Positions 1 through 64,000 of a stretch of 64,000 nt of DNA are shown here, in pieces. Position numbers and translations under genes: made by a program. Source of the DNA: Trichoplax adhaerens (lineage: Eukaryota > Animalia > Placozoa); the NCBI RefSeq assembly GCF_000150275.1, contig NW_002060943.1, positions 10,076,209 to 10,140,208 of the forward strand, given 5' to 3'. Position 1 is the first letter of the stretch; every line of letters starts with the position of its first letter. Below the pieces are notes generated by a model. It did no database searches, was not told where the DNA came from, and worked only from the letters and a program-made list of their open reading frames with translations.

Positions 1-709
1 TTGTAAGCCTTTCAAACTGAATTACGCGTACATCGTATTTTTAATAGAAAAACTTCGCCGACGATTTGAGATCTTAATTATTGTCATCATCAACAATTAC
101 TTATTGTACGAAGTTTGCGAAATTGCTTCTACAGTAAAGAAACTTATCATTTAGTGTTGTTTAAAGCAATTAAGTAGAACTATTTTAACCTCGTACATAT
201 AATAATCTATGGATCTCATGTAATAGACGTCTATTAAATACTGTAACTGTAGGTAAGTACAGGACTTCACTCTATTTCAAAATTAGATGACAAAATTATG
301 TTGGATTCTGTAAGTATTACATACAGTATATACAACATTGCATAGTACAGTATACTCGAAATACAATGAAAAATTAATAACTACAATATGCACGTGTATT
401 TGCATTATCCGGACCTAGAGTTCAAGAACTAATAAAAACTTTTAATTATGATTCGTTTATATTATATAATTATTATTACACAGGAATCAGATAGCTTATT
501 ACTTTACAGAATTAAGTTCTAATATAGTAGAAAGCCATCTCATTTTTGGAACGTCCGATCGCAATACCAAAAATGTAACCTGTCCTTCGTTCATGGATTG
601 GGACTACATTATTACAGATGATATTTGTAACCTAACTCGATAGAAATTAATACAATAGTATCAAATTTATAATTAATACATTATTATCACAACAGGAATA
701 GCAGGCATC

Positions 710-2689
710 TCAACGGCGATATCTGTATCGCCTAAAATGGAACCATAACTGAAAAATATTTTTATGAAATTGGCTACGAAATCCTTTCTTATGGCTATAT
801 TCCCATTCACGATTAACAATTTTAAATGCAATATCTTCATACGGCGGACCGGCATGAAATCTCAGGATAACAAAATCCTTTGAATCAGAACATGGCTCGA
901 GATAGTATTGCGGCGTTTGAATTTTATCAATAAGATCAGGATAAAATATATTAAACTTATATCCCTGAACAATTTTAGGCGGTGGATTATCTGTATCATA
1001 ATGTGTTTGATTATATTTATTCCATTCGTAGCCAGTATGAACACGATTGAAGAACCTGGGCTTACGCGGTCTGTATTTATCTTGCCATTGATAAATCTGT
1101 TCTTTAAGATTAACATCAACGTTAAAATCTTCTTCTCCATCTTCCTGTCCTTTCTTAGCTTCCTTAAGAAAATTTCTTTCTCCTGCATTAATTTCTGGAT
1201 TACCACCGCTTAACCATGGTACAATTCCCCTTTGCCTTTTTATTACATTACGAGCTTTTTCTAACATTTCGTTATCCTCCGTAGAATCGATAATATCATA
1301 TTTGTTCCTAGAGAAATCACTTAAAGGCATCAATTTCGGACTATAGTTTCCCTATATCAACAAGATGCAAGAACAAATTTACTCTATTAATACAAGAAGA
1401 GCCATCAATATATAATTATGAACGCGTTAATAGCAGTTGTAAATTAAAGTATCAGCATAAAATTTAACCTCTTGGTATAAGCTATAACATGTATTTCTGA
1501 GTGCCTCGCTACTATCAGGTTTATCATCATCATTATCAGCATCAGGTGATCTGGATTGTGCATCATTTTCGTCATCGGCGTATTCGACAGGAAATAGTGG
1601 CTCTCCTTCAGTTTTCGTTGCAACACTTTCTAAAATTAGTTGATCTTGTTGCTTTTCCTTAAGATAATTAAGTTTTTCCCTCAACCTTTCTTGGTGTTTC
1701 GCTTTTAAGCGAGCTCTAGCCGTAAATATTTTTAATTTCTTAAGCAATGATTCCCAATAGGCAATATCTAGTGTTTCTCCACTATTAATCTTACTCTCGA
1801 TCTGTCTTTGCAACTCTAATAACTGCATGAAGCTCTTCCCTTTGAATATAGTTGAAACCTCATCTTTCACTGATTCATTGATTCCCTCGCGTCGTTGTCC
1901 AGCTTTATTACCACCTGGTTCCAATTTAGATAACCTTTCTAGCTCTGATTTGGCTAAAACTTTTATATCCTCCCAAAATTCTCCGTTCCTTCCTTGCTCT
2001 ATTTCAATGTATATTTTTATGTCTTCTAATAAATCTTCAAGATCTAATCTATTCAATCCTACTAATACGGCGTAAGGTTCATTGACATCATATCCAGTGT
2101 CATCATCAGGACATGAATTGACATATTTAGCCAGGATATCAATTGGCTTAGCTCTAGCATGATTAAGACGAATTTCTGATCGTAGTAAAGATTGTTTCAG
2201 GAGAAATTCATCTTCCTGCTTCTCCCAGCCAGCAAATTGGGCCGCTTCTTTCTCTCGCCTCAGATGGTCTAACTCTTCTTCTCTCATGGCCTGTTCTCTT
2301 TCCCGTTCTAATCTTCTATATTTAACCTTTTCTAGCTCTCTTCGATTTTCCTTTAACTTTTTCTCAGCTAATTGCCTTTTCTGCTGTGCATCAAGATTCG
2401 TTAGGCCATCTTTTTCTAACTTCTTATGCCATAAGAATGTATCCGTTAAATTTTCATCCCCAAACGGATTGTCGTTATTAGTATATCCTAATAGGTCTTC
2501 TTTAGCTTTTCGGTTGGATTTCTTATCTTTCTTTTTCGCTGTCTTATGACTTCCATCGTATTCACGATGTGAATGTTTTTTTCTCTTCTTTTCGCGATGC
2601 TTACGTGAAGGTGACATCGACAGGGAACGGCGCCTAATTTTATGTCCTGTAGAATTGGAAGGGGATTTTAACTCTCTAGCTCTTTTCAT
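710..2689 (-). CDS. CACTIN: Cactin (spliceosome C-complex factor); 2 exons, join(1469..2689, 710..1351), about 620 aa
   Basis: The N-terminal basic region is followed by GYTNNDNPFGDENLTDTFLWHKK and the Cactin_mid segment (RAKPIDILAKY). The C-terminal cactus-binding domain has WQDKYRPRKPRFFNRVHTGYEWNKYNQTHYD...FQLWFHFRRYRYRR. A 117-nt GT-AG phase-0 intron (1352-1468) joins YQE to GNYSPKL in frame. Confidence 0.95.
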
Positions 2690-3054
2690 TTACCTGACGA
2701 ATCCAATTTGATTTGCAATGTCAATGTCTGTAATTTTTTGGAACGGATTACAGTGATGGTTACAATCTAGTGCAATACTATATGAACTACTAACCGTACT
2801 TTACAGTACTGTACAATGCACTAGTCCATGATACTAAAATGAAAAGTTGAAAACCGCATTACAGTACTATAGCAGCGTACAGTACCGTACTGTACACTGA
2901 GTGTACAGTACTGCATGTCAGGAATCATGGTACTGGGAAGGTATTCCTGTACTGTACAGTGTACACTGTACTGTACACAGCACTGAGCAGCCGCAGCTTC
3001 CATTCGCTCCGCGACTGCGGTAGTAATACAGTACAGCTGTGAAAATAACCCAAG
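2690..3054. promoter_or_regulatory. Short bidirectional promoter region (cactin/COX7C) filled with ACAGT/ACTGT repeats
   Basis: Only 365 bp separate the two divergent ATGs. There are dense TACAGTAC/GTACTGTA/TGTACA units at about 2795-3035. Confidence 0.7.
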
Positions 3055-3294
3055 ATGGCGTCGTCTGGTTTGTTGCGCATTGGCCTTCTCGGTCGCTCCG
3101 TTGTTAAAAGCCGCTCAATGAGCCCCATTATTCGTGGTGACTTTCCAGGTGGACCCGGTACTTCGATGCCTTTTCAAACTAAGAATAAATTGGTTTTAAT
3201 GCTCACGTTGGGACTGGCTTTTGGTGGCACCTTCAGCATACCATTTTTAGCTGTAGAATTTCAACTGAAAAAGCAATCTGGTGATTTCAACTAA
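3055..3294 (+). CDS. COX7C: Cytochrome c oxidase subunit 7C (mitochondrial), single coding exon, 79 aa
   Basis: An Arg/Ser-rich presequence is followed by GPGTSMPFQTKNK...FGGTFSIPFLAVEFQLKK, matching the COX7C pattern GPGxNLPFxxxNK...FGxxFxxPFxxVxxQLxK. Confidence 0.9.
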   Translation: MASSGLLRIGLLGRSVVKSRSMSPIIRGDFPGGPGTSMPFQTKNKLVLMLTLGLAFGGTFSIPFLAVEFQLKKQSGDFN

Positions 3295-6200
3295 AGCTTT
3301 TTTAGTGTATGTTGCAGAGCAGATCTTATGCCTAGTTCTTTTAATTCGGAAACATTAAAAGTAGAATTGGTCCATTTATATTGATTCTAATTTTATAAAA
3401 TCTATGCAAAAAAAGTTAGTTGATACGAAAATTTGCCATACTCTGAGCACATTGACTCTTAGTTTTAATTTGTGTCTAAGAACAACAGTACGACATATAC
3501 TATAGGACGAGAATCTGTCCGCCATTGATGTTGTTCTAACTTGTGATTAACTTAACTAATAACTTGATAATAGAAGAAGTAAGATTATTGAATGTGACGT
3601 TTGTGTAGCATTATCTATGTAAAATGATGGTAAAAGTTATTAGAGGATAAAAAATATCAGAGGTAACAAATGCGGTAGTTAACACGCATACAGTATCTGA
3701 CTTGCTTATTTTAGATGTACGTAAAGCAAGATAAATGTCGATTACATAGAGCTGTCAAGATACCATCTATTTGCTTTTATTTATAATTAGCTATATACAT
3801 GTTGACTGTCGTTTTATATTGGCAAAATTGCTGTACTGGTGCGGAACTGGAAATACACACTTCATACGAATATATGACTTTCTCGTATGTTAAGGCTAAG
3901 ATCACATTGGCTTAATAAATATTTCGTATCCATCTCATTTATGTTGTAATACTTTATGTACTGGATAAGTACTGAAAAAATTCAGCTCATATGCTACATT
4001 TTGGTATACTACAGTAAAGTACAGTATTTATAGAGTACGTTAGTTTGAAGTTTAAGTCATATTTTTCCGTATGAAGACTTTCAATGCCCTGTAAGTACAG
4101 TACTGTACTGTTAATAGGCAGTAAATATAAGATACTGTACGTGCTGTACGCATATTACACCGCGTGCGTACCAATACCATATTTCGGCTTCTGCCAACTC
4201 CTACGTCTATTAATCCAATATAGATTAGGTGTCTTTGCATTAGCTATTTCTCATCAGCCAAAGTGAACATTTGGCGATAATGCAGTACAGTAAAACCTAA
4301 TTTGAAAAGATTCAGCTTGTATGATCAGATTTTAGCTTCTAGTATATATGTTATGATATAAAGCATACAGGGCGGAGTATGCACTATGCAGTGAAGTATG
4401 GCACTGTAGTGTGCGTGCACTTCTGAGTCTGAACTGTAAATGTACTATGATATTAAAATACCGGGATAGCACTGTTCGCTTTCTGCAGAATGCAGGCTTT
4501 TGACTTTACCATAAATCAAGAAAATTCAAATTTAAGCCTCAGACTACAGCCATTAAAATTTTCCATTGCTGCAATGATCACTTGATCAGTGCATATTTTG
4601 GTACAGTACTGTATACAGCAAAAGAATTCATACCGCTTTTGAACATAAAAACCCATTAGTCCATTTCAGACCAGCTTTGAGCAGATCCACATGGAAGTAG
4701 TGATCAAACTAAAGTGTATCATCTCTGCTGATACAGCACTCTAATTTGAAATGTCTATATTTTATGATGCATTAAGTGTTACAGGACATATACATGTACG
4801 TATATAGCACTGGATTTGATCGTATTTGGAAGTTTTCGGAAATAGTAAATTTTACTCTAGCGAGATAGGTTATAATTCTGATATTAAATGATAAATAAGG
4901 TTAAATCTCGCGATATATATATACTCGCGTATCAGAGATTCGCGATACTAGAAACTACCTTCGACTCATTGACCCGTTTAGTAATGTAAATGTTTCGTTG
5001 TATGCACAAGTAAGTGTACAACCTATTACCTTATCATATTACACGGTTCTGTACAACGATATATACAATGTTTAAACTAAGTCATAGTAAAACACGCATG
5101 ATTCAAGAACTACTGGAGAGAAATCTCTTTCTTAGCGGTCTTTGGAGCTCTATTTTGCACATGAGTCTACAGTATTCATAGGCTTCATCTTATTCTGATT
5201 GCGGGAGAGGAGAGAAAATTATATTTTGTTAGGTGATAAGAAAGTATTCAGAGGGCCTGCTCTCGTACTCTCGTAAAGACATCTGATAAAAAACTTGTAT
5301 GCCTCGTACGTGTGATTTATTGTACAACAGTTCTGTACTTGTATCAGCACATGATAAGTTTGACATTTCGCTTGAAAATTAGGTAAGTACTGTAAATAGA
5401 CGTCACTTTTCCTAGTATGCGTTGTTGACATTAGACTGTGCCTAATCAGTTCATCTTTAAATGTGCAAATATAAAAAACTTTTAAGTCTTCAACATACAT
5501 GGTGTACAGTATATATATACATAAAACGTGACATATGATTTTCATTTCTATACTGTCACTGTACTTTATTCGCACAGTACCGCATCCCAAGAATTCTGAG
5601 AATCTAATACAGTAACTCCATTCCACTGTGTGCACGGTGCATGATTTCCACAGTAATCTATGGTGGTACGTACCAGGGATACATTAGTACTGTACCTTAA
5701 TAAACGTCTAAAAATTTCATTTAATTAATCTTTCCATTAACCGAACTAACGCAATAATACTGTACCGTACAGTATATTCCAGTTTATACAATGAATCTTA
5801 CTCAGAAGTCTAGACTATATTTCCGTATAAGAATTGATTAAGCACCCAAGAGAAATAGGTAATGTTTTGTACTCGTTAAAATTGGTGTTATGACTGATTA
5901 GTATAGCGTGCAGATCGTAGAGTATCTTTGCTGTATAAAAATGAAAACAAATTAAATTTAAGGAAATATCGAAGGTAGTAGAAATCATTGTCATAATACT
6001 GTGTATTAAAAGTATAACCTTTTATTTTTTCTTGATCGGATTCATATAGATATTCGATGACTGTACCTAAATTTAGTTTAGGTAACAGCATTAAGTAGTA
6101 AAAGTTTCATAAAGTCTTTACATATCAAAAGATTTGAGATTATTTACAACAAGAATAAAAGCTTGCTCTTTCGAATTATGGCTCTGACACGCTAACTTGC

Positions 6201-6351
6201 GTCAACGTGATAAGATTGTACGCGTATAGTTGACGAAATTATACGGAAGGTAGTAAATAGCTTGATGGTCATGATGCGGTAGAGAATAACTATAAATACA
6301 CATATCTCTAAACATGGTAACGTGCTATCTTGCATACAGTTCCCATTATAA

Positions 6352-9300
6352 TTAATAATTTTTGGATTTCGATTGAATCGGAGAGTAAGAAATTAGCCAC
6401 CCAGAGAGCCCAAATAATGAAACCAGAGAGATAATGACAAGCATCATTATAACATAATGGCTAATACTATCAATAGAAAAATAAATTAATGTTACAATAA
6501 TGTTATAATAACTAAACATCTAAGAAATCTATGAATACAGTAGTATTCAAAAGGGAAAATTTTAATAGTGCAAAATTGAGACCTAGTTCCAATGTCAAGC
6601 CAACTTCCTTGATCACGTATCATGAAGAAAAAGTTCTAGGAGAGAATTTAGAAAATTCGTTACTAAACAATAGTAATCGCCAACATTACGAAAATTGAAT
6701 TCATGTTATCATTTCGTACCATTGCCATTAAGTCTGTCATTGAAAGGACCAAAAGCAGTAAACTGTAAGATACAACGATACCATTATTACTCTCATGAAA
6801 TTAAAATTGAAAATATTCTCCATTTGAATCATTAGAACCTTAAAAAGGTTAAACTTACAACGTGATCGGTATACGAAGAGAGACTTTTAGAGTGTACAGT
6901 GCACCCATCACCATAGCAAACGGAATCAGTATCTATTAAGATAGAAACGATTCTAAAAATTTTAACGCTTAATTCTACTGTAGAATATTTAAGAGTATGG
7001 ATAATAAATAGTGCCCAATATATTATACCTTACAGACCAGTAGTATTCCCATTGTAAAAGGTGAAAATACCGTCAGAAAGCAGCATACTGTCATCGGATC
7101 AAAACTAGAAGAATTTTTAAATACAGATACGTCACGCACATCTTTCAAAATGTATAATTGCAATTTTCTACATGATTACAAGACTAGTTGCGCTCAGTAC
7201 GGCGAGCATCATTTTAAGCATAGTAGTTCATATGTTGAGTTAACAACAAGATGATTCATCATCACGCAACACCATTAACTTTCATTTAGTCTTCAAGCAC
7301 AATATCCTGTACCTGTTAATGCTTGCTATATTTCCAGTACCAAAGAAAGCAACTACAATGAATAATACCTGCCAAGCAATCGAAATAGTGTAAATAAAGA
7401 TTATAACCAGCAAAACTGCGGATTAAAGAACTGCAGTATGCTATCGATAATAAAGGTAAAAATATCTGAGTTCTTTCGCTACTTACAAAAAAGTAGGCAA
7501 GTCGCAAGTCTGCAGAAATAGGTTTCCTTTCAATATTATCTACGTAGCATTGCACAGAGGTTATAAGTCATATACCAGTAGTTTATGTTATTTGATTACT
7601 CCAGGCAATAGTACACTCTTACCGAAACTCTCCAAACTATACTGCGTTTTAGGTTTACGATTTTCAAAGTATATTTCCAATAACTGCAGCAGTCATATTA
7701 AATGAGAGAGAATTTTATGAACTAATTCGCCTAAGTTATTATACTGTAATACAATAAGTTTTAAAATATATTTTGCAATGCCTACCTGACCAGTAGTAAC
7801 ATTCGATAACTTCTGTTCAATAATGATCCAAACAGACAACAAATTACAGAAACAAAGGCAAAATAGTGCTTCATAGCTACAGCAGCAAATGATTGTTATT
7901 AAGGTAAAATGAAGGCTAGTTTATAACAAGAAAGCATTAAAAATGGACACTTATTGGCATTTACAAAAGGATACGATGTACTGAACAAAATGTATGTTGA
8001 CATCAATGATAAAAATATGCTCAGCAAGCGATCCAAAAGATAATTGGAGCTAAATAACGGCAAAATCCAACTAGTGCCTTTAAAAAATTAAAATATTGTC
8101 TATTACTAAAAGCTCATTTTAAAAAGACAATAAATGCGATAAAATCCCAGCTGTGATAGTAACTTTTTCACTTACATAACACTAGCCAACTGTATATCTG
8201 ATTGAATAATGGTAATCCATGTTTATTGTTGATACTTCTCGCAGTATTATTTACAACAATAACGGCTAGGCTAGCTACAACCAACTAAAGTTTAAGTCAT
8301 ATGGAACGTAGTTGTCAATGTTATGTAACTTATTTTCTTTAGAGTTCATTAATTTGTACCTAATATTACAAATATTTAAAAATGATTTATTACATTTTCA
8401 CTTAATTTGCTAACCTGAACATAGAAGATTGAGGAGACTTTCCTTGCAAATCTATTAGGCAATAATATCAGAATGAGACGATTCACAGTATTGCCAAGTT
8501 GAAGAAATATTAACTAACAGTAACTTGTAAATTGTACTCGTAAAGTCAAGATTGCACAATAATGAAGGGTACCTAGTAATTATATAAAGCCCTATGAGAA
8601 CTGTAAGGACTCCTGCAATAGTTCTGTAAAGAAAGCGTAAATTAGTCTCGTAATAACATAGGCTGAAAAACTACAGATATTTATATTTACTTACACATAG
8701 GTGTAATTAGCAGCTCGACCTACAGCTGGGAGAGAAGGAAATATTCCGACTAATAAGCAGGCGATTAACCAGTACCCGCATATAAACTGTAAAGTAAAAA
8801 ATTAATATCGTAACTAATGCTTTCTTTTACCAGCTCCATATCGCATTGTATTCAATTAAATGGTATAATGACCTTGTTTTTTTGCATAAGAGTTGTTGTC
8901 AAAGGCCATACGCCTATCATTTACAATTTGTAAAATTGAAAATTCATTAAATAATTTAACGCGCGAATTGACCGTAGATTTGTTTAACAGAAAACCAAGA
9001 GTATTTTAGAATAGGGTTACAGTGATTACGTACCAAGGCCGACCAAAGCAATCGTCAACGAAATTCGATAAAAGAAGCTAATTACCTAAAAAGTCACAAA
9101 GTTCTCAATTACTATATTTAATTAATTGTAAATAACCGTAATAGGTCATACAAAGAACATACCAACAGCTCTATACAGAAGAACAGCAACACGATGTAAA
9201 AACTATCCCCAATGCGTGTATCATTGATTCTCTCAGATAAAATTTTACGTCTGTACATATGATACCAAGAATTGTTGAAAAGCGGTAAACACACGTAGTT

Positions 9301-12300
9301 CCGTTATAGTAACAACTGAATGAATCATTAATGTCTCGTTTTCTTAAACATACTGTCTCAGTATTTGACTCCAAAAAAAATTCGGTACCATGACATAGAT
9401 ATAGTGAGTGAAAGGCGACCTTTGAGCTAAGGAGTAAGCATTAGACATTACTATAAAATAATCACTATGAAACTAAATAGTTACGCGTATTATAATTACC
9501 GAATAGAAAAAGGAATGCAATTAGAGAAATTACAACGAATACAGAATCAATCTTTGGGATAGTCTCAGTAGCACCTGTTGGCTAAGCAATTAACCATAGC
9601 CTCACAATCTGCATTAGAATGAATATCATGAACTTAAACACATATTGATAGCTTACCTTAACTTTAAAAATGTCCGAGTTATTAGTATGCTTTTTAATCA
9701 AGAAAAGTACTATGTACAAAATCCATCCTACGAAACCACTAGCAATCATAATGCTATAATTTGGATAACAGTAACATATATAAAATGAATGATTCTATCA
9801 AGATACAACATACGCAAGAATTAACCATTACAAAATCAGCAAAAGACCTCAAAAATAGTCGATCGTAGTTATGATAATAATTTAATCCTTCAATAGCCAA
9901 AGTTGCGAGCGTTTTACCTGAAGAAATCTAAAATGTTATGATGCATTATTAAAGATAGTAATATTTATCAAATTTTCAATATAATACTATGAACTATATA
10001 ATTACCACAACATCATATCGGCCTTCGTTATGTAATCGCGTTAAATTATCCACCCAAATATCCTATAGGGTAATTTCGTAATATAAGATAACTGCTTGAA
10101 ATACCTTTCATTATGCTATAACTTTTATCAAGCTTAGGCAACTACCTATACCGTCCGATCTTAAAAACACAGTCACAATACAAGAGCAGCTTATAAAATC
10201 AAAGAATTCGAATCTAACGTTTGAGTCGTATAGATTACATAAACTACATTTACCGCTGTTTTTCCTTGCAATAGCCTATATTTATATTAATTAAAATACA
10301 AGAGGATATAAATAAAAAGTATGTAACAAACCTTAATGTTAAAGTTCATTGTAAGACATGAATAAAGACATTTACCTAAACTGCCTGTAGAATATTGGTA
10401 ATGTATTGGTTCTTCTTTGCCTCCTCTTGATCTTAATAAATAGAGAACTCCATGAATAGATGATACGAAAAACGATTTACTCGCGTTAATTTTTACCTTA
10501 AATTGAGCGACTATTTCCTTAGCATTTACTATTATGCATTCGGCCGTATATGAATCACTTGTATTCAGAAACGACGAGGGCAAAATTCCCTTTACGACAT
10601 GAGAGAATAGACCAAATCAGGAATCGTGCATTAATTATAATTACAGGAAGCTCTAAAAATATAAAAGCAGAATAACCACAGAGTTCACAGGAATTGGAAT
10701 TCCAAGCAAAGATGCTGCTAATGGAGCTACATCAGCCTTAACAATCGCAATTACACTACAATTAGTAGCGAATAGAGGTAATTTCTAATGAAGCATTTAA
10801 TTATAAGTATAGCGATTTAGCTCTAAAAATTATTCGAAATGTAGCTTACTTGCATCACGTCCGACCTTCTAATATGAGAAAGATGCCATTCTGTATAAGA
10901 AAATAAGTTAAAGGCATTTCTACTTCACCTAAAAGTTAATTACTGCATCAAAGCTTACTCTTCGAATAGCCATCCTGGTATTCGTTTTTAGTTTCAGGAG
11001 TGGCTTTAGAAATGCCGGCTCCCCAAGCAATTATAGGACAGTCGGTTTCTTGGTTTAGACCAGCCCCATGTGATCCTGTAAAAGCAGAATATTAGTAACT
11101 AGGAAAACATTGTACAATCCTTGACAATGAAAAGTAACTGCACAAAGTCAGTTTATTTTATAATAACCCCAGTCTGTCATTCCATGATCAGAGGTAAATA
11201 TGTATGAGGTCCTTTGATCGTGTTCAAAAAAGTCTTCTATGACACGAACAGTTTTTTCAATGCCCTTATCGACAACGGCTATGTTATCTAGATATTCTCT
11301 ATATCCCAATCAAATTCGAATTTCGACCACAATTAAATTGACAATCATTTATTGCATGAAAGTATGACACTAAAGAATTATTAAATCTAAACTCAACATA
11401 TAAATATCGTATTATTCGCATACTGTATACCAAAATACGAGAATAGCACGTAAAGAGAGTAAATTAAGTTCATATTTATTACTTGGAATATGGCTTGTGA
11501 GCATGACCATTGGTATCTACTCCAAGTAGATGTAGAAACAGCAGAACTCCGCCTTTTTTAACTTCTTTGCTCAGAGAACTGTTAAGCTTAGCCTTCATGA
11601 AGAATTGCTCAACTCTATCGAAAACCCATGTATCAAGCCTTGAAGCGTCGTCAGTAGCGAAATCTTCAAACTCCGGTGGGTACATGTATGTATCGACACG
11701 ATGAGGATTAGCTCCTAAATATACAGTAGTATGTATTTATTCAACTTTATAAAAAGATATTAGAGCAAGGGGAGATGAAAACTAGCGATTGAATTACTGA
11801 GGAGCCTAGACACCTAATATCTACGTATCAGATGTCTAGGTTCCTTATTAGTGTAACTTAAAAGCACCTAACTATAGTAAAACACATAGAATCTATCAGA
11901 TATACATGTAATACTGTACTATGCAAGTTTTACTATGAATCTTTAGTAAACTTTCCATATTTCCTTCTTTATATTACTGTAGACTTAGTACATCAAATGC
12001 ACAGCCTGACAATGTAGAAATTTTCGTTAACTGATGAATTATTACATGCTACGAACCGTTACTGAACATTGGCAAGATATCAGGACTTCCCCATGACCAT
12101 GTATGGTAACTTTGGTTAAAAAGTGAATCAAATTCTACAGGGTTCTCCTTCCAACCTATTACGGCAGTTGCAATTACAAAGGAAAATTTTTTATATCACG
12201 AAAACTAGAAAGAAACTCATATGTATAACGTCAGGGACTTTTTTTACTTGTCTCTACTAGATTTACCATCTAGTAGTCCACGACAGTATAGAAGTTTGTT

Positions 12301-13307
12301 ACACATCTATTTACTAGTAGAAATGCAGACTTCCTATTTTTCATTATTGAAAGCTGTTTGCGATTTAGTATTGTACTACAGGATATATTGACAGTGACTA
12401 CTCAACAAAATATTTCCCCTCACTTACCGAAACTCCTGTTTTTTCTCATACAATCTTACTTCGTATAAAACTCTGATTGTTCCTCTTACATAAAAAAAAA
12501 GAGCCTCTTTTAATTCTTTTAATATGGGAAGATTCGTTGAATAAAAAGTTTGGGACTTTGGCGGGATACTGGTATCAGTTGGGGAAATTTTTTGTTGAGT
12601 AGTCCCTGAGTATGCAGTAATCGATTGAGTAATTTACTTTATTACAAGTTTCATAACTAAATTTATCTTACCTTTAGTTACAGCACTAACATCTTCATAA
12701 AAACCGGCAAGCAAAGCCACATGGCCAGGTCTTGATTCAGTTGGAACTCTCGTGTGTAGAACGCCCCAACTACCATGATTTTCCACTATATCTCTACGTC
12801 GTTTCATATATAAGGTACTTTTAGTACATGAGTTAACGATCACTTTTTAAAACTACAATTGCGAATTTTTTGCATTTCGATAAATGTACTGTATAGATCT
12901 ACCCGTAAAATAGATCTTTCAACCAACTTCTAACAATAAATAGCATGTGAAGTAAATTAATTTGAGATTTTCAATTAGCTCTGTAGAGTACTTAAGCAAT
13001 TTAGTTGCTTATCTGATCCCATTTAGCTACCTTGATAAATCGATTATTTTATGCTTCCTAATTTTTACCTGAGATAAGGAGACCTGGAAGTATTTTTGTT
13101 GGGGATTTCATATAGTTTATCAGCCCTTAAGCCATCGCTCACTATAAATACCAAACGCTTTGCAGGTGCAGGTTGCTTCACCGAATGCGGGGCCATTCCA
13201 CTTACTATTGGCGAAGTAAAATAGACTTCAAAAATTGATCCCAAATATACTACATGAACCAAAATACCAACCAAGGCAAACCAATATACTTCCGTAAAGA
13301 GGGCCAT
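6352..13307 (-). CDS. PIGN: GPI ethanolamine-phosphate transferase 1 (PIG-N/Mcd4), multi-exon
   Basis: Exons read [70 protein letters not shown] and [20 protein letters not shown] is at 13307 and the TAA stop ends at 6352. Most internal exons checked splice in frame. Confidence 0.95.
7877..7974 (-). other. U12-type (minor spliceosome) GT-AG intron in PIGN
   Basis: The 5' splice site is GTATCCTTTT (full U12 consensus). A branch-point-like TTTACCTTAAT lies at 7908-7898, then TAG. Splicing restores ...LFSTS-YEALF. Confidence 0.85.
12392..12608. mobile_element. MITE-like inverted-repeat element in a PIGN intron
   Basis: The left end CAGTGACTACTCAACAAAATATTTCCCC is the near-perfect reverse complement of the right end GGGGAAATTTTTTGTTGAGTAGTCCCTG. 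No ORF and no clear target-site duplication. Confidence 0.6.
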
Positions 13308-13454
13308 AACTTGCTTAAATTGCGTTAGCAATTTATAAAAGCAAAATGGCACTTACTATATTAATGACGAAGTGAACATGAAATATGAATTTTGAGCTAT
13401 AAAACATGTGCGCAACATCGAGTGATATTTGACCTATAAAAGTGAGAAAGGGAG

Positions 13455-13520
13455 GGAACGCGTGCATAGGCTGATCACTCAGCTGATGGAACTCGTGCAT
13501 AGGCCGATGGAACTCGTGCC
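13455..13520 (+). repeat. Short imperfect tandem repeat (about 21-mer GATGGAACTCGTGCATAGGCY, about 3 copies) upstream of PIGN
   Basis: GGAACGCGTGCATAGGCT / GATGGAACTCGTGCATAGGCC / GATGGAACTCGTGCC are read directly. Confidence 0.7.
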
Positions 13521-13544
13521 ATCGTGAGTACTATACCTACAATG

Positions 13545-14045
13545 GTATGTACTGTAAGTACAGTATACAGTTTTGGGTCTAGATCTTGAGGACCACTGAG
13601 CCCGTATCGATTTTTTCGGTGAGGTTCAGCCGTTCAGGTAGGTACCCTCTCTTTACTGTACAGTATTTCAGTACTGTACTATACTGTACAGTACTCATAC
13701 TGTACAGTACTGTACTGTACAGTATACTCTGTTCTTGCATGACACCGGACAGTGGACACTGAATAGTTGTATCAACATACTGTGCAGTGTACAGTATATA
13801 AAAAATTATTTAGCTCTCTATCTACAGTACTGTATATGATGGTACAAATTATAGTATTTTTACTGCATACGCAATTTTTACCTTAGTTCAAGCAATATTT
13901 TTTCCTTTTTTCTACGCTTGAAAACAAAATGAATTATGCTGTAGACTCAGTGAGTGTAGAGTACTGTACAGTACAATGTACTGTACTGTCCATGTGCTGT
14001 ACTGTACAAGGTCATACCAGTAAATTGTACAATACAGTACTGTTG
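13545..14045. promoter_or_regulatory. ACAGT/ACTGT repeat cluster in the divergent PIGN/ENY2 promoter region
   Basis: Dense TACTGTACAGTAC units at 13655-13725 and 13960-14045, between divergent start codons. Confidence 0.65.
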
Positions 14046-14794
14046 CATGGACTACTTACTACAAGAAGGATTGGACCATAGAGTTAAGAAAAAAACATAC
14101 AGTAGAAGCGCCAACATTGCCTAACCCAGTATCACTCCCTCGGACAGGCGGACTTTTCTTACCGTAAACATCAAAAAATGCTTACTTAGTAATCCTTCCG
14201 TGTCTATTTTCTAAATCACTGGTACTAATTTAAATAACATCTACGATCTTCTATAACTGTTTCCAAGCAGAACTTATAACAGATAATAAGATTCAATGTA
14301 CAGTAATACAGTATTACTTGATTTAGAAAAAGTCACGTAATTTAATATCGATCGTCTCCATACTAAAGTACTATCATAACGAGGTGTTTGACATAATAGC
14401 CTGACGAGATAGATGTCTGTCCGTCCAAGAGTAATTAGTCCAGGTCAAGTCTTCTTCTAGTTGTCTATGACTATTATTGTACCGTACCTGACTGCGGTTG
14501 ACATCTAAATAGCTGCTTTGCTGCTAAGTTGGTTTTTTGGAGTATGATATACGGTTTCATTGGTATCGTATAGTAGAATGACCGAAAAAATGCTATTTTG
14601 TACTGACGGGGCCCGCCTGGTGTCCCTCTTTCTTTCCATTTGCACAGTACTAAGGGTTTTCAGATGTAGGCTGCAGTATAGCTGTCACATAGCATTTCTC
14701 ATCACGAATTCCAGTATACTGTACCACGGCTGCTTCTGTAAAGCAATATTCTAACTTAATCTGAACTTAAAACTGAAAGGCATTCCTTAGAGAA

Positions 14795-16328
14795 ATGAGC
14801 TTGTAAGAATATTGACTTGCATAATTTACCTTTTAATAAGTTACTTTCTCCCTCGTCAAACTGACTATTAATTCTCGTTGTAATTTACTGTACACACTGT
14901 ACGGCATATCAATAAAATTGCAAACCGGTATACCGTCATGACTGACACAACACCTCTTACTAAATCGCTGAGGATTTCTAGTATACATACGAAATTCATT
15001 CGAGTTATTCGTCAACGTTTAATCTAATTTAACCAAGGCAGTAAAATACCGTACCAATATTTTACTTAACCTTTATAATCTATCTATTGAAATACATCAA
15101 CAGCAATCGTATTTTACGTTTCTAAGTGTGATGTTATATATACATGTATGTTCAATTGTGCATATTATAGTAATGAAGATTCTGCAAGGGAGCTTCTGCA
15201 TAAGCAATTAATTGAATCTGGAGAAAAGGATCGGTAAGAAACAGGCAAATAGAAATATTTTAAGAACGAACTATATTTGTAATAAAACTATATATTGATG
15301 CTGCAGTATTGTAGCCAAAGATTACAATCTAGCATCGATCTACAGTACCTATAATATTAGATACTATATTGGTTTCTCTAGTAAGAATCAGCAGTACAAC
15401 TATACTGAGTCGGTACTACTGACTATCTTAGTAAATCGTTTCGCGGCTCTAATGTCACTGTACACTTTTTCTTGACGTCTAAATAGTGTACTATTCGCAT
15501 GCATTGCCTTATCTTTATATGCTATACATTTACAGTAAGTAATGCACTGTACTACTGCAGTATAAGTTAAGTTACGGACTACTATACTCATATATACGCT
15601 TATGGTGTATTTACAGTAGCAGTCCATCGTTAGCTTCAGTATCTTGATTTACTGACATTCACTTCAGTAATTTTTAAAATCTTACAAAATACATATACGC
15701 ATACGATATCTACTGGTACAACTATAAAAGCCTCTTAAATCTGGATATAACCCCTACTGTTGACTATGAATAGGTTAAAAGAATATTTATATGGCAAACT
15801 GGTTGAGGCTGGCTGGAAAAGTGATGTCATGGCATTATGCAGAGGTATAGTACTTCTCAATCAATTATAATTAACTATTAATAGATATACGCGTAAACAC
15901 TAGTGAAGGTTACTTTCGTGACTGACATTTAGCAATTATGTTACGGCTTTTCAGTTATAGTAAACTACAAATTTTTTTTTCAATATCAGATAATATAAAA
16001 GGAAGTGATGATCCAGACGCCGTTAAATTAGATGATCTAATTACTAAAATAACACCAAGAGCTAGAGGTACGCGAGCAGTGCTTTTCAGGATTCAAGTAA
16101 CAATTAGTTATCACATTTTCTCTAACAGAATTATTTTTTGCTATCAATGGTTGCTATATACGAGTATAATTTATTTCGAATTTAATAATCTGTAAAAATC
16201 CGTCATCAAACTAATGCTGAAATCGTAATTTATTAACTTTAACCCTAACAGCAATGGTACCGGATGAAGTAAAAAGGGAACTATTGCACAGAATTCGTAC
16301 CTACTTGGTCCAGCAATACAACTTATAA
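14795..16328 (+). CDS. ENY2: ENY2/Sus1 (SAGA DUB / TREX-2 subunit); exons about 14795-14802 (tentative), 15171-15233, 15774-15844, 15990-16067, 16252-16328
   Basis: The spliced product is ..KQLIESGEKDR-LKEYLYGKLVEAGWKSDVMALCR-DNIK...[32 protein letters not shown], which follows ENY2 ([45 protein letters not shown]). The first 8-nt coding exon (ATGAGCTT|gtaag) is the best phase-2 candidate only. Confidence 0.92.
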
Positions 16329-17065
16329 ATAGTGCAGTGACATTAAATTTTTTATTATCAATTGTTTATTATTTACCGTGAAAGATGTTCAATAATAAAC
16401 TCATGTAAATCCTTCAGTGACATTAGTACATATACTTCTGTATTCCGTATTTTACAAATTTGCGCTTATTTATGTATTCTAAAAAATAGAGCAGTAAATA
16501 ATTCATACTGCTATCTTTTTCTTCAACGCAAATTATCATAGTAGTTTGGTAAGATATTTATGTATGTTGCCTAATTGATTCATCTAACTTATGACAAGGA
16601 ACAGTAAATTTACAGGCTTTGTCGAATGTCAAATAGGAAATTATGTAATTAAGTAATATGAATTAGGTTTTCGCTTATTGAGTATAATAAATTAAGAAAG
16701 TCTCATAGTACCACACTATTGAACAACTATAGAATAAGTGTAAAGAAAACGTTAACAAAAGCGATCGTAAAACTAAAGAATGAGAACCATACGAATTGTT
16801 TGCTACTGTCAGATATGAAAAAGTACGGTATAACTGCTTTGAAAGAGCTATATTTCATGCAACGAATTTATGGATGTCGCTTAAGAATTACATACAACAC
16901 TAGTCCATACATGACTGTATAAATCAAGATATTATAATAAATTCACAATCTACGCTCCAAAACAAAGTGTGTATTATAAGCTTTATATCGAATGTTATTT
17001 GATGATATATAAAATATATGAGTAACATACTTTACAAGCAACCGAGCGAAAAACGCTTGAATTCA

Positions 17066-25124
<8,059 letters not shown>

Positions 25125-25179
25125 GATCGATGCCCAGACTCACAATAAGTGCGTCAAACCCTTTTAAACTTAACTAAAA

Positions 25180-25780
25180 GCACAGTGTACAGTACTGTAC
25201 TGTACACTGTATAGTATAGTGTTCTACTGTACTGTATACTGTATGTAAGCGTTAGCGATTGACGAACGGGTCATACCACTGTTTCTGGCAACTCATGGAT
25301 GTACTGTAAGTACTTACTGCACTATACTGTACTGTACTGTACTGTACTGTACAGTACGTGTATGTAACATGCAGTGCAGTATGTACAGTACGACACTGTA
25401 GCGTTCGCAAAGCATCAAAATTACGGGTCAAGACATTAAGGTGTACTGTACAGTACTGTACAGTAGTTAGTGAAATACTACAGTATCGTACAGTACAGTG
25501 TACTGTAATAGCGTATACTGTACAATACAGTACAGTATGTCACCACCTCCACCACTGCACCGTATGCGGGCCATACTAGGCCTGTCACACTTTCGGTTAA
25601 TACGGTACAATTACAATATAGTAACATTAAAAAAGAACGAGAGGAAACTGGCTGCTAAGTTGGTTTCGCCAGGGGCTCCTACAGAACACACAAGACTTTC
25701 ATGGGTGAAATCGTTTCTGTAACTAGATGTGCAGCATAATGGCGTATATATCATATACACTGTACAGTACTATACAGTAG
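25180..25780. promoter_or_regulatory. ACAGT/ACTGT repeat cluster immediately upstream of NSMAF
   Basis: Begins about 55 bp upstream of the ATG. Includes a pure (ACTGT)n run at about 25326-25350. Confidence 0.65.
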
Positions 25781-26722
25781 GTGCACATCAGCCCTTCTGT
25801 ACGTAGACAGCATCATTACTAATCTCGTTACAGCCAATATACTGTATAATCTATTAATTAATTAATTATAGACTACTAGTATTGTAGAAGACCTGAACAG
25901 ACCTATACTCGTATTCATCGATTTACGATTATCGTTCGAGATATGCGTACTGTGATCCAATTAACCCAAAGATGTACGCGTGCATTAGGTAAAGAATTTT
26001 ATGATCATTATTGCAGTACGTTTGTGTTTACCAATAATGTAGTGTACCTTCAATATTTGCTTAGAACTCCTTAAGTTTTTAAGTCAACGTGTTCAATTTA
26101 GTTACTTAGACATTATTCATTCTAATGTTATTTAAGAAATAATCCAACACTACAGCCGTATGTAATGCATTAATCAGTTACCGAATAAAGTTGTTGCTAT
26201 CATTCAGTCTGTTAAATTATGGCCAAACTTTTAAATATTGGCAACGTGTATAATTAAGAATGCAAGTTTTAAGCGGCATTATATGACTAAATAAATCATT
26301 TGTAAGTAATTATCGCAAAATTTGGATAATCATGTTATCAGAAATGTAAGATATGTTCTGTATTGGATGTGCGCATAAATTGCTTATCGACATTTATTTT
26401 TCTACAACGGTTTCTTTGCTGATACGACTCCTAGTAACACAGTAGCATTAGTTATTTAATAAAATCGTATTGGATAATAAATGTGTCACAATTTATTTTT
26501 TAATGGATAGATTACGATGTTTTGAACACTATCAGTGCCATCCATCAGCTTAGATTAAGATACAGTTAACCCTGTAATAAATCCCATTAAATAAATATAA
26601 CCAACTGAATTATATCACTAACTTACTGAATTATCATATTTTAGTCTAGTTTATCCCACATACACATAGCTCATATCGTGGTAACAACTGTGAACACTTA
26701 ATATGTCTCTTATTGCAATATC

Positions 26723-28016
26723 TTAATAATCAAACTGTATACTAGATTTTCCGGTCCTATTAATCCTTCTCTTAATCGCTTCTGCGGATACTTTACGCCT
26801 ATTACTAGCTAGACCAAGCCAAGCACATGCATCAATAAATAATGTTGTAAAGTTTAAAAATCGAAATTCGCTAGCAGAATAGTCATGCGGAAATGTATGA
26901 TGGTAGTTATGAAAACCTTCACCAATTGCTGCAAAAGAAACAGCCCAATTTTCGACAGGCTGGATATAACGATCGTAAGGTCGCATTCCCCAAAGGTGGG
27001 CAAAGCTATTAACGGACCATGTAGCATGGAGAAGAGCCGTATAGCGAAAAACAACAGCTACAAAAAAGGAATTGCTATAACTTTCATTCCATAGTAGCAC
27101 CGGCACCATCATTGGTATCAATAACCAAAAGAGAAAGAGAGTCAAACGATAGTACCTATAACATTAACATGGATAGATAAAAAATTTAGACACAAACGAA
27201 ATGCCAATAATTACTGAGTTAAGATTTTACGTAGTAATAATTATATTAACAGATAAATGCCTGCAGAGATAAACGTGTACCTGTGCTGAAACATGACAAT
27301 TCTATCATTATACAAATCTTGTAAATTGATATTTTTTCCTTTCGCCAAAACCTCCGGATGCTTCCTTACCATCAACCAACCAATATGACTGAAAAAGAAT
27401 CCTCGCTTAGAGTTATGAGGGTCAGCATCTGTCTCAGAATATTTATGATGAACTCTGTGATCTCTGCTCCAATGTAAAATGCTATCTTGAAGGCCTACAG
27501 AATTACAAATCATGAGAAAAATACGTAATGGAATCGTCGCCCTATAAGTCCTGAAAAAAAATGTTGGGTACAATTAATAAAATTTAAGTACTAAGAAACT
27601 GTTTCTTGTAATCTGTAGTATTTAATTAAACACACAGCATCGTACTATTAATACACCATCAACCAGTAAGCCGCACTACCGACCATTTATCATCATACTA
27701 CAACTGTTACATATACTGTTTACTAAGATAGAATAACTATAAATCAGTCACTCAACCTATGGGTCCACAGGCGGTGAGCTCCAGCAGTTACACCAAGCGC
27801 TCCGAGTATATATAGCGACAGCGCCCAAAGCAATGTCCATGTCTGAGCATAAGGAACGAGACATGCTCCTTTAAAAGCTAAGATATGTAGTATTGATATC
27901 CTGACAACGCTTCTCCAAATAATTTGACGTTTGTACGCAATTTTTTTCTCTTCTACTTGCTCACTTTTATCTTCAACTTCAGTGATTAGGGAGGTCAACG
28001 GTACTTGCGGTGGCAT
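26723..28016 (-). CDS. SCD: Acyl-CoA delta-9 desaturase; join(27757..28016, 27281..27550, 26723..27155), 320 aa
   Basis: Three His boxes (HRLWTH, HRVHH, HNYHH) plus SETDADPHNSKRGFFFSHIGWL. Both GT-AG introns splice in frame. Confidence 0.96.
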
Positions 28017-28970
28017 GATCGAAAGTGATGTACAGTACTGCAGCGGCAATAACAAATTACTTAGCTAACATTTAACGTAGCAAAATCATTTGTATGGCTT
28101 TTACAAAATTATTATTGACAGTTTCAAGTTACACCATTTTGCACGTACTGTATTCCATCAACTAATCGTTATTCATAAATACTAAATCATTAAATCATGT
28201 AATAGGTTTAGTATAAATCGATTTACAGCACACTATATCAAGTCTGTACTGTAAGTTTGGATAAGTTAAGTTTTAAGCTTTAATCAGCAAGCAACATTAT
28301 CAACGAAATTGAGAAAACATGTTCCCAAAAGTCATCGCCGTTAATCAATGGTTATAAATAAATAAATTAAATTACAATTGCTGTATTATGTTATAATCAT
28401 AATTGGATGATACTGTGCAGCTAGGCATGAGCTTAAAAATACTGTACAGTACTGTAGTAGCTAGCAAAAACCTGCTACTACAGTACTGTACTGTACTGTA
28501 TACAGTACTTTCAATTCTATGATGTGAGATAAACACTACGAGAACTGTGATTAACCGAGTTATCGCACAGCACAAGTACTGTACTGTACGGTACTGTACA
28601 GTAGTGGGCCAATTACATGTCCAAATACTGTATACTGTAGCGAACAGACAGGTAGACGCATGTACAGTACACTGTACATTTAAAATGTACAGTACACTAT
28701 TGTACAGTATTCTATTTACATATTTTGCATAAATTACAGTACTTTGCTACAGACAATGCACAGTATTAGTAGGACAGCTTATGTACTGTATTGCAGTAAA
28801 CGAAGTGTAGGAAGTAATTTATGCAAAATGGTTAGGGCTAATGTAATGTACTGTACAGTACTGTACACTCAGTACGCAATAGCTGCCAAGTAAAAGCTCA
28901 CATTTACTGTACTGTACAGTACAGTACAGTACGGTACACATACAGTATGTACAGAAAAGCCTCCAAGTTA

Positions 28971-29003
28971 AATTTTATTTTATTTTATTTATTTTATTAT
29001 TTT
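28971..29003 (+). repeat. (ATTTT)n microsatellite
   Basis: About 6 tandem copies are read directly. Confidence 0.8.
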
Positions 29004-30645
29004 ACTGTTAATAATTTATATATCTATACAGTACTGTACATGTAGTCAAGATTAGCCAAAACATAAAAACAAATTACTATTTTAGAGCTAATTTTCTAGT
29101 TTGTTACATTTACTGTGCTGTACTGCATGTTTTTTTAAGCTGTTAACTTTCATATAGTATTCAATATGTACAGTACTGTAGTTCCAAAAAATTTTATCCA
29201 TTGCCATTACGATATAGCATAGCATACCATAAAACATTGCTTGAATATTCAATTTTTTGGCGTTGTTACCGTTGTCTATGTAACGTATATTCGTATGTTG
29301 ACTAATATTGTACTGAACTGTGCTGATATAATGACTAAGTATCGTTATAAAAATAAAATATTTTGGCATAATATGTGACTAGTAATTAACCTATGGTAAC
29401 TTACCGGAACGGGTTAGCAAGAAAGCCTACAACGATCTTCGGCACACAAGAAAGTGTAACGTCTATATGACTGACTGTGTCTTCTGTGCTCTTCAATCTT
29501 CACACACTCCGATTAAATGAGGAATTAACAACTGTGCCGCACTACTATATCGAAAATGACCCATGTGTGTACAGTATTCTACTGTACTGTACAGTACAGT
29601 ACAACAATTGCGATCATACTGTACGTTGTACAGTACTGTACTGTAGAATACTCGCTCGCACAGTACAGTACGGTACAGTACAGTATGTACTGTATGATTT
29701 AAAGACGATTCCTTTTAATTATTTAATTAATTAGTGGTTTAATTAACATTTAAATGAGACATTAAAACAATAGGAGAAATAAATGAAGGGTAAATGAATA
29801 GTGAATACTGTACTGTACTGTAGTACGTACGCACTGTACCGCAAGCTTTAGTCCACTTTCGGTAGATTTTACTGTTCTTCACTGCAATGCCGTATACAGT
29901 ATATATTAAATGTGCAAACTGTATTAAACCTCAAACTTTAAAAAATGCACCTTAGCTATGAACGAGTAGTAATGCTGTTGCACTTATTAACAGTACCGTA
30001 CAGCAGCAGCAGCGTTCTCCTCTCACAGTGCTAGTGTACAGACTATTCAGCAGGTTGACTGCCGACGGCAAACAGGTGTCACGTTGCAAGATGGTAGTAC
30101 TGTATACTGTGTACAGTATAGTATAGTACAGTACAGTACTGTACCATTAGTTTCCTTTGTTTTGTACTTTACCATTATTACCATTAACTGTCATTAATTT
30201 AGAACTCAGAATTCTCGTATCTTTACTGGTATGCCAAATTCACCTGATTGTACAGCGACCAATCAATGCAATAGCCATGATGATGATGTTAAGCCACGTG
30301 AATGATGATGGCCAATAATAAGAAGAAGAATTACAGCACTGTAAGCTCAGCAGATTTTGCAGACTTTTACCGCGTAACTGTACAGTACTGTACACTGTAG
30401 GTAATATACTGTACGGTACAGTACAGTACAGTACAGTACAGTACAGTACTGTACTGTACACTGTAGGTAATATACTGTACTGTACGGTACTGTACTGTGC
30501 ACTGTAATCGTACGAATCACACGTCTGAGCCAGCCATACTACTACTATACTGTATGTTGACCGGCTTGACCCGACGCTTTGCTTTGCAGTGTCTTTAACA
30601 TCTTGAATACGCGTACAGTACATCATATTCCCGTACTGTCTAATA

Positions 30646-30931
30646 AGGGACTACTCGAACGAGAAGGTAGGGATTATAGCTGCTAAAAATGTGGAGGTCG
30701 ACTTTTTGTAGCCATTTTACAGTACGCTAAAAAGAGCAGCCTACGACTGTAAGCGTGCATCTTACTGTACAAAAACCAAGCTGGCAGCTACTGTAAAATG
30801 ACCAGCAAAAAAAAGTCGGCCTCGACATCCCTGTATCTGTACAGTGTACACTGTACAGTACTGTACAGTACTGTATAGCCAACGATCGCGTCCTGTCCTG
30901 TCCCCCCTTTCTCTTCTTTCGAGTAGTCCCT
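30646..30931. mobile_element. MITE-like foldback element with GGGACTACTC termini
   Basis: Outer inverted repeat AGGGACTACTCGAA ... TTCGAGTAGTCCCT. A second, nested inverted repeat is ATGTGGAGGTCGACTTTTT..CATTTTACAGTA / TACTGTAAAATG..AAAAAGTCGGCCTCGACAT. Confidence 0.65.
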
Positions 30932-33580
30932 GATCTAATATACGTACTGTACACTGTACAGTACAGTACTGTTACAGTGATGATTGTAGTGATAAAGCTA
31001 AATTTAGTGCAAAAATGCTGCTAAAAATTAATACAACCATAAATAAATTAAATTAAATTTAAGTAATTTCTTGTTAACTGTATTTCAGTTTTGCATTTAG
31101 TCGTACATCCTACAAATTACACAATCACTCTTACTCTAAGAAAGATATACTGTATCATCTTTTAATGCACATACGTTGAGTATTTGACATCAGCATGACT
31201 GGTCCTAAAGGTCACCAGCATGTGATGCTCCATGCTTCGCATTGAGTACGACGTACAGTACAGTATATTGTTAAGATATGACTACAGTACTGTACTGTAT
31301 ATAGCCGAGTCAAGGATATGTAGTTACTGTTAAATGTTATCATATCTTCATGTTTTAGTGGCTAGTGCCATAAATATGTCGAGTGTCTGTAACTTTGTCA
31401 CCTTTTAAATTAAATTAAATCACAGATTAAAATTAATAGAAAAATTGCGTTTTTTCGTGTACTGTACAAGTCCATCCTCCATATAATGGAGGATGTGGTA
31501 CCAAACAGCCCAAGCTGCACTGTATATCGGCGACTTTCCATCTTGCAAATAAATTGAAACAACGATATTTCATTACAACGGATATATGGAGATAGGATCG
31601 AAATTTCGTATGAGGACAATTCTAGGATTGTCTGGACAGTCCTAGCCCTGGGATGATTAATTTTGGTGTTTGACCATAATTCCTATGTACAAGTACAGTA
31701 CAACGGATATATGCATATACACACACACTTATAGCATTGACACGAAAAATCGGGCCTGGCTGTCAATTTTGTCAAAATCCCCTTTCTCTGCTAGGCAGTG
31801 TACAGTAAAATGAAGTATCGTAAATTATTCCAAATCAGACTTAATGTAAGAATATGTCCCCTAATTATATTTATTGTACGCGTAAAATACTGTACTGTAC
31901 TGTACAGTACAGTAAAAAGCGGATAATGAATCATGATACTGTGTACTCGTATATACGTAGTGCAACATGTACAAACATGTTATACTGTACTGTACTTGTA
32001 GCGGTTTTAGTTAGTTAAGTCTTCATTAATTACACAGTACACGGTATAAAGTTACTGAACCTCTGACAGGTCTACTGAGTACGACAAATGGTAATACTAT
32101 CTGTTAAATGAGCACATTATCGTAAACCGTCAGCAAAGCGACGGGAGTTTGCGCTAGTATATATTGTACATCAAACGTTGTACTTGTAACGGTTTCAGTT
32201 AAGTCTTCATTTGAGTGCCTATCCTGCTCCTTACTCTTTTTACATGTACAGTACAACCGTCGTAACTGGTCTCTTATCCAGTGATTATATATATTGTACA
32301 TCAAACGTTATCATACTATACTATCTATCCCTAATACCTTAATATGGTGTTCATATCTAAAGCATACCAAGTCATAAGCAACACATCGAATACTATGAAC
32401 CACACGACTGTACATATAATGACGTATACCGTCACAATACTACGTAGCTACATCTCTCGTTCCACTCAGTACGAACAAATCATTGATCCCATTAAAGTCA
32501 TGAACTACTTTCTTCTAGTAATGCCACATATACGAGTTGGAATATCTTGAACAGTTTCAATGAGGATAGTGGTTCTGCTTTTACTCACCTCCTATCATTA
32601 ATAGTAATTTAAATACATGTTATGCTGTTTACTGTTTAATTTAACACTAACAACAGTGAACACATAACTACGCATACGCGTAGTTCCATAGAAACGATTT
32701 CCTTTCACTTTAAATATCTATACAGTAGTATGGGTATACGAGCACAGCACCCACTAAGAATGTGATACTATGAATAACTGACTGCAAGCTTCAATTTACA
32801 CTTACACTTACATTGCTAGCCTTAGGATAACAAACTTTGTTGTTCTTACATGGTACTAGAAAAATGTTTATTTGAAGCTAATATTTACTACATTACGTGG
32901 TTATTTAACGACATACAAACTAAACGGTAATAATACAGTATCATGTTAATAATTACATCTACACGATATTTCTATGGCACTACGACATAATACAGTACTG
33001 TTACTACAGTAGCAGAGTACTGTATCATACGTTTCATTTCGGTGTTTTTAATATAGCGGATAAATTATATAAAGCAATAGAATGTATAATATCGACTCAT
33101 AATATTCAAGATAGTTCTTTATCCTGCTACGCATCACTGACTATACAAAAATAAATCCTAAAATGCTCAAATAAGTTCTTTCGTTAATGTAAGCCAGCTC
33201 TATAATTGTGCCAAAAATTATTTAAGAAATATCATGAGTTTAGATAAATACAACATCAACATAATCTGATACATATCGAACGATCATTAATGTTAACAAT
33301 AGCCACTTCTGTTTTACTACAGCTCAGTATATAATATATTGATCCACAACGTAAGAGATAAGTTTAATAGTAAAATATACCTGTACAGAATATATAATTT
33401 AATTCGCTATTGCAATACAGGCTACATTAGTACCATACAACACTGCAGATTGCTAAAGAATTGCATCTCTTTAAGATCATTTTTACGTTCCTTAATCAAA
33501 AGCGTGACGTTAGCAACCATTGAGAATAAATCGCTAAGCAGCTTTTGCTGCATCAGGATATCTTTCATCCATAGTTCTCT

Positions 33581-36271
33581 TCACAACACAAATTTTCCCA
33601 AAATAATTCCGATAATTAAAGCAACGATCATATAAACTACTGGTGAAATTTGCTGGTTTGGGGTTTCTACTACAGATGGACTACTAACATTTTGGGAAAC
33701 ACTAGTCTTTTGAGGAAGACTTGGTTGCAATTTTCGCTGGCGTATATCAGTCTCCTAAAGTAAACTTACATGTTAATCAGAGGCGTCCACTTGCCCATAA
33801 TATGATATAAATTATAAACACGGAAAAGACTTACCTTAGTTTTATCCACGGTAATTTTAGGCTATAACAGAAGAAATAAAGATGTTATATATTCGGGATG
33901 AGGGGTATATTCAAACCCTTAAAATCTAAGACTACGAAAATTACGGCTTCTCAGTATCGCAATACAGCACGAACCTCTACTTCATGAGCGCTATCAGCAG
34001 GAATCGATGTGTTCGTACTAATTGGTTGGGGGATATTTTGCTGTTGGGGAGAATCTTCAACCTTCTCCTTAGCAGGTCCCTGAGTAACAACTGCATGTGT
34101 GTTTTCATCCTAAAATACGTATAAAATTTACTAATTTAACGCGAGACACAATATTACAGTAAGTCCAGTAGTTGGAAATCATATCACCGCTTTAACAAAT
34201 ACCTTATTTGCATTTTGTGATACAGGTTCGAAAACACACTTTAATTTCGAATCCATCACTGAAGCCGAGTTCACAGCTTTCCACTAATAAATACAAGTAT
34301 TTAAAATTAGAGTAATAACTTCTCGAGCAGTTGATCTAACGTTATTTTAGAATGCAGAACAAGGGAAGTCAACTTAAATCAGGTACTTATTTAGTCAGCT
34401 CATATACATATAATCCTAAGATCAATAACATTTAAACCGATTAAAATACATGTAATAATGGAGCAAGGCCAACGCCAACTTGCTAAATGCTACACGTTGG
34501 GTTAAAATCTAATAAAACGATTTAAAAACTACCGAAATTGATGCCTATATTTACTAAGGTACTTACCACGTCCCCAGATGACATGTCCGACGGGGGATAA
34601 ACAGACTGAACCATAAATTTATGCTTGGTAGTTTTATCGCTAGGATCATGCGCAAGAGGTTGCAGCATGACTAAATCATTAATTACGAATAAAATAAGCC
34701 AGATCAATTATAGTTATCAGTAAAGCAAAAACTGTCAAGTAACTTTATTGGACACGTTATTAAGCTCACATACTTGAAACAACCAATGAATCTTGCGGAT
34801 CAATGATACCATTATTTGGCCGCACACAATAATGCTTAGGTACAGTAGTTTTTACCTTAAAGCAAATTCTTTTGTCGGTAGGGTTAGCTAACTTTAACTG
34901 AGTTGTAACTACTTTGTCAAAAGGACCTAATAAAGTAATGAAACATATTGTACTTTGTTACTTCATACCGCGAATAGCCTTACATCATGCAAACGAATCT
35001 AACAAGCTTCTGCAACATGAAATGGAACAATCGCAGTAAAGCATTAAAAAGTGAAAGAATACAATACATCTAAAATTCGAAACTGCAGTAATTTTAGAAG
35101 ATGATAAATAACCAATACCAATCAAAACGATTAACAGCACTGAATATCATACAAAATTCAAAGGTATCTCATATTGATTGACATACGGTAAATAAAATTA
35201 GCGTATGATTAATCATGTCACCATTACTCATTTGCATCAGAAAGTACCCAGCACACGTACATCTTTCACAATGCAATTGAAACTTTTTAGTTCTTTGCAG
35301 GGCCTATTATTTAGGGGCGAAATACTATAGTAGTTGCCAGTAATTCAAAGACCACTTAATATTTATGTTAACAAATCATTATTATCATTATTTACCCGTC
35401 CGGGGAATAGCTGTACAGTACAGTGCACTACTGCGCTATGATCGACTACGGCTCGTTTATGCAAGATGTGTATGCGCGCTTTTCAATGAATGATTATGTA
35501 TTACGATATATCCAGGAACACTAGATACCCCGCCGTACATGATATTAAAATTTTGTACACGTTCTCAGCTGCTGCATCGAAGTTTAGTCCAGATGAGCTA
35601 TTTACCATGCTTCAAAGAACAAATCACTGTACAACCATATACAGTATAAAGTTGTAAGTGCAAAATTCGCAATAGTCAGATCAACCGACCAATCATAAAT
35701 ATTACAGGCAGTAGGGCGAAGTATAAAATGTTATTCAACGAAACTGATATTTGCTGATTCGTAGCTGATAGTCGCCAATTTGTACGGCCCCACCGATATA
35801 AAGTCACTATTCGATCATGTTGTACTCACAATTACAGCATTAAGGAAAAGTCTAAGAACATTTCGCTGAGATACTGCATATCAAATGCGATTTAATGTAT
35901 CATACAGTATTAAAGGCTTGCTCTCAATGTACTTTACGGAATTTTAGCCATTCGACATTTGGATTTATCCACTAATACGACGAGATTATATCCCTTACAA
36001 AGGTTAAAACTTGATTTTTAAATGTACGGTATCAGACTAGATTAATAATTAACCAATCACAAACGGAAGATGCTATGACATTGCTTCAAATTATCGTACG
36101 TGAATTCCGTCATTTTAGTCGAAACGTCATGCCAACTTTGCAACTAACAAGCTACTTGTCACTATGTACACAGTACATTTCAATATCCTATTTTCTTTAT
36201 GAGCACTTCTTACCTTTAAATCTCAATTCGGTACTAGGATCTAAAATTAATGCTTGTTCCACTTTCGACAT
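33581..36271 (-). CDS. VAPB: Vesicle-associated membrane protein-associated protein (VAP, VAPA/B co-ortholog)
   Basis: [59 protein letters not shown] forms the MSP signature. Also [17 protein letters not shown] and a C-terminal [13 protein letters not shown]. Confidence 0.93.
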
Positions 36272-36419
36272 TTCGCTTCAATTTAATCTTTCATGGGAGT
36301 TCTCCGTAAAAAAAAAACTGAAAATTAATCCAAAGCGATACGAATAGTCGAATACCACGTTCACTTTCAAAAGACTCCAGTTACATGATACGGTATAACT
36401 TCACGCGCAGATTAATTAA

Positions 36420-37000
36420 TCATTGTACTGTATTGTACCATACGGTGAATGTACAGTACAGTACTACGTTTACAGTACAATGTATTGTACTACCAGTACA
36501 GTATAGTGCTTCGTACAGTTCCTCAACCTCTAGGGGTTTGGCCTTGTAATGCTATACAAGCTTAATACAGCACAGTATAGTACAGTGCAGCGTTGTCTTT
36601 AATACAATACACCAAGTAGAGTACGTGAGTAGTCATACTGTACGCTATACTGTACAGTACTGTACAGTACAGTAATCTGCCGGCATTGAAATTTATACAG
36701 TACAGTATATGTACTGTACACTGTGCAGTAGGATTGTAGGTACTGTACTGTACTGTAGAGATGATTTCTGACTGTGCAGTACCGTACTGTACGGTAGTTT
36801 TCGAGCATGAAGTCTAAAGTCATAGTCTGTACAGTGCAGACGTATGAATGCAGTACACTGATACAGACAGTACCGAGTTTACCAGTGCTGTTGCTGGTAT
36901 GAACTATGAACATATTGTATGCACAGGGCACAGTGATTGTGAGTCAATGAATTAATAATCTATATACTGTACAGTACAGTACTGTACAGTACTGCACAGA
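36420..37000. promoter_or_regulatory. ACAGT/ACTGT repeat cluster in the divergent VAP/SLC9A8 promoter region
   Basis: Dense TACAGTAC/GTACTGTA units between the divergent ATGs at 36271 and about 37306. Confidence 0.65.
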
Positions 37001-37305
37001 CACACTAGTATGACATCGTGTTTTTGCGCAGTAGAATTATTTTTGTTTTGTTCAAGTTAACTTTAACCTTAAACCATAGAGGCGACAGTATACAGTATAA
37101 CATCCGTACTGTGCTATACTTTACAAATAGGTGGTTGCAGCTTGTAAAAGACAAGCTTCTACTAGTGCAATATTTCTACTCCTTACCATGACTAGAAAAT
37201 TCTGTACGCTGATTCATAGATAGTGGTTGACTACAGTATTTAAAATTGTTCCGATTATTTTTACAAACGTTGGCATACTGAAAGTCAAATTTTTAAGAGC
37301 GATCT

Positions 37306-40300
37306 ATGACTATGAGAATGACTACCACAAGTTCCCTTCTTAATGAAACAAGATTCAATGAGTAAGCAAGCTTATCACTGATCATCTACATTACTTAAAC
37401 CTTAATAATATGTAATAGAATTTTTCTATGACTATAATAACAGTAAATTGCAAATCGAATGTCAACCTTATTAAATTAATTAACTAATACTGTACAGTAC
37501 TGTATAGTGCAATATATGCAAAAATAGGTAGAACCATACTGTATAGTTAATTAACTCTACTTCATTAGCACCATAGAACGCAGGAGTTAAGCGGTTTACA
37601 TTTCAGTATACGCGTATTCCTACGTAATTTAGAACTTACTCAAGTCTGTAAGCATTTCTATAATTTTCTCTACCTTAAAGGCTTCAATTACGTACTTTAT
37701 TTACATACCTAGTAATAGTCACTCATTTAGCAACCTTTTTACCCTACTACAATACTAACTATGCTCAAGTACTGTACTGTATATAGTCGTAGAAAAGCAT
37801 GCAAGATTTCAATGTTTTTTTTAAAGCAATGATTCTACAAAATATATTATACATACAATACAGTAATGAAATTTGTTGCTGCATTTAAATGAGAATTACA
37901 ATATTGTCCAGATAATTTTAAATCTTCATTGAAACTATTCAGAAAGTACTAATTTGGAGCTATATTGTACAGTACTATAGCCTTTTACTACTTATTAGGT
38001 GTAGCAAAGCAAAGCTTATTATTATTAATTCATTTTATTTTTCCAGATCATACTTTGCGAATCACTCTACAACGGACTTCATTACGTTGAAGATAATCAA
38101 CACTACTACGTTACCAATAAGTACAACATCTGAGTCGGACATTACGTTAACAATTTTTTTCTTATTGTTAATACTGGGTGAGTATGGTTATTTATTTACT
38201 TTATTAAAGGTGCATCCATGCTGTATATTAAAACGGTTTTTATTTTCTCTGCTTTATTTGCATGCAAACGATTTAACGATTTTACTAGAGCATTCCTAAA
38301 TTAATTGGGGTACTTTTGCCTACTAGGATAAATTACTCTGAAAACTAGGGAATTTACAATCAAGAACTACTTTAATTAACTACTAAAATTTACAGAAGAT
38401 ATCGTACTACATAGGTGATTACAAGTGTAAGCTTATGACATCATTTGCAATAGTTACGATTAAAATTTGGAACCATAGTTGGAACACAACAATAATATAC
38501 TGTATATTAAGCCGACTCAGAATACACGAAATTACCTTGTAATATGGCATGACATAGAATTATCCAGGCGCAACTTTTTACAACTTTCTGCATTCTGAAC
38601 CGGCCTACTATACTATAGTATACTGCATGGACTATTAGAAGGAAAACCTACTAGACTTTCTACTAGCAGTCTTGTTACTGTACATTCACAGAACAGTACA
38701 GTACTGTATACCGCACTTGCATCTTCGACGAGTATCTCAAACTTACTTGTTTCAGCAGTAATTTCTATGTTACGTCAGATACAATCGATGGAAACGGTAG
38801 AATCTTTAATGCTTTAACCTAACGTTCGTTTTGCAAATATCATTTAATGTGCTGTAGTATTACAATATTCTAATATTACTATTAGAAGCTAATAAATGAA
38901 ATTATTCTATTGACAAAAATAGAATAGAAATCGTTTCATTACCGTAATATATGTATACTCTATGCCTAGGCGTTTCAAACTTAACTTAAAATTTTATAAC
39001 ACATATCAATGTTAAGATCATCATTGAAGTTACTCCATTAACTTAACTCAAGATGTGCTTTATTGCTAAAACAATACACAAATTTATGTCGATTTATCAT
39101 CATAATCAAAATAACAATCGTCTTTCAGTAAGTAAATGTAGATTGCCGATCATAATTAATTACTGTAATCACTGTCAAGTTACCTTAATAATTATTTGAT
39201 ATTATAGAGCACCTTATAGCAATTATACTGCTAATATACAGTGTAATATAGAAAACGAAAATGTGCTGATGTATGATGTACAGTGTAAATACTCACTTCT
39301 TATTTTCAAAATACTGAATATTTTATAAATAATTTGATAGAACGAAGTTAAAATGATTTAATAATATCACAAGTAAGTTTATGAAATGGGCTATGCGCAT
39401 GTTAACAGAGCTTTTCCTTCATGTATACGCGTACTTAATTAAAGCTGTTTAACAGCACACCTACACACCAGTGCCTGTATTTCATCCCAAATAACTGTAT
39501 AACCGAAATGTTTATAAAGCAAGTCAGGAAAAGAATATTGTATTAACTCTATGAATTAACTTCTATATCAAACACGATTCTGATTTCACCCATTTCTATA
39601 TAGCCTTTTGTATCCTTTTGGTATACACCTTCATAAAATTTAAGATTCATGCAGTGCCGGAAAGTATCGCCATCATTATCTTTGGTAAGATTTAATGTCT
39701 AAACCTTCCTGTTAATTTTAAACGTCATTAATATCATATTACTTATATCCTCATCAGTACATAATACTATATGCTATATATTAGTAGCAACAGTTTAATT
39801 AAATATCGTCCTGTTTTGCAGTTTCGTATTTTGCTATATATATAAATCAACATTCTTAATAATTTCTAAGAATCTCATTATCAAATTAATTGATTCCGAA
39901 ATCGCTACTGTTTAACCAATTAAACAGGAGCCATAATTGGAGGTATTTTACAAGGTATGAAAGACTTCGATTTAGGAAACTGGCAGGTATCTACTATTTC
40001 AATCATTATAAGTAATAATTTACTAACAAATTTGTTCATGAGCTTAGCCAGCGCTCCGAATGCAATACCTAAAAACAATGCAATAAGTATTGTACATCTG
40101 ATTCCTCTTGGATAAATATTACTAGTGGTATCGACATTCTGTTTATTCATCTAATAATTGTATTACAATAATTTTGTCGGTGTGTATGTGTGTATATGTA
40201 CTTTTCAGTACATACGAAGCGATGGGTGTACTAGTTATCATTAACTTTATGTAAGAACCGTAAACAAAGATTTACACATCATCTTGATATATGAGTATAT

Positions 40301-43300
40301 TCAATTTTGCTAGGGATTACCAGGCCTTGATTTTGTTGATTCAATAAATCTTTTGGCTATTACTATCAATCACAAAACGTGATTATATACTGTATGTAAC
40401 TGCTAGTATTTTACCCTCCGAATATACTAATTCATACTCCCTACCATTCTCGTTTTAGAAAGAAGAAGTTTTCGATCCAACATTTTTTTTCGTTGTCTTA
40501 TTGCCCCCAATAATCTTCGAGTCAGGGTATTCCTTGCATAAGGTATTATTTAGCAAGTATAAATGTAAATTGATATAATAAATTACTAAGATGTTTCGTT
40601 TTATCGAAATCACTACCATATTGTCTTTCATTTTCAATTTGATCACGCCAGTTACTAATAATTTGTTTAATATCTCATATTAGAGGTTATGTAACATTTT
40701 ATCAGCTTGTAATATAATATTCTCGTATAGTAAATAAGTCCCTTAAATCTTACGTAATTCTAATTACAGTAGCATGAAGTACCAAATTGTATGTTAAATT
40801 TATACACTCGTTCATAAGTATAATTAATATCAATAAATGTAGGGTAACTTCTTCTTTAACATTGGATCAATACTAACATTTGCTATTATTGGTACGGCAA
40901 TTTCCGCTATCGTCGTCGGTGGAGGGATCTACTTACTTGGAATGGTAATGTTTCTTTGATTATATGGAATTAGCCTAAATACCTGATATTCTCTAGTTGT
41001 AACATACAGACAATGCAACAGTAAATTCGTCCTAAAATTTGTGTGTATAACTTCGACTGTAAAGCTCAGCTGTAAACTATGGTATATTATTAAATCGATC
41101 CTTTGTAATAAGGAAAATAGTGCCTTATTGTACGCTATGCTTTCTCATCAGTAATATCATAAGACTTCAATATCAATCACGCATAAACCAAAATAAATTT
41201 ATTGCTTAGTATTATGCAAGTAGTATTACGTCTCCAAGCTACTTTAGCATATACATATAATAACTAATAACTGTTTTATTTCCTAGGCTCAAATCATATA
41301 TCCCCTGACTCTTACCGAAAGGTAAAATTCTTGTATTTAATATCAACAATCGTCAGGATAAAAATGATGAACTTACATCTTAATTTAACATTTTTTAGTT
41401 TTGCTTTCGGCTCCCTTATCTCAGCTGTAGATCCCGTTGCGACTTTAGCCATATTTCATGCATTAAATGTTAATCCAACATTAAATATGTTAGTGTTTGG
41501 TGAAAGCGTATTAAATGATGCTGTTTCTATCGTTATGACGAAGTTAGTATAAAAATTGCAACACTTTTCTAATTATTATTTGTAGTTGTGATATCATTAA
41601 CGGTTCTCTATTGCAGTTCTATCTTAGAATTCTCGAAAGCTCAAGCTTTGGGTGGATCTACCTTAGCGGCATTTAAAGCCATTGGACATTTCTTTGTTAT
41701 GTTCTTTGCATCTTCTAGTATAGGGATTGCATTCGCTTTGGCAAGCGCTCTGATATCCATAATACATCTTTCTAAAGCAAATCTATCGCACATCTTAACT
41801 ATGTATCACAACTAAACATTATATGGACCGTATAGTAATTACTTCTATTTTTGCTTAATGGATACCAACTAGAGACTGAAGACAAAGTACGGCAGTAATA
41901 TGGAACTACCTTCTTCCAGTAAACCTAAGGCTATTTCACTTACACTACTATATGCAACATCATAAACGAACCATCTTACCTGAAATACAGCAATAATAAT
42001 GTCCTAGATTCGAGTTATCGCGCCTTGTTATTTCTCTTCCTTTTAGAAATTTTATCAAATTATCCATAAAAATTTATCGTTATTTATTTACAACAGTTTT
42101 CTAGCGCGGTTTGGAATACTTACAGTACGTGTGGATTTGCAAACTGCTGTCAGAGCTTCACACAAATTATGATCGCGTCTTTCGTGAAAAGATATTAATG
42201 TGAAGATAGATTACGTTAACTTACCTGTAAATTAGGTTAAGAGATTACTATCAACCCCGTAAATTAAACGTATTACATTGGCATTAGTTCTCTTGATATA
42301 AATACCGTTATGATATTTTTGTATGATCGATATTAAATAATCCTCTTTAGCCTAACATAATATACCTTTCTTCACATACTGGTAAACAACCTTTATCAGC
42401 TTTCATAGTGATCGTATTGCGAAAATGAAAGTCACATACGAGTATGCAACGGATATTTTCATCAGTTCTATAAGCATCTAGTAAACATTAAAAATCAGTT
42501 TTAGAGTTTCAACTATAAAAATTAAACATTTCTCTGAAAATGATTTATTCTTTAACGTACGTAAATATTTAAACACTTTCAGCTTAGAAATAGTCCTTCT
42601 CTAGAACTAGGGATGCTGTTAATATTTTCTTATTTGCCATATAGCTTATCAGAAGGATTACAACTATCAGGTAACAACATAAATATTTCTGCCCTCGTTT
42701 ATAATATTTAATTACAAGTTACTGTGTTGAATCAATTTTACCCATAATAACTTAACCAAAAACTAGGGATTATGGCTATCCTCTTTTGCGGTATCGTTAT
42801 GGCGCATTACACTCACTTCAATCTCTCTCCTGTAACCCAAATGACCGTCCAACAAATTTTTAGAACTGTAGCTTTCATAGCAGGTTAGCGATCTAAATAG
42901 TAATATACCGTGATATAAATCCTTTAAAAAAATCTGCGCAAAATATAATAATACTACAGTATCAAAATAATCGTTTTCATTATTTAATTTAGAAACTTGT
43001 GTTTTTGCTTATCTTGGTATGGCTCTGTTCAGTTTTAATCATACTTTTAAGCCGGCTTTTATAATCTGGAGCATAGTAAGTATCTATTAATAACGCAAAA
43101 TTCACGACCGTATTCGTTATACCCAAACAGCAAATGCAACAGAAGCTCTATATTTAGCGAATAAATGAATAGCATAATATTCTCGTTTTTTGAACCATAG
43201 ATTCTTTGCTTGCTCGGTAGAGCTTGTAATATCTTCCCCTTAAGTTTAGTCGTCAATCGATTTAGAGAAGTTAAAATATCTAGGAAAATGCAGTTTGTGA

Positions 43301-44241
43301 TGTGGTTTAGTGGTAGGTGAAATACAGCTTAAGCATAATAATTTTTATTAATGCCTATAAATTAGATTAATATCCTCAATCTTAATCTTTATAGGTTTAA
43401 GAGGCGCCATTGCATTCGCGCTTAGCATTCATATTGAATTCGACCATGAAAAGCGAAGTATTATCATAACTTCTACTCTTATTATTGTCTTATTCACAAT
43501 TTTGGTATTAGGCGGATCAACACTGCCACTACTTAAGGTAGGTATAAATACGCTACATCAAGTAAAGGGCCTAAAAACTATTTCAGTATTATAATCTGGA
43601 TTATTTCGTTACATGCACAATTCAAGATTAATAACAGCATCAGTGATAAAAATGGTGGCCAGTTACTAAAATTGATTGTCTTTACAACTCAGTATTTAGG
43701 CGTACAAAGTAACAGTAAAGTAACGCTGAATAAAACTGAGGAAATGGTATCGTCATGAACAATCACTATTTGCGTGAATTTGAAATCCCATTGGATCTGA
43801 TACTTTAATTAACTCATTGCATTCTTAAAATTACCTTTGCCTTATGTAGGGTAATGCTATAGATACAGATGAAATAGAGCACACATTCAGATCTGGAACT
43901 TCATTGAAGGGATTCGCTCGTATTGATTCTAAGTACTATTCGCCTTAGATTAATTATAAACGCCTTACCTACTATACTTATTCTCTGATCTAAAGCTATA
44001 ATTCCAAATTATTCCATCTATATTGCTTTCAAGGTACCTTAGTCCTTTTTTCAGAAGACACGTAACTCATCAGGTAGGCCTCTTGTACGTATTTAAACTA
44101 TTCTAAACCTAATCCAATTCGTTTATTTTTTACTGGCAGGAAGTCCATGCTGCGCAAGCTGAACTTAAGCGAGTTACTAATCAATGGTATAGAGATATCA
44201 GGACATCAGATTCTGATGAAGAAAGAACCGATTTGTTATAG
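37306..44241 (+). CDS. SLC9A8: Sodium/hydrogen exchanger 8 (NHE8), multi-exon; start exon tentative
   Basis: [87 protein letters not shown]. The NHE8-type tail is [24 protein letters not shown] (stop ends 44241). Confidence 0.94.
41753..42564 (+). other. U12-type intron with AT-AA termini in SLC9A8
   Basis: The donor is ATATCCAT after ..GCT CTG, with a branch-point-like TTCTTTAAC at 42548-42556. The frame [18 protein letters not shown] requires the intron to end at the AA at 42563-42564. Confidence 0.7.
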
Positions 44242-45290
44242 TTCGTAGTTATATATTACCGTTCATACGGTACTCTCACAACTAAAATATTCTTTACAAA
44301 AAAGTTAATGCAAAGACAGCTACACCAATAACGAAACTGTGTTATAATGAAAATTGCGAAAATGGAATATTTATAGGATAGATAACTTTACCGCATATCA
44401 TCTATACGAAATTTTGAAAGTAAAAATGATGCTTTTTTCTTAAATTCTCTATCCGTTCTGGAAATTAGTTTTCTTACGGTAGATGGTATAGTACAAATCA
44501 TGTCGGAATTACATGTGAGTTTACCGATATACGCGTAAACTATCGACTCAAATCAACTACTTTATCACAATTAACAATATAAAGGAATCCTCTTGAATTA
44601 TTTATAATATTGCTTGTACTTGATTACTTTTTACCCAGAAGAACGGTACTTCTTACGATTTTGCCAATGTTAGAAGCTATATCTGTGGTGTGCAAGTTCA
44701 TATTTGATTACTGTAAGGACAATAGACAAGTTTTCATTACCGGCATTATAAAATATTAAATCATTTCCATCTGAGTGACAAAACCTAATCTATATATTTT
44801 AATTAAGTATAGTTTAATATTAGTAATAAGTAGTTTTTAAAATGAAAAGACTCATCAATGATAACATAACTATCATCTAAAATTTACTTTTATTATATCT
44901 GAATGCTTCAGAAATCAAGTGTCTGTAAAAATAATACATGAAATGCTAATTCCTTATTAAAACAGTACCAGAACTTTTGAAATTAGGCAATAAACATTTT
45001 AAAATGAATACTACTGTTAGTATAAAATCGTATCAAAAGAATCTCTTAAGCCACCTAGTGACAGTTATTTAAAAAAAGTGTACGATGGAAATATACTTAT
45101 AAATGACAAATCTACATATACTCTCATTAAAGTAATGCAAAGTATATTCAAACTATTAAACATATTTACATAAAATCCGTGTTTTTCTCTTTATTCCCGT
45201 TTGGGTAATATCAAATTCTATTGATATATAGCATAAAAACATTCAACATGTTATAAATATTTGTCTCCAATGACTCATCAAAAATAATTC

Positions 45291-48200
45291 CTATGGGCGA
45301 AACCAACGCTGATAGGGCCCACTTACTACCGGTTTTGTATCTCCTATTGACTTTACAAGAGTGTTAGTACTAGTTGGCAATGTGAAAATTCCTCTAGTAT
45401 AAATTTTAATGTTATCACAAGTTGTAGTATTATCAGTGCTAGAAATGGCCTGCTGATTTGTTGTCAGTCCAGTGAGAACTTGATTTCTATGATTCAAATC
45501 AAAAATTCTAAATTTTGAATCAGTAGTCGGATATGGGCCTACAGAACGTTTCATGCTTGACGGAAATGATGTATTGCCATAATTTAATGGATTATTACCG
45601 CTAGTATGTGCTCGTAAAGGAGTTTTACCAGTATTATTATAAAGATGTTGTTGATTTCGAAATTTAATTTCTTTTTGACGTAAAAGTTCGCGTTGACTTG
45701 CTTTCAACGTTTTGTGGTGAAAAAAAGTCATAGTTATCCGTTGGGGATGTGAGCGGTCGGGGCTTTGTATTGGAGTGGTAGCCCGAACTTCTTTACTACT
45801 ACACTCAATTAATAATGATCCATGAGGTAATGTTAACCCTATACCACTCGTGCCAATCCCTATTGCACTGTCGCTATCTAGGGTAGTATGTACCCTTTCT
45901 ATACCAGCAGGTAATGCAGATTCAAATTCATCAATTCCAGAGTTTTGTAAAAACGACGTAGAATCGCCTAATCCATTTCCTACTATCTCACTCATATCAT
46001 AAGGCGAAAGAATGCTATCATCATTTATATTTGTTGTTGATGATCTGGATAATGGCCGGTACATAGGATAAATATGGAGTTGGTTCTTGACATTTTCATC
46101 TTCAGGATCTTTCAAGAGAGTACAAACCTTGAGACGTATAAAGAAGTTTTTAAACACTGACTTTTTTAGTATTAGTAATGCCTGTACATATAATTCGACA
46201 AATATTTTTTTTAAAAACCTCCAATTTAATCGCATTAGGTAAACTATAACACACCATAAAATGCCTTTATCTTTATATTTACTGTTATGTGATGAATGTG
46301 CGTTAATACTGTTAGCAATATACAATAAAATTTAACTAGTATCTTACCATCGATGCTCCATCATCTAGGCCCTCAGTATTAACATGGTTATGTGCACAAA
46401 AGTCCAACGAGCATATAACTCCAGAAAAGGGACCATTTTTTTCTTCATTTATGCTTTTGCCTACACAGTTTTCTTGATACTTGATCTGGAACAATTAGTA
46501 ACAACAACTACAATTAAGACCAAATCTTTAAAACTGAAATTTCTCTCGTTTTACCTGATTATTATATGCCCAAGGGGCAAATTTTTTATAAACAGGAGCT
46601 AAATCAGCTGCCAAAGATTCAAGGGCTTCTGCTAATTCTTGTTCCTATAATTATGATTGCAAGAATATACCTATTTACTACTTCACTGCCGATAACTACC
46701 GTCAAATTGTATTGCACCTTCGCGCTATCAGCTAGTTGATAAGCACTAGCGTTCAAGATGATTTTTAAACCATCGTCTTCCGTTTGGTACATATTTCCCA
46801 AAGTAAAAGCAGCTCCTTCTCTCTGGTTATCAGTTCCTTGACAATGGCAGTCTTGCCTAATTTATTGAAGAATACGCGATTCTAAGAAACTCTGATTTGT
46901 TAAAGTATATCACAATCCAAGACAAAAAATTCTTAAGATAATGATTTCAAGAATTGCCTTTCATTAATGCCATATGAGACTTTATCTGATGGATATTGCG
47001 ATAATATAGTAGACAATTGAGCATACAGGACATTAGCACGATCAGGATGAATGCCATCCCACGCAACAATAGCCATCAGCACTACAGACGCTTTACAAGT
47101 ATGGCCACGACGGCGATGAACCAAGGCCAATAATTTCTCGGATTTAGATATGCGTCTAATCGCCTAACAGATAATAATGATTGTAACCGTGACTGTCAAT
47201 TCATCTGTTACTTTCACTAGAACTAAAGTCCATTGTATTCTGTGCTCTACATACCCATTCAGCTCTCGGACATCCATCTGATGTTTTTGACTCAACTCCG
47301 GTATATTCAACCTGATATTTGACGATATTATCAATAGAGTTACTACGCACATAACTTTATTACCGTAACAATTAGCTTTACTCGACATATTCATCAAATT
47401 TATTTCATAAAAATCTAACCTCTATAACCCGAAGCTTAGATTCATCTATCCGAAACCTAATTGAATAGCGTATAGCAAAATAATGATCAACAGAAATCAT
47501 CTTACCGATTGTAACTATAAACTATCCTATATGTAAAAGTGACTAATAATTTTACAATGAAACTACAGATTGAAAGACTATCCATACTATAAACACAAAC
47601 TAAGGATGACTACAGAACCAGATGTTTGCATTGTTATGCACTTAAACCAAGACAAACCTGTCTCTTAACATTTCGCGTAATTCCTCAGTACTTCCTGCAA
47701 CTCCTAACTGGGTGTAAAAAGGAGCTCCGTCTTCGTCTATAAAACAAATTAAAGTGTTTTACGAGTACATCAAAATACTATACAATTTGTACTACATTGG
47801 GATTATATAAATAACTTCGCATTTAATTTACCTTGACATTGGCAATTGTAATCTAAATGATCATGCTGCTCTTCCGCATATGACACCGATTTTGTTTTTC
47901 TTGATTTACGTTTCTTTCTTTCAGACTGAGAATATAATCTTTGCGTCTGCATACTACTACTATCGCATTCCATCATATCAGGTTCTCTTCGATCGGTGTG
48001 CTCTTTTTTAACTGATTTCGAAGATTGCATTTTCTGTAGATTGTTATATCGCATACAAAATATTTAGAACGCATTTGCAGTATACCAAAAACTAAGCAAT
48101 TACACACTCTAATTGTTTATATATATATATATGAAGTAAAATCACATAAACAGAAAATATAATAATCTGAGGGAGTTAAATTTATAATGATGTTCTGCAC

Positions 48201-51200
48201 ATCGTGCGATAAACGATAGTCATAATAAATGTAGTGTTGCAAGTTACAAAATATAATATGATACTTATAAATTATGACCTAACTTTGAGTTAGGGTTAAT
48301 ATTACCTTCATTTAGTCCCAAGCTGATTGGTTGATTGCATAGCATAACATACGTATTATATACAGTACAGTAGTGATCACTTGTATGATATATCTTAAAA
48401 TCAGCACGTAAATACAGCAAGGGCACAAAGGTAAAAATCTATGGGATAAACTAATATAAAGTAATCATGTTGACTTTGCTCACATAGGTAACTAGTAAAG
48501 GAGAACAACTAAGTGAAACGTATCATCGTTATCCAAGCAACAATAAACTATTTAAATTAAGGTAGTGTCTGTAATAGGTACTTTTAGTTTACGATGGCAG
48601 CCTTTACGAAATTATATGCCCTATAATAATAAATATCCCTGATTTCTAGCCAAAATTAACGTAAATGATTAGAGACAAAGAAAAATTGCATAAAAATCCT
48701 TGCTATCACCAACATCAATGACCCCCTTCCTTATTTTCGTACAGTATTGTCTACTTTAATATATAAAAAAACGAAAATATAACTTATTGCAATAACTATA
48801 AGTAAAGTAACTAGGTATAATATCAGAAGATATAAAAGGATACTAAATGTCACAACACTATACTAAGTTCTATAATGAAGAAGTGATCAAAAGATTCAGC
48901 AGACTATGTGCTGTAGTTTAACAATGCCGTAATACTACACAATAAATATAACGAATAGCATGTACCCCGAGAGTATTAAATTATTGAAGCGCTCCTTGTA
49001 GTTTGAAATGGTGTAGACAATAATTTGCTAAGTGATACACGTCAATGAAGTAATTGCCTAATTATAACTCTTGTCTATAAACAATGCTCCAGTACCTGCA
49101 ATCTTTTCTTCTTAATTTTACGGCTAATTTGATTCTTCTTAGCGAAAGCTTTTGACGAACAGCGTCCTGACCCTTTAACAAGATCACGGATAGTCTTCTT
49201 TTTTTTAGAAACGTTTCTGACGGTATGAGTTGTATTACCAGGCGACGGAAGAGAATCACTAGTATCGTAGTCATTTTGATTTCCATTTGACTAAAATATA
49301 TTTAAATATAATCACATAAATTATAGACATCTTTATTAAATTTATATCTCAATGCGATAAACAAATATACTATATGAGACAGCAAGATTGATAGTTAAAC
49401 AGGAACAACAATGAATATTAGGGTATATTAGTTTATTGCTTCACAGTAGCTCACATTGAGCCGATTACACTTCAACGGATTCATGTAATAGTTAATTACG
49501 GTTCGTGTTTCAAATACCGGAAACAATGTACTATAGCAGATATACTTAAGTGTACTGTAGATAATTATCTTGCTTTAATAAACATCGATTTCCTGTTACT
49601 GATATTCATTGCGGTCGATCTCAGTATTTTATATTCTTCCTTATTTTTTATTTGATATTCTCTTACTGTAAAGTTCGACAATAAGTAGAACTATACATTA
49701 CATCTATGTCTCTAGAAATTCTTCGAAAAATGAATAAGATTTATGTCTATATATTTAATCGATTAAAGTAAAAAAAATCATATACTCAATATACCCTAAT
49801 TTCGTAAATACGAATTATTCTACTACCCATTTAATTAGTATACGACTTAAAATAACAACAAGTCAGAATTCACTCAAAGAATTACTAAAATGTGAGTATT
49901 CTTTTAAAACACTTCATCCTATTGATCTTGTAATAAAATACTAATTTATTGTCTGCTCTCTGGATTTAAACATCTCCACTATTCATTTCTCATTTTACCC
50001 GTTATCTCTAGAGACTTTAAGCCAGTAAAATAGCAAGTTTAGTATTTAATTAATTAATTATTTACGTATGCAATCGGTATCGTCACCACATACTGTACAA
50101 GTCGCACTTTTAAAGCTACACTGGCAATAATTAAAACAAATCCCATAGCTGACCTATACATACTGTACTTTAAGGACAATTCATCATTTTCTAATTTCTT
50201 CACCATTATTGTATTAATCACAGGTAATTTCAATTGAATAAACCGCTAGAATAACAGGCATTTATTGCCGTCGATTAATGAGATACACTTCAAAATAATA
50301 TTATTGAAAAGGACAGCACTCAAATGCACTCATTTACCAAATTTATAGAGCGAAGATCTAGGTCCGGGACCTACGAGAATGCCCACTTGAAATTGTTATT
50401 CTAACTTTACTGATAACTGATTATTAGTTATAATCATTTGTCAGAAATCTTCATAATGTCAATCAATAATATAAAAATAGAAATTTAGAGTAATACTGTA
50501 TTTTCTCTAGCTTTTCGATATAGCCCTCATAAATTTGGTACACAATTTATACCAATTTATACAATAATTAAGAATAACAAAGGTAAATACTTTAGAAAAT
50601 GCTACTATACTGTACACTACTACAGGCAATGGTTTCCCTCTTGTATAATACATTACGCGTATACTATAAATAACTAGTAATAATTAATTAATTATAATTA
50701 TTACTGCTAGAAACTACCCGTTCAATTTTTAAGCCTGAAATAGTGAAATAGTGTCCAGTTTTAATTCTAAAACACGCGTATACGACATGCATAACCTTCC
50801 ATACACGTTACACAGTCGTATAATCTAGTATCGTTATCTTTAAGGTATGCTAGGCATTGCTTGCTATCACTGTAAGCGATCCATCGAAACGGTGATTTAA
50901 TTAATTCACCTTATCCCTCCACAATGACAGTATCCGCATGTAGTCTATATTTACTAACTGCAGAAGCAGAGCTAAACTGAAGATGTACGAACCAGAGTAC
51001 CTATCTAAAATCCGAACCTCGAATTTCCAGTCAATTACAATTGAATTGCAGGCAAGTATAGCAATAACAGTGATTGCTGACGTGGTTAACCGATTCAAAA
51101 TCTAAAATTGGCTACGTTAACTTCCTTGCGTCAGCTATTTACTAGTGTCTAGTATCTACTCATAATACTGTAGTGTGGTACTGTGTTGTTTAACTGTTTT

Positions 51201-52075
51201 AAGTGTGGAGTCCAGTATAGCATAGGATAAAGTTGCACGATTTTTCATAGAAACATTGCAATAGATTTCGTCTTTCGAAATACTTGGAAATAAGTAGAGC
51301 TACAGTATGATTGATTAACATGTAAAACTAATAGCACCATCAATGTATGGTAAAAAAAATTCATGAATCTTTCAAAATCGCAATACATAGCTATCACTTT
51401 CTACGTGAATGATAAAGTAAAGCCATACAAATAATGAATTATAAAGAAATTAATAGAAAGCGATAATCTAAAATTTTAAATACCCGTACCTAGATCGATT
51501 AATAGAATTAAGTGAGCTGTATTAATGACTAACTGATTCATTAATTTTCGAGCTCATAATTTATAAAATTTCCCTTTTTATTACAACTAATATATAGTAA
51601 TACAACCTACAAGTATACCGTAATTTATTTCTATACTTTTAAATTTACTCCGTAAGGTGCTGCCTTGTAATTTCACAGACTAGTTTTTTTTAAATGCTGT
51701 ACTTAATTATTGTATATCCCAAATTCATCAACATTTAAACATTATTTACTGTGTCAAATGTACCGTTTCTGGTAGTCCACGACCGTATACGATTTTCAAT
51801 TAATATTGTTGTTATTTACTCGGTACTCCACTAGTGTACAGTACAATCACAGTATAGTATGCTTACATCACATGTGTACAGTACTAAAACTTTGTAGTAA
51901 TAAAATCGCAAACGCTTCCAACCTTTTTCAAACGGATGCATTTTCGATAAATACAAATTTGATGCCCGGTTTTACGGTGAAGGCAATTTTTACAAGATCC
52001 ACAGTTTTCCTTCTTAAGGCATGGGCCACATGCTCCACAAGCCTTGCGTTTCTTTGATGATTTTAAATCATCCAT
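45291..52075 (-). CDS. TET: TET-family (CXXC + Cys-rich + DSBH) protein with a degenerate catalytic centre; 11 coding exons reconstructed
   Basis: CXXC exon at 51923-52075 ([27 protein letters not shown]). The core reads [76 protein letters not shown] and ATTP..P.RI, and the protein ends GPYQRW. All exons join in frame. Confidence 0.92.
46857..46957 (-). other. GC-AG intron in TET
   Basis: Donor AG|GCAATT and acceptor TTAG|G. Splicing gives [11 protein letters not shown] at the position equivalent to human TET NEE|RTCACQG. Confidence 0.7.
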
Positions 52076-52149
52076 CTCAATTTAATCTTGATAAAATTAA
52101 TCGTGGTGCCTTTATCAACATCGCTGATGTGCTAACTAATACATAAAGC

Positions 52150-52600
52150 CCACTGTACAGAAAATAATTGACTTAACTCAACCATCGTACAGTACAGTAC
52201 GCTACACGTACAGTACACTACTGTAGTGGACTAGGACTGGACCGGACTGGACTGTGCCGCGGGCTATCAGTAACATTACAGTACAGTACTGTACACTGTA
52301 CAGTGTATAATGCACTGTACTGTATATGTACAGTACATAGCTACAGTACTTTATTAGACTGTACAGTGTACTGTACAGTACTGTACTGTACAATCCCATT
52401 TCTTTACAGTACTGCACAGCTCAAACAATTTTGGTACTGTACTGTACTGTACAGTGTACAGTACTGTACAGGAATCCTACAGTATTTCTTTACAGTTCAA
52501 ACAATTGGGGTACTGTACAGTACTGTACTGTACTGTACAGTACTTTACTCAAATTTGTTTACATTTACCGATGAAGACTGTACTGTACCATACTGTCCTG
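52150..52600. promoter_or_regulatory. Very dense ACAGT/ACTGT repeat cluster immediately upstream of TET
   Basis: Starts about 75 bp upstream of the TET ATG and ends abruptly near 52600. Confidence 0.65.
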
Positions 52601-55600
52601 CAGAGGTTCTCTAAATATAGCACGCAATAAGCAAATTACTAAACGCATTGGTATATTGTATATTTATGCAATCTATATTTATTACCTAAATTTAAGCTCT
52701 GCGTATGTTTACGCGGCTCCTAACGAGTGAAAGCTGCAATCGTTTTCTGATAGTACGCTAACTATCCTCCATGTACTGCAAATCAAATGACGAACTGTAC
52801 CATCGTCTAAAATTTTCAAACAAACATACGACTCGTAATTACTGTTCGTTGTAGTTATAGTAATTAGTTGAAAATATATACAGGACCGATTTTAATTTAT
52901 TTAATAAGTAAATGCCTGCCAAGATTAAAACTATCATCATCATTGAATAAAACAAAATTCTATATTTCTCAAGTCTTTAAAAAATATAAGCATATATTTT
53001 CTATGCCATGCTACGAATTTCCTAATTTTTGCAGTAAGATCGCGGACATACGAGCATCCAATCGATCTTACAATTACTAATATCGAAAAAATTACAGGTA
53101 TGACAACAACTTTATGAATTAAATTACAATAATAATGTAATCTTATTTAACCTTAAGTAGTGTAAATTTCCATAAAAATGTATAATTGAAAATTATGTAC
53201 ATTATTATAGAACTTAATAAGATGAATCCTGTGATGTAATTCGTATATTATAAGTGCACTCTTTCAATTGTAATTATAACACCGATAAATAGAATGAGTG
53301 TATTATTTTATTTCAGTCAAAATTTAGAAGTATCTGATCATTCATTTACTATTATATCCATAATTAAAATGAAAATAAAGAGTTATGATAATACGGTAAT
53401 TGAATTTAGGTTGCAAATTGTAGAAACTTATAATTATTATTCTTGTCATAAGGGTTAAGAACTTTAATGTCACTGTCAGAAATCATACATTTTGATTTAA
53501 CTCGTAAAGAAACATGCTATTCTTTCATGTAAACCATATTAGTAAGGTAATGTTCCAGACACTCGAATATTTCAATTGCACCTGTACACTCACGCGAACG
53601 ACTATTGATATAAAATGCTATAATTACCGTAGAAGTCAAGATGAATGTTTATTCCACTGTACCTAATAACTTTGACTAGTGAATTGGTATTTATTAGAAC
53701 GCAAAATGCAATGTAAGAGGTTAAGAAAATACCATATATGATACTGTAGCAATGCTAATCATATTTTATAAAATTAAATAAGCTGCAACAACCAATTTCG
53801 GCTGCTGACCAAGTAAGACTCAGGCAAAGTATGTCAATATAACTGCATAAATTACTGTTGCTTACTCTAATGTAATCAGTTATTCTTGAAATGCCTATTT
53901 CTTTGTCCGACATTTAAAAACCCAGAAATCTCTGCTGAAATTAACATTCCTCCCACTTTTTCGTTCGCTAATATAATAAACCCAAGGAATTTAAATATTC
54001 TAATGAATGAAGTCTCACGTTTCCGAACATGACTCTTTATTCTATATTCTTAATTTCATGTATAAATATATGTAAAGTTGCTTACAAGTTTGACACCCTT
54101 TAATAAATAAATGATAACCTAACCCCAAGCTACCTAAATATAAATAAGTAACTGACTTATTATGAGTTATCTATATTATATCCTACACGGCCTAGTTGTT
54201 CATAAGGTTTCCTAATTTCTTGCAATATTAAATTCTTAGCAGATTGAAGTTTAAGTAATTTTTAATTTAAAACCGTGATTAGTATTGTATTGTAAATATC
54301 GCTCAAGTAACTTCAAATTGTTATAGCTAAGAGTAAAACCTAAACATTATAATATTAAACTCATAATAACTCTAAATGAGCTAAAAACGTGACTAGAAAG
54401 ATTAATAGCCCATTAGTCATTAGTCATGCCATAAGCAATTTCTTATAAGTGGCATCTCTGAATTTACTGTCGGCATCTTTGTTATTGCTCATTTATTAAC
54501 ATTAAATACTATGTACTATAGTACATAGCAGTGACATCATAGTATCAAAGTTTCTACCACCGCAGATATGCAAAGTTATCGTGGATTTAAATTCCAGTGC
54601 TGTCCGTATCGCTCTGCCTAAATGAATACATTTAAGTGCTCACTACTTAATTATTATTACCTTTATCATCATTAATTGTCAAAATATGAAATTCTTAATA
54701 AATTAAAGAACTGTACTCATTAACAATTTTTGAAATTTTTTACCTTTATCCCGATTTACCTATTGCGCGCCAATAATTAATTAAAACGTTAATTTAGAAA
54801 TATCATATTCACAGTTGCGGAAAGGTAAATTCTCTCTGATCGTATTACTAAAAATACATGTTATTATGCTGCTATTTGATTAACGAAACCGTTAAGGTTA
54901 TAGTTTGCTATTATCTGAATTTATGAAATTATCTTCAATGTACAATTAATAAAAATGAAAGTTCACGGCATAATTCTTTACAACATTAATTAATATATCT
55001 ATACACCGACAATACTAAATTCGATCATAATAAATTTATCTTCTCATATTAAATATTTAATTCAAATTATAACTTAAAAATCGATATCGGATAAAATTAT
55101 TAATACTGAACGGTAGCAATTTTTCAACGTAGATGAAAACAATCCCGACAAGTATCGTGCACCTATTCTATAGATTATACGACTACTCGCTATGCTCTTA
55201 TCATATAATCAGACGGCAAAGCATTTGTATTAAAAATAAACTTTTATGATACTTATCAGTTGCGATTTCGTTACATACCTCGTCATAAATCTAGTAATCT
55301 AAATTAGATATTGCCGCTTTTTCACTAGTATTCTTACTAAGAAATCAATTCTAGAGGATTACGACGGTTTGGCCGTTTCTGACTGAATCATGTCAATTTT
55401 TAGAAATTGAATATATCTACAGTACACGACATATTAGAAATTTCGATTTCATTTCTCATCAGTTTGGTAATTATACACAGTACATGTAAACCTTTGGCAT
55501 AAGCAATATAATTTCAAAATATCCATTAAATAAATAATCAGTATATATGCACGTCACATTTACACGTACATTATCCATTTTTAGTACGCTTACATAGCAG

Positions 55601-58223
55601 ATCCTTATACTTTTATCGGTAAGGCATAAACTACATTGGTCCTGCATGCCTTGATCATTAACCATTACCTAATAATAGTTAAAGGCAGTTTTCCATACAA
55701 GATAATAGTCAGTCGTTCATAAACAAGGAAATATCATCAAACATTTATGACACACGAGTATAGTCAAATTACTCATTATAATAATTAACTTCTAGATACC
55801 AATTAAATTACCCCCATTTATGTTACTATCATAGATTAGAACTAACATTTTTCCTATTTACAAGACACAACATTAATACTTTAGATAACACAGACCTATA
55901 GAGGAGATTTAATTTAATAATTCAAACGTTAAATTTATCGATGATGAATTTTGTAGCAATGCTTTTTGGGTTATATGTTAATAAATTTCTGTTAAGCTAT
56001 TACAAACAATAGAATCTTTAATAGTTCCTCTAAACGGCCAGTATTACTGATCTTTGAAGTAAAGTTTATTTCTATGTGATTAGAGAGTAAATCGGTATAA
56101 TCAAATATGCAAGTGCCATATTAATATCATCTATAATGATAACGTGACAATGGTAACGAATAGCAGTGATATCCAATTCGTAACAATGACCGTCTTAGAA
56201 TTAAATAATATCCACAATCAGAATAAGATGGCAACACGAGAGGCAGAAGTGCATGCACTGACAGTATGACTACTATCTCAAAATAGGCACCCTATAAATA
56301 AGTCGATTTAAATCAAGCATTAAAAAATAGTTCGGACATCAATAAACAACCGAAAAGGCCTGGGCATGATATTAGATGTTCCTTTACAACGCCATAATAA
56401 GGAACAAAACAAGGATAAGCGCATTGTGTTAAGATAATATATATGTGATTTTTAATTAATTCACAAAGTCATAGTTTTAATCAAGATTAGAGATCAATAC
56501 ATTTTAACATTTTAAGCAATGTGTTCGCACTGTGTATTACAGTCCTACCGGCTTTAGTTCTAAAATAACAGCCTAAACGAAAACCAGTTTAAAAATAGCT
56601 CTCATAAGAATACAATAAACAAATTCTTTAATAAGACATAGATTATTTGTTATTGCTATAGCCAAAAATCGGGACAACATTTAAAATATCTGAAATAAAG
56701 AATATTAATCAACAGATGCTTCATTAGTATATTACTATAATTTATGCGTATTCCAATGATCAGTATCGATTAAGATATAGTGACTCATTTTGATTAAAGT
56801 TACAAACTAACATTAAAAATTTTCTTTTTATCACTTCAGTAGAATAAGGAATAATGAATACTTTTACACGATATATTTATATTTTTCTCTCTTCTTCTCA
56901 GTCCTATCGCTACAATACCTTTCTTAGTTACATTTTCTACTATCTACGGTAAAATTAATCAAGATAATTTTAAGATCAAAAATCCATATAAATCATCGTC
57001 TACAGACAATAATTATTGCCAAGTATTATTTGGATGTCATGATACTTACCGTACTAGTATAAACTAAATAATGCTTACCTTATACTTAGCTATTACTTAA
57101 TGTTGTCTATTAAAAAATTAATAAAACTTTAAAAGAATTTATTGACATTATCAAGTATTGTAATAAATGATACCCCATGCAATTTTAAAATAGAAATCTA
57201 AATATAAGGGAAGGGGAAAATTATCTATAGTAAAAGAAATGACGAAAAAGGATGGAAGACCATTTTATGCCTTCCCAAATAACCGAATCTTCAATAGATA
57301 AGGTCAAAATATAAACTCTTTTTAACAAAATTCTAGGATGTTCAACCATGATCTTCATTCAACCTGAACCCTTTAAAATCAGTCATAGAAATAGCCATCA
57401 ATAATTATAATAACATCAATGGCTAAAAGTTTTGTAATTGACTGACTTAAAATTCTGAAGTGATATTCTGTGTCTAATCTTGATAGGTGACGAAAATGAC
57501 ACCTAAATACTCTAAATTGCATTAGTATTAGCTATATAACAAATGTCTGCAGCCCAGCCACGATAATTATCAATCAAAGTTAAAATTAGCGTTTGATGAC
57601 GCAACCTATTTCAAAAATAACAATCCACTATGCTGTGGAAACCAATTGTGATTTTAAGTACTGTAAAATTATTTCCAGTTATTGAAATTTAATTAGTCTA
57701 CTCAATGTCGTTCTCTTAATAGAGTAGAGAGACAGGTAGAAAAGAAGGATTGGATCAAAGGACTAATATATACCAACTAGATAGTTACGTCAACGCCGGC
57801 TATGTTTTGTATTATACTTGACAATAAACCGATTGAATTTTTTTCCTTTGATAATCCGCTATTACATCAATGGCATCAAGCCCCCTGATGAATATGATAT
57901 GATAAGTATAAATACTGGTAGTTTACATTTTATTTCATTATCGTCGATTCAGTTCATCATCATCGCACGCCGCTGAAATTGCAAGACTGCCAGACCATAG
58001 CCTACTTGAGTCAGAGAAAAACTTATTTTATTTATCTTTCGGTCACAAATTATATTAGAAGTATCATACGCGTATTTAAAGATTAGTCTTTATATTCCAT
58101 TCTATACTGAAATTCACATCTACTTAAAAGAGATTTGCTCGAATTAATTACGATATTATCGAACTATACGTTACTCGGTCTCAATTGTAAACCACATCTT
58201 ATAAGTCTTAAGATTATCACAAC

Positions 58224-61200
58224 ATGATACCGTTCAAAATGATCTTATTACCTTTTCTTTTGGTTATGGTAACCTTATTCCAACTCGCCGATAAATCCAA
58301 TGCCAACGTTACTCAAAGGTTGTAATTGACTGCTCATAACTTTTAATTAAATAGAACACTTTTTCGTATTAGAAGTGCACGAATAAGTAACTATCTAGTC
58401 TACTTTTTATTGTTGTTCATATTTACAGCATAATCATGTAAAGAGTAATAAGTTCATTTGATAAAAGTTTAAAATGTTTGTAATATAATCGTCTATGACA
58501 TTTAGCCGTAGTCGTTCAAAGACTATAACCAATTACAAATTTAAAACATCTTCACATTTGAACGCTCATCTCTCACCTTCTAATCAAAACTATTCCCCGT
58601 ACTCTAGATATAACAGCCTATTTCTAATTTATTACATCATATTAATTAAATTTTTAAAATATTTATCACTATTAGACTATGGACTCAATCAAATAGCACC
58701 GCTTCATTTTATAAATATGTTGGAAATAAGCTACTTAAAGAGCTAAAATTTGAAGGCCAAGTAAGATCATTTATTCATGAGAATAATATCGTAGTAATGT
58801 ACATACATTAATATATTAACTTATAATGTAGAAGCTCACTCATACAATACGGCTATCGTTAATCTTATGACTTTTCATTTTCAATTGCACATCGTGTATT
58901 ATTACTTAATTTTTGTTCTTTACTAATAACTTATAGTCAGAAATGAGAAGCGTAGTAAGAGGGTACTTTGAAATGTATTTATAAACAATCTATATAATTC
59001 TAGCTGATATCATCTCTTTTAAGGACAGTTATTTCAATCTTTTAATCTACACGCTAATCTGATACTTTTTCCACGGCCCTATAATTCAAATACTGTAAAA
59101 GTTTAATTAGCAATCGGAGCATAAATGATTGCAACTTTATCGTAGTTTAAAAATTTTAATTTTTTGTTATAAAATTAATTATAATTATTGATTAAATTGA
59201 TTAGTACATCATTTTTTATAAATAGATATCATGTACAGCAAAAAAACTGCTAGATGCGCGCCGTAGATTATAACATCAGCCTTATAACTTTATTTTTTTA
59301 CTCCTTAAAGAAATATCAACCGAATCAAATCTTGAAAATTAGAGAAATTGCACTTAGAGCTATATATGACGCTAGCAAAGTATGCAAAGAAATCTTTCGA
59401 TATGAACGTTGGAACTGTTCAGATTTTGAAGATAATTTATTCGACTATGGAAAGAACACACTAGGTATGGATACTTATAACGAAAGATTTATATTAATTT
59501 TATCTCTTATTTATCTCTCATCATGTATGCGTTCTAAATGATGATTTAGAAAGTTAGCAGTTAATTTACATTGAGTTATAAACGAAAATAACTTTTCATC
59601 CTAATGCAATAATAACAAAAACTGGATATCGGACGATATAGATTAATTTTCCTATTTTTATTCTTCCTCATTCTTTCAATTTTTGTTAACACACGTACCT
59701 ATATATCCTTCAACAACTAACAAAATACGGCAGTAAATTACAAAAATTACGTGATTTACTGACTAGGTCGTATTGATTTTCAAAAAAGTTTATTATTCCA
59801 AGCTATGCTATATAACAACTTAATAATCCAGACAATATTTCTTTTCTTTTTATTTCCCTATCACATTTTTCTTTATTGTCATTCTAGATTAGAATAGGTA
59901 AGACGTAGAATAATAACGAGTAGGCTTCAGTTTGTAGGATTTATTAATTTCTTCACCAGTGAGTGCTATGACCATTGTCGATTTACAAAATGATTATTCA
60001 TATACGTATGAACTACCTTATGCAATATTATCACAAATAATTACCCATTTTCGTCATAAATAAAAGTAAAGTAGATTTCCATCGAAACTACAAGGATAAA
60101 TCAATAATAGATAAAGAATAACAGTCGTATATTTTACGGTTGATCAACGTATTTTTCTCCAGGAAGGAGGAAAAAGATTGTATCTTCACAAACAACATAG
60201 CAGTTGTTTTCTGTTATTTACATCGCAATGCTTCCCAGTAGGTATTACGCATAATGAACATTTTAAAGCTATAATCTTTTAAAATTTAAAGCTTTTACCA
60301 CTCAATTATTTGATTTTTTAAGTCCAATAACGATCATCATGGCCTTTTGTACAAAATTCCGAATAATGAGAATTTTATTTGCGTTAGTACTTGTCAAATT
60401 TAGTTTATCGAATGCATCACTATATAAAGCGAAGTAAAATAATAATACTACCTTAACTAATCTCATGATGCAATTTCTTATGTTCTACAAGAAAAATCGT
60501 GTTACGTTGTCTGCCATAGCTAACGTAATGCTTTCCATATTTAGATAAAGTAAGAACTATAATAAATTTATCATAAAAGTAGAGTATACTTTAAATCAAT
60601 TATTATCTATCCTGTGATATAATTCTAACTTAGTGATGGGGCTTTATTGGCAGGATATCCTACTTAGCCATTACTTTTCAATATATAGTAACGAGGATAT
60701 TTACTATCTCTGATAATATGTTAAAGTATAAACCGAATCAATATCATTTAGCGTATTGTAAGATCCATATTATTTTTAGCAATGAACTTTTACAATAAGT
60801 AATTCCTCGATTGCGTTCATTTGGGAATCCTAACAATTCTATATTTTTTAATCCATCTATCGTGATGTAATCGCGTAGTTTGGAGCTATAATTCCATGTT
60901 ATTATTGTTCTTGAACATGAATATATTTTATATAGATAGAGGTCATTTTATGTTCGCTAATTCAATTGTAAAATGAAATTTTTCTATATATGCATTTTTA
61001 GTCTGCATTTGTTTTAGAAGAACTATCTTACTTTAGCAAAGCTTATATTATTAAAATAGAAATATAATTAAGCACACCCATGATCAGCTACTATCTCTAG
61101 CCAGCTTAATTTCGTATACACTAGTGAGATGAAATAATGCTGTATTAATTTGGTATATATGATTACCAATTAATCCATATAAACAATGAAAGCGTTGTAA

Positions 61201-62874
61201 TTATAAAACACCTTTATCGAAATAGATCATAAAAAGAGATAAAATGTCATTTTTACTCAGAGACAAAATTTGTACCTTGAACTCTATTGATAGATTGGCG
61301 TATAATAGAAAATTTACGGGAAAATAGTTTTTTGTACTCTTAGTCTGGTGATCTGATTGGTATCGACCAATATGAACTGTCACCTTCACATTAATTTATT
61401 TTATAATAACGATGAAACGTTCATATTTTTCGATCTCTTTCTTTGCTAAAAAATTCTAGGATTAAGTCGATCGCTATAGTTATCATAGTAATCGTTCATC
61501 GAATTGTCTTTTATCAGCAGTAGGATACTGTAGTAGCTTAGATAGATTCATTCCCTATCACATAATTGTTTTTTTAATCAATGATGATAACAGAAGACAT
61601 AGGGATATAACTTACATAGACTTTATTCCATTTTCACAGATGTTCTTATAAGTAAGACGATATATATACAGTGCTTTTCTTCATTCACATTTTTATACCG
61701 ATGAAATTAGCTTTAAACAAATTCGATAATAATGCAGCTGTATTCAAAAGTATATTATTCGATTATGCAAGGCCAACTTAAATATATACATGAAGTTGTA
61801 TTCTATATTGATAACTTTAATTGTATTTATTACAAAATAACAATGAATTCTTAGAAATAGTCACTAAGGTTTCTATTATTGCAAGATTTTCTTCGAATTT
61901 AATCGTCTAGACGATAATAGTACGTCGCCACGCCATTCAATACCGCTCTTAGGGTTTAAATAGTGTTTCATAATTATAATACTGTTTGACTCGGTATAAA
62001 TGATAATACCTTGCCTAGATAGTATATTTGGGTGAATCATAATTGACGCCACGTTATAAGATTTAAAAGTGAATGTAAAGTTTGCCTTAATCTTGTTTAC
62101 AACTGCGATCTAAGAATACACTCGTACGTTTCTAACCTATCGCTCCAAAAATAAAATAGTCTGCTATCCAAATTGACAGATTTGATATCGAATTATTAGT
62201 TACGAACATCATATGAGCAAAACGGTGATTTGATAGTAATCTATGAAGTAAGAAATGTAAGAGATTGCGGCAACCATGTGAATTACTGTGTTATCAATGA
62301 TGCCATTGTGCAAAGAATTTATTTGACATCGTAGAGTTGAATAGCTAAAACGAGAAATTAGTTATAAATAAATATTATAATTTATCATCATAACTTAGCA
62401 TCTCTTTTAATAGTATGATATCTAAAATGTAGATGTACACAACAATAAATCTGAACATAAAAGAATAATTGTTTAAATTTAAGAAGTACTTCTCAGTATG
62501 TTCCAAATTTAAATATGAATATAAATTCAATATGGCTTAATTTTATTTCTCTCTTTTTAACTTATTTACCTCAAATGAAATGCTTTTATTACGTGAAAAA
62601 TAAAGCCAATCGTGAGAATGCTGTAACGTATGCTTTCACATCATCAATTATGATGCATGCCTTTATGAAAGAGTGCATCGGTAAACGTTTGGAGTGTACT
62701 TGTGATACCAAACCAGTTGGGCCTAAAAGCAATGTCACGAGTTGGAAAGCTTTATGTGTATCTCATTATACTTATAGTATTAACCTAACCAAACTCATTT
62801 TGGATAAATCTTTTGAAAACAGTAAAGATTCAAGAGCGCTTATGAATCATCATAATCTTCGGGCTGGTAGAATA
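58224..62874 (+). CDS. WNT8: Wnt ligand, divergent, most similar to Wnt8; partial (3' exons lie beyond the window)
   Basis: Signal-peptide exon at 58224-58318. Exon 59311-59464 has VCKEIFRYERWNC. Exon 62606-62874 has ANRENA..KECIGKRLECTCD..KDSRALMNHHNLRAGR. Wnt8-like traits are CK..F..ERWNC, ANRE, KDxRALMNxHNxRAGR and no N-terminal Cys pair. The CKCHG-SGSC exon was not found before position 64000. The Wnt call is firm; the subfamily is less so. Confidence 0.85.
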
Positions 62875-64000
62875 GTAAGTACTGTGATTACTATTAACGT
62901 TACCCATAATAAGTGAGGATATATCTGCAATTAATAATACTTCATCGGCTAATATATAACGTAAGGCTTCACTTTTATATATTATATTCGTCATCTTAAT
63001 ATTTCGACAAAATATTGGCTTAGTCACGCTAATTTCTAGCACAATTTGTATTTACGGCTTGCAGTAACTTATCGAACAACGTAAGAATCATGATACTGAA
63101 TGTTAGTAGAGAAGTTAATTATGTAAGGATTCTATCCAACTTTGTTAATTTCGGGCTAACGAGAATTGAATCAATCTTATGGCATGCAGTGTATCCAAAT
63201 ACTGCTTAGAAAAGTTGCTTGTGATCGAACACTAGATTTATGAGTAATTTATAGCTTGAGGATACGACTGGCGGCACTGTCCATTTAGTTTACAGTAAGA
63301 GTTTAGCATTAAATTATATAAATATGTATAGAGATAGAGAAAAAGGAATGTATATATAGAATTATACCATAAAAAATGATTCATTTCGTTTAGAAAGTGA
63401 TCTTTGAAGTTCATGTTGATTCGATATATGCGAATACCGGTATTTACATTTATTAATCGATATTATTGATGTAGATATAGATAAATTCGAAAGATTTTCT
63501 GCAAATATGCTAAAACATATGTATTCAACTTTTCTGACTAGTTATAGTAAATACCATAATCAGATCAAGCCAACGCAATTTGATTATTGTCATTATTACC
63601 AAATACATACAGTACATTGTTTATACTGTAGTTATATCAAAAAATTTAGTGTTCCTTGTTTGAATAGGTAAAATCTATTTTGAAGGTCTCTTAAAAATAT
63701 GGATCTCCATTTTTGTGCTGTCTCGACCTTCAATAATATGCTAAATGTAGTTAATAATCATAAATTTCACTCCTTTACATGCATTTAAGTATTTTAAAAT
63801 TTATTTGTAGTATCCTAGTATAATAGCTACATTGTTGTACAGTGATTGGTTACACATTAGCAATTGTGTATCTGAAAGTAACCTTTGATAAACTTTTGGT
63901 TAAATTGTTCTAATAAATAACTTATCTAGAATGTTATCATCTTTAATTTAAATTAAAATCATTTTACATTAATAAGTTACCTTACTTTATATAAGGAGAA

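Follow-up and report, generated by a model that had tools for sequence, protein, structure and literature searches.

A conserved and transcribed TET gene of Trichoplax adhaerens that probably encodes a pseudo-enzyme

Studies on human TET2 established that H1382, D1384 and H1881 are the ligands of the catalytic iron, and that R1261 contacts 2-oxoglutarate (2-OG), such that an R1261G mutation reduces activity (PMC6244454). Placozoans possess only DNMT2, DNMT1 and DNMT3 having been lost (PMC8821070). A TET-like locus in the placozoan Trichoplax adhaerens raises the question of what a 5-methylcytosine (5mC) dioxygenase gene might be kept for in such a genome, and whether its product is still an enzyme at all. 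How far TET biology can do without 5mC oxidation is under active study, so far by means of engineered catalytic-dead alleles of mouse and fly. An original prediction, made from the letters of the DNA, had proposed that the gene is intact, that its catalytic centre is dead, and that the protein serves as a chromatin adaptor.

The gene lies on the minus strand at positions 45291-52075 of the window, i.e. the whole stretch of 64,000 nucleotides that was analysed. Exon-by-exon translation yielded 11 exons with a total of 2133 nt including the stop, or 710 codons with no internal stop, preceded by an in-frame TAA three codons 5' of the start codon (Table 1). Ten GT-AG introns and one GC-AG intron were identified. 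All exon junctions were recovered in spliced RNA contigs from three runs of at least two studies, and the CXXC exon and the catalytic exons were found joined in the same mRNA; the reading frame is uninterrupted, as predicted. Behind 49292, contigs of runs X7 and X14 continue into a loose end whose sequence is that of the CXXC exon's end in reverse complement; a fourth run is without splicing at the locus and looks like DNA. A hidden exon with the canonical catalytic residues was considered and is excluded: when the entire window was scanned for the motifs in all six frames, DFCAH and the distal motif turned up only once each, and the tail once within the gene.

Table 1. Exons of the Trichoplax TET gene, with the motifs that they encode (TET2 numbering) and their joints in RNA contigs
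Feature	Position	Strand	Content	Joints and remarks
Exon 1	51923..52075	-	ATG at 52075-52073 and CXXC zinc finger, 51 codons; all eight Cys and RKTGHQIC loop	Joined to exon 2
Exon 2	49096..49290	-	65-codon Lys/Arg-rich linker, nuclear-localisation-signal-like	48033|49096; loose end 49292 (X7, X14)
Exon 3	47832..48033	-	Basic linker and start of Cys-rich domain (NCQCQ = C1133/C1135)	47736|47832, 48033|49096
Exon 4	47658..47736	-	Cys-rich domain, GAPFYTQLG block; aligned to TET2 1142-1166	RNA joints
Exon 5	47420..47456	-	37-nt micro-exon, Cys-rich domain	47308|47417, 47452|47654
Exon 6	47255..47311	-	Cys-rich domain, DGCP (= C1193)	RNA joints
Exon 7	46958..47163	-	Cys-rich domain; GHTC zinc ligands retained; R1261-R1262-C1263 to V-S-Y (46980-46972)	GC donor at end; joint 46852|46954 ambiguous by 6 nt, GC..AG only with +4 cut
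Exon 8	46718..46856	-	DCHCQG retained (C1271/C1273); degenerate DNA-binding loop 46798-46760: C1289N, W1291Y, Y1294E, C1298L, S1303N; K1299 retained	
Exon 9	46555..46644	-	Conserved helix; 60% identity to vertebrate TETs	RNA joints
Exon 10	46348..46485	-	N-terminal half of double-stranded beta-helix; PFSG, DFCAH retained; H-V-N at 46386-46378; T1372I, N1387G, C1358K, R1359S	
Exon 11	45291..46127	-	Second half of double-stranded beta-helix, variable insert, C-terminal tail (45294-45380)	Stop 45293-45291

The encoded protein consists of an N-terminal CXXC finger, a basic linker, a Cys-rich domain and a double-stranded beta-helix (DSBH) oxygenase fold, in that order. In a six-frame genome search, the Tet_JBP profile (PF12851) scored 44.7 bits over neighbouring exons versus a cut-off of 34.9 (22.6 and 21.2 bits on single exons), with exon 10 covering profile positions 72-103 and exon 11 positions 119-164, and zf-CXXC scored 34.1 bits on exon 1 versus a cut-off of 26.5. 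Moreover, phmmer aligned both exons to the chains of the TET2 crystal structures (4nm6/5d9y), with E values of 4e-12 for exon 11 and 1e-3, and 507 TET-type matches were obtained in a representative library. The CXXC exon is 62-73% identical to the CXXC domains of cnidarian and vertebrate TETs and is of the TET3/IDAX type, and the SGPYQRW tail agrees with the GPYxRW tails of other TETs. Exons 3-8 align to TET2 residues 1133-1310; among the zinc ligands of the Cys-rich domain, C1133, C1135, C1193, H1219, C1221, C1271 and C1273 are retained, while C1263, C1289 and C1298 are lost. C1358, a DSBH residue that shares a zinc site with C1289 and C1298, is also lost, so that the Cys-rich domain is present but one zinc site is missing. 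These similarities mark the locus as an orthologue, by descent, of the animal TET 5mC dioxygenases, and it is the only one in the genome.

Columns were assigned from phmmer alignments to the TET2 chains, using LDFCAHAHRD for the HxD motif and KEvRATT versus RELHATT for the distal site. The substitutions named in the original prediction were all borne out by the codons, the translation or alignments. The HxD motif is CAT GTT AAT, or H-V-N (H420-V421-N422), and the distal His (H1881) is an Arg (R547) encoded by CGG at 45785-45783, two changes away from CAY. The RRC segment reads V-S-Y; the DNA loop of TET2, GCSWSMYYNGCKF, is replaced, and both of its zinc Cys are gone; N1387 is a Gly; and H1912/G1913 have become Arg/Glu, which removes the His of KHG. 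Neither R1896 nor the GPYxRW tail nor any of the eight CXXC cysteines has been lost. The Fe(II) triad of active TETs is thus absent in both DNA and RNA contigs, where it reads H-V-N ... R. It had been argued that transcripts with Asp or His at these codons would speak against a dead enzyme; no alternative letter occurs at the H-V-N or Arg codons in any of the four runs, and the contigs of X7, X9 and X14 over 46346-46485 contain no differences. RNA editing was also rejected as a way back to the canonical motif: A-to-I editing could make AAU (Asn) read as Asp, but never CGG as His, and the contigs are without a variant at both codons, although rare variants would escape.

The changes extend well beyond the metal site. 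Relative to TET2, R1261, R1262, C1263, C1289, W1291, Y1294, C1298, S1303, C1358, R1359, T1372, N1387, Y1902 and H1912 are changed, whereas R1896, H1416, H1382, H1380, H1904 and the N-terminal zinc ligands are retained. Two of the 2-OG contacts are kept (R1896 and H1416), R1261 is replaced by Val (Lys in an alternative alignment), and S1898 is a Thr or Ala. Six of the eight contacts to the flipped 5mC and to DNA are replaced (N1387G, T1372I, Y1902F, W1291Y, Y1294E and S1303N), leaving H1904 and K1299. Exon 11 also keeps the QLH (H1416) and PQR (R1896) motifs, and carries Q1903H and H1912R in addition to H1881R and Y1902F. Because the HxD Asp is replaced by Asn and the distal His by Arg, the DSBH pocket very probably can no longer hold Fe(II).

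These residues hardly vary elsewhere in the family. His occupies the 1881 column, and Arg the 1896 column, in 251 of 251 other TET homologues, and H..D is found at the HxD columns in 161 of 161; as the first set of N-part homologues had been picked with a pattern requiring H.H.D, the latter count was repeated with an anchor that does not presuppose H..D. The loop columns of exon 8 show little or no variation among 155 TET homologues. Among N-part columns conserved at 95% or more, Trichoplax matches 51/83, versus 72/85 for the worst other TET, and among near-invariant C-part columns it matches 16/25, versus at least 22 for every other TET. For these comparisons exon fragments were placed by local --addfragments alignments, as global MAFFT alignments had scattered the short exons. 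Within a DSBH core of 46 columns, identity is 80-87% between placozoans but only about 50% between placozoans and other TETs, whereas the other TETs share 70-83% with each other.

Could the protein nonetheless still be an enzyme, with a non-canonical site made of His, Asn and some other ligand, or a different metal or cofactor, perhaps with a novel substrate, for instance RNA or a different modified base? Some 2-OG oxygenases, e.g. halogenases, tolerate changes of the carboxylate ligand. Such tolerance, together with the conservation of R1896, H1416, H1382 and H1904, would favour activity, as would the finding that the DSBH strands are the best-conserved part within placozoans, and a new His is present at the Q1903 column in all three placozoan sequences. 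However, a side chain at position 1903, which lies on a beta-strand, should face away from the pocket. Moreover, R1261, N1387, T1372, Y1902 and the DNA loop were lost simultaneously, and none of the 251 other TETs has substituted the distal His. Arg cannot ligate Fe(II), and H1881R of TET2 is a recognised loss-of-function mutation (PMC6625141). A surviving enzymatic activity appears on these grounds very improbable. Some binding of 2-OG or another ligand may persist, given the retained R1896, H1416 and H1382.

If catalysis is lost, the gene might be a transcribed relic, i.e. a pseudogene that has been decaying slowly since the loss of 5mC and whose frame is open by chance. The number of near-invariant residues that have changed (32/83 in the N part and 9/25 in the C part) could be read in this way. 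Yet a relic would hardly be expected to retain 710 codons in 11 correctly spliced exons without a stop or frameshift, nor a CXXC domain 62-73% identical to those of distant phyla. The coding variants comprise 8 synonymous and 3 nonsynonymous changes, which corresponds to a pN/pS of about 0.10 (binomial P = 4e-4); the test comprises these 11 contig-derived variants, another 5 falling outside the count. The gene is therefore neither unexpressed nor neutral, as a decaying pseudogene had been expected to be.

Two diverged orthologues, P0151 and P0001, were the sole matches in a search with the 344-aa open reading frame of the last exon. In that exon they are 69% identical to the Trichoplax TET and 85% identical to each other, their frames are open to the same stop, and they carry H1881R, Q1903H and H1912R along with five other stem changes. 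Blocks with 22-27 identical residues per 30 stand beside linkers with 12-14 per 30 in the three lineages, a contrast that, like the shared open frame, argues against a relic. Both the low pN/pS and the retention of the Arg with its flanking blocks in orthologues of only 69% identity indicate that the gene is under purifying selection. Since eight C-part changes are common to all three placozoans, the last-exon changes appear to be old and fixed: on this alignment, they date from the stem of the sampled lineages and have stayed unchanged since. We accordingly regard the relic as the most improbable of the alternatives considered here. The expectation that the same substitutions would recur in sister orthologues was upheld for the distal Arg and its flanking blocks, within the last exon in which the diverged orthologues were compared; H-V-N is known from the reference and from strains close to it (about 99.5% identity, under two organism labels), and may be common to the other placozoan lineages. 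A 52-aa open reading frame with H-V-N gave no matches as a query, a scan of JGI metagenomes with the three-lineage alignment of the last exon gave none, and a profile of a cnidarian-type TET scaffold plus the exon rows returned 612 ordinary TETs, with no placozoan protein among those listed according to local BLAST.

Because the gene is kept, expressed and conserved even though two of the three Fe ligands and much of the substrate surface are replaced, the placozoan TET is very probably retained for a non-enzymatic job. That job need not involve DNA: an inactive but conserved protein might instead be a 2-OG/succinate sensor or a structural subunit that acts independently of CpG binding. Half of the 2-OG site (R1896 and H1416) remains while the metal site is lost, and 22 of 23 residues are invariant across the three lineages in a helix that is peculiar to placozoans and follows the DSBH (45642-45710); DNA binding by the placozoan TET is, for its part, a prediction. 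Against this, the other 2-OG contact, R1261, is lost, and the CXXC finger with its TGHQ DNA-reading loop is the element best conserved across phyla and is encoded in the same mRNA. The basic linkers, which resemble nuclear localisation signals, likewise suggest a nuclear protein. A sensor or subunit indifferent to CpG is in our view improbable, less so than an enzyme or a relic.

The rest of the genome is consistent with a TET that has no 5mC to oxidise. There is a single TET locus with no second copy. The C5 methyltransferases found are DNMT2-like only, apart from a bacterial-type fragment, in agreement with the DNMT1/3 loss reported for placozoans (PMC8821070), and no SRA domain was found in the genome. 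We consider it probable that the gene encodes a conserved, transcribed TET pseudo-enzyme, most likely a CXXC-guided platform on CpG-rich DNA. The protein has given up two of the three Fe(II) ligands, the 2-OG-contacting R1261, the residues that read 5mC or wedge into DNA (N1387, T1372, Y1902, W1291, Y1294 and S1303) and the C1289/C1298/C1358 zinc site, and has kept the CXXC finger, the Lys/Arg-rich linkers, the strands of the core fold and the C-terminal tail. In a genome free of 5mC an intact CXXC finger could bind any CpG and would bring the protein to CpG-rich DNA, where the preserved fold and tail might offer docking surfaces for partner proteins. A role as a chromatin adaptor that binds OGT or SIN3A can be envisaged, and an OGT gene is present in the genome. 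Catalytic death may have come after rather than before the loss of 5mC. We are evenly divided as to whether the protein represents a natural separation-of-function TET, in which the catalytic centre and the 5mC/DNA surface were lost along the phylum's stem lineage while the CXXC finger, fold and tail have been held by selection in the sampled lineages.

In the literature searched, there was no description of an inactive placozoan TET, nor of any dead member of the TET family. The locus corrects surveys in which, outside Diptera, animals free of 5mC are taken to lack tet (PMC8330077), and cautions that the presence of a Tet_JBP domain alone does not imply a capacity to make 5hmC. If this separation of function is real, non-catalytic, CpG-targeted scaffolding by TET would be ancient and predate bilaterians, and a scaffolding role alone would suffice for retention of the gene after 5mC loss. 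The placozoan TET offers a natural system in which to study scaffold function, the essential partners and surfaces, and the ancestry of this role in animals.

In its architecture the protein resembles animal TETs, such as human TET2 (PDB 4NM6/5D9Y) and the cnidarian CXXC-TETs P0087, P0153 and P0155, with an N-terminal CXXC finger followed by a Cys-rich domain, a DSBH that a variable insert divides, and the GPYxRW tail. It differs from them in D1384N and H1881R, and in the replacement of R1261, N1387, T1372, Y1902, the W1291/Y1294 loop and the C1289/C1298/C1358 site. A DSBH/cupin fold without metal ligands, combined with DNA-binding modules, is also found in JARID2, the inactive JmjC protein of PRC2 and a chromatin scaffold with a 2-OG-oxygenase fold, although JARID2 belongs to the JmjC rather than the TET/JBP family. 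Drosophila TET, on the other hand, has an intact HxD...H triad, and catalysis is dispensable according to engineered mutants, whereas the placozoan TET has lost its triad naturally. Both animals have retained a single CXXC-TET gene in a genome without DNMT1/3 and 5mC, and the main functions of Drosophila TET are exerted largely without catalysis (PMC11068012, PMC11021519); the platform mechanism agrees with such catalysis-independent roles of the Drosophila and mammalian proteins. The placozoan changes also fall at the same positions as the loss-of-function classes of TET2 in human neoplasia (H1881R/Q/N, R1261C/H/L/G, C1289Y/F, R1359C/H/P, W1291R and S1303N), and at H1881 the residue is the same, Arg (PMC6625141). 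Whereas each human allele is a single somatic change and pathogenic, the Trichoplax TET combines changes at nine or more such positions; those in the last exon are fixed and conserved in all three lineages sampled, and those in other exons are known from the reference and close strains.

Between 52075 and 45291 the minus strand carries TET-like pieces, as judged from the open reading frame (ORF) list and the sequence. With all homology searches run per exon, the first exon was found to carry a zf-CXXC domain (34.1 bits; Pfam cut-off 26.5) and two later exons Tet_JBP, each below the Pfam cut-off when taken singly. In a six-frame Tet_JBP search of the genome (105,631,681 bp, 1414 contigs), neighbouring exons together scored 44.7 bits, above the cut-off, and no second TET locus appeared. 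Contigs from four public sequencing runs were placed on window 45250-51249. Spliced contigs came from three of them (X9 and X14, both registered as RNA, plus X7, which belongs to a different study and is guessed to be RNA); in the fourth, X1, exon and intron coverage were alike, as in DNA. Nine joints were read from the spliced contigs. Beyond 49292, the X7 and X14 contigs run on into the reverse complement of the CXXC exon's end, so the CXXC exon and the one after it are joined without an intermediate. Canonical cuts give 11 exons (2133 nt including the stop), and exon-by-exon translation with phase book-keeping gives 710 codons with no internal stop, so that the uninterrupted ORF of the original prediction is borne out by RNA; an in-frame TAA lies three codons 5' of the ATG. 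The intron types are GT-AG (10) and GC-AG, the latter backed by RNA contigs of three runs. Because GCAA recurs on each side, the joint of this GC-AG intron has an ambiguity of 6 nt; the choice of cut leaves the mRNA sequence unaffected.

Features of the TET gene and related loci
Feature	Position	Strand	Detail
Splice joints 1-5 (RNA contigs)	46125/46346, 46485/46555, 46643/46717, 46852/46954, 47162/47254	minus	
Splice joints 6-9 (RNA contigs)	47308/47417, 47452/47654, 47736/47832, 48033/49096	minus	
GC-AG intron	46957-46857	minus	
H420-V421-N422	46386-46378	minus	CAT GTT AAT
R547	45785-45783	minus	CGG
Helix-like block	45642-45710	minus	23 residues
2-OG contact region, replaced	R1261, R1262, C1263		V-S-Y
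DNA-binding loop and zinc site, replaced	S1284, C1289, W1291, Y1294, C1298, R1302, S1303, C1358, R1359		
Base-recognition residues, replaced	T1372, N1387, Y1902		
After DSBH, replaced	H1912, G1913		
Retained in Trichoplax	C1133, C1135, C1193, H1219, C1221, C1271, C1273, K1299, H1380, H1382, H1416, R1896, H1904		
10-mer array	52188-52549		about 27 copies
Insertion polymorphism, intron 1	50138		16 bp
Suggested 3' UTR	about 43556-45290		about 1.7 kb
DNMT2-like gene (L004)	G000:C1414:5505531-5508818		last exon with DNMT2/TRDMT1-type C-terminal motif RLLGNSLNVHV
C5 methyltransferase fragment (L005)	G000:C146:1-1101		intronless 159-aa ORF, 1.1-kb contig
OGT gene	G000:C1410:7076719-7078562		Glyco_transf_41

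Some features of the flanks and introns were also seen. At 110-470 bp before the start codon, presumably in the promoter or 5' flank, there is an imperfect tandem array of the self-complementary 10-mer ACAGTACTGT, whose higher-order period is 76 bp. Downstream of the stop codon, a spliced X7 contig continues for 1694 letters past 45250, and the region contains no ORF of note, which suggests a long 3' UTR. The insertion polymorphism in intron 1 was found in X9 and X1, and this intron is rich in single-base variants in X1.

The Fe(II) ligands of TET2 are H1382, D1384 and H1881 (PMC6244454). Searches with phmmer against solved TET2 chains aligned H420-V421-N422 to H1382-R1383-D1384 and R547 to H1881; the HxD motif thus reads H-V-N and the third ligand is Arg, as originally predicted. 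No alternative letters were found at these codons in any of the four runs, and the exon-10 contigs showed no differences. Among the sequences returned by two large homologue searches, the distal His was present in 251/251 non-placozoan TETs, as was the 2-OG Arg at R1896, and both H and D of HxD were present in 161/161 homologues under an anchor that did not presuppose the motif. Restoration of the triad by A-to-I RNA editing was rejected; editing could at most turn Asn into Asp, and His cannot be made from CGG.

Other columns were compared by local fragment alignments. The predicted losses at R1261/R1262, at both zinc-binding Cys of the DNA loop (C1289, C1298), at N1387 and at the KHG His (H1912) all recurred, as did retention of the 2-OG Arg. 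TET2 R1261 touches 2-OG, and R1261G reduces activity (PMC6244454); H1881R, W1291R, S1303N and variants of R1261, C1289 and R1359 are rated as loss-of-function mutations (PMC6625141). Since Trichoplax is substituted at such positions, several independently inactivating changes coincide. At near-invariant columns (at least 95% conserved; 85 columns from 155 TETs in the N-terminal part), Trichoplax matches 51 of 83 covered, and the worst other TET 72 of 85; in the C-terminal part it matches 16 of 25, and every other TET at least 22.

The reading as a decaying pseudogene is rejected by the open spliced frame, the pN/pS and the patchy conservation in two diverged orthologues. The 11 coding variants among runs comprised 8 synonymous and 3 nonsynonymous (G91V, Q172H and Q658P, all outside conserved blocks), giving a pN/pS of 0.10 (binomial P 4e-4; 1552 nonsynonymous and 425 synonymous sites; 11 contig-read variants, five further undisplayed). 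In X1, 3 variants fell in 1977 exonic bases versus 17 in 4023 non-exonic (P = 0.10). Sequence-library searches for other placozoans yielded last exons only, and neither the HxD exon nor full-length proteins. These orthologues, P0151 (ENA) and P0001 (Logan), share 69% identity with the window and 85% with one another, and their open frames stop at the same position. Both keep KEVRATT including the Arg, PQR and the SGPYQRW tail; HG is kept in P0001 and reads NG in P0151. Of every 30 residues, 22-27 are identical in the tail and the strands of the DSBH, and 12-14 in linkers. Eight substitutions at near-invariant columns are common to all three: G1860S, A1865T, A1876S/C, H1881R, V1900T, Q1903H, H1912R and G1913E. 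Across the 46 columns of the DSBH core, identity is 80-87% among placozoans and about 50% between them and other TETs; those other TETs share 70-83% with one another. These alignments show a rate pattern of rapid change along the placozoan stem and subsequent constraint, not ongoing decay. Directly after the DSBH, the helix-like block is invariant at 22 of 23 residues in the three placozoans and does not resemble the equivalent region elsewhere in the family; it may serve as an interaction surface specific to this lineage.

The genome contains two PF00145 matches, a DNMT2-like gene and a fragment with the N-terminal motifs FAGPGG ... GGPPCQ of bacterial-type C5 DNA methyltransferases, which looks like contaminant or symbiont DNA rather than animal DNMT1/3. 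Domain searches found no SRA domain, one MBD and three CXXC loci. This is consistent with passages in PMC8821070 (citing de Mendoza 2019, Xu 2019) and PMC8330077, according to which placozoans have DNMT2 only and no 5mC. The latter also states that tet is missing from 5mC-less species except dipterans, so that paper seems to have missed the Trichoplax gene; our literature searches found no earlier description of an inactive placozoan TET. An OGT gene is present (exon matches E = 9e-140), a candidate partner of the conserved C-terminal tail.

It is well supported that this TET is catalytically dead yet selectively retained. The gene is expressed and conserved, a CXXC-TET orthologue whose sequence is devoid of the metal site and 5mC-binding surface, and thus a putative natural pseudo-enzyme within the family. 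The CXXC finger, which shares 62-73% identity with its counterparts in cnidarian and vertebrate TETs and has the TGHQ loop, would target unmethylated CpG; basic linkers resemble nuclear localisation signals, and the retained fold, the helix and the tail would provide docking surfaces. As for mechanism, a chromatin adaptor guided by the CXXC finger, arising once 5mC had been lost, would be a reasonable proposal. Drosophila TET acts with PRC1 independently of catalysis in a 5mC-free genome (PMC11068012), and its role in the germline niche is also catalysis-independent (PMC11021519). The role proposed for the placozoan protein would match this activity.
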